A stretch of 64,000 nt of DNA from an uncultured bacterium (GTDB taxonomy: Bacteria; Patescibacteriota; Minisyncoccia; Phycocordibacterales; Phycocordibacteraceae). Below the pieces are notes generated by a model. That model worked only from the letters and a program-made list of their open reading frames with translations, was not told the DNA's origin and did not search any database. The stretch is taken from positions 267,766 to 331,765 of the forward strand of contig CALFMK010000001.1 in NCBI GenBank assembly GCA_937879955.1, written 5' to 3'. This document shows, piece by piece, positions 1-64,000 of the stretch. Numbering within the stretch: position 1 is the first letter of the stretch; each line of letters starts with the position of its first letter. The position numbers and the translations under genes are program-made.

Positions 1-110
1 CTTCTTCCTGGTCTGGAGCGGTGCCGTCGTCTTCTTCGCTCTCTTCGAGCTTTTGAAATACTTGAGATACCGACGCTTACCAAGCAATACCTGCGAAATC
101 TAGTACGACT

Positions 111-599
111 ATGAAAAAACGATCATTCTTCGACCGCCTCGGCGGGGTCGCACCGATAGACGACGCATACGACTCCTTCGACGACGATATCCTCCCACCC
201 CAGCCGCGTGGGAGCGTGCAGCAGGCGCAGGTACGCACCTTCGCGACGGTGATCGAGGAGGATCAGACCGAGGGCCAGCTCCCGGTTGACGTGTACCAGA
301 CCCTCAACGAGATCGTAGTGCGCACCTTCGTCGCCGGCGTACGCCCTGACGAGCTCAACGTCTCCATCAGCCGCGACATGGTTGTCATCGAGGGCTCCCG
401 CGACGAGCGCGACTCCGTCGACGACTCCGACTACTTCACCCGCGAGCTCTTCTGGGGATCCTTCTCCCGTACCATCCTCCTCCCGCAGGAAGTCGACGTC
501 GACAACTGCACCGCTGGCGCGAAGGACGGTCTCCTCTCGATCATCATGCCGAAGCTCGACAAGGCGCGCCAGACGAAGCTGCGCGTGAAGGCAGGATAG
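111..599 (+). CDS. Hsp20/alpha-crystallin family small heat-shock protein
   Basis: 162-aa ORF with alpha-crystallin domain pattern (LPVDVYQT..EIVV..AGV.PDEL.V.I..D.VVIEG..; DGLL.I.MPK); followed by hairpin terminator. Confidence 0.8.
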   Translation: MKKRSFFDRLGGVAPIDDAYDSFDDDILPPQPRGSVQQAQVRTFATVIEEDQTEGQLPVDVYQTLNEIVVRTFVAGVRPDELNVSISRDMVVIEGSRDERDSVDDSDYFTRELFWGSFSRTILLPQEVDVDNCTAGAKDGLLSIIMPKLDKARQTKLRVKAG

Positions 600-615
600 A
601 TTCCGTGCGTCATAG

Positions 616-645
616 AAAAGGCCCGGTCTCCCGGGCCTTTTCCTT
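616..645. terminator. bidirectional rho-independent terminator (aaaaGGCCCGG-tctc-CCGGGCCtttt)
   Basis: GC stem flanked by A-run and T-run, between convergent genes 111..599(+) and 644..1723(-). Confidence 0.6.
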
Positions 646-1723
646 ATCTCGTCTCCGTATGCAGGACGGGCGGTACCTTCGCGTGCTCTACCGTGAAGCG
701 TATCTGGCCGATGACCTGCCCGCCCTCGGTCTCAACGCGCACCCGCCATTCCCCCGGAAGCGGGCTCGAGACCTCGGAGTATCCGCGGTACCCCTCGGCA
801 CGTCCGCCGGATATCGGGAACGCGATGCGGCTCTGGGTCACCCAGGCGCCCTTATCGGCGTCGTAGCGCTGCCAGCGGTGCACCACCATCGTACCGAAGC
901 GTATGGGCGCGAATACGGCCGCGAAGGCGTACAGCGGCTCCCCCGGGGCCGTATGGAGCGTCTGCGGCCTGGGGTCGTACCAGGGCTGGTTCGGCTCTGA
1001 GAGGAGCGTATAGGTGCCGTTCGCGGACGATACGGCATGGTATATGCCGCCGTCCTTGAGGGCGAGCGGTATCGGCGGCAGGAGACCCGAGAAGTACGAG
1101 ACCGACATCACGATCACGATGGCGAGGCTCGCGCCGATGATGGGCGTCATGCTCTGTGCGAGCTGCCTCCTCCCTGCCCGGCGCAGAAGGAAGAGGAACA
1201 GCGCGAAGCCGAGTACGGCGAGTCCGGTGCTTCCCGCGAAGATCCACGGACCGAGCTTACCCACGAGGAGCGGCAGCGCGAAGATCGCGTACGCGTAGGC
1301 CGTGAAGAAGAGGAGCACCGCCATGAACGTGAGGCGGTCCTTGTACTTCCGGAACCACTCGTTCCCGACGAATACGAGGAGGAGCAGTACCAGGAACGGC
1401 CAGGAGACGCCGAGTACCGAGCTCTTCGTGTAGAAGATGAGGAAGCCGGAGAGCAGGTTGCCGATGAGGTACTGCGCGGCGAGCGGCAGTATCACGGTCA
1501 CCGAGCGCTTCCAGACCGCCTTCGCGTCGTGCCACGGCGCGGTGAGGTGCCCGAGGAACACGCACAATGCGGCGAGTCCGAGATAGGCAGCGAACACCAG
1601 GTTCACGAGCGATATATCGAGGAGCGTGAACGTGAGGACGTCGGTTATGAAGCCGCCGAAGAACACGAGGGCGCCGAGGTGCCGCTCGTTCCGCTGCGCC
1701 CATGCGAGGACCTTCCGTACCAT
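644..1723 (-). CDS. polytopic membrane protein with C-terminal soluble domain (hypothetical)
   Basis: 359-aa ORF, multiple hydrophobic helices in N-terminal 2/3, consistent codon bias; no recognisable catalytic motif. Confidence 0.55.
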   Translation of the reverse strand: MVRKVLAWAQRNERHLGALVFFGGFITDVLTFTLLDISLVNLVFAAYLGLAALCVFLGHLTAPWHDAKAVWKRSVTVILPLAAQYLIGNLLSGFLIFYTKSSVLGVSWPFLVLLLLVFVGNEWFRKYKDRLTFMAVLLFFTAYAYAIFALPLLVGKLGPWIFAGSTGLAVLGFALFLFLLRRAGRRQLAQSMTPIIGASLAIVIVMSVSYFSGLLPPIPLALKDGGIYHAVSSANGTYTLLSEPNQPWYDPRPQTLHTAPGEPLYAFAAVFAPIRFGTMVVHRWQRYDADKGAWVTQSRIAFPISGGRAEGYRGYSEVSSPLPGEWRVRVETEGGQVIGQIRFTVEHAKVPPVLHTETR

Positions 1724-1759
1724 CCCTTAACTATACGCCACGCCGGCGTCGATTTTGTG

Positions 1760-1832
1760 TGCTTGGACCCGGGCTCGAACCGGGGACCCCACCCTCTTCA
1801 GGGGTGTGCTCTACCAACTGAGCTATCCAAGC
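1760..1832 (-). tRNA. tRNA-Phe (anticodon GAA)
   Basis: cloverleaf on reverse strand: GCTTGGATAGCTCAGTTGGTAGAGCACACCCCTGAAGAGGGTG..GGTTCGAGCCCGGGTCCAAGCA; anticodon loop CTGAAGA; no encoded CCA. Confidence 0.85.
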
Positions 1833-1881
1833 GATACGCAGACTTTACCATACCGCCCCGCCTTTTTCACCCTCCCTGATT

Positions 1882-2193
1882 CTACTGGGTGAGCTCCCGG
1901 TACTGCTGCATGAGGTCGCTCACCTGCTCGGCCGACGGGAGCCCGAAGAGGCCTGGCTTCAGGTTCTCGCCCGTAGGGGCGGCGCCCGAAAACGCGCTCA
2001 TGAGCGGCCCGATGTAGGTCGAAAGGAAGAAGAGCGGTACGCCGAGGACGACGAGCCACAGGACCACCTTCGCCACCAGTCCGAGGATGGCGTTGCGGCG
2101 CATCTCGCGCAGAAGGCGGTTATTGTCCTTGGCGACGGCCAGATTCTCCTCGAGGAGCTTCTTCAGGTCTTCGTGCTCTGTGGTCGGGGGCAT
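1882..2193 (-). CDS. small membrane protein (hypothetical)
   Basis: 103-aa ORF with one central TM helix, sits between two tRNA genes on same strand. Confidence 0.4.
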   Translation of the reverse strand: MPPTTEHEDLKKLLEENLAVAKDNNRLLREMRRNAILGLVAKVVLWLVVLGVPLFFLSTYIGPLMSAFSGAAPTGENLKPGLFGLPSAEQVSDLMQQYRELTQ

Positions 2194-2216
2194 GGGGTAC
2201 CAGGATTATAGCATTG

Positions 2217-2289
2217 CATGCCCTCGCCAGGAGTCGGACCTGGATCTGAGGTTTAGGAAACCTCCGTTCTATCCATTGAACTACGAGAG
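2217..2289 (-). tRNA. tRNA-Arg (anticodon CCT)
   Basis: reverse-strand cloverleaf GCTCTCGTAGTTCAATGGATAGAACGGAGGTTTCCTAAACCTCAG..GGTCCGACTCCTGGCGAGGGCA; anticodon stem GAGGT/ACCTC, loop TTCCTAA. Confidence 0.8.
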
Positions 2290-2306
2290 CGTATCGAGAG
2301 ATTAAC

Positions 2307-2339
2307 ACAAAACCCGCGGCCATACAGGCCGCGGGTTTT
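2307..2339. terminator. bidirectional intrinsic terminator (aaaACCCGCGGCC-ataca-GGCCGCGGGTtttt)
   Basis: 10-bp perfect GC stem flanked by A and T runs, immediately downstream of the glutaredoxin-like gene stop. Confidence 0.7.
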
Positions 2340-2353
2340 GTGAGGATACCCGC

Positions 2354-2611
2354 TTACGCAGCGACCGGCGTGCCGCCGAGCCCGAGGAGCTCGACGAACT
2401 TGTTCTTGTCGAATCCGATGACCATGTCGTCCCCGATGAACACGACCGGAACGCCCATCTGGCCGCTCTTGTCGATCATCTCCTGGCGCTTCTCCATGTC
2501 GTTCGCGACGTTGTACTCGGTGTACGCGACGTTGTTCTCCTTGAAGAACTCCTTGCTCATCTGGCAGAAGTGGCAGGTCGGCGTGGTGTAAATGGTGACG
2601 GTCTTGTCCAT
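2354..2611 (-). CDS. glutaredoxin-like protein (NrdH/Grx family, CHFC active site)
   Basis: 85-aa ORF; thioredoxin-fold motif TCHFC near N-terminus and GVPVVFIGD..IGF pattern. Confidence 0.8.
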   Translation of the reverse strand: MDKTVTIYTTPTCHFCQMSKEFFKENNVAYTEYNVANDMEKRQEMIDKSGQMGVPVVFIGDDMVIGFDKNKFVELLGLGGTPVAA

Positions 2612-2655
2612 GGTGATTATCGTTAGCGTACGGTGATTATAGCATTTTTACCCGG

Positions 2656-2726
2656 TGCGGAATACGAGAATCGAACTCGTGCCTAGTGCTTGGGAAGCAC
2701 TCATTCTGCCACTAAACTAATTCCGC
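2656..2726 (-). tRNA. tRNA-Gly (anticodon CCC)
   Basis: reverse-strand cloverleaf GCGGAATTAGTTTAGTGGCAGAATGAGTGCTTCCCAAGCACT..CGAGTTCGATTCTCGTATTCCGCA; anticodon stem AGTGC/GCACT, loop TTCCCAA. Confidence 0.8.
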
Positions 2727-2737
2727 GCTGCTGGGGA

Positions 2738-3112
2738 TTACCAGATCCCGAAGAATCCGAGGAACCGCCGGTACCACGGGAGCTTCGGGTCGAGCCCGTC
2801 GTCCTTGGGCGGTACGACGATGATAACCTCCTCCCCGGACTTCGCAACGCCGTGGTTCTGGCGCAGGGTGGCCTCCTGGCCGCGATCGCTCCCGAGCTCG
2901 GCCACGTTAGCCTCGAAGACCGCCTTGCGCTCGTTCAGGATCGCGAGCTCGGCCTTGCGCTCCTCCACCGCCCGGCGCGCGACCTCCTCCTTGCGGGCGA
3001 GGCCCCATACCGCCCACGCGAGTATCAGTACGACGAGGAGAAGCGCTCCTGCGAGCGCGTACTCGCGGACCTGCTTCGCCTGCTGCTGTCTCGACGTGCG
3101 TGGCATCGGCAC
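2738..3112 (-). CDS. septum formation initiator-like protein (FtsB/DivIC family: TM plus coiled coil)
   Basis: 124-aa ORF; N-terminal TM helix followed by heptad-rich segment (ERKAELAILNERKAVFEANVAEL). Confidence 0.55.
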   Translation of the reverse strand: MPMPRTSRQQQAKQVREYALAGALLLVVLILAWAVWGLARKEEVARRAVEERKAELAILNERKAVFEANVAELGSDRGQEATLRQNHGVAKSGEEVIIVVPPKDDGLDPKLPWYRRFLGFFGIW

Positions 3113-3128
3113 AGTATAGCAACCGGGA

Positions 3129-4916
3129 CTAGCGCTCGGAATCCTGCACCATCTTCATGAACACGTCCTGCGGGATGTCCATCTTCGCGTGCGCACCGCG
3201 TCGTGCCTTGCCCTTCTTCTGCTTCTCGAGGAGCTTCATCTTGCGGGTGATGTCGCCGCCGTAGAGGTATCCCGTGACGTCCTTGCGGAACGCGGAGATC
3301 GAGCGGGACGCTACGATGCGGCCGAGCGCGTGCGCCTGGATCTTGAGCACGAACATCTGGCGCGGGAGGATCTCATGGAGCTTCTCCACCATGCGCTCGC
3401 CCTCCTCGACGACGCGGCGGCGGGATACCACGCGCGCGAATGCCGGGACCGGCTCCTCCGCGACGTAGATCTCGAGCTTCACGACGTCCGCCGGGCGCTC
3501 GTCCAGGAACTCGTACGAGAGGGACGCGTAGCCGGAGGAGGCGTTCTTCACCTTGTCGAAGAAGCCGCGCATAAGCTCTCGGAGCGGCATCTCGACCCGG
3601 AGCTCGATGCGGCCGTCGAGATGCGTCTCGGTCTCGCGCACGTCGCCCTCGTGGTCATGGAAGAGCTGGATCATGTTCGAGAGGTACTCGGGCGGCGCGA
3701 TGAGGACCACCTTCACCCACGGCTCCTCGACCTTCTCCGTCTCGCCGAACGCCGGGAACTTCGACGGCGTGTACACGACCTCCCGTACCCCGCGCTTGTC
3801 CGTGACGGTGTAGGCGATGGTCGGGATGGTGACCACGAGCTCGAGATTGAACTCGCGCTTCAGGCGCTCGATGATGATCTCGAGATGGAGCATGCCGAGG
3901 AAGCCGCAGCGGAAGCCGCGCCCGAGCATGCCGGAGGACTCCTCCTCGAACGCGAGCGAGGAATCCGAGAGGCGCAGGCGCTCGAGCGACTGCCGGAGCT
4001 CCGTGAGGTCGTCCTGGCTCTCCGGATAGACCGAGGCCCAGACCACCGGGCGCGGACGATCGAAGCCCGGGAGACCCTCCGTGGACCCCGCGTTCGCGAT
4101 GACCGTGTCTCCCACGTTCACGATGCCCGCCTCCTTCACGCCCGTCACGATGTAGCCGATCTCGCCGGCCGCAAGCTTATCCGTCACGATCTCGTCGGGC
4201 ATGAAGATGCCGGTCTCGAGCGCCGTGAAGCGCTCGCCCGCGGCCGCGAAGCGGAGCACGTCCCCTTTCTTGAACTCGCCGTCGAAGATGCGGGCGAAGA
4301 CCGTGATGCCGCGGTGCGTGGAGTACGAGAAGTCGAAGATGAGCGCGCGCGGGCCGCCCGTAGAAGGCCGCGGCGCCGGCACGCGCTCGACGATGGCCTC
4401 GAGGAGCTCCATCACCCCCTCGCCCGTCCTGCCCGAGACCTTGAGGACCGTATCGGGGTCTATCGTGAGGAGCTCCGCGAGTTCGAGCGACACGTCGTCC
4501 ACCCGGGACGCGACCGAGTCGATCTTCGAGAGTACCGGGATGATGACGCAGCCTGCGTCCTTGGCCATCTGGAGCGTCGTGAGCGTCTGCGCCTGGACGC
4601 CCTGCGTCGAGTCCACGAGCAGGATCACGCCCTCTACGGCCGAGAGAGCGCGCGACACCTCGTACGAGAAATCGATGTGCCCGGGCGTATCGATGAGGTT
4701 CAGGACGTACTCGGTCCCGTCCTTCCCGGTGTACTTCATCCTTGCAGGCTGCATCTTGATGGTGATGCCGCGCTCGCGCTCGAGGTCCATCTTGTCGAGG
4801 ACCTGATCGCGCATCTTCCGGGCCTCGATCGTGCCGGTACGCTCAAGGAGCCGGTCCGCGAGGGTCGACTTTCCATGATCGATGTGAGCGATGATGCTGA
4901 AGTTACGTATGTTCAT
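3129..4916 (-). CDS. lepA: elongation factor 4 (LepA)
   Basis: 595 aa; N-terminus MNIRNFSIIAHIDHGKSTLADRLL.., G-domain motifs, C-terminal LepA signature ..YGGDITRKMKLLEKQKKGK. Confidence 0.95.
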   Translation of the reverse strand: MNIRNFSIIAHIDHGKSTLADRLLERTGTIEARKMRDQVLDKMDLERERGITIKMQPARMKYTGKDGTEYVLNLIDTPGHIDFSYEVSRALSAVEGVILLVDSTQGVQAQTLTTLQMAKDAGCVIIPVLSKIDSVASRVDDVSLELAELLTIDPDTVLKVSGRTGEGVMELLEAIVERVPAPRPSTGGPRALIFDFSYSTHRGITVFARIFDGEFKKGDVLRFAAAGERFTALETGIFMPDEIVTDKLAAGEIGYIVTGVKEAGIVNVGDTVIANAGSTEGLPGFDRPRPVVWASVYPESQDDLTELRQSLERLRLSDSSLAFEEESSGMLGRGFRCGFLGMLHLEIIIERLKREFNLELVVTIPTIAYTVTDKRGVREVVYTPSKFPAFGETEKVEEPWVKVVLIAPPEYLSNMIQLFHDHEGDVRETETHLDGRIELRVEMPLRELMRGFFDKVKNASSGYASLSYEFLDERPADVVKLEIYVAEEPVPAFARVVSRRRVVEEGERMVEKLHEILPRQMFVLKIQAHALGRIVASRSISAFRKDVTGYLYGGDITRKMKLLEKQKKGKARRGAHAKMDIPQDVFMKMVQDSER

Positions 4917-4952
4917 GAGTTCGAAAAGCGCACCGATAGCCCAAGGAAGGCC

Positions 4953-6635
4953 CTAGGAATCTCCGTGATCCGAAAGGACGGCGCCGGAGGGCTTGAGGGC
5001 GGTGGACGGCTTGAGACGCTTCAGGGAATCGGCGAGGTCGCTGAATTCCTTGTTCGCAAGGAGGGCCAGGACCGCGCCGGCGACCGCTAGACCCACCATA
5101 CCAGCGACGAAGGCCTCCGTGAAGACGACGAGGAGCGTGGTCGCCGGAGCGAGGTTCCCGGTGAAGGAGAGGACGCCGTAGCTCGCGGCCCCTCCGAGGA
5201 TGGCTGCGGCCGCCCCCTCGAACATGGGGCGGAGCAAGGAGCGCGCCACGCCCGGCGCAACCGTCCGGAGCGTCACGAGCGCGAGGATGCCGGTCGCGAC
5301 CGAGCCGAGCATGCTCCCTATCGCGATGAGGAGCACATCGCTACCTGGCACGTCCTCGACGCGCAGCAAGGCCTCCACGAAGTAGCGGACGTCCGGATAC
5401 GCGTGCGCGAGCATGAGGAGACCGCCTGCTGCGATGACCGATACCAGGAGCCCTGCCACCTGGATCACGAGCGGGTTCCAGGACTTCTTCGCGGCATAGA
5501 ACGCGCGGGACGCGAGCAGCACGATCCCCTGCGCCATGAGGCCGAGCACGAGGATGGCGAGGATGGCTGCCGTGAGCCTCGTCGCGTCCCAGTCGAACGC
5601 GCCCGACCCGAGCACGATGCGCACGAGATGCGCGCGCATCACGAGGATCAGCACGGAGAGGATCGCGGACCAGAACACGATGTGGCGCGCGGCGGCCGAG
5701 AGAGTCGCCTTGAACGCCTCGTACTTCTTCGCTTCCATGCTCTCGGCGAGCACCGGGAACGCCGCGGTGGCATAGGAGGCTGCGATCAAGGAGAGCGGCA
5801 CGCCCTGCAGGTTCGACGCGAGCGAGAGCACGGAGATAGAGCCTTCGCCGGTGCGCGCCGCCATGATGGTGAGGATGAGCGCCGTCACCGAGCCCATCGC
5901 GAGCGCGAGCGAACGCGGCACCGAGTCCCGCATCACGTCCCACAGGAGCTTCGGGTCCGGCACGACCAGCCGCGGGAGGAGCTTCTCCTCCGCGAGCACG
6001 GGGATGTGGATCAGGAGATGCGCCAAGGCGCCGCCGAGCACGCCGATGCCGATACCCGGAAGCCCGTAGAGCGGATAGAGGAAGGCCGTGCCGAGGATGA
6101 TGCCGAGGTTGTAGAGCACCGGGGAGAGCGCGAAGAGGAAGAAGCGGCGGCGGACCTGCGTCACGCTCGTCGCGATCCCGGAGAGCCCGAGCAGGATCGG
6201 CTGCAGGAGGAGAATGCGCGCGAGCAGCACGAACCCGTCCGCGTTCGGAGACCCTATCGCTGCCGGGAACAATACGAAGAGGAAGCGCGGCGCGAGGATC
6301 GCGAGCACGAGGCAGAGCACGCCCGCCCCGATGAAGAGGAAGGACGCGGTCTGCGATATGAGCTGCTGGGACTCCTTCCGGTTCCCTCCTGCGATGCGCG
6401 GGATGAGGACGTACGCGGAGACGAGCGACGCCACGAGCGCGAACACGAGGTCCGGCACCTTGAAGGCGGCGTAGTACAGGTCCAGCACGTCGCCAGCGCC
6501 GAAGCTGTGCGCGAAGAGGCGGTCACGCAAGAGCGCCAGGGCCTGCGCCGCGAGCGTAAGGCCGGCGAGCAGGTACGCGGCCTGATGGAGGCCGCGTACC
6601 GGCGCCGTGAGCGAGCTGAGTATCTTGCGTACCAT
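4953..6635 (-). CDS. murJ: murein biosynthesis flippase MurJ (MviN family)
   Basis: 560 aa, ~14 TM helices, MurJ-like N-terminal region (..LYYAAFKVPDL..). Confidence 0.85.
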   Translation of the reverse strand: MVRKILSSLTAPVRGLHQAAYLLAGLTLAAQALALLRDRLFAHSFGAGDVLDLYYAAFKVPDLVFALVASLVSAYVLIPRIAGGNRKESQQLISQTASFLFIGAGVLCLVLAILAPRFLFVLFPAAIGSPNADGFVLLARILLLQPILLGLSGIATSVTQVRRRFFLFALSPVLYNLGIILGTAFLYPLYGLPGIGIGVLGGALAHLLIHIPVLAEEKLLPRLVVPDPKLLWDVMRDSVPRSLALAMGSVTALILTIMAARTGEGSISVLSLASNLQGVPLSLIAASYATAAFPVLAESMEAKKYEAFKATLSAAARHIVFWSAILSVLILVMRAHLVRIVLGSGAFDWDATRLTAAILAILVLGLMAQGIVLLASRAFYAAKKSWNPLVIQVAGLLVSVIAAGGLLMLAHAYPDVRYFVEALLRVEDVPGSDVLLIAIGSMLGSVATGILALVTLRTVAPGVARSLLRPMFEGAAAAILGGAASYGVLSFTGNLAPATTLLVVFTEAFVAGMVGLAVAGAVLALLANKEFSDLADSLKRLKPSTALKPSGAVLSDHGDS

Positions 6636-6651
6636 GCGCCCTTAGGAGAAC

Positions 6652-9126
6652 CTAGCGAACGGCGCCTGACGTTGCGCCCTCCGCCAGCGGCGCCTGCGGG
6701 ATGCCGAGGGCGCCGAGGCGAGACGGCGGGAACGGATTCTTCCCGGCGCGCACGCTCGCGAGGTCGTCGGCGACGGCGGCCGCGTTCTCTGGCGAGAGCG
6801 CGCCGACCTGCTCGAGCTCGTTCGCCGCTTCAGGGTACCTGCCCGTGATGGCGTACATCACGCCGAGGAAGAAGCGTGCGTTCGCGTATTGCGGGTTGAG
6901 CTCCACCGAACGCGCGAGAGCCTCTATGGCGCCCGCGTTGTTCCCGTTCGCCGAGCGCAGGATACCGACCTGGAAGAGCACGGTCGGGTCGTTCGGCGCG
7001 AAGTACGCCGCCGCTTCCGCCGCCTCGAGCGCCTCGCGGGCCCTGCCCTGCTCCACCTCGAGCTGCGAGAGGAGGAAGATGGCCTGCGTGTAGTCGCGCT
7101 TCAGCGTGATGGCCTGCATGAGGCTCGCGGACGCCGCGGCAGCGTCGCCGTGCGCGATCTCGAGCTGCGCCACGACGTACGGCAGGATCGGGCTCGTCGG
7201 GTTCAGGGAGATGGCCTGCTCGTACGCGGTCTTCGCGTTCTCGTACGCGCCTTCGATCTTGAGCGGCACCACGGTCTGATAGACGGTGCCGAGCACGGAC
7301 CAGTTCTGGTAGTCGTTCGGGCCGAGACGGGTCGCGGTGAGCGCGGCCTCGATGGATCCCGAGAGCGCGGCCTGGAAGCGGGACTGCGCGTCTGCCTGCG
7401 CGGCTGAGGTATCGGCGGCGATCTGGTTCATGCGCGCGATGCCGATGCCGGCGAGGAGCTGATAGGCACGATCGCTCGGCGCGAACATGATGGAACGCTG
7501 CGCCGCATCCGTCGCCGATTCGATGTCGCCTGCGGAGAGCGCGTTCGAGGCCTCTGCATACGCGACGCTCGAGAGATAGCGCTCGACCACGACGTATCCG
7601 CTCATGATCGAGGCGAGGAGGAGGAGCGTGAGCATGAACACGACGACGAAGCCGATGCGCGGGCTGCGCGCGAAGATGATGCCGAGCTCGCGCGCATCCT
7701 TGCCGTGGCGCAGGGACGAGATGAAGATGCCGAGCAAGAGGAACCCGGCGACGAGGACCATAGGCCCCGGTACCGAGAAGACGGCGAGCGCGATGACGTA
7801 GAGCGCGCCAACGAACGACGCCGTGGACACGAAGCGCACGAACGGGTCCTGCGGCACGCGCGTGAAGAGCGCGCGGAGCCCGAAGAAGAGGAAGAGCATG
7901 ACGAACGCGACCCACGCGAGGGCGCCCACGAGGCCGGTCGTGACGAACGAGGTCGGGATGCTGCCGATGCCCGCCGCGAAGTCCACGTTCCAGAAGAGCG
8001 TGTCGTTCAGGCTGCGGTCGCGGAACTTCACCCACTGCTCGCTGAACGTGCCCGGACCCGAGCCGAAGAGCGGCGAGGAGGCGTAGGTATGACTTCCCAC
8101 GTCGAAGGTGGACTGCCATGACGGGCGCACGTCGATGACGGATACGCCCATGCTCGACGCGAGCGCGTTGCCGAGCGTCGACCCGCCGACGAGGAAGAAG
8201 AGCGCGATGGCGAGCGTCGCGAGCGGCACGGCGAGAGGACGAGACGCGCCTGGCTGGTCATCCGTATCCTCCGCGAGAAGGAGCGCCACACCGTCGAGGT
8301 CGGCCTCGTCGCCGGACGCCCTGCGATGCATGATCGCCTCGATGAAGAGCGCGAGCGCGACGAGCGCGACGAGCGACCACACGAGCACGGAGTTCACGAG
8401 CGCGATGAGGAAGAGCGCGATGGCGCCGAACACCGTGATGAGCATGCGGCTCTTCGGCGCGAGCGGGAGCAGCCGGAGAGCGAGCAGGCCGACGGATACG
8501 CCAAGACCGAGGAACATGCCGAGATCGAGGAAGGAGCCGACGAGGTTAGTGGTCGGGGCGATGAGGGCGGGCATCACGCGCCCGACTATCGCCACGAGGA
8601 CCTGGATCGCCGCTACGGCGCCCGTGATCACCGCGGCTGCACGGAAGAAGAGCGCGTAGCTGTCCGCGCGCCGGAACGCGAGCGCGGTGAGGGTCGCGAG
8701 CGCGGAAAGGAGCAGGATGAAGCCGAACGTATCGGTCTCGAGCTCGGTCCCGAAGAACGACGCGCCGATCCCTGCGCCAGAGAAGAGCGAGGAGAGGAGG
8801 TACGCCGCCGGCACGATCCAGAGCGACGCGAGGAGCGGGAACGGCGGGACGATGACGTTGCCGCGCGACAGGCGCGCGAGGATGAAGAGCGCGAGCGTCA
8901 CGAGCGCGCCGAGCGCGAGCACCGTGACCTTGGTGTAGAGGAACGGGATGGTCTGCGACGGGATCAGGGCGACAACGCCGAGCGCGAACGTCGCGATGAT
9001 GGCCCAGTTCGTCGCCAGGTCGAACGAGAAGCGCTTCGAGCTCGCCAGGGCGGCAGTGTGATGGTTCTCTTGCATAGATAAAGATGAAACGGCCCTTCTA
9101 ATACGGAACAGTATAGCCCGCCCCAT
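6652..9126 (-). CDS. O-antigen ligase-like (Wzy_C) polytopic membrane protein with C-terminal TPR repeats
   Basis: 824 aa; ~12 TM helices in N-terminal 500 aa, then TPR-like repeats (AYENAKTAYEQAISLNP.., EALEAAEAAAYFAPNDP..). Confidence 0.7.
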   Translation of the reverse strand: MGRAILFRIRRAVSSLSMQENHHTAALASSKRFSFDLATNWAIIATFALGVVALIPSQTIPFLYTKVTVLALGALVTLALFILARLSRGNVIVPPFPLLASLWIVPAAYLLSSLFSGAGIGASFFGTELETDTFGFILLLSALATLTALAFRRADSYALFFRAAAVITGAVAAIQVLVAIVGRVMPALIAPTTNLVGSFLDLGMFLGLGVSVGLLALRLLPLAPKSRMLITVFGAIALFLIALVNSVLVWSLVALVALALFIEAIMHRRASGDEADLDGVALLLAEDTDDQPGASRPLAVPLATLAIALFFLVGGSTLGNALASSMGVSVIDVRPSWQSTFDVGSHTYASSPLFGSGPGTFSEQWVKFRDRSLNDTLFWNVDFAAGIGSIPTSFVTTGLVGALAWVAFVMLFLFFGLRALFTRVPQDPFVRFVSTASFVGALYVIALAVFSVPGPMVLVAGFLLLGIFISSLRHGKDARELGIIFARSPRIGFVVVFMLTLLLLASIMSGYVVVERYLSSVAYAEASNALSAGDIESATDAAQRSIMFAPSDRAYQLLAGIGIARMNQIAADTSAAQADAQSRFQAALSGSIEAALTATRLGPNDYQNWSVLGTVYQTVVPLKIEGAYENAKTAYEQAISLNPTSPILPYVVAQLEIAHGDAAAASASLMQAITLKRDYTQAIFLLSQLEVEQGRAREALEAAEAAAYFAPNDPTVLFQVGILRSANGNNAGAIEALARSVELNPQYANARFFLGVMYAITGRYPEAANELEQVGALSPENAAAVADDLASVRAGKNPFPPSRLGALGIPQAPLAEGATSGAVR

Positions 9127-9203
9127 CTCGCCCCCTTCCCGCGTCTGTGGACGGGAGGGGCCGCATTCATTGCGATTATGAGAATATGTCGTATTATAAA
9201 TAC

Positions 9204-9521
9204 GGACCGGGCCTGACGACCGCCCTGCCCTTCACGGGACCAGGGAGGAAAGTCCGGACACAGGCGGCAGCGATGCCGCAGAACGGTAGCGGGTAACGCC
9301 CGTCCGCAGCGATGCGCGAGGTGCGAACAGAAACGCTCAATGCCGAAAGGCGAGAGATTCTCTCCGGAGAATGGGCTGGCAGCGATGCCAGACTGAAACG
9401 GCTAAATCCTTACCTCTGTGCAAGGCCGTGCCCAGCAATGGGAGCGCCGCTCGAGGGCATCGGCAACGATGCTCCCAGATAGATGGTCGTCCCCGACAGA
9501 ATCCGGCTTATGACCCGGTCC
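9204..9521 (+). ncRNA. rnpB: RNase P RNA (bacterial type A, compact ~318 nt)
   Basis: P1 pairing GGACCGGGC...GCCCGGUCC; universally conserved P4/CR-I AGGGAGGAAAGUCCGGAC and CR-V ACAGAAUCCGGCUUA; TATTATAAAT -10-like box just upstream; hairpin terminator downstream. Confidence 0.8.
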
Positions 9522-9530
9522 TACATACTG

Positions 9531-9558
9531 AAAGAACCCGCGCGAGCGGGTTCTTTCA
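9531..9558. terminator. bidirectional intrinsic terminator (GAAAGAACCCGC-gcga-GCGGGTTCTTTC)
   Basis: 12-bp stem between rnpB 3' end (+) and stop of DUF192 gene (-). Confidence 0.7.
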
Positions 9559-9563
9559 TTTCT

Positions 9564-10034
9564 CTAGAGCGGAAGCGCGAGCCTCGTGCCTACGGACCAT
9601 CCCTGCGCCTGCGCCTCCCCCGCCCGCGCCTCGAGCACGAGCCGCACGGGCGACGGCGGGAAGAACGGCGTCGGATAAGTGGACGGCGAGACCGAGTCCT
9701 CGATGCCGACGATGGTGCCGTCGCTTGCGAGCCAGATGATGTCGATCGGCACGAGCATGTCCTTCATCCAGAAGCCGTAGGTGCCGGGCTGGTCGAAGAC
9801 GAAGAGCATCCCGTATCCGTGCGGGACGTCCGCACGGCCCGAGAGTCCCTGCTCCCTTGCTTCGGGCGACGCCACGACCTCGAAGTCGAAGGACGGCGCA
9901 TCGGTCGCCTGCGCGACCGTATGCGTCTGAGGCACGGACTCCTGCTCGCGGCCGTCGCCGACGAACGCGTACGTTACGAACCCTACGACGAGGAGCGCCA
10001 AGATGATCGAGATGATCGCGGTTCGTATTTTCAT
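9564..10034 (-). CDS. DUF192 domain protein (secreted/membrane-anchored)
   Basis: 156 aa; N-terminal TM/signal peptide, DUF192-like core (GLSGR..GMLFVF...GFWMKDMLVPIDIIWL..G.IV). Confidence 0.7.
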   Translation of the reverse strand: MKIRTAIISIILALLVVGFVTYAFVGDGREQESVPQTHTVAQATDAPSFDFEVVASPEAREQGLSGRADVPHGYGMLFVFDQPGTYGFWMKDMLVPIDIIWLASDGTIVGIEDSVSPSTYPTPFFPPSPVRLVLEARAGEAQAQGWSVGTRLALPL

Positions 10035-10061
10035 ATGACTGATGAAGTATACAAGAGCGAA

Positions 10062-10673
10062 CTACGGCGCCGCGACGATGCACCGATAGTTATGTATGAG
10101 CAGGCTCGAAGGTTCGCGCGAGCGCGTGATGCTCCGCACATCAAAGCCTGCTGTCCGTAGGAGGTCATCGATCGGGCGGTCATAATGGCAGTTGCCCGAG
10201 AGGTGCTTCGTCACCGTCGTGAACGCGGTCTGCATCGAGCGCATGAAACGGTCCGGCGATGCCCCGTGATCGAAGCAGGTAAATATTCCCTGCGGCACGA
10301 GGACGCGCCGGACCTCCTGCAGCGCCCTCGCAGGGTCCGCGACGCTGCAGAGGGACCATGTCGATACGACCGAATCCACGGAGTGGTCCGGCAGAGGGAT
10401 CTCCTCCGCGCCCGCGTTGAGGAACTCGACCGGGAACGCGAGCCCGGATGCGCGGCCCCTCGCGATATCGATGAGCTCCTTCGAAGGGTCGAGCGCGTAG
10501 AGCCGGGAGACCTTCGGATAGAACCGCAGGTTATGGCCGGAACCCGAGCCGATCTCGAGCACGATCCCTGACGCGTCGGCGAGCACCTCTCGCCGACGCG
10601 CATCGAGCTCGCCAGAGCCCATCTCGGCGTCGACGAGACGCGGGACGATCGTCCTCTCATACCAAGCAGCCAT
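10062..10673 (-). CDS. class I SAM-dependent methyltransferase
   Basis: motif I VLEIGSGSG; start trimmed to MAAWYER (ATG at 10671-10673) because the longer ORF runs across the tRNA-Ser gene and terminator. Confidence 0.75.
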   Translation of the reverse strand: MAAWYERTIVPRLVDAEMGSGELDARRREVLADASGIVLEIGSGSGHNLRFYPKVSRLYALDPSKELIDIARGRASGLAFPVEFLNAGAEEIPLPDHSVDSVVSTWSLCSVADPARALQEVRRVLVPQGIFTCFDHGASPDRFMRSMQTAFTTVTKHLSGNCHYDRPIDDLLRTAGFDVRSITRSREPSSLLIHNYRCIVAAP

Positions 10674-10690
10674 CTTCTGGATTCTAATCC

Positions 10691-10717
10691 AAAGGCCCGC
10701 GTTTTCCGCGGGCCTTT
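10691..10717. terminator. intrinsic terminator (AAAGGCCCGCG-ttttc-CGCGGGCCTTT)
   Basis: perfect 11-bp stem between tRNA-Ser and methyltransferase gene. Confidence 0.65.
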
Positions 10718-10731
10718 GTTCTGATATCGAG

Positions 10732-10816
10732 CGGAGGCGGAGAGATTCGAACTCTCGGTACCTTTCGGTACGCCACCTTTCCAAGATGGTGCACTAGACC
10801 GCTATGCGACGCCTCC
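10732..10816 (-). tRNA. tRNA-Ser (anticodon GGA), long variable arm
   Basis: reverse-strand GGAGGCGTCGCATAGCGGTCTAGTGCACCATCTTGGAAAGGTGGCGTACCGAAAGGTACCGAGAGTTCGAATCTCTCCGCCTCCG; anticodon stem CCATC/GGTGG, loop TTGGAAA. Confidence 0.8.
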
Positions 10817-10844
10817 GTGTGCGGCTGTTATACCACGGGAACCG

Positions 10845-11744
10845 CTATTTTGCCGAGCTCCCAAGGAGGGCCGCGACGCGAGCCTCCACGGGAGGGTGCG
10901 TCGCGAACAGCCGGTTCACGAACTGCCCCGCCTTGCTGCCGAACGGGTCGCCGATGAAGAGATGAGCCGTGGCGTGGTTCGCGCGGCGCATCGGGCGGCC
11001 GTCCCCGGCGATCTTCCGGAGCGCGGACGCGAGGCCTTCCGGGTAGCGCGTAAGGAGCGCACCCGACGAGTCCGCGAGGAACTCGCGGCGGCGCGAGATG
11101 GCGAGCTGGATGAGCTGGGCGGCGATCGGCGCGAGAATGATCGCGACCACCGCGAGGACCATGACGATGAGGCCGGCCTTGCTGTCGCTGTCGCGGTCCC
11201 CGCCGCCGAGGAGCGACATGCGCAGGAAGATGTCCGCGATGATGGCGACGAACCCTGCGAGCACCACCGCGACCGTCATCACGAGCATGTCCTTGTTCTG
11301 GATGTGCGAGAGCTCATGCGCGATCACGCCCTCGAGCTCGGCGCGGTCGAGGATGGCGAGGAGGCCCGTGGTCGCCGCGACCACCGCGTGCTTCTCGTCC
11401 CGGCCGGTCGCGAACGCGTTCGGCGCCGGGTCCTCGATCACGTAGAGCTTCGGCATCGGGAGCCCTGCGGTTATGGCGAGGTTCTCCGTGACGGTATAGA
11501 GGTCGAAGAACTCCTCTCTTGATGCCGGCCGCGCGCCGTTCATCGAGAGCGCGATCTTGTCGGAGAACCAGTAGCTCCCCACGTTCATGATGAGCGAGAG
11601 CGCCACCGCGCCGTACAGGATGCCGGGCGAGTCGTAATACCAGGAGATAGCCCAGCCTACGAGGACGACCACCGCGAAGAACCCGCCCATGAGGAGGTAG
11701 GTCTTGAGCACGTTTCTCGATCGCTGCTGATACAGGGTTGCCAT
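10845..11744 (-). CDS. htpX: zinc metalloprotease HtpX (M48 family)
   Basis: 299 aa, 4 TM helices, HELSH zinc motif, HtpX-like C-terminus. Confidence 0.9.
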   Translation of the reverse strand: MATLYQQRSRNVLKTYLLMGGFFAVVVLVGWAISWYYDSPGILYGAVALSLIMNVGSYWFSDKIALSMNGARPASREEFFDLYTVTENLAITAGLPMPKLYVIEDPAPNAFATGRDEKHAVVAATTGLLAILDRAELEGVIAHELSHIQNKDMLVMTVAVVLAGFVAIIADIFLRMSLLGGGDRDSDSKAGLIVMVLAVVAIILAPIAAQLIQLAISRRREFLADSSGALLTRYPEGLASALRKIAGDGRPMRRANHATAHLFIGDPFGSKAGQFVNRLFATHPPVEARVAALLGSSAK

Positions 11745-11798
11745 GGCGTTCTTCCTATATAAGACGGGTAGATGACCGGAACATGTCCGGCAAGGGCG

Positions 11799-12359
11799 CT
11801 AGAAGGAGACCTTCACCGGCTCCTTGGCGGCCTGCTCGCCTTCTGAAAGCTCGAAGAGATCCATCTGCGTGAAGCCGAACGGCGCGGCGATCACGTTGCC
11901 CGGGAACTGCTCCACGGCCGTGTTGAGGGCCTGGACGTTCGTGTTGTAGAAGCGGCGGGACGCCATGATCTTGTTCTCGGTGTCCGCGAGCTCGCGCTGG
12001 AGCTCGAGGAAGTTCGCGTTGGCCTTGAGGTCGGGATAGGCCTCGGAGACCGCGAAGAGCGACTTGAGCGCGCCCGAGAGCATGTTCTCCGCTTCCGCGT
12101 GCTGCTCGATCGTCTGTGCGCCCATGGCCGCCGTGCGGGCCTCCGTCACCTTCTCGAGCGTGCCGCTCTCATGCGCGGCGTATCCCTTCACCGTCTCCAC
12201 GAGGTTCGGGATGAGGTCATAGCGGCGCTTCATCTGCACCTCGATGTCGGACCAGGCCTCCTTCGCGCGATTGCGGAGCGAGACGAATCCGTTGTAAGCG
12301 AACACGACCCAGAGCACGACGAGGGCCACGATGCCGAGCACGATGTAAAGGGTAGTCAT
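11799..12359 (-). CDS. LemA family protein
   Basis: single N-terminal TM followed by LemA-like domain; start chosen at MTTLYIVLG (TACAAT -10 box 8 nt upstream, no SD: likely leaderless). Confidence 0.8.
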   Translation of the reverse strand: MTTLYIVLGIVALVVLWVVFAYNGFVSLRNRAKEAWSDIEVQMKRRYDLIPNLVETVKGYAAHESGTLEKVTEARTAAMGAQTIEQHAEAENMLSGALKSLFAVSEAYPDLKANANFLELQRELADTENKIMASRRFYNTNVQALNTAVEQFPGNVIAAPFGFTQMDLFELSEGEQAAKEPVKVSF

Positions 12360-12474
12360 ATGCAGATATTGTATGACGCCTGCGGGGGTGCGCAAGCGAT
12401 TGCTTCACGGAAGCCTCAGGAGTACTGTTTTCTAAGAACGGCCGCAGAGCCGCGTCAGATTGGAGGAAACCGCC

Positions 12475-12654
12475 ATGTATAAGTACCTTGCGAAGGACTT
12501 CGAGGGCTTTTCTCTCGAGAACGTCTGGGCGATGGTGCGGCCATACGCTGGAGAAGCGCTCGTCGTGCTCATCGTCGCCGTCATCGTCGCCGTGCTGATC
12601 GTCGTGAGCCTGCAGACGAACGACCCGGTCTCCAGGGACAACCGCGCCCGCTGA
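12475..12654 (+). CDS. small membrane protein (hypothetical, 59 aa)
   Basis: GGAGG 8 nt upstream of ATG, hydrophobic helix LVVLIVAVIVAVLIVV, followed by intrinsic terminator. Confidence 0.45.
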   Translation: MYKYLAKDFEGFSLENVWAMVRPYAGEALVVLIVAVIVAVLIVVSLQTNDPVSRDNRAR

Positions 12655-12663
12655 GACGAAAGA

Positions 12664-12696
12664 CGCCGCCGACCTCCCGGTCGACGGCGTTTTCCT
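12664..12696. terminator. intrinsic terminator shared by small + gene and groEL (-)
   Basis: CGCCGCCGACC-tccc-GGTCGACGGCG followed by TTTTCCTCTTT. Confidence 0.6.
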
Positions 12697-12711
12697 CTTT
12701 AGGGCGACGGC

Positions 12712-14702
<1,991 letters not shown>

Positions 14703-14880
14703 AGGAAAATAATTCGCGATTGCGGTTTATAAGGAATGACACTGCCCTGTCGTTCGGCCCGATTCCCCTGTCTGAGTTATCCACAGGTCGGGTCCGTGCA
14801 TTGATTTTATAGATTCCGCAGGACACCGCAACGGCCGTAGCCGGGCCGCCCCTCAGAGGCATGCTGCCCATTCCTAATAC

Positions 14881-14914
14881 TTGACATGTATATGTATATA
14901 TGCTATATATACAT
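14881..14914 (+). promoter_or_regulatory. sigma70-like promoter (TTGACA-17-TATATA) overlapping a perfect AT-rich 11-bp inverted repeat (TATGTATATAT-gc-TATATATACATA) in the groES upstream/divergent region
   Basis: read directly; the only AT-rich stretch in a ~68% GC region; lies ~180 nt upstream of groES start on the opposite strand and ~40 nt upstream of the 14951 ORF. Confidence 0.4.
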
Positions 14915-14950
14915 ATAGAAAGAAACCGGCTTATGGGGAGAACCAAGCCA

Positions 14951-15231
14951 TGCTGAACCTTGACCTGCAGACCATCCTGATCGCCATCCTGTTCATCGTG
15001 GGCGCCAGCACCTCGCTCTTCGCGGTCATCCGCTGGACCGCCGCCCTGGACCTGATAGCCGCCTACGCCCTGGTCGGCCTGATCATGGCCTTCCTGGTCG
15101 CTGCGTGCATCCACGAGGGCCGGCCGGGCATGGCCGCGTTCCTCACGGCCGGCTACCTGCTGAGCAGCCTGGTGCTCACTTGGGACTATGCCCGCGAGCA
15201 CGCGCGCCGCCGCCTGGCCCTGGCCGCCTAA
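14951..15231 (+). CDS. small membrane protein (hypothetical, 93 aa, 3 TM)
   Basis: GGGGAG 6-7 nt upstream of ATG at 14951; longer ORF from 14881 would start inside the promoter/palindrome. Confidence 0.45.
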
Positions 15232-15319
15232 CCGTATCGGCAATAGCCGATACCAGCCCCCGGAACCTAGAGTTCCGGGGGCTTTTCATATAGAGGAGAT
15301 TTCCTGCCAGCAAAGGGTT

Positions 15320-15348
15320 TTGCCTTTCCTTCCCCTTTTTGGTAGTAT
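15320..15348 (+). promoter_or_regulatory. sigma70-type promoter for secG (TTGCCT-17 nt-TAGTAT), predicted TSS ~4-5 nt before ATG
   Basis: hexamers and 17-nt spacing read from sequence; no SD before ATG at 15360. Confidence 0.4.
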
Positions 15349-15359
15349 GCGGGGCACAG

Positions 15360-15590
15360 ATGGAGACTCTTTCGGCAGCACTGCCCTACATCCAGATAGC
15401 CCTCTCCCTACTCCTCATCGTAGGTATCGTCCTGCAGAACCGCGGGGCGTCCCTCGGCGGAGCCTTCGGAGGCGATAACTTCGCGTCTACCTTCTACAAG
15501 CGCCGCGGCGCCGAGAAGTTCCTGTTCGACGCGACGATCGTGATCGCTATCCTCTTCGTAGCGTCAGCGGTCGCCGGCATCTTCTACTAA
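15360..15590 (+). CDS. secG: preprotein translocase subunit SecG
   Basis: 76 aa; ..IALSLLLIVGIVLQNRGASLGGAFGG..FASTFYKRRGAEKFL..ATIVIAILF matches SecG pattern; upstream part of the tracked ORF would precede the promoter. Confidence 0.75.
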   Translation: METLSAALPYIQIALSLLLIVGIVLQNRGASLGGAFGGDNFASTFYKRRGAEKFLFDATIVIAILFVASAVAGIFY

Positions 15591-15638
15591 GGGCTCGCGC
15601 GTCGCGCGTCATCTGTATTCCCTATACACCCGTCGCCT

Positions 15639-17342
15639 ATGCGACCCTCTCCCCTCTTTTCTTCATACGCTGACTCTCCGCTCTCGCGGGCGACCTCGTT
15701 CGTACGCAAGCTCTCTCCGGGCGACCGCTTCATTGCGGGCGTACTCAGCCTCTTCGTGCTCGGCACGCTCGTCGCGGGACTCATCGCGCTCGAGCGGACG
15801 TTCCTCGTGACGATCCCTGCCGACGGCGGCAGCCTCACCGAGGGCATCGTCGGGAAGCCGCGCTTCGTGAACCCGCTGCTCGCGCTCACCGACGCGGACC
15901 GCGATCTCGCCGCGCTCACCTACGCGGGACTCATGGGCATCGACGGCGACGGCAACCTCACGCCGGTACTCGCCGAAAGCTATAGCGTCTCTGACGACGG
16001 GACGGTATATACGTTCATCCTGCGCGCAGGCGCGGCGTTCTCGGACGGCACGCCCGTCACCGCGGACGACGTGGTCTTCACCGTCGAGAAGGCGCAGGAC
16101 CCGGCGCTCCGTTCCCCGGAGCTCGCGAACTGGGCGAACATCCGTGCCGAGACTATCGACAGCCGAACGGTCTCGTTCACGCTCCCGAAGCCGTACGCGC
16201 CGTTCCTCGCGGACACCACGCTCGGCATCCTCCCTGCCAACAAGTGGCGGAACGTGCCGGTGGACGAGTTCTCGTTCTCGCCGCTCATGATAGAGCCCGT
16301 GGGCGCCGGACCCTTCACGGTCACGCGCGTCGAGCGCGACAAGGACGGCAGCGTGACCGCCTACGACCTCAAGGCCTCGGAGCGGTACGCCCTCGGCCGT
16401 CCGCATCTCGACCGCATCCGCATCCGCTTCTATGACGACGTATCGGCGCTCGCCGACGCGTACGAGCGCGGCAAGGTCGAGAGCGCGTACGGCATCCCGG
16501 TAGAGGGCGCGCTCAAGGCGCCGTATTCCCGCGTCTTCGGCGCGTTCTTCAACGGCGACGTGAACCCGGTCTTCGCCCATGCGGAGGTGCGCGAGGCGCT
16601 CTCGCTTGCGGTTGACCGTGACCGCATCGTGAACCAGGTGCTCGGCGGGTACGCGACGCCGCTCACGGGACCGGTGCCGCCTGGCTCCGGCATCGAGGAG
16701 CCTGTGCTCCCTGAGGGCGACGGCGTCGCGCTCGCGACCGAGGTGCTCGAGGACGCGGGCTGGAGCCGCGACGAGGAGACGGGCGCCTGGGAGAACGCGG
16801 GCGAGAAGCTGCAGCTTTCGTCCGTGACGCTCAAGACCTCGAACGTCGCGGAGCTGAAGGCGATCGCCGCGTCGATCGAGAGCGACTGGGAGCGCCTCGG
16901 CGTCCCTACCGAGGTGGAGCTGTACGAGCCGGGCGACCTCGCGTCGTCGGTGATACGCCCGCGCGCGTACGAGGTGCTCCTCTTCGGCATGGTGATCGGC
17001 CGGGACCGCGACCTGTTCGCGTTCTGGGACTCCGGCGAGCGCAGCGATCCGGGCCTCAACATCGCCGGCTACGCGAACCGGGCCGTGGACCAGCTCCTCG
17101 AGCGGGTACGCCAGGAGCGCGACCAGGCGGCAGCGCACGAGGACCTGCAGGAGCTCTCGACGCTCATCGCGAACGATTATCCGGCTGCCTTTACGCACGC
17201 ACCGGACTTCCTGTATGCTATCCCTAACAGCGTTCACGGCGTACGCCTCCCCCAGATAGCATCGCCTTCGGACAGGTATGCGACCGTAGCGCAGTGGTAT
17301 AGGAACACGGAAGAAGTGTGGCCCGTATTCGCCCCTCAGTGA
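15639..17342 (+). CDS. ABC transporter substrate-binding protein, family 5 (oligopeptide/nickel-type)
   Basis: 567 aa; N-terminal membrane anchor, SBP_bac_5-like core (..GGSLTEGIVGKPRFVNPL..). Confidence 0.75.
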   Translation: MRPSPLFSSYADSPLSRATSFVRKLSPGDRFIAGVLSLFVLGTLVAGLIALERTFLVTIPADGGSLTEGIVGKPRFVNPLLALTDADRDLAALTYAGLMGIDGDGNLTPVLAESYSVSDDGTVYTFILRAGAAFSDGTPVTADDVVFTVEKAQDPALRSPELANWANIRAETIDSRTVSFTLPKPYAPFLADTTLGILPANKWRNVPVDEFSFSPLMIEPVGAGPFTVTRVERDKDGSVTAYDLKASERYALGRPHLDRIRIRFYDDVSALADAYERGKVESAYGIPVEGALKAPYSRVFGAFFNGDVNPVFAHAEVREALSLAVDRDRIVNQVLGGYATPLTGPVPPGSGIEEPVLPEGDGVALATEVLEDAGWSRDEETGAWENAGEKLQLSSVTLKTSNVAELKAIAASIESDWERLGVPTEVELYEPGDLASSVIRPRAYEVLLFGMVIGRDRDLFAFWDSGERSDPGLNIAGYANRAVDQLLERVRQERDQAAAHEDLQELSTLIANDYPAAFTHAPDFLYAIPNSVHGVRLPQIASPSDRYATVAQWYRNTEEVWPVFAPQ

Positions 17343-17446
17343 TCAGTCGATAGCCCAGAGATCACGGTCTCCTGGCTGCCTAGTGCGCACTGAACCATTT
17401 ACGACATCGTGCGACCGAATTTATCTAGCACCTAACTACTATCATC

Positions 17447-19381
17447 ATGTCAGCAGCACCAGCGCCGGCCCCTGCGCCGAGCCCACGTTCCCAGAAGCCT
17501 GAAGCAAGCGCTCCCTCGCCCCGTTCCGGCGCCCCCCGCGAAGGCGGACGCACGCGCAGCCGCGGCTCTCGCGGCGGACGCGGCAACCGCGGAGGCGCAG
17601 GACGCTCCCAGGGCCGCGGCGGACGCCCTGATTCGCGCCCAATGAACGCGTCCGGCGAGGGCATGCCAGCCAAGCGCGCGCCCGAGTACCTCCCGGCGGC
17701 TCCCGGCAAGGACGTCGTCCGCATCGTGCCGCTCGGCGGCGTCGAGGAGGTGGGACGCAACATGTTCACCGTCGAGACCAACGGCGACATCTTCGTCTTT
17801 GACGTCGGTTTCCAGTTCGTGTCCGAGGACACGCAGCCGGGCGTCGACTACGTCCTCCCGAACACCAAGTACCTCGAGGTGAACAAGGACCGCATCCGCG
17901 GCATCTTCATCACGCACGGCCACCTCGACCACATCGGCGGCATCCCGTTCCTCATGGAGCGCATGGGCAATCCTCCTATCTATACCCAGAACCTCTCCGC
18001 GGTGATGATCAAGAAGCGCCAGGAGGAGTATCCTGACCAGCCCGAGCTCAACGTCGTGACCGTCGACCCGAGCTCGACCATGACCATCGGCTCGACCAAG
18101 GTGCAGTTCTTCCCGGTGACCCACTCGATCCCGGACTCCATGGGCATCGCGATAGAGACCCCGTACGGAAACGTCATCGCCACCGGAGACTTGAAGCTCG
18201 ACCACGAGAACGGCATCCCGACGGAGGCCGAGCAGAAGAAGTGGGGCGCGATCGGCGCGCAGAAGAACCTCTTCTTCATCGCCGACTCCACGAACGCGGA
18301 GCGCGACGGATTCTCCGTCCCTGAGCGCAAGGTGCACGAGACCCTCGAGGACATCATCAAGACCGTGAAGGGCCGCCTCATCATCGGCACCTTCGCCTCG
18401 CAGTTCGAGCGCATGGTCCGCATCATCGAGATCTCCGAGTCCCTCGGCAAGAAGATTGTCACGGAAGGACGCTCGATCAAGACGAATCTCGAGATCGCGC
18501 AGAAGACCGGCCTCCTCAAGGTGAAGAAGGATACGATCATAACGGCCGCAGAGATCGGGGACTACTCGCCGGACAAGATCGTGATCCTCTCGACCGGCGC
18601 CCAGGGTGAGGAGTTCGCGGCGCTCATGCGCATCGCGACCAAGCAGCACAAGTCGATCACGCTCAACGCGCGCGATACCGTGGTGCTCTCGTCCTCGGTC
18701 ATCCCAGGCAACGAGATCGCCGTCCAGCGCCTGAAGGATAACCTGTACCGCAACGGCGTCTCGCTCATCCACTACCGTTCCTCGGACGTGCATTCCACGG
18801 GTCACGGCAACACCGGCGAGCTCATCTGGATCAACCAGAAGGTCAACGCGAAGTTCTTCATGCCGGCGTACGGCTACTACTCGATGACCGCCTCCCACGC
18901 GAAGGCTGTCGAGCAGGCAGGACGCCCGCGCGAATCCATCGTCATCGCGGATAACGGCACCGTCATCGACATCGTCGACGAGGGCACCCGCATGGAGATC
19001 CACAAGCAGAAGGTCCCGTCCGCGCCGCTCGTGGTTGACGGCTTCTCGATCGGCGACATGCAGGAGGTGGTCATCCGCGACCGCCAGATGCTCGCGAAGG
19101 ACGGCATGTTCGTCATCATCGCGACCGTCAACCTGAAGACCGGAAAGCTCCGTAAGTCCCCGGACATCATCTCTCGCGGCTTCGTGTACCTCCGCGAGAA
19201 CCAGGACATGCTCAACCAGGCGCGTCTCCTCATCAAGAAGACCGTGGAGGACGCTACCGAGGGCATGAACCCGGTGGACCTCGACTTCGTGAAGAACGCG
19301 CTCTCGGACACCATGGCCGGATACCTCTTCACGCGCACCAACAAGGCGCCGATGGTCATCCCGGTGCTCATCGGGGTCTAA
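17447..19381 (+). CDS. rnj: ribonuclease J (metallo-beta-lactamase/beta-CASP) with RG/RS-rich disordered N-terminal extension
   Basis: HGHLDHIGG motif, beta-CASP and C-terminal domain; first ~100 aa low-complexity PA/RG-rich. Confidence 0.88.
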   Translation: MSAAPAPAPAPSPRSQKPEASAPSPRSGAPREGGRTRSRGSRGGRGNRGGAGRSQGRGGRPDSRPMNASGEGMPAKRAPEYLPAAPGKDVVRIVPLGGVEEVGRNMFTVETNGDIFVFDVGFQFVSEDTQPGVDYVLPNTKYLEVNKDRIRGIFITHGHLDHIGGIPFLMERMGNPPIYTQNLSAVMIKKRQEEYPDQPELNVVTVDPSSTMTIGSTKVQFFPVTHSIPDSMGIAIETPYGNVIATGDLKLDHENGIPTEAEQKKWGAIGAQKNLFFIADSTNAERDGFSVPERKVHETLEDIIKTVKGRLIIGTFASQFERMVRIIEISESLGKKIVTEGRSIKTNLEIAQKTGLLKVKKDTIITAAEIGDYSPDKIVILSTGAQGEEFAALMRIATKQHKSITLNARDTVVLSSSVIPGNEIAVQRLKDNLYRNGVSLIHYRSSDVHSTGHGNTGELIWINQKVNAKFFMPAYGYYSMTASHAKAVEQAGRPRESIVIADNGTVIDIVDEGTRMEIHKQKVPSAPLVVDGFSIGDMQEVVIRDRQMLAKDGMFVIIATVNLKTGKLRKSPDIISRGFVYLRENQDMLNQARLLIKKTVEDATEGMNPVDLDFVKNALSDTMAGYLFTRTNKAPMVIPVLIGV

Positions 19382-19433
19382 CGACACGGATCGTTCGAGA
19401 AAATCCCGTCACTTTTGTGACGGGATTTTCCTT

Positions 19434-20621
19434 TTGTCGCATGAAGGAATGCTAAACTGGTTCGTAATGCATCCGCGCCTCGTCCTTTCCTTCGCGAACT
19501 TCTTCGGAGCCGCGCACTTCTTCCTGATCATCTACGTGATCGCGCCGTACCTCGCGCTCTTCATGCCCGAGAGCCAGACGGGGCTCGTCGTATCCTTCGG
19601 CGCGATCCTCACGCTCCTCGCCTTCCCGTTCATGCCCCGCCTCGTGAAGCGGCATGGCGCGAAGCATCTCGCCATCGCGCTCGCGTTCCTGCAGGGCGTA
19701 TCGATATACGTACTAACCTTCTCGCCGAGCGCGATCTTCGCCGTGCTCTGCGTCGCGATCGCCTGCGCGCTCTCCCCGCTCATCGCGTACCAGCTCGACC
19801 TCCTGCTCGAGGCGGCGACCAACGAGGAGGGGTCCACGGGACGCATACGCACCCTCTTCCTCACGGCAGGCAACGCGGCGCTCATATTCACGCCCCTCAT
19901 CATCGGGTATCTCCTCGACGGCACCGAGGCCTATGCGCGCATCTTCCTCGCCGCATCCCTCTCCCTCATGCCGTTCATCGTCCTGCTCATGTTCGAGCGC
20001 CTCCCTGAGGGAGAGCCGCCGAGCCTGACCGGCGTACGGTCCACCTGCTTCTGCCTCTGGCGGGATCCTGACCTGCGCGCTGCCGCCTTCGGGAACGGCG
20101 TCCTCCAGTTCTTCTATCATCTCGCGCCGCTCTACATACCCCTCTACCTGCATACGGCGCTCGGCTTCGCCTGGAGCGACCTGGGCTGGGTCTTCGCCGT
20201 CATGCTGCTGCCGTTCGTGTTCGTGGAGTATCCGGCAGGCGTGATTGCGGACCGCTGGCTCGGCGACAAGGAGCTCATGATTGCTGGCTTCGTTATAACC
20301 GGGCTCGCGTTCGGGTCCATCGCGTTCATAACGTCGAGCACGCCGCTCATTGTTGTCGCACTTATCCTGTTTGTTTCCCGCATCGGTGCGGCGCTCTCTG
20401 AGGCCATGATCGAGGGGCACTTCTTCAGGCGTGTCTCTGAAAAGGACGCGAATACCATCTCAGTCTTCCGCATGATGCGCCCGGTTGGGGCGCTCGTGGC
20501 GCCGGTCTTCGCGAGCGTACTGCTCGTCGCAGGAAACTACACCGGATTCTTCCAGGTATCAGGCGCACTTGTGGTTGCGCTCGGGATTCTCGTTACGATC
20601 CCGCTTAAGGATGTACGCTGA
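19434..20621 (+). CDS. MFS transporter
   Basis: 395 aa, 12 predicted TM helices, MFS-like loop motifs. Confidence 0.75.
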   Translation: MSHEGMLNWFVMHPRLVLSFANFFGAAHFFLIIYVIAPYLALFMPESQTGLVVSFGAILTLLAFPFMPRLVKRHGAKHLAIALAFLQGVSIYVLTFSPSAIFAVLCVAIACALSPLIAYQLDLLLEAATNEEGSTGRIRTLFLTAGNAALIFTPLIIGYLLDGTEAYARIFLAASLSLMPFIVLLMFERLPEGEPPSLTGVRSTCFCLWRDPDLRAAAFGNGVLQFFYHLAPLYIPLYLHTALGFAWSDLGWVFAVMLLPFVFVEYPAGVIADRWLGDKELMIAGFVITGLAFGSIAFITSSTPLIVVALILFVSRIGAALSEAMIEGHFFRRVSEKDANTISVFRMMRPVGALVAPVFASVLLVAGNYTGFFQVSGALVVALGILVTIPLKDVR

Positions 20622-20658
20622 AGATTAGAGATAACTTGTGCCAAGTAACCTCTAATGC

Positions 20659-21390
20659 TTAGTCATAGATAGGTGCAGGATACCTAGCATGAAGAATCTC
20701 GTACTGACTTGTGCGCGGCTTCCTCACTGCATAGAAAGCGTACTGTTTACCAATCTCCAGCTCTTGACCCAACTGATTATTCATCAGAAGCGTTCCTGAG
20801 ACAGGTTGAGATATGAGTTCGCTGTACGTTATTTTAATTTTGTAGCGCTGACCTAATTTACCCTCATCTTCTTCCAATTTCTCGACAACTACACCATTGA
20901 AGGAAACCAGACTCGATAAAGACCTCGTGTCATACGCATCGTATTCTTTATCATAGACAGCCGCATAGGGATGGCCGGTTCCGACTTTTCCAAACCGAAA
21001 TCCGCGGTTAACAAGAATACGTGTTCTTCCTTGAAGATCACCTTTGTAGGATCTTCTGATGTCCACTTCATAAAGTTCAGTATCTTCTGAGGGGTCTTCC
21101 TTTTTCTCTACGATAGTCGCGCTGAAAACGTATATCTGGTCCACTGGAGGAAATACCGGTTCAGATATTTTATCCTCTGCGCTTTTTACAATCGGTATTT
21201 GAGGTGCCTGAGCCACCGGCAATTCTATGCTGTCTTTTACCTCTGTCTGCTGCCCTGGCGTATCTTGAGGCGGATTCAATATAAATAGCGCGGTATCAAA
21301 ATGCAGTGTAGATATAGCCATTACAAATGCCACCGCAGTAGCAGTAATGTCAACTATAGACCAGCTAATACTCGATATTAATCCTTGCAT
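20659..21390 (-). CDS. hypothetical secreted/membrane-anchored protein on a low-GC insert
   Basis: 243-aa ORF with N-terminal hydrophobic helix; local GC ~45% vs ~68% flanks. Confidence 0.45.
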   Translation of the reverse strand: MQGLISSISWSIVDITATAVAFVMAISTLHFDTALFILNPPQDTPGQQTEVKDSIELPVAQAPQIPIVKSAEDKISEPVFPPVDQIYVFSATIVEKKEDPSEDTELYEVDIRRSYKGDLQGRTRILVNRGFRFGKVGTGHPYAAVYDKEYDAYDTRSLSSLVSFNGVVVEKLEEDEGKLGQRYKIKITYSELISQPVSGTLLMNNQLGQELEIGKQYAFYAVRKPRTSQYEILHARYPAPIYD

Positions 21391-21489
21391 GAATTTATTA
21401 TAAGGTTTGCAAGAAGATTATAATTTACTGAGTTAAAATAATTCTGAAGAAGACACTCCTTGAATGGGGTTTTGTTCTGGTTGTAGTGG

Positions 21490-22299
21490 TTAGAGTGGAA
21501 GTCGATACCTACCTCGCCTCTTCTCAACCAGACCCTCAGAAGCCAACTTTGCGAGCATAGCACTAACCTGCTCGCTCCGATCAGGTCCAAGTATTCCCTC
21601 CAGATACGTTTCGGTCTGCGGACCCTTCGCGAGTGCCTTCAAAATAGCACCCCGCGCCTCTCTCCCAGATCCCGTGAACGCAGCCTGCTTCGCATAGCCC
21701 TTGCTCTTCGCATTCACACGGATACCAGAGCGCTTCAGATGCGCACCATAGTCCATGAGCGCCGAGTACCAGCGCCGTGAATCCCCTTCCGGCAGCGCCT
21801 TCTCCAGTATCGAAAGCACCTCCTTATCATCGACCTTCTCCGCGTTCGGGAAGAAGTGATGGATAACGGCGGTACGCAGGTTCGTCTCCACGAACACGAC
21901 ATCCTTGTTGCCAGCGAACGCCGCTACCGCGCGTGCCGTATAGTGCCCGACGCCAGGCAGGGTCTCGAGCGTCTCTACGGACACAGGCATCTTTCCCTTA
22001 TGCTCACGCACCACGGTCTTCGCCGCCTCGTGCAGCATCTTCGCCCGGCGGTTATATCCGAGCCCCTGCCAATGGAGCAGTACGGACGAGAGTGGCGCCT
22101 CAGCGAGCGCGCTCACGGTTGGGAACGATTCGAGAAAGGCGCGATAGAACGGAATGACCCGCTCCACCTGCGTCTGCTGCAGCATCACTTCGGACACGAG
22201 GATGCGGTACGCATCCTTCGTCTTCCTCCAGGGAAGGTCATGACGCCCCTGCGCCTCGTAGTGCGCGAGGGCGAGGTCCCTAAACCGTTTCGCTGTCAT
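21490..22299 (-). CDS. HhH-GPD superfamily DNA glycosylase (MutY/Nth-like core without Fe-S cysteines) with C-terminal winged-helix-like domain
   Basis: 269 aa; helix-hairpin-helix LPGVGHYTARAV followed by catalytic-Asp region; no Cys-X6-C-X2-C-X5-C cluster. Confidence 0.7.
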   Translation of the reverse strand: MTAKRFRDLALAHYEAQGRHDLPWRKTKDAYRILVSEVMLQQTQVERVIPFYRAFLESFPTVSALAEAPLSSVLLHWQGLGYNRRAKMLHEAAKTVVREHKGKMPVSVETLETLPGVGHYTARAVAAFAGNKDVVFVETNLRTAVIHHFFPNAEKVDDKEVLSILEKALPEGDSRRWYSALMDYGAHLKRSGIRVNAKSKGYAKQAAFTGSGREARGAILKALAKGPQTETYLEGILGPDRSEQVSAMLAKLASEGLVEKRRGRYRLPL

Positions 22300-22528
22300 C
22301 GCCCTTCTCCTCCGTCACAGGCTTCGATGGCTTCACGAGCGGCGCCTCAGGGACGATGAGGATCGCGAGGAAGTATCCGACGAGTCCTGGCACGAAGCCG
22401 GTGAAGACCGTGAGGATGAGGTAGCCGAGGCGGATGAGCACCGGATCGATGCCGAAGAACTCGCCGAGACCTCCCATGATGCCCGCGAATACCCTGTTCG
22501 TCCTGCTGCGCGTGAGTGTCTTTTCCAT
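22280..22528 (-). CDS. PspC domain protein (phage-shock protein C family)
   Basis: 83 aa from MEKTLTRSRTNRVFAGIMGGLGEFFGIDPVLIRLGYLILTVFTG..; TATACT -10 box 7 nt upstream of ATG (leaderless); longer ORF upstream contains an intrinsic terminator, so it was trimmed. Confidence 0.75.
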   Translation of the reverse strand: MEKTLTRSRTNRVFAGIMGGLGEFFGIDPVLIRLGYLILTVFTGFVPGLVGYFLAILIVPEAPLVKPSKPVTEEKGDDSETV

Positions 22529-22573
22529 ATGCATTAGTATACCAAATCGCCCATCTCTGAGGAGGTAAAAGAA

Positions 22574-22600
22574 AAAACGCCTCCGAAGAGACGTTTGTAG
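22574..22600 (-). terminator. intrinsic terminator (minus strand: ACGUCUC-uucg-GAGGCGU + UUUUUUC)
   Basis: 7-bp stem with UUCG tetraloop and U-tract, 45 nt upstream of pspC start and 220 nt downstream of nth stop. Confidence 0.65.
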
Positions 22601-22800
22601 AAAGAAGAAAGAGCAGGGGTCACCCAGTCCCTTGAAGCTCAACCAGGCGGTTAGCGTATACGGCGCCGAGGCGCCAATGCCCGATGGAGAGGCTCCCTTT
22701 AGGCTTCGGGAAAAGCGCTCCAGGAACTCTACACCATCTCCCGGTAGGCGATGCTTGCGGCCGACTGATTCAAGGGACTGGGATCGGATAGATACTACCG
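22575..22800 (-). ncRNA. candidate structured RNA (~200 nt; pspC leader/riboswitch-like element or 3'UTR-derived sRNA of nth), class unknown
   Basis: perfect 14-bp long-range helix CCCAGUCCCUUGAA(22623-22636)/UUCAAGGGACUGGG(22769-22782) enclosing ~130 nt with local hairpins, ending in an intrinsic terminator; region reads through in-frame as nonsense (FFFLQTSLRRRFFF = terminator). Confidence 0.35.
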
Positions 22801-22819
22801 AATTCCGGCCACATGTCAA

Positions 22820-23491
22820 CTATTTCGCCTTCGGCCAGCGCTCAGCCGCCGGCGGCCAGAGCTTCGTGAGCGGATGATCCTCGCACGGATGCGGATTCGC
22901 CTTACAGACGTAGCGCCCGTACAAGACGAGCCCGTTGTTCACGTACTTCCAGTCCTTCTTCGGAACCAGCGCCTCAAGGTCCTTCGATATCTTCGTGAGC
23001 TCGGTATGGTCGGTAAGGTCGAACTTCAGAGCGAAGCGGCGGACGTGCGTATCGGTAGGTATGCCCTCCCATATGTCATGGAGCTCGCCGAGCACGACAT
23101 GCGCGGTCTTGTACGCTACCCCCGGAAGGCGCACGAGCTCCGCCTCCGTCTTCGGGATCCTGCCGCCGAACTCGTCCCTGATCATGCGGGCCGTAGCGAG
23201 GATATGCCGCGCCTTGTTCTTGTAGAAGGTTATGGACGAGATCGCCTCGGTGAATTCGGCGAGATCCGCATCCGCAAAATCCTTCACGGTCTTGTACTTC
23301 TTAAAGAGCGTCGCCGTGACGAGGTTCACGCGCTTGTCGGTGGACTGCGCGGAGAGCATAACTGCCACGACGAGCTGTATCGGAGTCGTGAAAGCGAGCT
23401 CGGTCTTGGGTACCGGATACGCCTTCTTCAGGTACGCGAGGATCTTCTTCGCGCGCGCCTTCCGCTCTTCGGACGTCGAAGGCTTAGGCAT
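22820..23491 (-). CDS. nth: endonuclease III-like HhH-GPD DNA glycosylase
   Basis: 223 aa; HhH motif LPGVAYKTAHVVLGE, catalytic Lys/Asp region; C-terminus has only two Cys (incomplete 4Fe-4S motif). Confidence 0.75.
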   Translation of the reverse strand: MPKPSTSEERKARAKKILAYLKKAYPVPKTELAFTTPIQLVVAVMLSAQSTDKRVNLVTATLFKKYKTVKDFADADLAEFTEAISSITFYKNKARHILATARMIRDEFGGRIPKTEAELVRLPGVAYKTAHVVLGELHDIWEGIPTDTHVRRFALKFDLTDHTELTKISKDLEALVPKKDWKYVNNGLVLYGRYVCKANPHPCEDHPLTKLWPPAAERWPKAK

Positions 23492-23951
23492 GGTCCTTCA
23501 GGTCGAGGAGGACCTGGTCCGCATGGAGCTCGGGCTTCACGTTCTCGTAGACCTTCTTGATGACGCCGTTGCGGTCGATGAGGAACGAGGTGCGCTTGAT
23601 GCCCTGGTACTCCCGGCCCATCATCCTCTTCGTGCCCCAGACGCCATAGCGCTCTGATACCACATGATCCTCGTCCGAAAGCAGCGTGAACGGGAGACCG
23701 TACTTCTCGGCGAACTTCTTATGGCTCTTCACCGAGTCGGCGGATATGCCGAACACAACCGCATCGAGCGCAGATAAGCTCGGCATCGCGTCGCGCAGCA
23801 TGCAGGCCTGCTTCGTGCAGCCTGGCGTATCGTCCTTCGGATAGAAATACAGGAGCACGCGACTTCCGCGGTGCGCTGAGAGCGTATGCGAAACGCCGTC
23901 CTGGTCGAGGAGCGTGAAATCGGGTGCCGTGGTGCCAGCCTCTGGGATCAT
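23484..23951 (-). CDS. bcp: thiol peroxidase Bcp (peroxiredoxin, bacterioferritin comigratory protein family)
   Basis: 155 aa; APDFTL.DQDG, FYPKDDTPGCTKQAC peroxidatic Cys motif. Confidence 0.9.
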   Translation of the reverse strand: MIPEAGTTAPDFTLLDQDGVSHTLSAHRGSRVLLYFYPKDDTPGCTKQACMLRDAMPSLSALDAVVFGISADSVKSHKKFAEKYGLPFTLLSDEDHVVSERYGVWGTKRMMGREYQGIKRTSFLIDRNGVIKKVYENVKPELHADQVLLDLKDHA

Positions 23952-23955
23952 AGTC

Positions 23956-25122
23956 CTATTCCGCCGAGAGCGACTCGTCCTCCGAGAACCTGCCGAACGC
24001 GAAGCGGTTCGCGATGGCGACGATGCTGCCGGTAGCGGCGAGGAAGAGGATGAACGTTATGAGGCCGCCGAGCGCAGGGACGGTGCCGATGAGGTAGAGC
24101 GCGAGCATGCCCAGCAGTGCGATCTTCCAGGTCACGCGCTCGCGCTTGAGGAGCCCGCGCCCGAGCGCCGCGCCCGCGACGATGCCGGCATAGAGATAGC
24201 CGAGCATGAGGAGGAGCGCATAGGCAGCCAGGAGCAGGAACGCGACGCCCATGCCCACGAACGATACGAGCAGTATGAAGATGAGCACCGGCGCGGCGAA
24301 CACCACGGCGAACCCGAGGAGCGCGAGCATCGCGAAGCGGCCCGGAGTCCGCGCGAGGACCTTGTCTGCGACCTGCTGCGAGAAGACCGGGAAGAGGCCC
24401 GCGAGGAGCGCTGCGGCGATGAGCACCGCGAGTATGCGCACCACAAAGAACACGCTCGCGCCGGCGATGGCGAAGGTCTTCGCCTGCTCCACCGTCGGGA
24501 GGTACGAGGACGCGCCCGTGTAGGTCACGCCGCCCACGACGCTCGAGGTAGCCGGCATCGCGACCTCTTGCGGCGCATCGTACTTGAGCGCGCCCGCGAT
24601 GACTGTGCCTTCGGCGAGCGTCAGGCGGTCCGACGCGATAACCTCGACGTCTCCCGCGAAGCTTCCGGAGAGATGCACGTCCGCGCCATAGATGACGGTG
24701 CGTGCGCCGCCGCCAGTCGCGCGGACCGTCCCGCCGATGATGCGCGTATCCTGCGCGCTCGAGGATGCGGTGACGGTACCGCCCGCGATGGTGAGGTCGC
24801 CCTGCACGGGAGCCGTGATGATCACCTGCGCGCCTGCCGCGCGGAGGTCCCCTCCTACGGGACGGTCCACGGCGATGGTGCCGCCCGCGAGCATCGCGTC
24901 GCCTGCCACCGGCGCCGCGAGGTCTATGGTGCCGCCTGCCGCGAGGACGTCGAGCGGAAGCGGTACCGCGACCGTGATGTCGGTCCCGGCCAGATACACG
25001 TTATCGGATGGTGCCTCCGAGATGACGAGCGTGCGGGCGTTCACGAAGGTCGCAGCGGAGGCCGTGGCAGGGAGCGCTGTCGCGAGGAGGGCTATGGCGG
25101 CGAAAAGCTTCGTGCGTGCCAT
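23956..25122 (-). CDS. beta-helical repeat protein (bactofilin/DUF4097-like repeats) with signal peptide and C-terminal multi-TM domain
   Basis: start trimmed to MARTKLFAAIALLATALPATASA (signal peptide) because the longer ORF overlaps msrB; repeated (A)GG.I...AP..GD..LAGGT motif; 4-5 C-terminal TM helices. Confidence 0.55.
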   Translation of the reverse strand: MARTKLFAAIALLATALPATASAATFVNARTLVISEAPSDNVYLAGTDITVAVPLPLDVLAAGGTIDLAAPVAGDAMLAGGTIAVDRPVGGDLRAAGAQVIITAPVQGDLTIAGGTVTASSSAQDTRIIGGTVRATGGGARTVIYGADVHLSGSFAGDVEVIASDRLTLAEGTVIAGALKYDAPQEVAMPATSSVVGGVTYTGASSYLPTVEQAKTFAIAGASVFFVVRILAVLIAAALLAGLFPVFSQQVADKVLARTPGRFAMLALLGFAVVFAAPVLIFILLVSFVGMGVAFLLLAAYALLLMLGYLYAGIVAGAALGRGLLKRERVTWKIALLGMLALYLIGTVPALGGLITFILFLAATGSIVAIANRFAFGRFSEDESLSAE

Positions 25123-25207
25123 GATGCCGCCATAGTAGCACAAGCGTGCCCTGGCACAGAGGCCCTGACGCACGCCCCGGAGATCCATCATTCCGGAGGT
25201 ATGATGG

Positions 25208-25612
25208 ATGCATATGGAACCTATACATAAGACCGAAGAGGAGTGGAGGGAGGCGCTGAGCCCTGAGGAATACCGGGTCCTGCGCGAGGCGGGCACCGAA
25301 GCCGCGTTTGCCGGGAAGTACGTCGACAACCACGAGGACGGCACGTATCGCTGCCGCGCCTGCCACGCCGTGCTCTTCGGATCGGACACGAAGTTCGATT
25401 CCGGCAGCGGCTGGCCGTCCTTCACGGACCCGAAGGTTGCCGAGAACGTCGGGACCCGTCCGGATGACAGCCATGGCATGCACCGCACGGAGGTCTTCTG
25501 CAAGAACTGCGGCAGCCATCTGGGCCACGTCTTCGACGACGGACCGGAGGATGCGGGCGGCAAGCGGTACTGCATCAACTCCATCGCGCTCGATTTCGAG
25601 AAAGAGACCTAG
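25208..25612 (+). CDS. msrB: peptide-methionine (R)-S-oxide reductase MsrB
   Basis: 134 aa; SelR motifs GTY.C..C...LF.S..KFDSG.GWPSF, RTEV.C..CG.HLGHVF.DG. Confidence 0.92.
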   Translation: MHMEPIHKTEEEWREALSPEEYRVLREAGTEAAFAGKYVDNHEDGTYRCRACHAVLFGSDTKFDSGSGWPSFTDPKVAENVGTRPDDSHGMHRTEVFCKNCGSHLGHVFDDGPEDAGGKRYCINSIALDFEKET

Positions 25613-25680
25613 CCTCTTCATGAGGCCTCCATGCTCGGGAGCGTAGGATTGCCGCATACCCGGCTAACCTGATTTTGCCT

Positions 25681-25806
25681 ATGGCTGATACAGACGAGAT
25701 GCGCGAGGAGGCTGAACGCAAGCGCCGCGAGGCGGAAGAGGACGCACGCAAGCTCGAAGATGCCGCTGACGCTGCTGATGAGGCGAACGACGAAGCAGGG
25801 TCATAG
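25681..25806 (+). CDS. small acidic protein (41 aa, hypothetical)
   Basis: MADTDEMREEAERKRREAEEDARKLEDAADAADEANDEAGS; below the 60-aa ORF-track cutoff; no clear SD. Confidence 0.2.
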   Translation: MADTDEMREEAERKRREAEEDARKLEDAADAADEANDEAGS

Positions 25807-25857
25807 CCGCACGAATGACAGGAGGCCCGCCACTATACGTGACGGGCCTCTATCGTT

Positions 25858-26349
25858 TCATTGGTCAATCGGTTGCACCATATCCTTGGTTCGCTCGACG
25901 GACGACTTCTTGCCCATCGATCGATACGCGACTCGATCATGTTCCGAACAGTACGGTCCAGAGCCGGATCGCCGGCCGCAGAATGTGAAGCCGTCCGATT
26001 CAGGATCGCCGATCGGCCACTTGCACATATGCGCGCCGAGCGTAAGCAACGTCGCCGCACCCGGCTCTTCCTCGCGAGGCACGTGGGGCTCTGCCTCCGG
26101 CTCCGCAGGGACGGCACGCCGCGTCGCCCGAGGCCGCGTCGTCGCAGCAGGGCGAGACGGGCGCGGAGCCTTGAAGGCTGGCCGGGCCGGCTGCGACGGG
26201 CTCGGCCGACCGCTCAGGCCGAGACGATGCACCTTGCCGATGACCGCGCTGCGGGTCACCCCGCCGAGCTGCCGCGCGACCTGGCTGGCAGACAAGCCTT
26301 CAAGCCACAGCTTCTTTAAGGTAGAGATACGTTCTTCTGACCAATCCAT
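25858..26349 (-). CDS. gcrA: GcrA family cell-cycle regulator homolog
   Basis: start at MDWSEERISTLKKLWLEGLSASQVARQLGGVTRSAVIGKVHRLGLSGR (GcrA N-terminal HTH-like domain), C-terminal CKWPIGDP..FTFCG..GPYCSEH..AY; TATAGT -10 box and GGAGGA 7 nt upstream of ATG. Confidence 0.8.
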   Translation of the reverse strand: MDWSEERISTLKKLWLEGLSASQVARQLGGVTRSAVIGKVHRLGLSGRPSPSQPARPAFKAPRPSRPAATTRPRATRRAVPAEPEAEPHVPREEEPGAATLLTLGAHMCKWPIGDPESDGFTFCGRRSGSGPYCSEHDRVAYRSMGKKSSVERTKDMVQPIDQ

Positions 26350-26541
26350 CTGACTATCCTCCAAAATACACCTACCTGCGGGCACTATACGCCCGAACCT
26401 AGCAATGCGTCCATCCCCAGGAAACCTCCCCCGATTCGAGGGTGTTCTAGGGGATAGAGGGAATCAGGACCTTGAAAGACGATCGATGCGGGACGCTCTG
26501 CGCCTCCCTATCCGTGCGCCTTATCCGTTCATGACCTGCCT

Positions 26542-26769
26542 ATGGCAATCACGAAAGCTATCGGGCTCGGCATCGGTATCATCGTCCTCAAGCTGCTGCT
26601 TCCCGGCGTTCTGTCAGAGATCGAGCAGACCGCTATCGCATTCCTCGATGGAGCGCAGGCCGGAGCCAACGTCGCTTCCTCGCTCGCCACTTCCGCAGGA
26701 GACATCCGGTTCTCGAACGAGCCGTTCGTCCTCCCGCAGGCGCCCCTGCCAGGCACCATGGTGCGATAG
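26542..26769 (+). CDS. small hydrophobic protein (hypothetical, 75 aa)
   Basis: ORF ends 8 nt before a strong intrinsic terminator; overlapping 140-aa ORF in another frame reads through that terminator and was rejected. Confidence 0.35.
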   Translation: MAITKAIGLGIGIIVLKLLLPGVLSEIEQTAIAFLDGAQAGANVASSLATSAGDIRFSNEPFVLPQAPLPGTMVR

Positions 26770-26776
26770 CAAAATG

Positions 26777-26806
26777 AGCCGGATTCCTTGGGATCCGGCT
26801 TTTTAT
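26777..26806 (+). terminator. intrinsic terminator (GAGCCGGAUUCC-uug-GGAUCCGGCU + UUUUUAUU)
   Basis: read directly. Confidence 0.7.
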
Positions 26807-26834
26807 TCATGCGCGCAGGACGAATGAGCTAGCA

Positions 26835-27386
26835 CTAATCGAAGATTGCACTTCCACAACTCTCTATTATCACCAACTGACCCGTACTCTGGTTAAGCTC
26901 TAGAGACCAGACCTGGATTGGAGTGAGGCCATTGTTTACATAAGGGCAGTCTTCCTTTCTCGCAGGATAGTGGGCACCCTCACGAACATACCAAGCGCTA
27001 CCTGATCCGGTAGAACTCGCAGACCCTAAAGTAAATGACGAAGGGATATCTGCGTCTCTTCTGCCACGAAAGAAGCAATGTTGCTTTCCAATGATAACCG
27101 CATCTTCATTAGTATAGAGACCGGTATCTCCCGTGGGAGCGAGCGAGGTTCTCTCATTAACAGATGAACGACAGTTATCTGGACCCAGATAAAAACCCTT
27201 ATCGGTTATCGATCCAGGAACGGCACGCGGATCTTTAACTTCTTCGTTTTTTTGTGGTGGTACTGGCTTCTTAGTTAACAAATCTTCGGATGACCTAGAT
27301 TCGTGTACTTGATCGGATTGAGTTGCAGCAATCGGTACATCTGGTGCCACTACCGTATGATGAAAAAAGCCGAACGATAGAACCAA
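26835..27386 (-). CDS. hypothetical protein on low-GC insert
   Basis: 183-aa ORF; local GC ~47%; no recognisable domain. Confidence 0.4.
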   Translation of the reverse strand: MVLSFGFFHHTVVAPDVPIAATQSDQVHESRSSEDLLTKKPVPPQKNEEVKDPRAVPGSITDKGFYLGPDNCRSSVNERTSLAPTGDTGLYTNEDAVIIGKQHCFFRGRRDADIPSSFTLGSASSTGSGSAWYVREGAHYPARKEDCPYVNNGLTPIQVWSLELNQSTGQLVIIESCGSAIFD

Positions 27387-27468
27387 TGCTGCTGTCGCCC
27401 CCCAATATGCCTTGCCAAAGGGTCAGAAGAGATTCCATATCTTTATATTAACCCCTAAGACTTTAGGA

Positions 27469-27879
27469 CTAGGGCTCGAACCGATTCGTCCCCTCCTCTT
27501 CCCGCTCGTTCACTCCGTGCTCCGGCAACCCGAAGTAATGCCCCACCTCGTGCCAGATGGTCTCACGCACTACGATCCGCACCGCATCCCTGAACGAGCG
27601 ATCCATCTCCTCGGCCTCCTCGATGATCGGGAGGCGGTAGAGGGTTATGGTGTCAGGAAGCGTCACGCCCACGCCGTACTCGCTTCCCCGCTCGGTTAAG
27701 GGAATGCCACGATAGAGACCAAGCAGGGTCTCCCCTTCCTCGAGCCCTTCGAGCTCTCGTATCTCGTCGTCGATGTCGTCCTCGATGAGGAGCGCGACGT
27801 TGTCGACCTTGCGCGAGAAGCGCTCCGGTATGCGGTTCCATTCGCCGATGGCGATCTGCTCGAATTCCTGCTCGCTCAT
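27469..27879 (-). CDS. zincin-like metallopeptidase family protein (DUF1025-type, HEVGHYFG motif)
   Basis: start at MSEQEFEQ; acidic protein with single HExxH (TIWHEVGHYFGL). Confidence 0.6.
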   Translation of the reverse strand: MSEQEFEQIAIGEWNRIPERFSRKVDNVALLIEDDIDDEIRELEGLEEGETLLGLYRGIPLTERGSEYGVGVTLPDTITLYRLPIIEEAEEMDRSFRDAVRIVVRETIWHEVGHYFGLPEHGVNEREEEGTNRFEP

Positions 27880-27886
27880 GCGTGCA

Positions 27887-28423
27887 CTATAGCCTGCGAC
27901 TGTCATAGGCCCAATGTAGGAGCGCCTGGCGCTGGCGCGTATGGCAGGTAGCGTCGCCCGCGCGGCACGCGTTCTTCACCTGCGCCACGTGACGCACCAT
28001 CTGCTTCCAGCGCCTTATCTGGCGCGCATCCTCGGCCGGGATCCTCCGGCCGGAATAATACCGGCAGTACCACTGGAACCAGCCTCGCGGGTCTTCGTCA
28101 TAGATCCAGCCCTTCGCGCGCCACACGGACAGGGGCTGCGACGCGTCTACGCCGAAATAGTTGAGGGACTTGTCATGCCGTTCCGGGGAGAGCTTGGCAT
28201 GCGTGAACCAGTCCTCCGGGAATTCCCCGCGGCCGTCCGTCATGTATTTCCCGCCGAAGACACCGAGCGCGAGCATCTCCTTTGGCGAGAGGTCCGGCCG
28301 GAACTCCGGGTCGAAGTGCTTGCCCATGGGCTCGGTGCGCAGGTACCGATAGTCCTTCTGCATCAGGTCGTTCACGACGACTTCCGTTGGCGTCATGCCC
28401 CCTATACTAGCAAACCCCGCCAA
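27887..28423 (-). CDS. conserved hypothetical protein (W/Y/R-rich, GWFQWYCRYYSGRR motif)
   Basis: 178-aa ORF, good coding potential, no family recognised by eye. Confidence 0.5.
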   Translation of the reverse strand: MAGFASIGGMTPTEVVVNDLMQKDYRYLRTEPMGKHFDPEFRPDLSPKEMLALGVFGGKYMTDGRGEFPEDWFTHAKLSPERHDKSLNYFGVDASQPLSVWRAKGWIYDEDPRGWFQWYCRYYSGRRIPAEDARQIRRWKQMVRHVAQVKNACRAGDATCHTRQRQALLHWAYDSRRL

Positions 28424-28458
28424 GGGGCGGGGTTTGCATTTCTCACGCGAGCCGAATG

Positions 28459-29172
28459 CTACTTGAGCTCCGCGTCGATGAGCGGCTTGAAGGCCGAGAA
28501 CGGCTGCGCGCCCGAGAGGCTCGTCTTGCCGATGATCGTGCCTGGCGTGCCGTTGATACCGAAGGAGCTTCCCTCGGTGCGGTCAGCGGCGATCGCTGCC
28601 TTGTACTCCTCGCCCTTGTCGGCGATGAGCTTCGCGATGCGGTCGGTGTCGAGGCCGAGCTCCTTCGTCATCGCGGTGATGGTCGCAGAGTCGCCGAAGC
28701 CGCCATGCTCCTCATCCTGGTGCTCAGCCATCGCGCGGTACCACTCGTACCAGCGATCAGGATACGCCTCCCAGACGGCACGGGCGTAGACGGCAGCGGT
28801 ATCGGAATCCTCGCCGAGGAACTGGAAGTCCTTGAAGACGATGCGGACCTTTCCGTCCTTCACGTATGCGTTGTTGATGTCGTTGATCGCGCCGAGCTCG
28901 AGCTGCTTGCAGAACGGGCACTGGTAATCGAACCAGAGCGCGATCGTGACCGGCGCGTTCTTGGAGCCGATGTACGGGTTGCCCTCGGTCTTCACGTCCT
29001 TGATGTCGACGTCGACCGCGGCGGCCGGCTGGTTCGGGACGAACTGGCCGGTGCTTCCGCCCTTGCCGAACACGAGCGCCGCGCCGATGACGAGCGCGCC
29101 GATGAGCACCGCGAGCGCGGTCCCGTATTTCTCGAGGAACTCGCCGACGGCCTTCTTATCTTTCTTTTCCAT
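28459..29172 (-). CDS. DsbA-family thiol:disulfide oxidoreductase (membrane-anchored)
   Basis: N-terminal TM, thioredoxin-fold CPFC motif (DYQCPFCKQ). Confidence 0.8.
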   Translation of the reverse strand: MEKKDKKAVGEFLEKYGTALAVLIGALVIGAALVFGKGGSTGQFVPNQPAAAVDVDIKDVKTEGNPYIGSKNAPVTIALWFDYQCPFCKQLELGAINDINNAYVKDGKVRIVFKDFQFLGEDSDTAAVYARAVWEAYPDRWYEWYRAMAEHQDEEHGGFGDSATITAMTKELGLDTDRIAKLIADKGEEYKAAIAADRTEGSSFGINGTPGTIIGKTSLSGAQPFSAFKPLIDAELK

Positions 29173-29266
29173 ACGTACTGTATATGTGCCCTTAAGATGC
29201 TATGCCGATAAGTATAGCAAACCCCCGCCGGAGGCAGGGGCTGCATAGTGGGCACACGGGCTTCCC

Positions 29267-30697
29267 TTACGGGATGAAGGTGAGCGCCTGGCCGGTCTTG
29301 CCCGCGCGGCCGGTGCGGCCGATGCGGTGCGTGTAGTCCTCGTACGTCGACGGGAGGTCGTAGTTGATCACGTGCGAGACGCCCGAGATGTCGAGGCCGC
29401 GGGCCGCGACGTCGGTCGCCGTCAGGACGCGCACGTCGCCGCGCTTGAAGGCGATGAGCGCCTTCTGGCGTGCGGAGTGCGTCTTGTTGCCGTGGATAGA
29501 ATCCGAACGGATGCCCGCGGAGCGGAGGTCCTTCGCGAGGCGCTCGACGCCGTGCTTGGTGCGCCCGAAGACGAGCACCTTCTCGAAGCTGTCCTGCTTG
29601 AGGATCTCGACGAGCTTGTCGAACTTCTGCGAGTGATGGACCTGGACCACGTCCTGATCGATCGTGTGCGACGTCTCGCGCGTCTTCACGCGGACCTGCA
29701 CCGGATCGGTGAGGAAGTCGCCGATGAGGCGCTCGATGTCCCTCGACATGGTTGCCGAGAAGAAGAGCGTGTGGCGCTCGGCGCGCATCTTGCTCATGAT
29801 GAAGCGCATGTCCTCGATGAAGCCCATGTCGAGCATGCGGTCAGCCTCGTCGAGCACGACGGTGCCGAAGTTCGAGAGGTTGAGCTCGCGGCGCTCCATG
29901 AGGTCCTTGAGACGTCCCGGGGTTCCGATGACGAAGGCCGGGTTGCGCTTGAGGACGCGGATCTGCGGGACGATGTTCGCGCCGCCGACGCAGGTGACCG
30001 ACGCGATGCCGAGACCCTTCGCGAAGCCGAAGAACTCCTCCTCGATCTGGATGGCGAGCTCGCGGGTCGGGACCATGACGAGCACGCGCTCGTCCTTGCC
30101 CAGCGCCCGGAACTTGAGCACCTTGTCGATGAGCGGGATGAGGAACGACGCGGTCTTCCCGGTACCGGTGTTCGCGAGACCTACGACATCCTTCCCTGCG
30201 AGGACGTACGGGATCGACTGGTCCTGGATCGGGGTCGGGGTGGTGTAGCCCTTGTTCGCGATGTTCGCCTTGAGGCGCTCGTCCACCGCGAAGTCCGCGA
30301 AGGCGTGAGTCGGGGTGTAGACCTCGACCTCGGCCGGCGCGGTCGCCTTGTTGACGAGCTTCGAGAGGTCGACGTTCATCTCCTGATAGTTGCGTCCTCC
30401 GGAGCGGCCTCCTCCGCGGGAACTCCCGCGCGATCCGCGATCGCCGCCGCCAAAGCCGCCGCGAGACGACCCGCCGTCACGGCGAGGGCCGCGGGAGCCT
30501 CCTCCCGAACGGGAGCGCTTGAACTCCACGGCTGCGGTAGCCGGGCGCTTGAAGCCGTTCTCGAGCGCGAAGCGCATGCCTGCCTCGTACGCGGAGCTTA
30601 CGGGCGCAGGACGTCCGCCGCCGGAGCGGGAACGGTTCGGCGCGCCTCCAGACGAGCGGCGAGGCCCGCGCGAGCGCGTGTCATTCTTCTGATTCAT
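29267..30697 (-). CDS. DEAD-box ATP-dependent RNA helicase with RG/RS-rich N-terminal region
   Basis: Q-motif, GTGKT (motif I), DEAD (VLDEADRMLDMGF), SAT, HRIGRTGR motifs. Confidence 0.9.
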   Translation of the reverse strand: MNQKNDTRSRGPRRSSGGAPNRSRSGGGRPAPVSSAYEAGMRFALENGFKRPATAAVEFKRSRSGGGSRGPRRDGGSSRGGFGGGDRGSRGSSRGGGRSGGRNYQEMNVDLSKLVNKATAPAEVEVYTPTHAFADFAVDERLKANIANKGYTTPTPIQDQSIPYVLAGKDVVGLANTGTGKTASFLIPLIDKVLKFRALGKDERVLVMVPTRELAIQIEEEFFGFAKGLGIASVTCVGGANIVPQIRVLKRNPAFVIGTPGRLKDLMERRELNLSNFGTVVLDEADRMLDMGFIEDMRFIMSKMRAERHTLFFSATMSRDIERLIGDFLTDPVQVRVKTRETSHTIDQDVVQVHHSQKFDKLVEILKQDSFEKVLVFGRTKHGVERLAKDLRSAGIRSDSIHGNKTHSARQKALIAFKRGDVRVLTATDVAARGLDISGVSHVINYDLPSTYEDYTHRIGRTGRAGKTGQALTFIP

Positions 30698-30967
30698 ATT
30701 CGTGAAATGCTAGTGCACGCTGTTCGCGCGCGGTTTGTGTAAGTAGCCAGATTCTGGCTTCAACCGTCCTCGAGAGTTTCAAGCTGTTGCGCTTGCGCGC
30801 TGGTGCCTGGCCTTGAATGACTCTTCAAGACGTCAAACCATGGAGTAACCGTTGTGGCAACAATATAGCAGATACAACGCTTTTTGGCAACCCCTGCCCT
30901 TTCCCCGGCGCTGTGCATAGCAAAGCGCCCGGACTCCTGCCCGGGCGCTCTTCGAGCACGCTGCTAC

Positions 30968-31120
30968 CTATGCGATAGGATTCTTGCCCTGGATGAGGCG
31001 GATGAGCACCACGATGATCGCGATCACGAGGAGCAGGTGCACGAACCCGCCGAGCGTGTACGACGTCACGACGCCGAGGAGCCAGAGGATAAGGAGGATC
31101 GCTGCGATGGTGTAAAGCAT
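30968..31120 (-). CDS. lmo0937-family tiny membrane protein (50 aa)
   Basis: translation MLYTIAAILLILWLLGVVTSYTLGGFVHLLLVIAIIVVLIRLIQGKNPIA; absent from the 60-aa-minimum ORF track. Confidence 0.5.
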   Translation of the reverse strand: MLYTIAAILLILWLLGVVTSYTLGGFVHLLLVIAIIVVLIRLIQGKNPIA

Positions 31121-31228
31121 GGTGTGTATTGATTGGATGTAACCACGTCACCATACCTGAGCGTAGCTGGAGGATTCATGAAGAAAGCCGCTCTCGCGAG
31201 CGACTTTCCTTCTGACGAAACGTCGTGC

Positions 31229-33019
31229 CTAGGACGAGCGCTTGCTCTTCGCACGATCGGTCTCGGTGAGACCCTGCTTGCGGAGGCGGACCGAGACCGG
31301 GGTGATCTCGAGGTACTCGTCCTCGGCCATGACCTCGAGGCCGCGCTCGATGGTGAGCGTGTAGGCCGGGAAGAGGTTGATCGCCTCGTCGTTGCCCGAG
31401 GAGCGGACGTTCGATTGGTTCTTCCCCTTGGTAGGATTGACCACCATCTCCTCGCCCTTCGAGGTGTTGCCCACGACCATGCCCTCGTACACCTCCGTCG
31501 CCGGGACGATGTAGAGCACGCCGCGCTCCTGCATGCTCCAGAGCGCGTAGCCGAGCGCCTTGCCGGTCGCCATGGAGATCATGGAGCCCACCTGGCGCTT
31601 CTTGATCTCGCCCGCGTACGGCTTGAAGCCGATGACACGCGACGAGAGGATGCCTTCGCCCTTCGTGTCCACCACGAACTGGTTGCGGTAGCCGAGGAGT
31701 CCGCGGGTAGGGCCCTCGAGCGTGAGGCGGACGGTGTCGCCCTCCTGCACGAGGTTCTGGAGCACGAACGCGCGGGTGCCGAGGCGCTCGATGATGGCGC
31801 CCTGGTACTCGGTCGGGGTGTCGATGATGACCTCCTCGAACGGCTCGTGCTTCACGCCGTCGATCTCCTGGATGATGACCTGCGGCTGGGAGACCTGCAT
31901 TTCGTAGCCCGCGCGGCGCATGTTCTCGAGGAGGATGGCGATGTGGAGCTCGCCGCGGCCGGAGACCTTGAAGGCGTCAGGCGAGACGAAGTCCACCTTG
32001 AGGCCCACGTTCACCTCGAGCTCGCGCTCGAGGTACTCGCGGAGCTGGCGGCTCGTCACGTACTTGCCCTCGCGGCCCGCGAACGGCGAGTTGTTGACGA
32101 GGAAGTTCACGGTGATCGTCGGCTCGTCGATCGCGATGGCTGGCATCGGCTCGACGGCGGCGTCGGTGGTGACGGTCTCGCCGATGTACGCGTCCTCGAT
32201 GCCAGCGACGATCACGATGTCTCCGGCGATCGCCTCGGGCACGTCGACGCGCTCGACGCCCTTGAAGGTGAAGAGCTTGGTGATCTTCGCGTTTCGGCTC
32301 GCGCCGTCCGGCTTCTTCACGATGACGGTCTGCCCTGCCTTCACGGAGCCCTCGTACACGCGCGCGATGGCGAGGCGTCCGAGGAAGTTGTCGTAGGCGA
32401 GGTTGAAGGTCTGGAGCTTGAGCGGCTTCGCGACGGCGTCCTCGGTCGCTGCTGGCGGCACCTGCTCGAGGATCACGTCGAGGAGCGGCGTGAGGTCCTT
32501 GCGCTCGTCATCGAGCTTGCGCATCGCGACGCCCTCGCGGCCGATCGCGTAGACCGTCGTGAAGTCGGACTGCTCGTCGGAGGCGCCGAGTTCGAGGAAG
32601 AGCTCGAGGACCTGGTCCTCCGCGCGCGCCGGGTCCGCCGCCGGTTTGTCGATCTTGTTGAGCACCACGATAGGCTTCAGGCCGAGCTCGAGGGACTTCT
32701 TGAGCACGAAGCGGGTCTGCGGCATCGGGCCCTCCTGCGCATCCACGATGAGGAGCACGGAGTCGATCGAGCGGAGCACGCGCTCCACCTCCGATCCGAA
32801 ATCGGAGTGTCCCGGGGTGTCCACGATGTTGATCTTGGTGCCCTTGTACTCGATTGAGGTGTTCTTCGAGTAGATGGTGATGCCGCGCTCGTGCTCGAGC
32901 GCGTTCGAGTCCATGGAGACGCCCTCGGCGGCTGCTCCCGTCTGCTTCATGATGGCATCGGTCAGCGTGGTCTTGCCGTGGTCCACGTGCGCGATGATGG
33001 CGATGTTTCGGATTTCCAT
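31229..33019 (-). CDS. typA: translational GTPase TypA/BipA
   Basis: 596 aa; MEIRNIAIIAHVDHGKTTL.., G-domain plus BipA C-terminal domain. Confidence 0.95.
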   Translation of the reverse strand: MEIRNIAIIAHVDHGKTTLTDAIMKQTGAAAEGVSMDSNALEHERGITIYSKNTSIEYKGTKINIVDTPGHSDFGSEVERVLRSIDSVLLIVDAQEGPMPQTRFVLKKSLELGLKPIVVLNKIDKPAADPARAEDQVLELFLELGASDEQSDFTTVYAIGREGVAMRKLDDERKDLTPLLDVILEQVPPAATEDAVAKPLKLQTFNLAYDNFLGRLAIARVYEGSVKAGQTVIVKKPDGASRNAKITKLFTFKGVERVDVPEAIAGDIVIVAGIEDAYIGETVTTDAAVEPMPAIAIDEPTITVNFLVNNSPFAGREGKYVTSRQLREYLERELEVNVGLKVDFVSPDAFKVSGRGELHIAILLENMRRAGYEMQVSQPQVIIQEIDGVKHEPFEEVIIDTPTEYQGAIIERLGTRAFVLQNLVQEGDTVRLTLEGPTRGLLGYRNQFVVDTKGEGILSSRVIGFKPYAGEIKKRQVGSMISMATGKALGYALWSMQERGVLYIVPATEVYEGMVVGNTSKGEEMVVNPTKGKNQSNVRSSGNDEAINLFPAYTLTIERGLEVMAEDEYLEITPVSVRLRKQGLTETDRAKSKRSS

Positions 33020-33191
33020 AGGTGTAATGTGGGACTCGATAAATAAAAAGCCCGCCAGGGCTCAGATGTCCATAAAATAACCTTATATATGGTATGCGTC
33101 AATGCGCTTGACCGGCCTTGGCCGGCTGCTACACTGGATGAACAAATGGCCATATGGCTCCCGAGGACCCGCCGAGAGGCGGGTCCGTCTG

Positions 33192-33584
33192 TTATTCGGT
33201 TATCATCGCAGCTAAGGAGCAGCGGATTCGATCGAATAGCTTCCGGTCGATTCTCCGTATCTTGCGCGTGAACCGCTTCGTGCTGAGAAGACGTACCTGG
33301 GAGATGATCGCAGCGAAACTCGCCCCTGCATGCTCGAAGGCTATGTAATAGGGATTATTCTTGCTCTTCGTCGTCAACGGCACGGCAAGCACGATCCTGT
33401 CGTTGAATTTCCGAAGCACGAGCACGGGACGCTCGAACTGCTCGTTCTTTCCATCCTCCTCATCGCCAACGTTCAGTCCGAGTGATGCCCACCATATCTC
33501 ACGCGCATGGATATAGCGCGAGAAGCTCCCGTCATGGATGGATCTCTTCCGGAGATTCCACGTATCGAAGTCCTTTTGCATCAC
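33192..33584 (-). CDS. MazF/PemK-family endoribonuclease toxin-like protein
   Basis: 130 aa; aligns by eye to EndoA/MazF fold (REIWWASLG.NVG.E.DG..RPVLVL....VLAVPLTT...YYIAF...SQVRLLS..R); low-GC surroundings; no recognisable adjacent antitoxin. Confidence 0.55.
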   Translation of the reverse strand: MMQKDFDTWNLRKRSIHDGSFSRYIHAREIWWASLGLNVGDEEDGKNEQFERPVLVLRKFNDRIVLAVPLTTKSKNNPYYIAFEHAGASFAAIISQVRLLSTKRFTRKIRRIDRKLFDRIRCSLAAMITE

Positions 33585-33665
33585 GTGATGCTACGGGATG
33601 CGAGATAAGCTTTTCCTTGAAATGATCTCGCGAAAGAATGAACTCGACCCTACGGCATGGGCGCG

Positions 33666-33869
33666 CTAGCGAGGTCGGCCTTTCAGCACCTTATAGAGCC
33701 CTTCGAGGACCTCGAGCGCCTCTGCCTTCGTGACGATCATCTCCGTCTCGGAGTCAGGGCCTTCGATGTAGATGGAGACGCTCGGCACCTTCCTCAGGGA
33801 ATCGTCCTTCACCTGGAGGGTTATGTCGTTCCCGAGCTCGTTCTTGAAGCGTCTGGTGTAGAGGGCCAT
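33666..33869 (-). CDS. small hypothetical protein (67 aa) upstream of the MazF-like gene
   Basis: ORF from MALYTRRFKNELGNDITLQVKDD..; no family recognised. Confidence 0.3.
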   Translation of the reverse strand: MALYTRRFKNELGNDITLQVKDDSLRKVPSVSIYIEGPDSETEMIVTKAEALEVLEGLYKVLKGRPR

Positions 33870-33934
33870 GGTGCGGTGAATGGAGTATACCCTGCCCGAT
33901 ACGGGAAAGCGGACGCCGAAGCGTCCGCTCACTG

Positions 33935-34159
33935 TTATCTGGGCACCTGGCGGTGCAGCACGAAGACGGCGTCGCCCGGGACCAGGATGGCTCTCGGGTC
34001 CTTGCACGAGAAGACGCCGTGGACACGCTCGCGGAAGGCGGCCTCTTCTCCCTGCGTCTGCTCGATGTAGGCAAGACGGGTATCGATCGCCGCGAACTGT
34101 CGCTTCTTCCGTTGCGTCATCCGATGGAGCCGGAGACGCGCACGCGCTCTCTGGAACAT
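33935..34159 (-). CDS. small hypothetical protein (74 aa)
   Basis: AGGAAGGAG 8 nt upstream of ATG; possibly the 5' part of a frameshifted gene continuing in 33666..33869. Confidence 0.3.
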   Translation of the reverse strand: MFQRARARLRLHRMTQRKKRQFAAIDTRLAYIEQTQGEEAAFRERVHGVFSCKDPRAILVPGDAVFVLHRQVPR

Positions 34160-34226
34160 GGAAATTCTCCTTCCTCTTCCCTCACCCTACCCGACAGCAT
34201 GCGGAGGACGCAAGGATTCCTTGTGC

Positions 34227-35243
34227 CTAACGCAGATAACGCTCGATGTTGCGGAGCTGTCCCGCGTAGGTCGCGGAGCAGTGGATCACGCCGTCCGCGT
34301 CATGGAGGTAGTAGATGCAGTCCGTGTGCTCGGGATTGAGCGCGGCCTCGATCGAATCGAGCGACGGGTTCGCGATCGGATGCGGCGGCAGCCCGCTGTT
34401 CTTGTACGTATTAAATGGAGAGTCGAGCTGCTTGTCCTCGCTCTTCACCTGCGGCCACCAGTTCCCCTCGGAGCCCTTGATGTATTGCAGCGTGGCGTCC
34501 ACCTGCAGGCGCATGCCGTCGTTGATGCGGTTCCAGAGGATGCCGGCGACCAGGTGCTTGTCGTTCTTCGCGGCCTCGCGCTCGATGAGGGACGCCATCG
34601 TGAGCGCCTCGGTCCACGTCACGTTCTTCTCCACGGCGAGTTCCGCGTACGGCGCGAAGACCTCCTCGAAGCGGTCGCGCAGCCTCGCCGCCACCTGCGC
34701 AGGCGCCTGGTCCGACGGGATGAGGTACGTGTCGCCGTAGTAGACGCCCTCGATCTGCTCGAAGGTGGGTGCGGTATCCACGTCGACGAACTCGCGCTTC
34801 TGCTCCTCGGTCCATGCCAGCTTCTTCGCGAGGTAGTCGGCGATCTGTTCCTTGCGCCAGCCCGGCGGGAACGTGATCCAGGCGAGGTACGGCGGCCGCG
34901 AGAGGAGGTTCGCCACGGTCCACACGTCCATGGACGGCGAGATCATGTACCCGCCTTCGCGTACGTCGTTCATATGCCCCGTGCCGCGGTACGCGATGCG
35001 GAACGCCGTCATGCTCTTGATGTAGCCGCCGGCCTTGAGCTCCTGCGCGACCGTCTCGAACTCGCTGTCCGGCGCGACGATGAACTCGGTCGGCGCGACG
35101 CGCGATGCCGTCACCGGCCCGAAGTACTTCGCGTACAGGAGGACGAACGCCACGAGCAGCAGCACGCAGGCGGCGCCCGCGATAACGAGAAGGCGCCGGG
35201 AAGGCCGGCGTTTCCGTATCGTCTCGAGGAAGGCGATATGCAT
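34227..35243 (-). CDS. mltG: endolytic murein transglycosylase MltG (YceG-like)
   Basis: start trimmed to MHIAFLETIRKRR..(TM); YceG-like domain with ..GILWNRI..LQVDATLQY.. Confidence 0.8.
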   Translation of the reverse strand: MHIAFLETIRKRRPSRRLLVIAGAACVLLLVAFVLLYAKYFGPVTASRVAPTEFIVAPDSEFETVAQELKAGGYIKSMTAFRIAYRGTGHMNDVREGGYMISPSMDVWTVANLLSRPPYLAWITFPPGWRKEQIADYLAKKLAWTEEQKREFVDVDTAPTFEQIEGVYYGDTYLIPSDQAPAQVAARLRDRFEEVFAPYAELAVEKNVTWTEALTMASLIEREAAKNDKHLVAGILWNRINDGMRLQVDATLQYIKGSEGNWWPQVKSEDKQLDSPFNTYKNSGLPPHPIANPSLDSIEAALNPEHTDCIYYLHDADGVIHCSATYAGQLRNIERYLR

Positions 35244-35268
35244 GGACAGGTATTGTACCCTACGGTCC

Positions 35269-36936
35269 CTAGCCCTCGGCTGCGTAGAGCACCCGCGCGA
35301 GCTTGAGCTCGTCGAAGGAGTATTTCGCCTTGAAGTAGCTATGCACCGGCGTGAGCTTCTCCGTCCCCTTCTCGTCGAACGCGCGGTATATGGTATCGAG
35401 CGCGCCGCGCAGCCTCGCCGGGATGCGCTCCTCGAGGAGGTCGGGCGTGATGCGGCCCGAGGACGCGAGTTTCGCCGCATGGTCCGCGATCGTGCCGAGC
35501 GTGAGCTTCCGCTCCTTCGCGATCTCCGCGAGCGTCTTCCCTTCCTCGAGCAGGGCGAGGGTCTCGTCCACAGTGCTCCGCTTCTCGGGACGCTCGCCAA
35601 GCGCTGCCGCCTCGAGCGTGCCGCCCGAGGCCTTTATGAAATTCTGTTCCATCTGCTCGCGCTCGTTGTTCGCCTCGAGCGCCTCGAAGGTCGCCACCGC
35701 GAGCTCGGACGACACGCGCATCTGCTTGTCGAGCGCAAGCACCTGCGGGTGCACCATGAGCGCGTTCTCGCTCCAGCCGAGGAGATGGACGCCCGCAAGG
35801 GTGCGCACGCGCGAGAGCGCGACGTATCCCTGCCCGTACTCGAAGGAGCGCGAGAGGTCCATCGCCGCGGCGTCGAGGCTCTGGCCCTGGCTCTTATGCA
35901 CCGTGATGGCCCAGGCGAGCTTGAGCGGGACCTGGCTGAGCTTCGCCTTCACCTTCCCGCCCTCCTCCACCGCCCAGTCCGCCGGCGCGATGGTGAGCTC
36001 GCGGCCGTTCCTGGTCTCGATGATCGGATAGCCCGTCCCGCGCTCGAAGCCGATCACGATGCCGAGCGTTCCGTTCGCGTAGCCGGCGGCCGGGTTGTTC
36101 TTCGTCGCCATCACCACCGCGCCCTCCTTGAGCACGAGCGTCTCCGGCGAGAGGCAGCCGCGCTTGAGCGCCTCCGCGAGCGCCGCGGAGCCGGCCTGCG
36201 ACATCGAGAAGGTCTTGGGCGCGCCCGGGAGCTTCGCGAGCTCCTGCGCGTTGATGCGGTCCACGTCCGCGTTATGCGTGAAGAGCTGCGGCACGCCTTC
36301 CTCGAGACTGTCGTACTCCGCCTCGCGCGCCGTGATAGCGGACACGTGCGTATGGTCCCACTCACCCGCGCGTATAGCGCCGAGAATCGAGAGGAACGAT
36401 GCATCCTCCTGGCGGTGCTGCTCGGTGAGGTAGCAGACGATCGGGTTGAGCTTCGTCCAGCTCGGTGACTCGAACGCGAACTGCACCGCGCTGCGGGAGA
36501 CCGGCGGGAGCTGGAAGAAGTCGCCCACGAGCACCACCTGCATCCCGCCGAATGCCCGCTCAGGCTCATGCCTGACGGTGCGCGCCACCTCGTCCACCAT
36601 GGAGAGGACGTTCGCGGAGAGCATCGACACCTCGTCGATGATGAGTACCTTCGCCTTCTGGAGGCGCTTCGCCACATGCTCCTTGCTCGCGATCGTATCG
36701 AGCAGCTCGGGCGTCATGCGGTCCGCGATGCCGATGCCGCTCCAGGCGTGCAGCGTCATGCCGCCCACGTGCGTCGCCGCGATGCCGGTGGAGGCGGTGA
36801 TGGACGGCTCGATGCCGTGCGAGCGCAGCCACGCGATATACGCGTTCACGGTATGCGTCTTGCCGCTCCCGGGCTCTCCGGTGAGGAATACGTTCGCGCC
36901 CGTCTTCAGTATGGAAAGCGCTTCGGCCTGGGTCAT
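35269..36936 (-). CDS. Pif1/RecD-family ATP-dependent DNA helicase with C-terminal HTH domain
   Basis: Walker A GEPGSGKTH, Walker B VLIIDEVSM, motifs LVGDFFQLPPV; C-terminal HTH (TLAEIAKERKLTLGTIADH). Confidence 0.8.
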   Translation of the reverse strand: MTQAEALSILKTGANVFLTGEPGSGKTHTVNAYIAWLRSHGIEPSITASTGIAATHVGGMTLHAWSGIGIADRMTPELLDTIASKEHVAKRLQKAKVLIIDEVSMLSANVLSMVDEVARTVRHEPERAFGGMQVVLVGDFFQLPPVSRSAVQFAFESPSWTKLNPIVCYLTEQHRQEDASFLSILGAIRAGEWDHTHVSAITAREAEYDSLEEGVPQLFTHNADVDRINAQELAKLPGAPKTFSMSQAGSAALAEALKRGCLSPETLVLKEGAVVMATKNNPAAGYANGTLGIVIGFERGTGYPIIETRNGRELTIAPADWAVEEGGKVKAKLSQVPLKLAWAITVHKSQGQSLDAAAMDLSRSFEYGQGYVALSRVRTLAGVHLLGWSENALMVHPQVLALDKQMRVSSELAVATFEALEANNEREQMEQNFIKASGGTLEAAALGERPEKRSTVDETLALLEEGKTLAEIAKERKLTLGTIADHAAKLASSGRITPDLLEERIPARLRGALDTIYRAFDEKGTEKLTPVHSYFKAKYSFDELKLARVLYAAEG

Positions 36937-36946
36937 TAAGAACGTA

Positions 36947-37813
36947 TTAGCGCTTAGCGACGTCGAACGTGAACCGGTAGTCGGCAGGGTCCGTAGTCTT
37001 CGTCGAGATTTTCTCAGGGGCGACGGCAGAGAACGTTACCGTCTCCGCTTCGGTCGTGACGGGCGTACCGAGCGAGATCGTCATGTCGCTCTCGCCCATG
37101 GCGCTCTTCACGCGCACGACGACGCGGACGGTCCCCGCCTGGATGCACTGCACGTCCGTAGGGCACCTGCTGTCCTCTTCGAGGGACAGCGGCGTGAGTT
37201 CGAGACCGGCAACCGATGCGGTCTCCTTGAGCGCGAGCGTGACGGTCGTCGTTGCGGCCGCAGGGACGGCCTCTTCCGCGCGCGGGTTCTGCTGGTACGC
37301 GGTTATGACGAATCCGCCCGCGACGTCCGCGACCGTAAGCGAGACCGGGATGATGCCCGCGTCGCCCGTGCTCGTCATGAGCATGATGCGGCCGAGTACG
37401 GCGTACGTGCCGTCCTCGTTCATGGTCACGGTGTCCGTCTCGATATGGTCAGGCCACGGGCTCGAGGTCACGCGTCCGGGCGCGGTCATAGGATCTGCGA
37501 TCCAGGCGGCGAGGAGCTCGGGCGTCACATAGGACGCGTAGGCCTTCCGGATATCTTCAGGCGCGGTCGGCGAGAGTACGGAGACGGTGTTCAGCTGGTT
37601 CCCGAACTGGGCGACCGTCGTGCGCACGTCGCCCTCATGCTTGCCGTCGATGACGCCGTCCGGATGCGACCCAATATAGGAGTAGATGAGGCCGCCGAAG
37701 ACGAGGAGCGCGCCCACGATCCAGAGATACATGAACGAGTGATGGGAGGAGACGTGATCGTGGATAGCCATCCCGTAAGGATACCATCCCTCTCTGGGAG
37801 CGGTTTGACGCAA
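36947..37813 (-). CDS. membrane-anchored hypothetical protein
   Basis: 288-aa ORF with one N-terminal TM (start may be at MAIHDH.. or later). Confidence 0.45.
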   Translation of the reverse strand: MRQTAPREGWYPYGMAIHDHVSSHHSFMYLWIVGALLVFGGLIYSYIGSHPDGVIDGKHEGDVRTTVAQFGNQLNTVSVLSPTAPEDIRKAYASYVTPELLAAWIADPMTAPGRVTSSPWPDHIETDTVTMNEDGTYAVLGRIMLMTSTGDAGIIPVSLTVADVAGGFVITAYQQNPRAEEAVPAAATTTVTLALKETASVAGLELTPLSLEEDSRCPTDVQCIQAGTVRVVVRVKSAMGESDMTISLGTPVTTEAETVTFSAVAPEKISTKTTDPADYRFTFDVAKR

Positions 37814-37853
37814 CAGGATACTCGGGGTACTATGTACTACAAGTAATAATTAT

Positions 37854-38087
37854 ATGAAATGCATGAACCGCCATCATATCTATGGCACCGCGACCGTGAA
37901 CGACAAGGGTCAGATCGTGATTCCTGCGGAAGCCCGCAAGGACATGGGCATCGAGCCTGACGCCAAGCTCGTCATCATCGGCGGCGGCCCGAAGAATATG
38001 CTTCACATTATCAGCGCCGAAGAGTTCGAGAAGAAGATGCAGGGCGTCATGGGCTGGTTCTTCAAGGGCGAGGTCGGCAGCTCGTAG
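37854..38087 (+). CDS. AbrB/MazE/SpoVT-family DNA-binding protein
   Basis: 77 aa; swapped-hairpin motif ATVNDKGQIVIPAEARKDMGI..DKLVII. Confidence 0.6.
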   Translation: MKCMNRHHIYGTATVNDKGQIVIPAEARKDMGIEPDAKLVIIGGGPKNMLHIISAEEFEKKMQGVMGWFFKGEVGSS

Positions 38088-38123
38088 TTCTCCGTCACTT
38101 TTATCTACACTCAGTCGTATTCC

Positions 38124-39671
38124 ATGAAATCATTCCTCACCAAGCTCCGTTCGTTCGCGAAGACCGCGCAGAAGCGCGCCGTCGCTACCTGGAAGCGCTA
38201 CCGCACGCTTCCCCTCTGGCAGCAGATCGTCATCGCCGTGATCGTCGCGGTGCTCCTCATCGCGGGCATCACGCTCCTCTCCGGCAAGAAGGCCGAGGAC
38301 AAGGCCGCTGAGGGACGCTTCGTCACCCTCGCGACCGTCGGCGAGCTCTCCGGCAGCGGAGGCAGCGTCGACCTCATCGGTACGGTCCGCTCCGTCACCG
38401 AGGCGAACATCCTCGCGAAGAACGGAGGCACCGTCACGAGCGTGAACACGCGCGTCGGCGGCACGGTCGCGGCCGGCACCGTCATCGCGAGCCTCGAGAA
38501 CGCCGCCGAGCGCGCAGCCGTCCTCCAGGCGGAGGGCGCGTACGATGCCGCGGTGGCCGCACGCTCCGGACAGTCGGTCAGCGACACCGAGGAGACCGCG
38601 CGCGACGCGTACCGCAGCGCGTTCACCTCGCTCGACACGATCCTCGAGAACGACGTCGATACCTTCTTCGGCAGCCCGACCCCCGTCGGTCCTGATCTCC
38701 TCCTCTATCCGAGCGCGGACACGGCTGCCCGCCTCTCGCGCGAGCGCTCGCGCATCGACGGCCTCATGACCGCGTACGAGTCGAGCCTCGCCACCGCGAA
38801 CGCCCGCACCCCGCAGGCGCTCCTCGACGAGGCCGAGTCCACGACGCGCCAGGTCCAGACCTTCGTGAACCAGCTCGCTGACGCGGCGAACCAGCGCGAA
38901 TCTCGCGTGACGCCGGCACAGACCGCAGCCCTCGCTTCCGCGCGCTCGGGCGTGAACGGCGTGCTCGCGAGCCTCACGAGCGCCCGCTCGGGACTCCGTT
39001 CCGGCACGGTCTCCGCGACCGCGAGCGCTGACGCCTCCGTGAAGCAGGCACTCGGCTCTCTTCGCGCCGCGCAGGCACGGCTCGAGAGCACCGTGGTCCG
39101 CGCGCCGATCGGCGGCACCGTGAACTTCCTCCCCATCCGCGTAGGCGACTACGTCACACCGATGCAGCACGTCGCCACGGTCGCGCAGAACGGCGCCCTT
39201 GAGATCGTCGCGTACGTCTCCGAGAACAACCGCGATCTCCTGGTCGCCGGCGGACGCGTCGTCGTCGACGGCGAGTACGAGGGCGTCGTCACGTCGGTGG
39301 CTCCTGCGCTCGACCCGACCACCAAGCAGATCGAGGTGCGCGTCGCCGTGACCGGCGCGAGCGAGCTCGTGAACGGCCAGTCCGTACACATCGCCCTCCC
39401 TGACCTCGCTCCGGAAAAGGCTACGGAGGTCGCCGAGCAGGGTCCGGTGCTCCTCCCGCTGGCTAGCGTGAAGCTGCGAGCCGGAGACCGCATCGTCTTC
39501 TCGCTCGACGAGGACAGCCGCCTCGTAGCGCACACCGTCACCGTTGGCGAGGTCCGCGGCGACCGCATCGAGATCACGTCTGAGATCCCGGCCGACCTCC
39601 GCATCGTCGCGGACGCCCGCGGCCTTGCCGAGGGCGAGAAGGTCCAGGTCGCGTCCGAGACCGGCATCTAG
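38124..39671 (+). CDS. efflux RND transporter periplasmic adaptor subunit (HlyD/MFP family)
   Basis: N-terminal TM, coiled-coil and beta-barrel/MP domains (RAPIGGTVNFLPIRVGDYVT). Confidence 0.8.
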   Translation: MKSFLTKLRSFAKTAQKRAVATWKRYRTLPLWQQIVIAVIVAVLLIAGITLLSGKKAEDKAAEGRFVTLATVGELSGSGGSVDLIGTVRSVTEANILAKNGGTVTSVNTRVGGTVAAGTVIASLENAAERAAVLQAEGAYDAAVAARSGQSVSDTEETARDAYRSAFTSLDTILENDVDTFFGSPTPVGPDLLLYPSADTAARLSRERSRIDGLMTAYESSLATANARTPQALLDEAESTTRQVQTFVNQLADAANQRESRVTPAQTAALASARSGVNGVLASLTSARSGLRSGTVSATASADASVKQALGSLRAAQARLESTVVRAPIGGTVNFLPIRVGDYVTPMQHVATVAQNGALEIVAYVSENNRDLLVAGGRVVVDGEYEGVVTSVAPALDPTTKQIEVRVAVTGASELVNGQSVHIALPDLAPEKATEVAEQGPVLLPLASVKLRAGDRIVFSLDEDSRLVAHTVTVGEVRGDRIEITSEIPADLRIVADARGLAEGEKVQVASETGI

Positions 39672-39695
39672 TACCAGGATCATCTACCTATACCC

Positions 39696-42600
39696 ATGAC
39701 ACGATTCTGGAAATTCTTCATCGAGAAGCACCACTTCACGGTGCTCCTCGCCGTTGTGCTCATGCTCGCCGGCGTCGCGGCCGTGCTCGCCATCCCGAAG
39801 GAGTCCTCCCCCGAGGTGCAGATCCCTATCGGCTTCGTGACTACCGTGCTCCCGGGCGCGTCCGCTGAGGACGTCGAGCAGCTCATCACCGACAAGGTCG
39901 AGGACCGCGTCATCGGCATCGAGAACGTCTCGAAGGTCACCTCGACCTCCGGCGACGGCGTCTCCATGGTGGCCGTCGAGTTCAACGCGAGCGCCGATAT
40001 CGACAAGTCCATCCAGCTCCTCAAGGACGAGGTGGACAAGGTCCGTCCCGAGCTTCCCGAGGAAGCGGAGGATCCGACCGTGACGGAGCAGAACTCCGCG
40101 GACCAGCCTATCCTGATCATCTCGATCGCAGGCGAGCTCGCGCCGGCCGAACTCACGAAGCTCGGCGACACGGTCGCCGACGAGCTCGAGCGCGTCCCGG
40201 GCGTCTCTTCGGTCGAGCTCTCGGGCGTCCGCGAGCGCCAGGTGCAGGTGATTGTCGAGCAGGCGAAGCTCCGCCAGTACGGCCTCACCATCAGCGACGT
40301 CACGAACGCCATCCGCGCGTCCGGCGTCGCGTCCCCGGCAGGCTCCATCACGGTCGACGACGTCCGCTACGCGGTGCGCCTTGAGGCCGGCCTCACGGAT
40401 ACCGACCAGGTCGGCGCGATCGCGCTTGCCGGTCCCGGAGGTTCCTCCATACGCGTCCGCGACGTGGCGGACGTGATCGACGGCCTTGCTGACGCGGCGA
40501 CGTACTCCCGCGTGTCCGTCGAGGGCGCGCCGTCGGCTCCGTCGCTCACCCTCTCCATCAAGAAGAGCCGGGGCGGCAACATCCTCGAGACGGGCGATGG
40601 CGTGAAGGAGAAGCTCAAGGAGCTCGAGCAGGGCCCGCTCTCCGGCACCGATACCGTCATCTCGTACGACGCGGCGGACGACATCGCGCACGATCTCAAG
40701 GAGCTCTCGCGCGTGGGCCTCGAGACCGTGACGCTCGTGATCCTCATGCTCTTCCTCACGCTCGGCTGGAGGGAGTCCCTGGTCGCGGCCGCATCGATCC
40801 CGCTCTCGTTCCTCATCGCCTTCATCGGGCTCGCGGCCTCTGGCAACACGATCAACTTCATCTCCCTCTTCTCGCTCATCCTCGCGATCGGCATCCTCGT
40901 GGACTCCGGCATCGTGGTGGTCGAGGCGATCCATACCCGTCTCGCGTCCCTGAGGAACAAGAAGGCCGCGGCCGTCGCCGCCATCAAGGAGTACGCATGG
41001 CCGCTCATCGCCGGCACCTCGACGACCATCGCCGTGTTCGTGCCGCTCTTCTTCCTCTCGGGCATCCTCGGCAAGTACGTGGCATCCATCCCGTTCACGG
41101 TCATCTTCGTGCTCATCGCGTCCATCTTCGTCGCGCTCGGCCTCGTGCCGCTGCTCGCGATGTACGTCGTGCGCGCCGAGTCCTCGAAGCTCGAGGAGCG
41201 CCAGGAGGAGATCAACGAGAAGGCCAAGGCATGGTACGAGCACTTCCTCCGCGGCATCCTCGCGGACAAGAAGCGCCAGAACCGGTTCATCGGCCTCATG
41301 ATCGGCCTGTTCGTGGTCTCCTTGCTGCTTCCCGTGTTCGGCCTCGTGAAGGTGGTGTTCTTCCCTGCCGAGGACTCCGACCTCGTCTACATCGAGATCG
41401 AGAAGCCGCAGGGCACCGCGCTCACCGACACTGACCTCGCGGCGCGCGAGGTCGAGGAGATCCTGTATGGCGATCCGCGCATCGAGTCCTTCGTGACCGG
41501 CGTGGGCGCAGGCTCGAGCTTCAGCGGCAGCGGCGCGTCCGGCAGCAAGCTCGCGAACGTCACCGTGAACCTCAAGGAGGACCGGAAGCAGACGAGCCAG
41601 GAGATCGTGAGCGACCTCCGCAAGGAGCTCGCCGGCATCACCAGCGCGCGCATCGTCGTGTCGGAGCCGGCCGGCGGCCCGCCGACGGGAGCCGCGGTCT
41701 CCGTCACCTTCTCGGGCGACGATCTCGCCGCGCTCGGCACCGCGAGCGACGCCGCTGCGCGCGTCCTCTCTGAGGTACCGGGAACGACCAACGTACAGAC
41801 GTCCATGAAGGACGACGGCGCGGAGTTCGTGGTGCGCCTCGACTCTGCGAAGGCTGCTGAGCTCGGCGTCTCCCCGCTCGCGGTCGCCGACACGCTCCGC
41901 AGCGCGCTCTACGGCTCGAAGGCAACCGACATACGCACCGGAGACGACGACATCGAGGTGCGCACCAAGCTCGACCTCAATCCCGACTACCGCGACCCGT
42001 CGGAGACCGCGAACGCGACCATCGACGCGGTCCGCAGCCTCACCGTCCAGGGCACGAGCGGTCCCGTGCCGCTCACGTCGGTAGCCGCCATCGAGTACGA
42101 GCAGGCGAACGCCGTGATCCGTCACGAGGACGGGACCCGCATCGCGACGCTCACCTCCGACGCGCTCGCAGGCGCGAACCCGATCGAGATGGCTTCGGCC
42201 TTCGAGAAGCAGATGGAGAGCGTCGCGCTCCCTGAGGGCGTCACGATGAAGATCGGCGGCGAGAGCGAGGACGTGAACAAGTCGTTCGGCGAGATGGGCC
42301 TCGCGCTCCTCGCAGGCCTCGCGCTCATGCTCGCCATCCTCGTGCTCGAGTTCAACTCGTTCCGCCAGTCGCTCTACCTGCTCTCGATCATCCCGCTCTC
42401 GCTCGTCGGCGTGTTCTTCGGGCTCATGGTGACCGGCTCGCCGCTCTCCTTCCCGTCGATGCTCGGCGTCATCGCGCTCGCGGGCGTGATCATCAACCAC
42501 GCGATCATCCTCATGGACTCGATCGCGCGCATCAGCGAGGAGGATCACTCGAAGAGCCTCACCGACGTGGTCATCGAGGCGGCATCGACCCGCTTCCGCC

Positions 42601-42803
42601 CGATCATCCTCACGACGGTGGTGACCGTGGTCGGCATGATCCCGCTCTCGTTCGCGTCCGCCATCTGGGGACCCCTCGCGTTCGCGATCATGTTCGGCCT
42701 CTCGTTCTCCCTCCTCCTCACGCTCGTCTTCGTCCCGATCATCTATCACCGATGGCCAGGCAAGGACGTGCTGAAGCGGTACGAGCACGCGAAGCCGGAA
42801 TAG
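39696..42803 (+). CDS. efflux RND transporter permease (AcrB/HAE1-like)
   Basis: 1035 aa, 12 TM, two large periplasmic loops, ACR_tran signatures. Confidence 0.92.
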   Translation: MTRFWKFFIEKHHFTVLLAVVLMLAGVAAVLAIPKESSPEVQIPIGFVTTVLPGASAEDVEQLITDKVEDRVIGIENVSKVTSTSGDGVSMVAVEFNASADIDKSIQLLKDEVDKVRPELPEEAEDPTVTEQNSADQPILIISIAGELAPAELTKLGDTVADELERVPGVSSVELSGVRERQVQVIVEQAKLRQYGLTISDVTNAIRASGVASPAGSITVDDVRYAVRLEAGLTDTDQVGAIALAGPGGSSIRVRDVADVIDGLADAATYSRVSVEGAPSAPSLTLSIKKSRGGNILETGDGVKEKLKELEQGPLSGTDTVISYDAADDIAHDLKELSRVGLETVTLVILMLFLTLGWRESLVAAASIPLSFLIAFIGLAASGNTINFISLFSLILAIGILVDSGIVVVEAIHTRLASLRNKKAAAVAAIKEYAWPLIAGTSTTIAVFVPLFFLSGILGKYVASIPFTVIFVLIASIFVALGLVPLLAMYVVRAESSKLEERQEEINEKAKAWYEHFLRGILADKKRQNRFIGLMIGLFVVSLLLPVFGLVKVVFFPAEDSDLVYIEIEKPQGTALTDTDLAAREVEEILYGDPRIESFVTGVGAGSSFSGSGASGSKLANVTVNLKEDRKQTSQEIVSDLRKELAGITSARIVVSEPAGGPPTGAAVSVTFSGDDLAALGTASDAAARVLSEVPGTTNVQTSMKDDGAEFVVRLDSAKAAELGVSPLAVADTLRSALYGSKATDIRTGDDDIEVRTKLDLNPDYRDPSETANATIDAVRSLTVQGTSGPVPLTSVAAIEYEQANAVIRHEDGTRIATLTSDALAGANPIEMASAFEKQMESVALPEGVTMKIGGESEDVNKSFGEMGLALLAGLALMLAILVLEFNSFRQSLYLLSIIPLSLVGVFFGLMVTGSPLSFPSMLGVIALAGVIINHAIILMDSIARISEEDHSKSLTDVVIEAASTRFRPIILTTVVTVVGMIPLSFASAIWGPLAFAIMFGLSFSLLLTLVFVPIIYHRWPGKDVLKRYEHAKPE

Positions 42804-42859
42804 GCAGCTACGGAAAAGACCGGCCCGCGCATGCGGGCCGGTCTTTTCATATCGTCTCG

Positions 42860-43576
42860 CTAGCTACGAGCCTCTGCGCTCGCGCCCGCATAGAGCGAGG
42901 AGCGCAGGCGCTCGAGCATGAGCGCCCACTGACGGGCCTCGACGGAGGCCTCGCCTCCTCCGGCTACTGCGGTCTCCGCGAGCTCGTCCCTGATGGCAGA
43001 CTGCTCCTTCTCGATGCGTGCCTCGAGCTCGGCGCGGCTCTCGTAGGTCGGCATGAGGAACGCGTACCACGGGTAGCGCACGGTCGCGTTCCCTTCGGCG
43101 TCCACCGTCGCCGTCACCATGATGCTCGCCGGTATGAAGCCGAGGAACTTCGCGTCCGTCTTATAGCGCACGGTCAGCTCATTATTCTCGAGCGCCGCCG
43201 ATTCGAGGCGCTCGTCGTCCTTCACGCTCGAGCCCGCGTACGCCTCGAGGGCGGCCGCGGTATGCACGTCTGCCGCGTCGTTCACCGAGTACTCGGCGCT
43301 CTCGACCTGCTTCCGGTCGAGGTCGAATCCGAGCGTCGCGCTCGCTGCCGCAGAACCGGACGTCGTCGCGGCAGTGGTGTGCCCGATGTCCGCACCCATT
43401 CCAGCATCGACGGTCGTCGTTGCGCCGAGTATCGGCATACCGCTCGATGCCGAGCCCGTCCCGGAATCGAGCCTTACGCCGGCAGAAGCGTCGAGAAGCT
43501 GTGCCTGCGCACCGTTCGCCACAAAGAGCCCCAAGGAGAGGGCGAGCGCCAGGGCACTCTTGTTCATGATGTTCAT
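42860..43576 (-). CDS. secreted hypothetical protein
   Basis: start at MNIMNKSALALALSLGLFVANGAQA (signal peptide). Confidence 0.5.
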   Translation of the reverse strand: MNIMNKSALALALSLGLFVANGAQAQLLDASAGVRLDSGTGSASSGMPILGATTTVDAGMGADIGHTTAATTSGSAAASATLGFDLDRKQVESAEYSVNDAADVHTAAALEAYAGSSVKDDERLESAALENNELTVRYKTDAKFLGFIPASIMVTATVDAEGNATVRYPWYAFLMPTYESRAELEARIEKEQSAIRDELAETAVAGGGEASVEARQWALMLERLRSSLYAGASAEARS

Positions 43577-43660
43577 TCTGGAGTAGCTAAGGAAATAACC
43601 GGCAGATGCCGTACAGGAAGAGCGTGTCACGAGACGCATTAAGACCTCATGAAGACGGTA

Positions 43661-44665
43661 CTATCCCGGGAACGTGACCGTGAAGACCGTCCCCGAGCCA
43701 GGTTCTGACTTCACCGTAAGGCTCGCGCTATGGAGCTCGGCCACCTGCCGGGCGATGCTCAGGCCGAGACCGAATCCGTTGCCCTCGGGATGGTCGCCGC
43801 GGAAGAACGGCTCGAACACGTACGGCAGGTCCTTCGCGGGTATGCCCGGGCCGGTGTCCGCGACGCTGAGGACCGTAGCCGCCCCTTCGCACGCGACGCT
43901 CACCGTGACAGCCTCTCCGGGCGCCGTGTACTGGACCGCATTCTTTACCAGGTTCATGACGAGACCCTCGAGCGCGATTGCGTTCCCTTTCACCGTGCCC
44001 GTTCCGTCGAAACGCGTCACGAACGAGACCTCCCGCTCGCGCGCGTCCCCGTCCATGACCGAGAGCACGCGCTCTACAGCTTGGACGAGCGAGACGTCCG
44101 CGACGTCCGGGATCTCCTTGCGGGACCTGAGCAGCGAGAACGTGAGCAGGAACTGGATGGTCGCCGTGAGCCGATCGGTCTCCTCGAGATTGCTGCGGAT
44201 GATAGCGACGGCCCTCTCCTGCGTGAGGAGCTCCGGATTGCGGAGCGCGACCTCCGACATGTTCTTCATGACCGCGAGCGGCGTGCGCAGCTCGTGCGAA
44301 ACGATGCCGATGAAATGCTTCTGCAGCTCCGAGGCGCGGCGCACCGGACGGAGCGCGAACTCCGTGAGGTAGTAGGTCGCGATGACGAACACGACCACGG
44401 TCACCAGGCGGCGCTGCTTCACGTCCTCCTGGTACTCGAGGTACGCCTCCTCGACCGGCTCGCCCGTCTCGTACCGCGTCACATCGATGATCGACTGCAC
44501 CCCGATCGAGCCGAGCACCCATCCGAAGAGCATGAAGATGACCGCGCCCACGAGGAGGTACAGCCCCATGAGCTGGAAGCGGACGGTACGGAACGGGTCG
44601 CTGAGGACCCGTCCCTTAAATGCGGTAACCGCGTCCGCGAACCGTTCGAATGACCGGGTGGGCAT
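43661..44665 (-). CDS. sensor histidine kinase (HisKA + HATPase_c)
   Basis: two TM helices, H-box IVSHELRTPL, N/G1/G2 boxes; annotated start overlaps response-regulator gene by 50 nt (alternative ATG at 44569). Confidence 0.8.
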   Translation of the reverse strand: MPTRSFERFADAVTAFKGRVLSDPFRTVRFQLMGLYLLVGAVIFMLFGWVLGSIGVQSIIDVTRYETGEPVEEAYLEYQEDVKQRRLVTVVVFVIATYYLTEFALRPVRRASELQKHFIGIVSHELRTPLAVMKNMSEVALRNPELLTQERAVAIIRSNLEETDRLTATIQFLLTFSLLRSRKEIPDVADVSLVQAVERVLSVMDGDAREREVSFVTRFDGTGTVKGNAIALEGLVMNLVKNAVQYTAPGEAVTVSVACEGAATVLSVADTGPGIPAKDLPYVFEPFFRGDHPEGNGFGLGLSIARQVAELHSASLTVKSEPGSGTVFTVTFPG

Positions 44666-45287
44666 GATAGAGGCTTAGCTTCTTCCTGAGGTTGCTGATA
44701 TGGACGTCGACGATGTTCGAGTACGACGTATCCTTTATACCCCAGAGGTGCGAGGACAGCGCGTCGCGCGAGAGCGGCTGGCCCGCGTTCTCCATGAGGA
44801 GCGCGAGGAGCTCGAACTCGGTCGGGGTGAGCGACAGCACCTCCTTCCCGCAGGTCGCCTGCCGCGTCTTGCGGTCTACCGACAGGCCGTCGAGGACGAT
44901 CGGCGTGCCGGCGCTGCGGGTCTGCGTACGCCGTGCCACCGCCCGCAGGCGGGCCATGAGCTCCTCGAACTCGAACGGCTTCGTGAGGAAGTCGTCCGCG
45001 CCGCTGTCGAGCGCCTTCACCTTGTCCTCGAGCGTGTCCCGCGCCGTGAGGATGATGATCGGGAGAGCGACACCCTGCGCGCGCAGCGACTCGCACACCT
45101 CGAACCCGTTCTTCCGCGGAAGCATGAGGTCGAGGATCATGGCCGAGAATGCCGCCGAGTCCTCGAGCACGCCCTCCTCGGCCAGGAGGCCGTTATGGAA
45201 GACCTCCACCTCGTATCCCTCGCCCTCGAGGCCTTCCTTCAGGGTCTGTGCGAGCTTCCGCTCATCCTCAACCAGTGCGATGCGCAT
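44616..45287 (-). CDS. OmpR-family response regulator
   Basis: receiver domain (D at ..ILDLMLP..) plus winged-helix Trans_reg_C. Confidence 0.9.
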   Translation of the reverse strand: MRIALVEDERKLAQTLKEGLEGEGYEVEVFHNGLLAEEGVLEDSAAFSAMILDLMLPRKNGFEVCESLRAQGVALPIIILTARDTLEDKVKALDSGADDFLTKPFEFEELMARLRAVARRTQTRSAGTPIVLDGLSVDRKTRQATCGKEVLSLTPTEFELLALLMENAGQPLSRDALSSHLWGIKDTSYSNIVDVHISNLRKKLSLYHAHPVIRTVRGRGYRI

Positions 45288-45334
45288 GATGCCCCCAGCA
45301 TAGCAACTGCAGGGCCCGTGGTATACCTAAGGGC

Positions 45335-46000
45335 ATGTTCAGCCAGCTCGAGGCACTGCTTATCTCGTACGCCGGGATCCTCCCCCTCCCCGTATTCGCG
45401 GCAGTAGCGTCCTTCGCCGAGGAGATCGTGGCGCCCATCCCGTCAGGGCCGGTGATGCTCGTCATGGGCTCCCTGGCCGCCGTGCAGGGATATGCCCTCC
45501 CCGCGCTCGCGGGACTCGCGGTCACGGCTGCCGCCGGCAAGCTCGCCGGCGCCCTCGTCGTCTACGTCGTCGCGGACAAGGCCGAGGACGTGATACTGAC
45601 CCGCTTCGCGAAGTTCTTCGGCATAACGCATGCGCAGATCGAGAGTTTCGGGAACCGGCTCGGGAACGGCTGGAAGGACTACGTGCTCCTCACGCTCCTG
45701 CGCGCGCTCCCCTTCGTGCCGAGCGCCGTCATCTCCGCAGGCAGCGGCCTCCTGAAGGTGCGCCTCAGGCTCTTCGTCGTGGCGACGTTCCTAGGGTCCA
45801 TACTCCGTGACTTCGCGTTCCTCTACGTCGGCTTCATCGGTCTCGAGAGCGCCACGATGCTCGTCTCGCAGTTCGATACCGCCGAGTCGCTGCTCCAGGC
45901 GGCCATAGTCGCGGGCGTCATCGTCGCAGGCGCAATCTATCTATACATGCACCAGAAGCACGTGCGCACGAAGAGAACGTCACGCCGTGAAGAGCCCTAG
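45335..46000 (+). CDS. DedA/SNARE-associated family membrane protein
   Basis: 221 aa, DedA-like TM pattern. Confidence 0.8.
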   Translation: MFSQLEALLISYAGILPLPVFAAVASFAEEIVAPIPSGPVMLVMGSLAAVQGYALPALAGLAVTAAAGKLAGALVVYVVADKAEDVILTRFAKFFGITHAQIESFGNRLGNGWKDYVLLTLLRALPFVPSAVISAGSGLLKVRLRLFVVATFLGSILRDFAFLYVGFIGLESATMLVSQFDTAESLLQAAIVAGVIVAGAIYLYMHQKHVRTKRTSRREEP

Positions 46001-46419
46001 ATAAGGAGCATCGCGCCTATCGCGATCATGAGCGCGCCGAGCGCGGCCTTCCAGGTGAACTGGGTGCCGAGGAAGAGCACCGAGAATATGAGCACGAAGA
46101 TGACGCTCGTGCGGTCGATGGCGGATACGCCAGGCGCAGGACCCATCTTGAGCGCGGCGAACATGGCGAGCCAGGACAAGGCTCCGGCGATGCCCGAGAG
46201 TGCGATGAACAGGAGCGCCTTACCGGGCGGCAGGTTCCCGAGATCGAACTTCCCGAGCCCGAGCGAGACCGCGACGAGGAACGCCGCCATGATAATCGCG
46301 CGCAGGGTTGTAGCGAACGTCGTATCGACGCCCTGGAGCCCGATCTTCGCGAGGATCGCGACGAGGGCGGCGAAGAATGCGCCCATGAGCGCGAAGAGCA
46401 TCCAGGTCATGTCCTCCAC
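45997..46419 (-). CDS. EamA-like (DMT superfamily) small transporter
   Basis: 140 aa, 4 TM helices. Confidence 0.55.
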   Translation of the reverse strand: MEDMTWMLFALMGAFFAALVAILAKIGLQGVDTTFATTLRAIIMAAFLVAVSLGLGKFDLGNLPPGKALLFIALSGIAGALSWLAMFAALKMGPAPGVSAIDRTSVIFVLIFSVLFLGTQFTWKAALGALMIAIGAMLLI

Positions 46420-46422
46420 TGC

Positions 46423-46761
46423 TTAGCCGATTAGCTCATTAACCGGCATAACCTCGATCCACGCGCCAGGAATCCCGAAGTGCGGATGATCCTTGAACAT
46501 CGCGACCGCCGCATCGAGCGAGCCTGCCTCGACGAACGAGTACATCATAATGTCGTTGCGCGCATCCTCTACTCCCTCTGCAGTGACACGCTTGGGCTTC
46601 CCGACACCCGCGGTCCCCGTGACCGTGTCCGCATGGGCCGCCATCCAGGCGTCCCAATCGGTTTTCATCGCGAGCTCCTGAGACTTCCGCTCTTCCTCAG
46701 GGAGCTGCATCCACTGATCAAGGCCCGTGTGAGGCATCTGATAGGTGACGAAGAATTTCAT
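46423..46761 (-). CDS. hypothetical protein
   Basis: 112-aa ORF, soluble, good codon usage. Confidence 0.45.
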   Translation of the reverse strand: MKFFVTYQMPHTGLDQWMQLPEEERKSQELAMKTDWDAWMAAHADTVTGTAGVGKPKRVTAEGVEDARNDIMMYSFVEAGSLDAAVAMFKDHPHFGIPGAWIEVMPVNELIG

Positions 46762-46818
46762 ATGCTTTGAGTATACAGGACCCGCATCAGACGCAACGGG
46801 CGGTGTCCGTAAACAGCC

Positions 46819-47265
46819 CTAGCAGGACAGCTCCTTCACCGCGATCGTGAGGATGTTCGTACCGGAGCACGTGCCCGTAGAGCTGTAGACGCAGAGGTTC
46901 CCTACCGATGCCGACGGGCTCACGGTCCGCAGGTCGATGTGCACGTTCGTGCCGCTCGAGAAATTGTTCCAGTCATACACGTTGTTCGAGCACGGAGGAG
47001 TCGGCCAGGAGGAGAGGTATGGCGAGAGGCCCGTCGGCATACCGCCGATACCCGCATCAGGCGGGTAGACGCCGTTGTCGGCGAAATAGGCTTCCGCGGC
47101 ATTCCGTATCTCGCGCATCTGCGCGATGGCCTGCGTATAGCGCGTCCGCGCGCGGGCCGTATTCAGGGACGCGAGGACGACCGAAGAAAGGATGCCGATG
47201 ATGGCGATCACCACAAGGAGCTCGATCAGCGTGAATCCTTTATGCATAGGTAGATGATACCGCAC
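46819..47265 (-). CDS. type IV pilin/pseudopilin-like protein (prepilin-type N-terminal cleavage/methylation domain)
   Basis: KGFTLIELLVVIAIIGILSSVVL motif after short leader. Confidence 0.8.
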   Translation of the reverse strand: MRYHLPMHKGFTLIELLVVIAIIGILSSVVLASLNTARARTRYTQAIAQMREIRNAAEAYFADNGVYPPDAGIGGMPTGLSPYLSSWPTPPCSNNVYDWNNFSSGTNVHIDLRTVSPSASVGNLCVYSSTGTCSGTNILTIAVKELSC

Positions 47266-47284
47266 CCTCGCGAGGGAACGGCGG

Positions 47285-47857
47285 CTATGGCCGCTCCGCG
47301 ATGTACCGGAGTATCGGGTGCTCCAGAAGCTTCCGCCCGGACGTCACGCGGCGGAAGACATGCATGAATCCGACGAAGAGCGCGCACCCAATCGCTGTAC
47401 CTGTCGTGTTGAACAGCACGTCATTGATATCAGCGACGCGGAACGTGATGCCGGCCATGAGTCCGGTTGAAAGCTGCAGCGACTCGATGATCACGCTTAC
47501 GAGCGCACCTGCCAGGACCACTCTCGCAAGGCGGACCGTGACCACGAACGGCAGCCCGAACCCAAACGGCACGAAGAGCAGGATATTAAGGAGCGAGGTG
47601 TGCAGGTCGCCGGCCCCGAGCGTCGCGAGCGGGATCAGGTTCAGCGCTTCCCCTGCCGCATATCCCTGCAGCATGAGGCCAGGCATGACGTACTGGAGGA
47701 GAAGCAGGGTCTGGTACTGGAACAGCGTGTAATCGAGGACCTTGAAGAGATAGACGTAGAAGGCCGTGAAGAAGAGCACGTATACGAGGCTCGCGCGCTT
47801 CTTCCGCCGAAGGTACAGGACGATACCGAGCCAGATCAGGAAAAAGATGGCTGCCAT
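47285..47857 (-). CDS. VanZ family protein
   Basis: 190 aa, 4-5 TM helices with VanZ-like pattern. Confidence 0.7.
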   Translation of the reverse strand: MAAIFFLIWLGIVLYLRRKKRASLVYVLFFTAFYVYLFKVLDYTLFQYQTLLLLQYVMPGLMLQGYAAGEALNLIPLATLGAGDLHTSLLNILLFVPFGFGLPFVVTVRLARVVLAGALVSVIIESLQLSTGLMAGITFRVADINDVLFNTTGTAIGCALFVGFMHVFRRVTSGRKLLEHPILRYIAERP

Positions 47858-47889
47858 AGGCTCTATCGTTCAGCTAGGTAGAGAAATTC

Positions 47890-48405
47890 TTAGGGAAGCT
47901 CGATGAGCGCCTCGTACGCTTGCTGTGGAGGCACGTGCTCCGGAGACGCTTCCTCGAAGCGCTTGCGCTCGACGCGATACATGGCTCCTTCCGCCACGAT
48001 CCGGTACCGGTAGCCGAGCCCCGCGTAATAGCACTGGGCCGCGCTCGTACCCGCAAGGCTCCCCTCTTCCGGGTCAGGTAGCACGCTGCAGCCGCCAGGC
48101 ACGGTATCGACCCTCGTATCCCGCACCTGTCCGTCTGGATAGGTCGCGCGCAGCGAGACGCTGGTTTGCGGCTGGCCGTCCGGATTCAGGGTGCCGTCCT
48201 CTTCGAACGTCCACGCGAACGAGGCCGGGGCCTCGCGAGCCGTATCTGCAGGATTCTCCTCGTGATCCCTGCTAGGCGCGTACGTCGTGTACGCGAATAC
48301 GCAGAGGCCGATAAGGATAATCAGGCCGAATACGACGGCCCTGCCCATGAAGAATGCTCGTGCGTCCATGGAGCGATTATACCCAAGAGCCGCCTGTCGC
48401 GTCAT
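47890..48405 (-). CDS. secreted/membrane-anchored hypothetical protein
   Basis: 171-aa ORF with N-terminal TM. Confidence 0.45.
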   Translation of the reverse strand: MTRQAALGYNRSMDARAFFMGRAVVFGLIILIGLCVFAYTTYAPSRDHEENPADTAREAPASFAWTFEEDGTLNPDGQPQTSVSLRATYPDGQVRDTRVDTVPGGCSVLPDPEEGSLAGTSAAQCYYAGLGYRYRIVAEGAMYRVERKRFEEASPEHVPPQQAYEALIELP

Positions 48406-48428
48406 CCGGGAAGGACAGCTGGATCGGA

Positions 48429-49109
48429 CTATCCTTTCTTCGCGCCCCCTGCGATGACGCGTCCGTCGTCGATGCGCACGATCCTCTCTGCGGATTCCGC
48501 GAACCCTTCCTCATGCGTCACCATGATGATGGTCTGGCCAGCCGCATGCAGCTCGTTGAAGATCTCGAGGATGGTCTGGGACGATTCGTTGTCGAGGTTT
48601 GCCGTCGGCTCGTCCGCGAATATGATCGACGGGTTGTGCGACACCGCGCGCGCGATCGATACGCGCTGCTGCTCGCCTCCTGAGAGCTGCGAGGGAAGAT
48701 TGTCGAGCCGATGATCCAGGCGCACGCGCGCGAGCGCCTTCCGCGCGCGGTCGTACGCCTCGGCATGCCTCATGCCCTGCATGAGGAGCGGGAGCGCGAC
48801 GTTCTCGATCGCCGTGAGTTCGGGGAGGAGCGCATAGTCCTGGAAGACGAACCCGAACCGGTTCAGCCTGAAGACGGACTTCTCCTTCATGGTCATGTTC
48901 TTCACGTCGACGCCGTCGATCGTCACCTCTCCCCCGTCGGGCTCGTCGAGCAGGGACAGCTGGTACAGCAGCGTGCTCTTCCCGGCTCCCGAGCGGCCCA
49001 TGATGGCCACGAACTCCCCGGTCTCGGCCCGGAAGTCCACGCCCTTGAGCACCGGGGTCTTCACCTCTCCGGTCACGAACGTCCGCGTCAGGTTCTTGGT
49101 TTCAATCAT
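48429..49109 (-). CDS. ABC transporter ATP-binding protein (MacB/LolD-type)
   Basis: Walker A GRSGAGKST, signature LSGGEQQRV, Walker B IIFADEPT. Confidence 0.9.
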   Translation of the reverse strand: MIETKNLTRTFVTGEVKTPVLKGVDFRAETGEFVAIMGRSGAGKSTLLYQLSLLDEPDGGEVTIDGVDVKNMTMKEKSVFRLNRFGFVFQDYALLPELTAIENVALPLLMQGMRHAEAYDRARKALARVRLDHRLDNLPSQLSGGEQQRVSIARAVSHNPSIIFADEPTANLDNESSQTILEIFNELHAAGQTIIMVTHEEGFAESAERIVRIDDGRVIAGGAKKG

Positions 49110-49111
49110 GG

Positions 49112-50377
49112 TCAGTCTCGTCCGAGTATGGAGCTAAGGGTATTCTTGCGCACGATCATCCGGGACGGCACGTACCCGGCGAAGAGCGTCACGAGCACCA
49201 GGAGGCCGATGCGCGCGACGGTCTCTCCGAGCGGCGCCACGAGGATGCCGTCGGAGAACGGGAAATCGATCGGGTGCGCCGCGATCACGGGCGAGAGAAC
49301 GCCGTACAGGAGCAGGAAGCCGATGAGGGATCCTACGACCGCGTAGAAGATCGACTGGAAGACGTAGGAGAACTGTATCGCCTCTCCGGTGACGCCGATC
49401 CCCTTCAGGATCCCGATGAACTTCCGGCGGGTGACCGCGTTTATGAATATCACGATGAAGATGGTTATGGCCGCCACCGCGAGCCCGATGGAGCTGAACG
49501 CGGTGCCGAGCATCCCGAAGGTTGCGATCATGTCCTTCAGGAATTTCGGCTGGGCATCCTCGAACGTCTGGACGCGGGCCACGTCCCCGACCCCGTAGAG
49601 GAGGAGGCGGTCGCGCACGGCGGCCGGATCCGCCGAGTCCTTGACCGCGATGGCGATCTCCGCGACGTTCCCGTCGGTACGCCCGACGAGGCTGCGCATC
49701 TGCGAATCAGGCATGAAGGCCGAGAGGGAGACCTCGTCGACCTTCGTCTTGAGAATCCCCTTCACCACCACCTCCTTCGTGACATCGCCGACCTTGATCC
49801 GGATCTTCGAACCGACCCCGACGTCCTCGAGCGAGGTGAAGGCGGGAGACTCTATCGGTATGTACTGCTTGAGCAGGTAGTGGCCGAGCACCACCTGGTC
49901 ATAGTCTCCCGGCTCGATGAACGAGCCTTCGATCACGCTGTCGCGTATGCCGGTCACCGCATCCTCGTCGTGCGGGTCGACTCCTATGAGCTGCGCGGAC
50001 GCGGTGTTCGGCTTCTCGTCGTCGCGTCGCGTCTTGTAATTCGCCTCGAGGAGCGCGCCCGCGCGATAGCGAGGCGTGTAGGCTTCGATCTCGGGGATCT
50101 GGTCGAGGATGGCGAGCACGTTGCCCGTGTTCTCGATGTACTCCTTGTCCGAGAGCGCCGAGACCATCACGTCGGACGTGTACTTCTCGCGCGTCGCGTC
50201 CACCGCGCCCTGTATGAGGCCGACCAGGATCCCTGAGACGACGACCAGGTTTAGGAACGTCAGCACCATGACGAACACGATGAGGCCCGTCGTCCATATG
50301 CTCGCGCGCCGGAGCTGCCGGGTCGCGAGGAAGAACCCGATGCGCGCGTTGAGGCCGATCTGCCGGAGTGGTCCCAT
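49112..50377 (-). CDS. ABC transporter permease, FtsX/MacB-like
   Basis: N-terminal TM, large periplasmic domain, 3 C-terminal TM helices. Confidence 0.85.
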   Translation of the reverse strand: MGPLRQIGLNARIGFFLATRQLRRASIWTTGLIVFVMVLTFLNLVVVSGILVGLIQGAVDATREKYTSDVMVSALSDKEYIENTGNVLAILDQIPEIEAYTPRYRAGALLEANYKTRRDDEKPNTASAQLIGVDPHDEDAVTGIRDSVIEGSFIEPGDYDQVVLGHYLLKQYIPIESPAFTSLEDVGVGSKIRIKVGDVTKEVVVKGILKTKVDEVSLSAFMPDSQMRSLVGRTDGNVAEIAIAVKDSADPAAVRDRLLLYGVGDVARVQTFEDAQPKFLKDMIATFGMLGTAFSSIGLAVAAITIFIVIFINAVTRRKFIGILKGIGVTGEAIQFSYVFQSIFYAVVGSLIGFLLLYGVLSPVIAAHPIDFPFSDGILVAPLGETVARIGLLVLVTLFAGYVPSRMIVRKNTLSSILGRD

Positions 50378-50383
50378 GGGCTA

Positions 50384-51835
50384 TCAGTCGCGCAGTATCA
50401 CCACGTCCCCCTCCGCAAGGCCAGAGACGATCTCTATCTCGCCGAGCGAGGAGACGGCGCCTGTCACCACCGGGCGGCTCTCTGTCGCGTCGCCCGCCTT
50501 GACCTTCACCGATGCGGCGCCGCGCGTACGATGCACCGCGCCCTGCGGGATGCTGATAACCCCGTCTCGCTCGTCGGTCGTTATCACGATGTTCGCGGTC
50601 ATGCCGGAACGCAGGCGTTCATCCTCTTCGTCGAACTGGAGCCGGACGCGATACGTCGAGACGCCATCCCGCACGGTCTCAGATGGGTCGATAGCGATCA
50701 CGCGCGCGGCAAACGGCACGGACTCCCCGTACGCGTCGAGCGTCACGACCGCGGGATCCCCCACCTCGAGGTACGAGATGTTTATCTCGGGCACGAAGCT
50801 CTCTATCTCGAGCCCGCTCGCGCCCATGAGGCCGACGGCCGGAGTACTGAGCGATGCCGTATCCCCGACCGAACGGTCGACGAGCGTGACGATGCCGTCG
50901 AACGGCGCACGCAGGGTCCGCTTGTTGAGCGCTGCCGTGAGTCGCCTCACCTCGGCCTCCGCCGATGCGAGCGCCGCATCGGCGATCGTCGGCCCCTGCG
51001 AGCGGCTCTTGATCTCCGCCTGCGCCTCTTCGATGACGCGCGTCCGTTCGCGGAGCGCTTCCTGATAGGCATTGTAGCTCGCGAGATACGACGCGCTCTT
51101 CGGATTAGGGATCTCGACCCTCCAGCTCGTGTCCCGGTAGTCGGTGAGCGGGCTCGTGAAGGTGACGTAGAGGCCCTTCGTGCCGAGCGGCGTCGGCCCG
51201 GTCTTCGAGATGCGCACCGCGCCGGTCCTCTCGAGCCCGAAGACGTAGAGGTCGTACGTTCCCGGATTAGGCGCGCGCGCCACGCTGAGGCGATAGGTCC
51301 CTTCCGCGCCGCCTTCGTAGATGCCCGTGATGACGGGAGGGTCGGCCGCATAGGTGCTCGACTCGGCGACCGCCGCCAGGTCGGTGGAGAGGAGCGTGCG
51401 GTACGCACTCTCGACCTTCGTGTCCTGCTCGCTCGTTATCTCCTCGAGGCTCGCGCCCTGGCTCGCCCGCTCGGCGCGGCGACGCGTCACGTCAGCCTGC
51501 GCCGAGGCGAGCTGGGCCCTGAGCTCGTCCGAGGCGAGCTCGATGAGCGGATCGCCTTTCGACACGGCGTCCCCCACCGCCACGTGCACGCGCGAGACGC
51601 GTCCGGTATCCTCGAACGTCATCTCGACCTCGTCGAGCGCCTTCACCTTCCCGGAGACCGATACCTCCTGCACGAACGGCTTTCGCGTTACCGTGAGGAC
51701 CTCCTGCGTAGCGGGCCTGTTCCAGAACGCGGCGGCGAGCGCGCCGCCGGACAGCAGCACGAGCACGGCGAGAGCGGCCTTCCAGTGCGCACGGAACGCG
51801 CGCTTCACGGCATCGAAGAGGGTGTCAGGGGTCAT
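50384..51835 (-). CDS. HlyD-family periplasmic adaptor (MacA-like)
   Basis: N-terminal TM, coiled coils, beta-barrel domain; first gene of the hlyD-ftsX-ABC operon. Confidence 0.8.
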   Translation of the reverse strand: MTPDTLFDAVKRAFRAHWKAALAVLVLLSGGALAAAFWNRPATQEVLTVTRKPFVQEVSVSGKVKALDEVEMTFEDTGRVSRVHVAVGDAVSKGDPLIELASDELRAQLASAQADVTRRRAERASQGASLEEITSEQDTKVESAYRTLLSTDLAAVAESSTYAADPPVITGIYEGGAEGTYRLSVARAPNPGTYDLYVFGLERTGAVRISKTGPTPLGTKGLYVTFTSPLTDYRDTSWRVEIPNPKSASYLASYNAYQEALRERTRVIEEAQAEIKSRSQGPTIADAALASAEAEVRRLTAALNKRTLRAPFDGIVTLVDRSVGDTASLSTPAVGLMGASGLEIESFVPEINISYLEVGDPAVVTLDAYGESVPFAARVIAIDPSETVRDGVSTYRVRLQFDEEDERLRSGMTANIVITTDERDGVISIPQGAVHRTRGAASVKVKAGDATESRPVVTGAVSSLGEIEIVSGLAEGDVVILRD

Positions 51836-51909
51836 AGCGTGACCTCAGTCTAGCATCCGAGATGCGTGCAGACCCCCGCAGAGACTGCGCTCATTGCGGA
51901 AACGGGCGG

Positions 51910-52317
51910 CTACCCGAGCAACAGTCCGCACACGACCGCACCGACCCAGCCGATAACCGAGACCGAGCCGCTCACGAGGAGAAGATTCCTCTTGGCCTTG
52001 GGCACGTCCTTGAACTCCGTCGTTGCCGCAACGTTCACGAGCGACCCTATGAGGAGGCCGTTCACGGTAAGGGCCGCGACGAAGGCCATCTTCATGAGGA
52101 ACGTCGGATCACCGAGGAATCCCGGCTCGTCGATGAGCATCAGTCCTCCGGTCAGGATGATGCCGGCGAGCCCGAGGCTCACGATCACATGGAGCAGGTC
52201 GAGCTTCTTCTTGCTGAGCGTCTTCTGCCTGCCGCGGAACCACTCGAAGCCCTGCTCGTCCGAATAGACGACAGCGAGCCCGGTGACGATGATGAGGATG
52301 ACGTGGAACGTGACCAT
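51910..52317 (-). CDS. integral membrane protein (hypothetical)
   Basis: 135 aa, 4 TM helices. Confidence 0.5.
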   Translation of the reverse strand: MVTFHVILIIVTGLAVVYSDEQGFEWFRGRQKTLSKKKLDLLHVIVSLGLAGIILTGGLMLIDEPGFLGDPTFLMKMAFVAALTVNGLLIGSLVNVAATTEFKDVPKAKRNLLLVSGSVSVIGWVGAVVCGLLLG

Positions 52318-52319
52318 GG

Positions 52320-52784
52320 CTAGGAGGCGAGGGTTCCGATAAGGAAGGAGGCGAGCTCGCGCTCGGGCCGCGCCTGCCCTCCATGCTGATCATCGAACGC
52401 AGCCGTGCCATCGACTCCGCAGAGACGGAGGATCGCGCTCTTCCCTCCCGGATGCTTCGAGATCCAGGACGTGAGGTCGTACACCTTGCCGCCGATAGCG
52501 GTCCAGCAGCTCGACGCACCCGCATGGGCGGCGACCTGCGCCATGGTGTAGCCCGACGAGGCGGGCGGCGGCGTGCTTGCGGGCGGCTTCGCGGGAGCGC
52601 TGTCCGCAGGAGACGTCTTCGGACTGTCCGGGGTAGCATCTGCGCTCGACGTGGCCGCGCTTTCAGCAGCCTCAGAAATCTCCGGCGACGGCAGAGACTT
52701 AGGCTCAGGGCCCTTGGCAAGATAGACGCCGCCGAGTATTCCGGCGACGATAACGAGTGCTATGGGAAATATATGCTTCATCAT
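52320..52784 (-). CDS. cytochrome b5-like heme-binding domain protein, membrane anchored
   Basis: N-terminal TM, Pro/Ala/Ser-rich linker, C-terminal YTMAQVAAH..CWTAIGGKVYDLT.WISKHPGG. Confidence 0.65.
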   Translation of the reverse strand: MMKHIFPIALVIVAGILGGVYLAKGPEPKSLPSPEISEAAESAATSSADATPDSPKTSPADSAPAKPPASTPPPASSGYTMAQVAAHAGASSCWTAIGGKVYDLTSWISKHPGGKSAILRLCGVDGTAAFDDQHGGQARPERELASFLIGTLAS

Positions 52785-52850
52785 AGGGGCTATAGGTTGG
52801 GTGGTATGCGAGGTCTTCCTCCATACTATGCCGTTCGCCCCGTCTTACTT

Positions 52851-53339
52851 TCAGAAAGGATCGTCAGGGCCGTCCCTCGTCTCACGCACCGCCTGGTAGA
52901 GCGTCGTATCGTGGGCGAGGTAGTAGTGGATCGCGTGACCCACATCGAATGCCGCGAACACGGCGCCGAGAACGAGGGTGGCGCCTGCCAGGGCGAGTAC
53001 GGCTACGAACGTCCTGTACGCGTATATCGCATGCGCCCTCTTCAAGGTGAGATACGCGCTCAGTACGGACAGGATGAACAGGAGAAGCCATGCGACAGGC
53101 GCCCCCTCGAGTATCCCGCGTATGGGCGATGCGATAAGGGCTTCTGAACTTGAACCCTCCGTATCGAAGAAGACGTAGGCGGCGACAGAGAGGGCGACGG
53201 CGCCGACGCATACCGAGAGCGTGGCGAGGGTCCAGAAGACCCCTCGTCGCACAAGGAAATACCAGAACGGGCGGGGTGTTATTCCCCGATCCCGGATCTC
53301 GCGCATCACGTCCTTAGAAAAGTCATCCATCGTTTCCAT
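52851..53339 (-). CDS. putative anti-sigma factor (membrane protein cotranscribed with ECF sigma)
   Basis: starts 1 nt after the sigma-factor stop codon; cytoplasmic N-terminus followed by 4 TM helices. Confidence 0.45.
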   Translation of the reverse strand: METMDDFSKDVMREIRDRGITPRPFWYFLVRRGVFWTLATLSVCVGAVALSVAAYVFFDTEGSSSEALIASPIRGILEGAPVAWLLLFILSVLSAYLTLKRAHAIYAYRTFVAVLALAGATLVLGAVFAAFDVGHAIHYYLAHDTTLYQAVRETRDGPDDPF

Positions 53340-53340
53340 A

Positions 53341-53907
53341 CTATACGCCTGCTATGTTCATTCCTCTCAGGATCTTCTCGAGAGCGGCCTTGCCTCGCGC
53401 TATGTGCGTCGCGACCGTCCCCGGAGCCATCTCCAGGATATCCGATATCTCCTGATAGCTCTTCCCCTCGAAGAATCGAAGCACGAGCGTCTCTCGGTAC
53501 TCGGGCTTGAGACGCTGCAGCGCCGTGGCGACATGCACGCTCCGGAGCCTCGCATCGCTCTCTGCCGTGATATCGAACGCGTCCGGGATGGACGCGAACA
53601 ACGTAAGGGCATCCTCGCTCGCAAAGGCGTGCGCGCGATTCCGCATGTATCGGATATGCATCATCGCCTCGTTGTGCGCGATCCTGTAGATCCAGGAACT
53701 GAACGGCAGCGAGGGATTGTAATCGTTGAGATTCAGGTAGACCTTGATGAACGATTCCTGGAGGATGTCCTTCGTCGTGTCGGCGTCGAACGCTCCGAAC
53801 CGCTGGATATATCTCGATACCGGCTTTCGATAACGATCGATGATGGCCGAGAACGCTTCGGGATCTTGTATGGCCGCACGCACTGCTTCCTGATCCGAGA
53901 TCTCCAT
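53341..53907 (-). CDS. RNA polymerase sigma-70 factor, ECF subfamily
   Basis: regions 2 and 4 (..SWIYRIAHNEAM.., ..YRETLVLRFFEGKSYQEISDILEMAPGTVATHIARGK..). Confidence 0.85.
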   Translation of the reverse strand: MEISDQEAVRAAIQDPEAFSAIIDRYRKPVSRYIQRFGAFDADTTKDILQESFIKVYLNLNDYNPSLPFSSWIYRIAHNEAMMHIRYMRNRAHAFASEDALTLFASIPDAFDITAESDARLRSVHVATALQRLKPEYRETLVLRFFEGKSYQEISDILEMAPGTVATHIARGKAALEKILRGMNIAGV

Positions 53908-54031
53908 TTCCCTATTCTACATTTTTTCTCGCACACAGGGCCGGCGGCCACGAATGCGGCCAAGGATGGACAGGTTCAGAGCAATTGACTGGAAAGGGCT
54001 TGCGCAAGAAACGTATCGGCTGATTCGTGAT

Positions 54032-55930
54032 TTACCACCACACAGAGAGCCCTGCAGCCTTCATCTTGGCACGTGTAATCGGTCCGAAGTATCCGATTGA
54101 AGGATTCACGCCATGGGCTGCCTGGTATTTCGCAAGCGCATTCTTCGTCAGCGTACCGAAGAAGTTCGTTTCGTTGCCTGCACTGCCGACGCCAGTTTCC
54201 GAGAGCTTGAAGCCATTTGCATTAAGCAACTTCTGGAGATTGCGCACGTCCTCCCCGGCCATACCCAACTCAAGATCACGGACGCCTTCCGCCCCGTTCG
54301 CTCCGGTGACCGTTGAACCAGTCGTACCGAACAGGTTTGGCCACTGGGTTTTGAGTACGTCCGCCGCTGCCGCATTGCCCATATCCATAAGACTCTTCAC
54401 CTGTGCCTGTACCGAACCTCCGGAGCGGGAACGCGGCCGTGATTCAGGCTCTGGATCTGATGTGGGGTCTTCCTCTTCTTCAGGCGTACACGCACTCGTA
54501 TCGAAGGTCTGGTCTGACCCCGTAGTCGTACCCACGCTATTTACTGCATACGCGGCATAATGATAGGTCGTCTCGCAGTAAAGCTCCGTGACCACGGCCG
54601 TATATGCGCCCGTACCGAAGCTTCCCGATTCCGTTGTCGTGGCACCGTATGCCGTACTATCGCCGTATACGAACCCTCGCACCGTCGGAGTCTGGGTGCC
54701 GAGATCCGTTATGGTTCCATTCAGCGTTACGCTCGATTCCCCTGCTGAGGATGCTGCCTGCGTAGTGACCATAGGGGCGGACGGCACGATCGAATACGAC
54801 ACGACCGCAAGCTTATTGGCCTGCGACTGATCCCGGAATGCCGCATAGGGAGTCCCTGCAGAATCAAAGGCAAGCGTAGTGTACCGAGCGACATCGGTAG
54901 AGAATCCCGCTGTGCCCACACTGATCCAGCTGCTGCCGTCGTATTTCCGTACGCTCGTCTTAGAGCTGTTGCCACCGTCCTGGAAAATAGCATACGGCGT
55001 GGTGCTGCCGTTCGGGAACGTGATATTGGTAAAAGCTGCAGCACCGCTCGTAAATCCAGCTGATCCGACAGTATCCCAGCTCGATCCATTGAACTTGAGG
55101 GCCGTTGCCTTATCGCTATTCCCGCCATCCTGGAAAATGAGATACGGTGTAGTACTGCCCGTCGGGAACGCTATGTGCGTACCATATGCCGTACCTACAG
55201 ATAAATCGGTGGCCCCAGCCCCCACCCAGCTCCCACCAGAGAATCCCATGACCGTAGCCTTGCCGCCGCTTGCGGCATTGCTGAATGCTACGTACATCGT
55301 ATCGTTGTCTGATATTGCGAGAGAGAGGTAGTCTGCAGAATCCGGAGAGAACCCTTCAACGCCGAGCGCCCCCCAAGAGGTTCCGTCATATCTCATTACT
55401 GTTGCCTTATTGCCGTTCGCTTCATCTTCATACGCGACAACAGGCCTCCCGAGCGAATCGAAGGCCAGGGATATGAAACCAGCGCCCCCCGCCGAGAATC
55501 CCACAGCGCCCACCGCGACCCAACTACTACCGTTGTACTTCATAACGGTGGCCTTGCTGCCGTTAGCTTCATCTCGATATGCTACGTACGGTGTGGTGCT
55601 GCCTGCAGGAAACGCAAGGGACGTGTATATTACGCCGCCAGCAGAGAACCCAGTACTTCCGACTGCGACCCAATTGCTACCGTTGTACTTCAGTACAGTT
55701 GCCTTCCCGCTATTAGCCACATCTACGAAAGCCACGTACGGCGTGGTGCTGCCTGTAGGGATTGCGATGGAGGTATATACGGCTGCATCTGAAGTGATGC
55801 CTGCCGCGCCGACATTCTGCCAGGCATACGAGACCGCGAGCGCAGACGATGGGAATAAAAATGATATGGCAACTATCGCTGCAACTGGCAATGATGTCAG
55901 TGGTCTTAGGGAGAGTCCTTGTTTCTTCAT
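54032..55930 (-). CDS. secreted repeat protein (7 x ~50-aa beta-propeller-like repeats) with C-terminal peptidoglycan-binding domain
   Basis: start at MKKQGLSLRPLTSLPVAAIVAISFLFPSSALA (signal peptide); repeats GFS.G.A.YTSLAFP.GSTTPYVA..D.ANGSKATV.KYNGSSWV.VG; PG_binding_1-like C-terminus (DVRNLQKLLNANGF..AKYQAAHG). Confidence 0.7.
   Translation of the reverse strand: MKKQGLSLRPLTSLPVAAIVAISFLFPSSALAVSYAWQNVGAAGITSDAAVYTSIAIPTGSTTPYVAFVDVANSGKATVLKYNGSNWVAVGSTGFSAGGVIYTSLAFPAGSTTPYVAYRDEANGSKATVMKYNGSSWVAVGAVGFSAGGAGFISLAFDSLGRPVVAYEDEANGNKATVMRYDGTSWGALGVEGFSPDSADYLSLAISDNDTMYVAFSNAASGGKATVMGFSGGSWVGAGATDLSVGTAYGTHIAFPTGSTTPYLIFQDGGNSDKATALKFNGSSWDTVGSAGFTSGAAAFTNITFPNGSTTPYAIFQDGGNSSKTSVRKYDGSSWISVGTAGFSTDVARYTTLAFDSAGTPYAAFRDQSQANKLAVVSYSIVPSAPMVTTQAASSAGESSVTLNGTITDLGTQTPTVRGFVYGDSTAYGATTTESGSFGTGAYTAVVTELYCETTYHYAAYAVNSVGTTTGSDQTFDTSACTPEEEEDPTSDPEPESRPRSRSGGSVQAQVKSLMDMGNAAAADVLKTQWPNLFGTTGSTVTGANGAEGVRDLELGMAGEDVRNLQKLLNANGFKLSETGVGSAGNETNFFGTLTKNALAKYQAAHGVNPSIGYFGPITRAKMKAAGLSVWW
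54740..55775. repeat. intragenic tandem repeats (~150-bp unit x ~7, diverged)
   Basis: seen at protein and DNA level inside 54032..55930. Confidence 0.5.
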
Positions 55931-56247
55931 GAAGTAACTGTAGCCCAGCTCTTTTACTTTTCTTGAAGGGGGGGGTGTTAATAGCGAATAGCTCACGAGC
56001 CTTGAAAGGTTTATGTCTTTACCATGCGGAACTTTACAGTCGCCGACAGATCAGTGACACAAGTACGCTTTAAGACTCCGTATCAGATACCTGCCCAGAC
56101 GCCTGAAAACGCCGAGCTCTCAACAATGCTGGCCGTCTCGTGTTAGAACCCTGGTCGGTCAAGCCCTGCTTAGTCCGTTTAGCTCCCTTCTAGGTTATCG
56201 AAACGACGCGTCTCGTGCGCTTCAAAAAGTGACAAAAGTGACAGTCC

Positions 56248-56835
56248 CTAGGCTTCATCAATATACTTCTCCAGCATTCTCTTTTTGGCCGCCTCAAGAG
56301 CTTCTGGAGTTGTAAGGATCTCAGGATAACGATAAATCATTCCTCCCTTTGAACGATCGAAAGCTCTTAGGTACTGATCTAGGTAAATCTGAGGGTTTAT
56401 ATAAATTACACCTCCCTCCTTCTTCCAGCCTTCGGACATATCGAAGTTATAGCCGATTTCGTGTCCTGCAACATTGAGCCAGCGATGAGCGATTACATTT
56501 CGCCATTCGTGTATTTCTGAAGCTATTGTTGAGAACTTCTTATCATCAGGATCACCGTCCATATCCATGTAGATCTGAACAAACTTCCTGTATCCCTTTT
56601 GACCGTCTTTTCCAAAAAAGCCATGAGAAATAGTAAGGGCAACTGAATGCACTCCTAGAAACATCAGTGACGTCTGACGATTATTTGGATTATCGAAAGT
56701 CGCTGCGATTTCATTATTAAAGAAATTTTGTATGGAGCCTAGTAGAGACTCAATTATTTCGACAGGTTCACTTTTCTGGAATCGATCCGTTCTATGCTCC
56801 CTGGTCTCATTCATATGCGCGTTGTTTTGAGACAT
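56248..56835 (-). CDS. HEPN-like domain protein (Abi_2/AbiD-like RNxxAH motif), putative RNase effector
   Basis: motif SEIHEWRNVIAHRW (R-x4-H with N after R); last gene of a five-gene operon; ~40% GC. Confidence 0.4.
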   Translation of the reverse strand: MSQNNAHMNETREHRTDRFQKSEPVEIIESLLGSIQNFFNNEIAATFDNPNNRQTSLMFLGVHSVALTISHGFFGKDGQKGYRKFVQIYMDMDGDPDDKKFSTIASEIHEWRNVIAHRWLNVAGHEIGYNFDMSEGWKKEGGVIYINPQIYLDQYLRAFDRSKGGMIYRYPEILTTPEALEAAKKRMLEKYIDEA

Positions 56836-56840
56836 ATGTT

Positions 56841-57404
56841 TTATTGATAAACGCAAAGTCCATTGATTATCGGATTAATGACACTGTATATCTGCCAGAT
56901 AAATAGTGAGATCAGCGCTCCGTAAGTGAGGAGGACGAGCCATGAATGCTTGTTGCCGTTCATTTCCTTAAACAACGGGATCATCCCTTTCTGTCGCCAC
57001 TCCTCTTTTGCTTGCTTGTCTCCAAACAGTTCCTTGTACAGAGATCGCACAAACTGCACCCCGATGTAAATGAAACCGAAGCCAACGAGCGTCATTAGTG
57101 AGTCGTTAGCTACCCTATCCACTTCTGGAAGTCCGCAATATGATTGCCCGATAAACAGAATGAAGCTCAACCCAACGCTCGCTACCAATAGCGAACGAAA
57201 GACGCTGTATCCGGCGACAAACCAAAGCGCCGAAAAGAAAATACCAAATACGACTACGAACATCACTGGCGTGACTGCCGAAAGGAACTGTGTGTTGATC
57301 AGGAAGAACGTCGCCAGGGCAACTGCCATTAGAAAAATTAGGAAGGTCTTTTGGTTCTTTCCTTCTATCCCCAGTTTTTGTAAGAACCTCTTGAACCACC
57401 CCAT
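56841..57404 (-). CDS. 4-TM membrane protein (hypothetical), operon with TIR/SLATT-like genes
   Basis: 187 aa; 4-nt gap to upstream gene. Confidence 0.5.
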   Translation of the reverse strand: MGWFKRFLQKLGIEGKNQKTFLIFLMAVALATFFLINTQFLSAVTPVMFVVVFGIFFSALWFVAGYSVFRSLLVASVGLSFILFIGQSYCGLPEVDRVANDSLMTLVGFGFIYIGVQFVRSLYKELFGDKQAKEEWRQKGMIPLFKEMNGNKHSWLVLLTYGALISLFIWQIYSVINPIINGLCVYQ

Positions 57405-57408
57405 GGAT

Positions 57409-58239
57409 CTAGACGAGGGCCATTAACTGCAACATAAACCCTATGGTGATGAGTGTTGCTCCAATCACACCCCACTTTCTCTGCCCAAGACGGTCTTGAA
57501 CTTGAGGTAACTTTAAATTCTCTTCATCTGTACTACCAGACCAGCGAGATAGTCCGAGTCTAATGGCTTCCTTTTTAGAGATAAAAAGACCCTTCGCAAA
57601 AGCGAGACTGCCCAAGAAGGTCAGGGCGAGGCCAAGAATATTCAGGTAACTATCGATACCCACCGGCACTATCATTGGCGGAATATTTCCTGATATGAGA
57701 GACCAGGGAATGACTGAGGCGGCCAGCGCAATGTAAATTGCAATAAAGATTTTAGGGACATGAAGCTCAATATGACTGAATGGCCAATACACCTTCTTAT
57801 CCTCTCCACGCCCAAGCATCTCCCACTCAGTGTCATATAAAGCAAGCGGCAAGCGCTTCTCTATCATGTGAACCACCTTAAACTTCGCACTATTCAACCC
57901 TTTATACGAAGCAATGATTCTGTACCAAAGGTAGCAGACCGTAACGCCTGCAACTGAAGAGGCTGCTAGTATTAGGCCAATCTCTTGCTCGTTTGTCTTG
58001 GTGGCAACAAAACCCAACAGTGCAACAAGTGCAGTATTCAACCCCAGAAAGAATTCGTTCGTTTTTTGTCTACGATCACTGATTTTCTCAGTGGCATTAA
58101 TATAAATTTTGTATTGGTCCAAGAGATGCTCAATGTATCTATCGCCGTACTGCTCGGACGCAGATACAAAGAGCATCTTTTCTACATCTTGCTTTTCCTT
58201 GTTCATATATTTAAGCAAGCTCGCGAATACCCGAGACAA
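57409..58239 (-). CDS. SLATT-like multi-TM putative pore-forming effector protein
   Basis: 276 aa; ~60-aa cytoplasmic N-terminal helix, TM hairpin (FFLGLNTALVALLGFVA / IGLILAASSVAGVTVCYLWYRII), amphipathic region and 3 further TM helices; overlaps or abuts upstream TIR-like gene. Confidence 0.5.
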   Translation of the reverse strand: MSRVFASLLKYMNKEKQDVEKMLFVSASEQYGDRYIEHLLDQYKIYINATEKISDRRQKTNEFFLGLNTALVALLGFVATKTNEQEIGLILAASSVAGVTVCYLWYRIIASYKGLNSAKFKVVHMIEKRLPLALYDTEWEMLGRGEDKKVYWPFSHIELHVPKIFIAIYIALAASVIPWSLISGNIPPMIVPVGIDSYLNILGLALTFLGSLAFAKGLFISKKEAIRLGLSRWSGSTDEENLKLPQVQDRLGQRKWGVIGATLITIGFMLQLMALV

Positions 58240-58618
58240 TGGAACTGGTATTCCACTTCACTATCTTGTCGGCATACTTCTTTACAGTCAGAGAAGTTCT
58301 CTCGCTTGCCCAGGGCTCAATTGCAAGAATCGGCTTTGGATTTGTGAATCCCTGAGCAATTGCAATTTCCTTGTTGATCCAAGTACTGTAAGTCGAGTAC
58401 ACGCCAGCAAGAATAATAATCACGTCACAGAAGCGCATTTGCTCTTGAATTGCACGTGATAGCGCAGCTGAGCTGGGTGCATTGTGAATTGGGTCATTCT
58501 TTGGGACGGAGTAGTTCCTGAAGTTAAATCGCGGATCAGCGTTGAGCATTTTTACAAGCTTCTCGTACGCATCGCCGTATGCCCAAGAATGGCTAATGAA
58601 AATGTTGTAGTGGCGCAT
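58211..58618 (-). CDS. TIR-like domain protein (DUF1863/ThsB-like)
   Basis: 135 aa; YNIFISHSW..D.Y..L...L...P.F.F.NYSVP..DPIH...S.ALS.AI..QM..CDVIIILAGVYSTYSTWINKEI. Confidence 0.6.
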   Translation of the reverse strand: MRHYNIFISHSWAYGDAYEKLVKMLNADPRFNFRNYSVPKNDPIHNAPSSAALSRAIQEQMRFCDVIIILAGVYSTYSTWINKEIAIAQGFTNPKPILAIEPWASERTSLTVKKYADKIVKWNTSSIVSGIRELA

Positions 58619-58623
58619 GCAAC

Positions 58624-58995
58624 TTAAAGATTATTAATAAATGCTCTGATATTGTCCCAGCTCCAAAGATTCACTCGCTTTGTGCTAAGTGGGTATGGCA
58701 AGATGGGCCTATCACTACTTGAATACATCAGCATCATCGGTATCCCTTCCTCTTCTGCGGCCCTTATTTCAAAAAGCTGTCCAGTCGCCGAAGGTGTGTG
58801 CTTACTGATTAGCGCAATGACACCATCACACCCCTTGATACGTGACCGACACTTGACCTCCCAATCAGTCTCCCATGGCTGCTTCACAGACATATCCACG
58901 AATTCGAATGGAGAATTCTCGTTCCTTGCCTGGCCAACAAGAAAATCTCTTGAGCGAACATCTTCAATTGCAAATGCAATGAAAATTCTTTTCAT
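58624..58995 (-). CDS. TIR-like domain protein (DUF1863/ThsB-like), first gene of operon
   Basis: 123 aa; KRIFIAFAIEDVRSRDFLVGQARNENSPFEFVDMSV..CDGVIALISKHTPSATGQLFEI..A.EEGIP; AAGGAG 12 nt upstream of ATG. Confidence 0.6.
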   Translation of the reverse strand: MKRIFIAFAIEDVRSRDFLVGQARNENSPFEFVDMSVKQPWETDWEVKCRSRIKGCDGVIALISKHTPSATGQLFEIRAAEEEGIPMMLMYSSSDRPILPYPLSTKRVNLWSWDNIRAFINNL

Positions 58996-59203
58996 GAGGA
59001 AAGTATGAACTCCTTCCAGGAAAAAGCAAACAACACATTTTAGAAATAATCCAGGAAAACTTTAGATTTTCTTTAGATAATCCTACTTATCCCCTTGCAT
59101 GGAATTCTCATCTTGCTAGGGTTAACTAGTTAACCAAGCTCTGAATACCTGCTGGTAGAAGGTATTCGCAAACGACTAACTTACACAGTTAATATGTTTT
59201 GTC

Positions 59204-60478
59204 ATGAGCAAACTATCTTGGACTACGGTCCAAAAGCGGGTGAACGACCTCGTTCCCCAAGAAGTTAATCCCCGTTCTATTACCGACCATCAGATGGCGG
59301 ATCTTAAGCGAAGTCTTAAGAAGTACAACTTAGTAGAGATTCCAGCCATTGATGCCAATGGCAAAATTCTCGCAGGGCACCAACGTATCAAAGCCCTCCA
59401 GCTTCTTGGTAGAGGCGATGAGCTGATAGACGTGCGCTTCCCTTCTCGAAAGCTCACCAAACTAGAGTCAGAAGAGTATCTCATAGCCTCTAACAAGCTT
59501 GGCGGTGATTGGGACTTTGATCTTCTAAAGTCGTTTGATCTAGGTACTCTGGAATTCGCAGGATTTGACCAGATCGAGATTGCAGAGATATGGGACAAAG
59601 ATAAGGAAGTAAAAGACGACGAGTTCGATATAGAGAAGGAACTCAAGCAAATTAAGAAGCCAAAGACTAAGCTTGGAGACGTAATCACTCTAGGCCACCA
59701 TAGAATCCTCTGCGGAGACTCGACCAAATCCGAGAACCTTAAGCGGCTCCTGGGCAATCAGAAGGCTTCAATGATCTACTCCGACCCTGTCTATAATCTC
59801 GACATCAATTATGACGGTGGGGTTAGCGGGAATAAGGAGTACGGTGGCAAGGTAAACGATTCTCGCTCCTTCGAGGAATATCGAACCTTCCTGAGAGACA
59901 GTATGGAAGCGGCACTAGCCGTGTCCTCGAAAGATACCCATGTCTTCTACTGGTGCGATCAGGTATATATCGGCGTGGTTCAGGAAATTTATCGAGCGCT
60001 CGGCATAGCTAATAAACGAGTGTGTCTCTGGCTCAAGAACAACCACAACCCAGTCCCTAGTGTGGCGTTCAACAAGGTATACGAGCCAGTAGTGTACGGA
60101 GTTCGTGGAAAGCCTTATTTAGCTGACACCATGCAGAATCTGAATGAGGTCATGAACAAGGAGATGAGCTCAGGGAATGACCTACTTGATGAAGTAGATG
60201 TCTGGACTGCAAAGCGTCTTTCAGCGAAAGACTATGAGCACGCCACCTCTAAGCCGCCTCAGCTCCACGAGCGAGCCATTAAGCGCTGCACGAAGCCAGG
60301 AGACATCATCCTTGATAGCTTCCTTGGATCAGGCAGTACGCTTATAGCCGGAGAGTCACTCGGTCGCAAGGTTTACGGCTGCGAGCTTGAACCGCAGTTC
60401 TGTGATCTTATCGTACGTAGGTACGAGAAGATGACAGGTAAGAAAGCAGTGTATGAAAAAGACCAAAGCACTGCTTGA
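59204..60478 (+). CDS. ParB-like nuclease domain / DNA methyltransferase (N6-adenine/N4-cytosine, beta class) fusion protein
   Basis: N-terminal ParB/Srx motif (IPAIDANGKILAGHQRIKALQ), catalytic (D/S)PP(Y/F)-type motif SDPVYN, C-terminal AdoMet motif FLGSGST. Confidence 0.85.
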   Translation: MSKLSWTTVQKRVNDLVPQEVNPRSITDHQMADLKRSLKKYNLVEIPAIDANGKILAGHQRIKALQLLGRGDELIDVRFPSRKLTKLESEEYLIASNKLGGDWDFDLLKSFDLGTLEFAGFDQIEIAEIWDKDKEVKDDEFDIEKELKQIKKPKTKLGDVITLGHHRILCGDSTKSENLKRLLGNQKASMIYSDPVYNLDINYDGGVSGNKEYGGKVNDSRSFEEYRTFLRDSMEAALAVSSKDTHVFYWCDQVYIGVVQEIYRALGIANKRVCLWLKNNHNPVPSVAFNKVYEPVVYGVRGKPYLADTMQNLNEVMNKEMSSGNDLLDEVDVWTAKRLSAKDYEHATSKPPQLHERAIKRCTKPGDIILDSFLGSGSTLIAGESLGRKVYGCELEPQFCDLIVRRYEKMTGKKAVYEKDQSTA

Positions 60479-61037
60479 TAGGCTTGTAGAAGAACTCGAG
60501 AAAACTCCACTGATCCAAATTGCTTGCGACAAAGTCGGTATTTCCAGAAACACCTTCTATCGCTGGATGAAGGAGGACGAGGACTTTCTCGCTCGTGTTA
60601 ATGAAGCCGTATCACTAGGTACGGGTCTTGTTAGTGACGTGGCCATAAGCAACGTACTGGAAGGCATCAAGAAGAAAGATGCCATGTATACGAAGTACTG
60701 GCTAAGCCACAAACATCCTGACTTCCGGCGACCATATGTTCATAGGATCGATGCAGATGATCTCCTTCTACACTCTCGCCTTCTTGCTGAAGGAGCTCAG
60801 AAACATAAGGTTGAGCAACAGATAGCGAATTCACGCGGGTACATCGATGAAGAGATGTCACGGAGACAGGAAGCAGAAGTCGATGACTTTATGGAGAAGT
60901 GGGATCACATCGTAGCCAAGGGAGACGAAGAACGCGCCAAAGTCTTATTCGAGAAGTGGAAGAAGGAATACGAGACTCAAGTGCCAGACACTCCTCCACC
61001 CGACAATAAGAAGCCTCGTAAGAAGAACTGGCGATAA
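60453..61037 (+). CDS. HTH-domain protein, possible phage terminase small subunit (TerS-like)
   Basis: N-terminal HTH (IACDKVGISRNTFYRWMKEDEDF), charged C-terminus; sits downstream of ParB-MTase as in phage packaging modules. Confidence 0.45.
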   Translation: MKKTKALLDRLVEELEKTPLIQIACDKVGISRNTFYRWMKEDEDFLARVNEAVSLGTGLVSDVAISNVLEGIKKKDAMYTKYWLSHKHPDFRRPYVHRIDADDLLLHSRLLAEGAQKHKVEQQIANSRGYIDEEMSRRQEAEVDDFMEKWDHIVAKGDEERAKVLFEKWKKEYETQVPDTPPPDNKKPRKKNWR

Positions 61038-61280
61038 TTATTCTTTCACTTGATCTGCAAGAAGCTTCTTCCCTACTGGAGAATCAACCGGGATCATATT
61101 TGTTGATCCGCAAACTGGGCATGCCTTATGTCGAGAAGTTGATCTCCAAATGGAATAGATGATTCCTGGAATAATGAAGCAGAGGAATAGAACTATCTCT
61201 ATCAACATACTTCCCTTAATTGCCGTACGAGGATTACCTACGTGTCCGCACGATGCACAAATCATTTCTTGCTTAGCCAT
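61038..61280 (-). CDS. zinc-ribbon membrane protein (hypothetical)
   Basis: 80 aa; CxxC...TM...CPVC arrangement. Confidence 0.45.
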   Translation of the reverse strand: MAKQEMICASCGHVGNPRTAIKGSMLIEIVLFLCFIIPGIIYSIWRSTSRHKACPVCGSTNMIPVDSPVGKKLLADQVKE

Positions 61281-61283
61281 TTT

Positions 61284-61430
61284 GTTGTTGGTTCGGTTTT
61301 GTAATTCCCGATGGCCAGATACACAAAAATCCCGCCACCAGGAGGACCCTTACGGGTATCCCTACCTAAGTTTCCCTAGGTAACCGAACCAACGACCCTG
61401 ATGACGGGGTTTTTACGTTGGTTCGGATTT
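61284..61430. repeat. iteron-like short repeats (GTTGGTTCGG x2 direct at 61287 and 61417; inverted copy at 61384) in a 334-bp intergenic region
   Basis: read directly; lies between divergent genes upstream of the integrase module. Confidence 0.35.
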
Positions 61431-61614
61431 TCGGCCATATCCTTTGGAAACCAAAGGGGTTAGGCCATTTTTATTCAATTGTAGACAGGTTCCCCTGCCA
61501 TCTTCTGATGGTATCGCAGTTCTTAGAGTTTGCTAAGCCTGTCCACGACCATGCGACGAATCCATAGTTCTGCATAGACTATGCACCGGCCACCAGTCTG
61601 GCATCAATTAATAG

Positions 61615-61917
61615 GTGGAGGACAGGGACGTAATCTTAGATAAAGCAGCCCATTACCGTTTTACGAAAGAAGCCGATAGTGCCTACCTGAACAGGATCTC
61701 CCTACTCCCAAATTCCAAGAAGGACTTGAAACGAGCGATCCTTGAAAGGATTGAAGAATTGATAGTTTCCTATAGCTCTCTTGCTACATACGTACCAGAC
61801 GAGTTGATCGATTGGCTCAATACGCACCAAGGTACGGACAGGAGCCGGAAAGTCTATCTACGTGTAATCCGAGATATTGAACGACTTCGATCCGAAGCCG
61901 TAAGTAAATTGAAATAA
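61615..61917 (+). CDS. hypothetical protein, translationally coupled to the integrase (4-nt gap)
   Basis: 100-aa ORF, low GC. Confidence 0.45.
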   Translation: MEDRDVILDKAAHYRFTKEADSAYLNRISLLPNSKKDLKRAILERIEELIVSYSSLATYVPDELIDWLNTHQGTDRSRKVYLRVIRDIERLRSEAVSKLK

Positions 61918-61921
61918 CTAT

Positions 61922-63241
61922 ATGCAAACTTTAGAAACCTCACAGATAGGGTTATCGCCCGTCATTATTGAAGAGAAAGTCAAATACTGTTTGTACGCTC
62001 GTAAATCTACCGAGTCCGACGAGAAGCAAGCTCTTTCGATAGATTCCCAGATTAAGGAAATGCTCCAGATTGCCGAGCGAGAGAATCTGGAAATTGTCGA
62101 TATTCGGAGAGAATCTCACTCGGCCAAGGATTCAGGACAGCGACCGGTCTACCAGGAACTTTTAGAGGACATTCGAAGAGGACGATTCAATGCAGTACTA
62201 ACTTGGGCACCTGATCGGTTAAGTAGAAACGCTGGCGACTTAGGAACGCTCGTAGATCTGATGGATCAGAAGCTGCTTCTTGAGATCCGTACCTATGGGC
62301 AACACTTCAGAAACTCCCCTAACGAGAAATTCCTCCTGATGATTCTCTGCTCCCAAGCCAAGCTCGAAAACGATAATAAAAGCATTAACGTAAAGAGAGG
62401 TTTGAAAACGCGCGTAGAAATGGGGCTTTGGCCAAGCCGAGCGCCAACGGGATACCTGAACGAGAAACGAATGGATAGGAAATGCGAGAGTATTCTCGAC
62501 CCAGACAGGGCGATGATAATTAAGAAAATGTTTGAGAAGGTTGCATACGAGAAGTGGAGCGGACGAAAGGTGTATAACTGGCTGAAATTCGAGCTTAACT
62601 TTAAGACCGCTGCCGGCAACAAAAATCTTAGTCTCGGAAATATCTTTAGCATTCTCGAGAATCATTTCTACTACGGGGTCTTTGAGTACCCGAAAAACTC
62701 TGGACGGTGGTATCAAGGGAAACATGAACCACTTATCTCTAAGGAGCTATTTGATCAAGTTCAAGCTCAAATGAAAAGCCAGGTTGTTCGTTCAGAGAGT
62801 AAGGAATTTGCGTTCACGCGTCTTATGGAATGTGGGATGTGCGGTTCAGGTGTTACTGCTGACGAGAAGTTTAAAAAGCAAAAGAATGGAAATATCCATC
62901 GACACGTTTATTACAGCTGTACGAGGTCTAAAGATAGAAATTGTAAGAATGGCTACCTAAACGAAGAAGTTCTTATCGAGCAGTTCGTACAGCTCATGGA
63001 TACTATTGATATCGATGAGATCGGTATTAAAGAAAAGATAAAGGCCGAAGTGGGACGATTCAAAAAGTTCCAACAGTCAGTCCTCGGGGTTACGGAAAAA
63101 GCTGAGGTGAAAGATGTAGATATACGGAACTATGCAAAATACTTATTACGGGAAGGGGTTAGTACAGAGAAACGAGAACTACTTGGTTGTTTAAAAAGCA
63201 GAATAGTCTTACAAGACAAAGAAATCGCACTAAAACCTTAG
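61922..63241 (+). CDS. large serine recombinase (resolvase-domain integrase)
   Basis: catalytic Ser region YARKSTESDEKQALSIDSQ, recombinase domain, Cys-rich zinc-ribbon (CGMCGS..YYSCTRSKDRNC), C-terminal coiled coil. Confidence 0.9.
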   Translation: MQTLETSQIGLSPVIIEEKVKYCLYARKSTESDEKQALSIDSQIKEMLQIAERENLEIVDIRRESHSAKDSGQRPVYQELLEDIRRGRFNAVLTWAPDRLSRNAGDLGTLVDLMDQKLLLEIRTYGQHFRNSPNEKFLLMILCSQAKLENDNKSINVKRGLKTRVEMGLWPSRAPTGYLNEKRMDRKCESILDPDRAMIIKKMFEKVAYEKWSGRKVYNWLKFELNFKTAAGNKNLSLGNIFSILENHFYYGVFEYPKNSGRWYQGKHEPLISKELFDQVQAQMKSQVVRSESKEFAFTRLMECGMCGSGVTADEKFKKQKNGNIHRHVYYSCTRSKDRNCKNGYLNEEVLIEQFVQLMDTIDIDEIGIKEKIKAEVGRFKKFQQSVLGVTEKAEVKDVDIRNYAKYLLREGVSTEKRELLGCLKSRIVLQDKEIALKP

Positions 63242-63954
63242 AGAGGATTTGTTGCCCCGCGAACCTCGAAGTGTAAATGAGAGCCAGTTGATTTGCCCGT
63301 GCTGCCTACATATCCGATAACCTCTCCTTTATTTACGGAACCTCCTGAGACGGCAAGTGAGGACATGTGCGCGTACAGAGTCTGTGCGCCTCCTCCATGC
63401 TCGATAACGATGTAGTTTCCGTATCCTCCGTTGTAACCTCCGCCACCTTTGGCGATGATAACGGTGCCTCCTGCCGATGCGTAGATAGGATCTCCCGTCT
63501 CTCCATCAATATCTACGGCGTTGTATCCATGATTAGCCTGCGTGATAGCGCCGCCCGGAAGCGGGTTCCCGAACTTTCCTGTAGAACCCGTGCTGTTTGA
63601 TTTCGTTGCTGAAGCTGCGGACTTCTTGGTAGTGCCGGTGCTTGCGACCTTCTTAGGAGTAGATGAGAACGCGCCTCCAGGGACGACTATCTCTGCTCCT
63701 GCCTTTAGCCCCGCACCCTCATCAATACCGTTATAGAGCGCAATATCAGACACGTCAGAGCCATATTTCTTAGCGATAGACTGGAGTGTTTCTCCCGAAA
63801 CTACTTTGTGCTGAACGCCTGATACGGGAAGAATGATAAGCTCGTCGCCTATGCGAATAGTGCTAGCATCACGAATATCATTCGCCCAGAGGATGGTGTT
63901 GCTTGATACGCCGTGTTCCTCGGCAATTTCAGAAAGCGAATCGCCTTCTTTCAC
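63238..63954 (-). CDS. M23 family peptidase with LysM domains (5' end beyond window)
   Basis: LysM repeats (GDSLSEIAEEHGVS.., GETLQSIAKKYG..), M23 motifs HGYNAVD, GYVGSTGKSTGSHLHFEV; ORF open to the window edge. Confidence 0.85.
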   Translation of the reverse strand: MKEGDSLSEIAEEHGVSSNTILWANDIRDASTIRIGDELIILPVSGVQHKVVSGETLQSIAKKYGSDVSDIALYNGIDEGAGLKAGAEIVVPGGAFSSTPKKVASTGTTKKSAASATKSNSTGSTGKFGNPLPGGAITQANHGYNAVDIDGETGDPIYASAGGTVIIAKGGGGYNGGYGNYIVIEHGGGAQTLYAHMSSLAVSGGSVNKGEVIGYVGSTGKSTGSHLHFEVRGATNPL

Positions 63955-64000
63955 GGTGTAGAGGGAAATTCCCGACTTCTTCGGCTTTGCAGTGTTTGAG

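Follow-up and report, generated by a model that had tools for sequence, protein, structure and literature searches.

A putative Thoeris-type module of two TIR proteins and an 8xMP membrane protein on a mobile island of a Patescibacteria-like bacterium

Introduction

Three adjacent minus-strand genes in a 64,000-nucleotide stretch of bacterial DNA (hereafter the window) encode two TIR proteins and a membrane protein of the Pfam family 8xMP (PF24838). Judged from their domains, their linkage and their relatives, these genes probably constitute an abortive-infection module of the Thoeris type, borne on a small integrative element in a Patescibacteria-like bacterium of the candidate phyla radiation. 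The original prediction had put forward a five-gene system as a candidate new to science. The conserved unit consists of genes 1–3 only, and the combination of TIR and “3TM” effector already appears as a putative Thoeris type in Fig. 1C and Table S1 of Yirmiya and others (Yirmiya et al., 2025, doi 10.64898/2025.12.03.692087), so that the claim of an undescribed system falls. Genes 1–3 are a new member of that catalogued, putative kind.

Organization of the locus

All five tightly packed minus-strand ORFs that had been predicted were recovered by an ORF check (Table 1). They are separated by gaps of 5, 4, 4 and 5 nt, the second becoming −29 nt if gene 3 uses its TTG start; gene callers place the start of this gene at the ATG on identical contigs. 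The divergent region upstream of gene 1 is presumed to be the promoter region of the operon, and a sigma-70 scan of it gave zero sites exceeding background. The AAGGAG announced 12 nt upstream of gene 1 is present at 59015-59010, with a spacer of 14 nt to the ATG. A LexA/S24 repressor gene often occupies the same position in related elements, and the window is without one. Since no internal promoter or terminator scored above shuffled background in a scan, co-transcription of all five genes is plausible.

The mobile setting of the genes was borne out, with a small island of low GC content and a recombinase, a ParB-methyltransferase and a terminase-like gene as neighbours. The GC content falls from 54–68% to 44–49% at about 56,100, the island as a whole having 43–49%, and an independent metagenome contig (L001) follows the window at 99.7% identity from position 64000 down to 56128 and diverges beyond it. 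The expected integrase is indeed a recombinase, of the large serine type and not a tyrosine integrase. The backbone genes of the island also flank TIR/8xMP modules in L006, L015, L037, L040 and L042.

Table 1. Features of the module and of the island that carries it (positions in the window)
Feature	Position	Strand	Length	Assignment	Basis
Gene 1	58995-58624	minus	123 aa	TIR-only protein, PsTIR family	
Gene 2	58618-58211	minus	135 aa	ThsB-type TIR protein, EcTIR family	
Gene 3	58239 (TTG) or 58206 (ATG) to 57409	minus	276 or 265 aa	8xMP membrane protein	
Gene 4	57404-56841	minus	187 aa	4-TM protein	
Gene 5	56835-56248	minus	195 aa	HEPN-like protein, predicted RNase	
Divergent intergenic region	58996..59203		208 bp	Between gene 1 and the ParB-methyltransferase gene	Sequence read directly
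ParB/N6_N4 methyltransferase	59204-60478	plus			Pfam label on identical contig
Small terminase-like gene	60453-61037	plus			Faint Sf6-terminase-like similarity
Serine recombinase	61922-63241	plus			Pfam label on identical contig
Low-GC mobile island	56128..63241		~7.1 kb	Carries the module	GC profile, contig comparison

The TIR proteins

The assignment of genes 1 and 2 to the ThsB-type TIR proteins, first made from short motifs, was backed by HMM matches. Gene 2 matches Pfam ThsB_TIR (E=1.3e-16), PADLOC ThsB1 (E=1.5e-12) and PHROG 6988 (E=1.9e-37), and it shares 60% identity with EcTIR, the type IV ThsB of E. coli 328. The Pfam ThsB_TIR score of gene 1 is marginal (E=3.3e-4, 21.5 bits, cut-off 21.2), and its PADLOC ThsB match has E=1.8e-3. 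This protein is 42% identical over 121 aa to PsTIR, the type IV ThsB of Pseudomonas sp. 1-7 (E=2e-33), and 78% identical to a TIR that Yirmiya and others list under ‘Caspase - Type IV’ in their Table S1. Both proteins have the catalytic Glu by which ThsB-type TIRs of Thoeris systems are recognised: E84 of gene 2 is invariant, and so is E76 of gene 1, which aligns with the Glu of the PsTIR ‘WEI’ motif, taken by residue count to be the E79 mutated by Rousset and others. The two TIRs are predicted to serve as signal synthase or sensor. As had been anticipated, no SIR2, SLOG or Macro domain, and with them no effector of type I (SIR2-SLOG), type II (Macro-TM) or type III (SLOG) Thoeris, was matched in the five proteins by Pfam or PADLOC.

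The 8xMP membrane protein

Gene 3 matches the 8xMP model with E=2.3e-42 (144.4 bits, cut-off 30), residues 40-176 of the 276-aa ORF covering profile positions 1-134 of 136. The domain comprises an N-terminal cytoplasmic helix, a TM hairpin, a conserved loop and a third TM helix. A C-terminal extension adds two more TM helices to this three-TM domain, giving a long form whose five hydrophobic segments start at residues 51, 75, 148, 190 and 245. The AF2 monomer model is all-helical, at moderate confidence (pLDDT 74.7). The 346 close homologues come in a long form of about 265 aa and a short one of about 176 aa; an invariant N-terminal helix carries SDRRxKxNEFFLxLN and the loop carries RLPLALYDTEWE...YWP. 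At E<=1e-3 the 8xMP profile retrieves 3403 cluster representatives. One member has a weak match to a phage holin family (E=0.0023, under the cut-off). An octameric state is implied by the family name, and literature on ‘8xMP’ or ‘octameric membrane protein’ held nothing relevant to the origin of the name. No ligand-binding domain was recognisable in 8xMP, and no solved or informative structural neighbour of it was found.

The earlier view of this gene stood as to a multi-TM protein genetically coupled to TIRs and failed as to its SLATT identity. No Pfam match to SLATT_1-6 or DUF4231 was obtained at E<=1, and when the 8xMP profile was aligned by hhalign with a SLATT_3+SLATT_1 protein from Rhizobium, the probability was 1%; this rejection applies at the level of sequence and profile, no SLATT structure being among the PDB matches. 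Yirmiya and others likewise treat ‘SLATT’ and ‘3TM’ as separate effector classes (10.64898/2025.12.03.692087). Gene 3 is the predicted effector of the module.

The “3TM” effector of Yirmiya and others is Pfam PF24838 8xMP. Four of the ‘3TM’ TIRs that they list recur with 100% identity in L057, L083, L071 and L097, and in each of these loci the following gene matches the 8xMP profile built from gene-3 homologues and is 66–77% identical to gene 3. The identity of gene 2 is 57–65% to three of the first four ‘3TM’-associated TIRs compared and 50% to the fourth, rising to 75–89% for four further ‘3TM’ TIRs of Table S1. The window thus has both marks of the type, a TIR from the listed clusters and an adjacent effector of the same family. 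Moreover, the TIR-TIR-long-8xMP layout of the window recurs in L057, a scaffold that they tabulate; nothing essential differs, and the window is a further member. What goes beyond the preprint is the identity of ‘3TM’ with 8xMP, the second, PsTIR-like TIR, and the long form with five TM helices. The ‘3TM’ class lies outside the 30 operons tested in that study (Yirmiya et al., 10.64898/2025.12.03.692087).

Linkage of TIR and 8xMP genes

The association of the two families was assessed in 61 distinct 8xMP loci, each with at least 900 bp of upstream sequence. In 49 of them the gene immediately 5′ of 8xMP encodes a TIR: both TIRs are found in 14, a gene-1-like TIR only in 26 and a gene-2-like TIR only in 9, while 12 have neither. 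An effector gene conserved beside the TIR gene across genomes, as expected of Thoeris systems, is therefore present. The pair is also carried by plasmids from Synechococcus elongatus, Polaromonas and Haematospirillum, representing three phyla or classes, and one protein (P0370) is called as a single TIR-8xMP fusion. Many loci are complete as two-gene TIR-8xMP operons. In mobile elements, the neighbours of the module are restriction-modification, nSTAND-type NTPase and toxin-antitoxin genes. 8xMP is not exclusively a TIR partner, since a stand-alone clade, 43–45% identical, sits among housekeeping genes without a TIR.

Genes 4 and 5 as neighbouring cargo

The four hydrophobic segments of gene 4 agree with its description as a 4-TM protein, and no family match was obtained in Pfam, PADLOC, NCBIfam or PHROGs. 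Its 40 homologues, the named ones from Parcubacteria/Paceibacterota, include one beside ParB-MTase, RidA and dCMP deaminase genes and another near a NUDIX gene and a recombinase. TIR, 8xMP and gene 5 are absent from both of these contexts.

The HEPN-like character of gene 5 was borne out by its motif EWRNVIAHRW: H109, W111, R112, N113, H117 and W119 do not vary among 76 homologues, R112-N113-x3-H117 conforming to the Rx4-6H motif of HEPN proteins. The protein differs from HEPN toxins and AbiV-type abortive-infection RNases in having no match to HEPN Pfam families and no MNT-type antitoxin gene next door; it carries an extra C-terminal beta-hairpin and helical region. A PDB profile search and an IMG/VR viral scan gave no match. 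A membrane protein was considered as the constant upstream partner of gene 5 and rejected, the upstream proteins in L021, L024, L028 and L042 being without TM segments.

A single system of all five genes, with 8xMP, the 4-TM protein and the HEPN-like RNase as effectors driven by TIR signalling, is unlikely. The shared strand, the short gaps of 4–5 nt and the lack of any internal promoter or terminator detected by the scan speak for such a unit, as do the gene 5 homologues found 3′ of three cassettes for nucleotide signalling (SAVED+SMODS, TIR+caspase and, in L042, TIR+8xMP) and a Polaromonas plasmid with a PIN-domain gene 2 nt 3′ of the TIR-8xMP pair. However, in a set of 49 distinct 8xMP loci that each extend at least 1.5 kb downstream, the element of the window is the only one to have both genes 4 and 5, and also the only place where gene 4 stands beside 8xMP; gene 5 is found in one other locus. 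Clustering of the downstream ORFs showed a hypervariable next gene, with which a recurrent third component 3′ of 8xMP was rejected. Against the five-gene system there are, in addition, the gene 4 homologues free of TIR, 8xMP and gene 5, the gene 5 homologues that follow a Shedu nuclease gene or an unrelated 536-aa protein, and the two-gene operons described above. Neither gene 4 nor gene 5 is conserved together with the TIR/8xMP core, and both are probably cargo that is co-transcribed yet functionally separate. Gene 5 is an independently assorting gene sitting beside defence genes; most likely it acts on its own, as a defence or toxin gene for an HEPN-type RNase.

Effector exchange and relation to known Thoeris systems

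Type IV Thoeris combines a TIR with the caspase-like ThsE and uses N7-cADPR as signal (Rousset et al., 10.1101/2024.10.24.620036 / Science 2025). Both of its TIR families are common to the window, and in Patescibacteria loci a Peptidase_C14 gene lies between close relatives of the two TIRs. L038 has the order gene-1-like TIR, Peptidase_C14, gene-2-like TIR, these TIRs sharing 77% and 84% identity with those of the window, and L035 and L062 have the order TIR, caspase, TIR, 8xMP. More distant gene-2-like TIRs from Pseudomonas, Undibacterium and others are also paired with a caspase. Unlike type IV, the window has the 8xMP protein in the effector position: no Peptidase_C14 match was found in its five proteins, and genes 1 and 2 are just 5 nt apart. 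Since close relatives of the TIRs use a caspase, or a caspase and 8xMP, an ADPR-derived signal, possibly N7-cADPR, may open the membrane effector.

Type VII Thoeris, a validated antiphage system of ThsB and the SLATT protein ThsH, employs canonical cADPR (10.64898/2025.12.03.692087), and ‘Shaseng’, also validated, comprises two TIRs and a SLATT protein (10.1101/2024.12.27.630466), of whose two TIR active sites only one is required. Common to the window and both systems are one or two TIRs joined to a small multi-TM effector in which an N-terminal cytoplasmic helix is combined with a TM hairpin; the window differs in that gene 3 has neither a SLATT match nor profile similarity. A type VII TIR whose product is canonical cADPR shares 43% identity with gene 2, and for this reason the signal is not fixed by TIR similarity. 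Among the homologues followed from that TIR, most had a caspase partner (Arsenophonus, Thiolapillus, Bacillus cereus), as does its closest plasmid homologue (66% identity), and a SLATT gene is the partner in Rhizobium. In type II Thoeris, formed by a TIR and a Macro-TM protein with His-ADPR as signal, a TIR signal also activates a membrane-disrupting effector, whereas the window has no Macro domain and its TIR family is different. Validated pairings of a TIR with a TM effector are known from Shaseng and from Thoeris types II, VI, VII and X.

The roles could also be reversed, the TIRs acting as NAD+-depleting effectors with 8xMP as an activating sensor or anchor, or the pair stabilising the element as a toxin-antitoxin or addiction module. 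Many bacterial TIR domains are NADase effectors (in CBASS, Pycsar and pAgo contexts), 8xMP is without a known ligand-binding domain, and the module lies on mobile elements and plasmids beside toxin-antitoxin genes. Nevertheless, this reading is improbable: experiments on both TIR families showed a diffusible signal being made and no substantial depletion of NAD+, the metabolites of phage-infected cells expressing EcTIR or PsTIR activating the caspase effector through N7-cADPR (Rousset et al., 10.1101/2024.10.24.620036). These TIRs also occur with a signal-activated caspase in place of 8xMP, and they are bare, ThsB-like domains of 123–135 aa.

Proposed mechanism

In the preferred reading, a Thoeris-type module, phage infection would lead one or both TIRs to turn NAD+ into an ADP-ribose-derived second messenger, most likely N7-cADPR, with canonical cADPR as the alternative. 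The messenger would bind the cytoplasmic face of 8xMP, formed by the invariant N-terminal helix and the conserved loop, upon which 8xMP may oligomerise or open and membrane integrity would collapse, halting phage replication ahead of progeny release. The domain identities, the conserved catalytic Glu residues, the linkage of TIR and 8xMP genes in different phyla and the exchange with caspase are observed; defence activity, the nature of the signal, its binding to 8xMP and the disruption of the membrane are inferred. The least probable alternative, in which 8xMP is a housekeeping or holin-like protein and the TIRs regulate lysis or a membrane process in the life cycle of the element, can draw on the stand-alone clade in conserved housekeeping synteny beside LexA-like and helicase genes, on the holin match of one member and on the frequent position of the module 3′ of a LexA/S24 repressor gene in related elements, but it is opposed by the restriction-modification and other defence genes adjoining TIR-8xMP pairs, by their presence on plasmids without phage genes, by the TIR families being established immune signal generators and by the retention of such TIR clusters for their enrichment next to defence genes (Yirmiya et al., 10.64898/2025.12.03.692087).

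Implications

For annotation, the ‘3TM’ class becomes searchable with an existing Pfam model, and the packing of genes 4 and 5 illustrates that a tight operon-like arrangement is not evidence of system membership in mosaic cargo regions.

The exchanges of caspase and 8xMP, together with the dual-effector loci, offer a direct, testable prediction of the signal that 8xMP senses. It may be proposed, tentatively, that 8xMP represents a new class of membrane effector, unrelated to SLATT and gated by N7-cADPR, the signal of the type IV caspase. If this were true, a single TIR signal would drive interchangeable or simultaneous protease and membrane effectors, as in L035 and L062, and among the small Patescibacteria genomes this module would be a main type of nucleotide-signalling immunity. 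A bolder addition would be that the HEPN-like family of gene 5 is a common back-up RNase, recruited on these elements beside diverse defence cassettes. The defence repertoire of candidate-phyla-radiation bacteria is little studied. Should the proposed module work as described, a widespread effector family would be added to TIR immune signalling, and Thoeris-type immunity would be documented on the mobile elements of these bacteria.

Conserved unit of the cluster

The conserved unit of the five-gene cluster is formed by one or two TIR genes and the gene for the 8xMP membrane protein (gene 3), while genes 4 and 5 belong to the cargo of a mosaic region, independent of this unit, as indicated by the linkage tallies and by the contexts of genes 4 and 5 elsewhere. 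All five minus-strand reading frames are present where the original prediction had placed them (see table). They are separated by gaps of 4–5 nt, and the proposed overlap of -29 nt arises only if gene 3 starts at its TTG codon. The AAGGAG motif said to lie 12 nt upstream of the gene 1 ATG is present, at a spacing of 14 nt. A scan for internal promoters and terminators in the operon revealed none that was conspicuous.

Coordinates of the genes in the window and of the comparison loci (L numbers denote other contigs fetched for comparison)
Feature	Position	Strand	Product or content
Gene 1	58995-58624	-	123 aa
Gene 2	58618-58211	-	135 aa
Gene 3	58206 (ATG; alternative TTG at 58239) to 57409	-	265 or 276 aa
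Gene 4	57404-56841	-	187 aa
Gene 5	56835-56248	-	195 aa
CxxC protein	61038-61280	-	80 aa, one TM helix between two CxxC pairs
Repeat protein	54032-55996	-	654 aa, secreted, repeat GSTTPY...ANxxKATV
L138 (Polaromonas sp. H8N plasmid pH8NP2)	2540-4531		TIR, 8xMP, PIN_12-domain protein; 0-2 nt gaps
L006	8801-9862		~355-aa zinc-ribbon homologue
L042	4955-6043		~355-aa zinc-ribbon homologue
L030	5001-6487		Gene 4 homologue (67% identical), RidA (Ribonuc_L-PSP), dCMP/MafB19-type deaminase
L035	2647-5203		Gene-1-like TIR, Peptidase_C14 caspase, gene-2-like TIR, 8xMP
L062	2267-4525		Gene-1-like TIR, Peptidase_C14 caspase, gene-2-like TIR, 8xMP
L123, L124, L129, L131	about 4000		8xMP of the stand-alone clade

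Contexts came from look-ups of exact proteins, from scanning genomes with gene 2 and metagenome and viral sequences with an 8xMP alignment, and from plasmid searches, and the reading frames of all loci were labelled with profiles made from the proteins of the window. In the 61 distinct 8xMP loci for which 900 bp or more of upstream sequence was available, TIRs resembling genes 1 and 2 both directly precede 8xMP in 14, a gene-1-like TIR alone in 26 and a gene-2-like TIR alone in 9, with neither found in the remaining 12. Plasmids carry the pair as well, namely those of Synechococcus elongatus, Polaromonas (where a type I restriction gene adjoins it) and Haematospirillum. In one database protein, the 299-aa P0370 of the representative library, a ThsB_TIR domain (residues 7–82) is followed by 8xMP (158–293). 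Whether it is a genuine fusion or two genes merged during calling, it supports functional coupling.

Downstream, the gene immediately after 8xMP is hypervariable. Where 1.5 kb or more of downstream sequence was available (49 distinct loci), genes 4 and 5 jointly follow 8xMP only in the window's own element, and gene 5 lies near 8xMP in one other locus, L042, with an unrelated 362-aa protein in between; the proposal of a five-gene system was therefore abandoned. Other genes seen behind 8xMP include the ~355-aa homologues with multiple zinc-ribbon motifs, whose two elements are otherwise different, and the PIN_12 gene of L138, another predicted RNase gene behind a TIR-8xMP pair, in a cluster that directly follows a type I restriction R subunit gene.

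Genes 4 and 5 in other contexts

Gene 4 belongs to no family in Pfam, PADLOC, NCBIfam or PHROGs. Its homologues (n = 40; those named are Parcubacteria/Paceibacterota) lie beside ParB-methyltransferase, RidA and dCMP deaminase genes, or have a NUDIX gene and a recombinase nearby, and TIR, 8xMP and gene 5 were absent from their vicinity in the contexts inspected. The L030 set, which adjoins a ParB-methyltransferase gene, possibly represents a further cargo cassette carried by this family of elements.

The HEPN-like reading of gene 5 was retained, now as a neighbour of the TIR/8xMP module. Members of its family (82 homologues) are found just downstream of a SAVED and SMODS cassette (L021–L023), a cassette of TIR, caspase (type IV Thoeris) and a 153-aa protein (L024–L027), a 536-aa unknown protein (L028), TIR, 8xMP and the 362-aa protein (L042), and a Shedu SduA_C protein (L146), often with a serine recombinase nearby. 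Pfam has no model for these proteins, which seem to constitute a defence-island gene family in its own right.

The predicted membrane effector and its catalogued class

Gene 3 belongs to Pfam PF24838, the octameric membrane protein family (8xMP), with an E value of 2.3e-42. The 8xMP domain contains three of its hydrophobic segments and a C-terminal extension another two; AF2 predicted an all-helical structure at moderate confidence, and comparison with the PDB by sequence and by fold gave no informative match. The original assignment of gene 3 as SLATT-like was rejected by sequence and profile comparison: no SLATT HMM matched, and hhalign returned a probability of 1% when the 8xMP profile was aligned with a genuine SLATT_3+SLATT_1 protein adjoining a TIR in Rhizobium.

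In the catalogue of Yirmiya and others, which comprises 29 putative Thoeris types, types V–XI were validated; its Table S1 includes a predicted Thoeris effector class, “3TM” (bioRxiv, Dec 2025; 10.64898/2025.12.03.692087). Four TIR entries of this class were located, at 100% identity, on the independently fetched scaffolds L057, L083, L071 and L097, and in all four the next gene is 8xMP. The “3TM” class is thus PF24838. Gene 2 is 75–89% identical to these four TIRs, and L057 has the same TIR-TIR-long-8xMP order as the window, whose module therefore appears, by sequence, to be a further member of the predicted class. It is a new example of a catalogued, predicted kind and not the undescribed system that had been proposed. 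Literature searches found no report of an experimental test of TIR with 8xMP. Validated architectural analogues carry SLATT effectors: type VII Thoeris, whose signal is canonical cADPR and whose effector ThsH is reported to have basic pockets between protomers, and “Shaseng”, with two TIRs and SLATT, which needs only one of its TIR active sites (10.1101/2024.12.27.630466).

The 8xMP family, with roughly 3400 representatives, also occurs apart from TIRs: a clade in housekeeping synteny, 43–45% identical to gene 3, has no TIR neighbour (L123, L124, L129 and L131). In L123, L124 and L131 the 8xMP gene is syntenic with a LexA-like 188-aa gene and a PIF1-like helicase gene, of which L129 shares the helicase alone; ATP synthase genes lie nearby in L123 and L131. 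Part of the family may thus serve a housekeeping or orphan role.

TIR proteins and the predicted signal

Of the original interpretation, the reading of the module as Thoeris-like, with two TIRs and a membrane effector, is upheld. Gene 2 is clearly a TIR of the ThsB type (Pfam 1.3e-16; PADLOC ThsB1 1.5e-12; PHROG 6988 1.9e-37) with 60% identity to EcTIR, a characterised type IV Thoeris TIR. Gene 1 is marginal in Pfam (21.5 bits, cut-off 21.2) and is identified by its 42% identity across 121 residues to PsTIR, the other experimentally characterised type IV TIR; it is 78% identical to a TIR filed as “Caspase - Type IV” by Yirmiya and others. The catalytic glutamate is retained in both (E76 and E84 in genes 1 and 2, respectively), and E76 aligns with the glutamate of the PsTIR WEI motif, taken to be the E79 mutated by Rousset and others.

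All four pairings of TIR and effector exist in nature: gene-1-like TIRs have a caspase partner in L024 and an 8xMP partner in many loci, and gene-2-like TIRs accompany caspase in Pseudomonas and other genera, and 8xMP in L007 and others. Where both families are combined in Patescibacteria-type loci, three arrangements are seen. They flank a Peptidase_C14 gene without 8xMP in L038 (TIR-caspase-TIR), they have 8xMP as sole effector, as in the window, and in the four-gene loci L035 and L062 type IV Thoeris and the 8xMP effector are joined in one operon.

Rousset and others showed that the caspase effector is activated by metabolites of infected cells expressing EcTIR or PsTIR, the activating molecule being N7-cADPR, with small NAD+ depletion (10.1101/2024.10.24.620036). 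In the simplest model, the TIR product would be a signal shared by caspase and 8xMP; it would be sensed by the highly conserved cytoplasmic face of 8xMP, where invariant residues include D44, R45, R46, N50, R118, E127, W128, Y140 and W141, and its binding would cause oligomerisation or opening of 8xMP and membrane failure. This general route from signal to membrane effector is probable, and N7-cADPR is a tentative candidate for the signal, at slightly less than even chances. TIRs with only 43% identity to gene 2 produce canonical cADPR, and effectors are exchanged freely in this TIR cluster.

On an Arsenophonus plasmid (L141), the closest plasmid homologue (66%) of the Pseudohongiella type VII TIR (SLATT, cADPR) is partnered by a caspase, without SLATT, and an annotated 569-aa HEPN-domain protein is encoded just upstream; L143 and L144 belong to the same observation. 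Within this cluster, TIR similarity is no predictor of effector type.

Mobile island

The GC content is 60–68% across most of 1–53 kb, with a few 1-kb blocks dipping to 49–59%, then 54–57% at 53–56 kb and 44–49% from 56.1 kb to the window end. Between 64000 and 56128 the window is matched at 99.7% identity by the independent metagenome contig L001, which diverges beyond that point; this sets one island boundary about 120 nt past the gene 5 stop. The low-GC island measures ~7.1 kb and carries a large serine recombinase, a ParB/N6_N4 methyltransferase and a small terminase-like gene. A flank with a LysM-M23 peptidase is common to L001 and the right part of the window, whereas the left flank of L001 (L001:12079; GC 50–54%) differs from that of the window; either the element or the flank has undergone rearrangement between hosts, or the assembly of one contig is chimeric at ~56,128. 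The CxxC protein is encoded inside the island, and the repeat protein, whose C-terminus was read by eye as peptidoglycan-binding-like, just outside it.

Meaning of the findings

These results equate the “3TM” class with PF24838 and add the swapping of caspase and 8xMP together with dual-effector loci, which are predictive of the signal. They also place the module as abundant on Patescibacteria mobile elements, and the HEPN-like gene 5 family as adjoining diverse defence genes.
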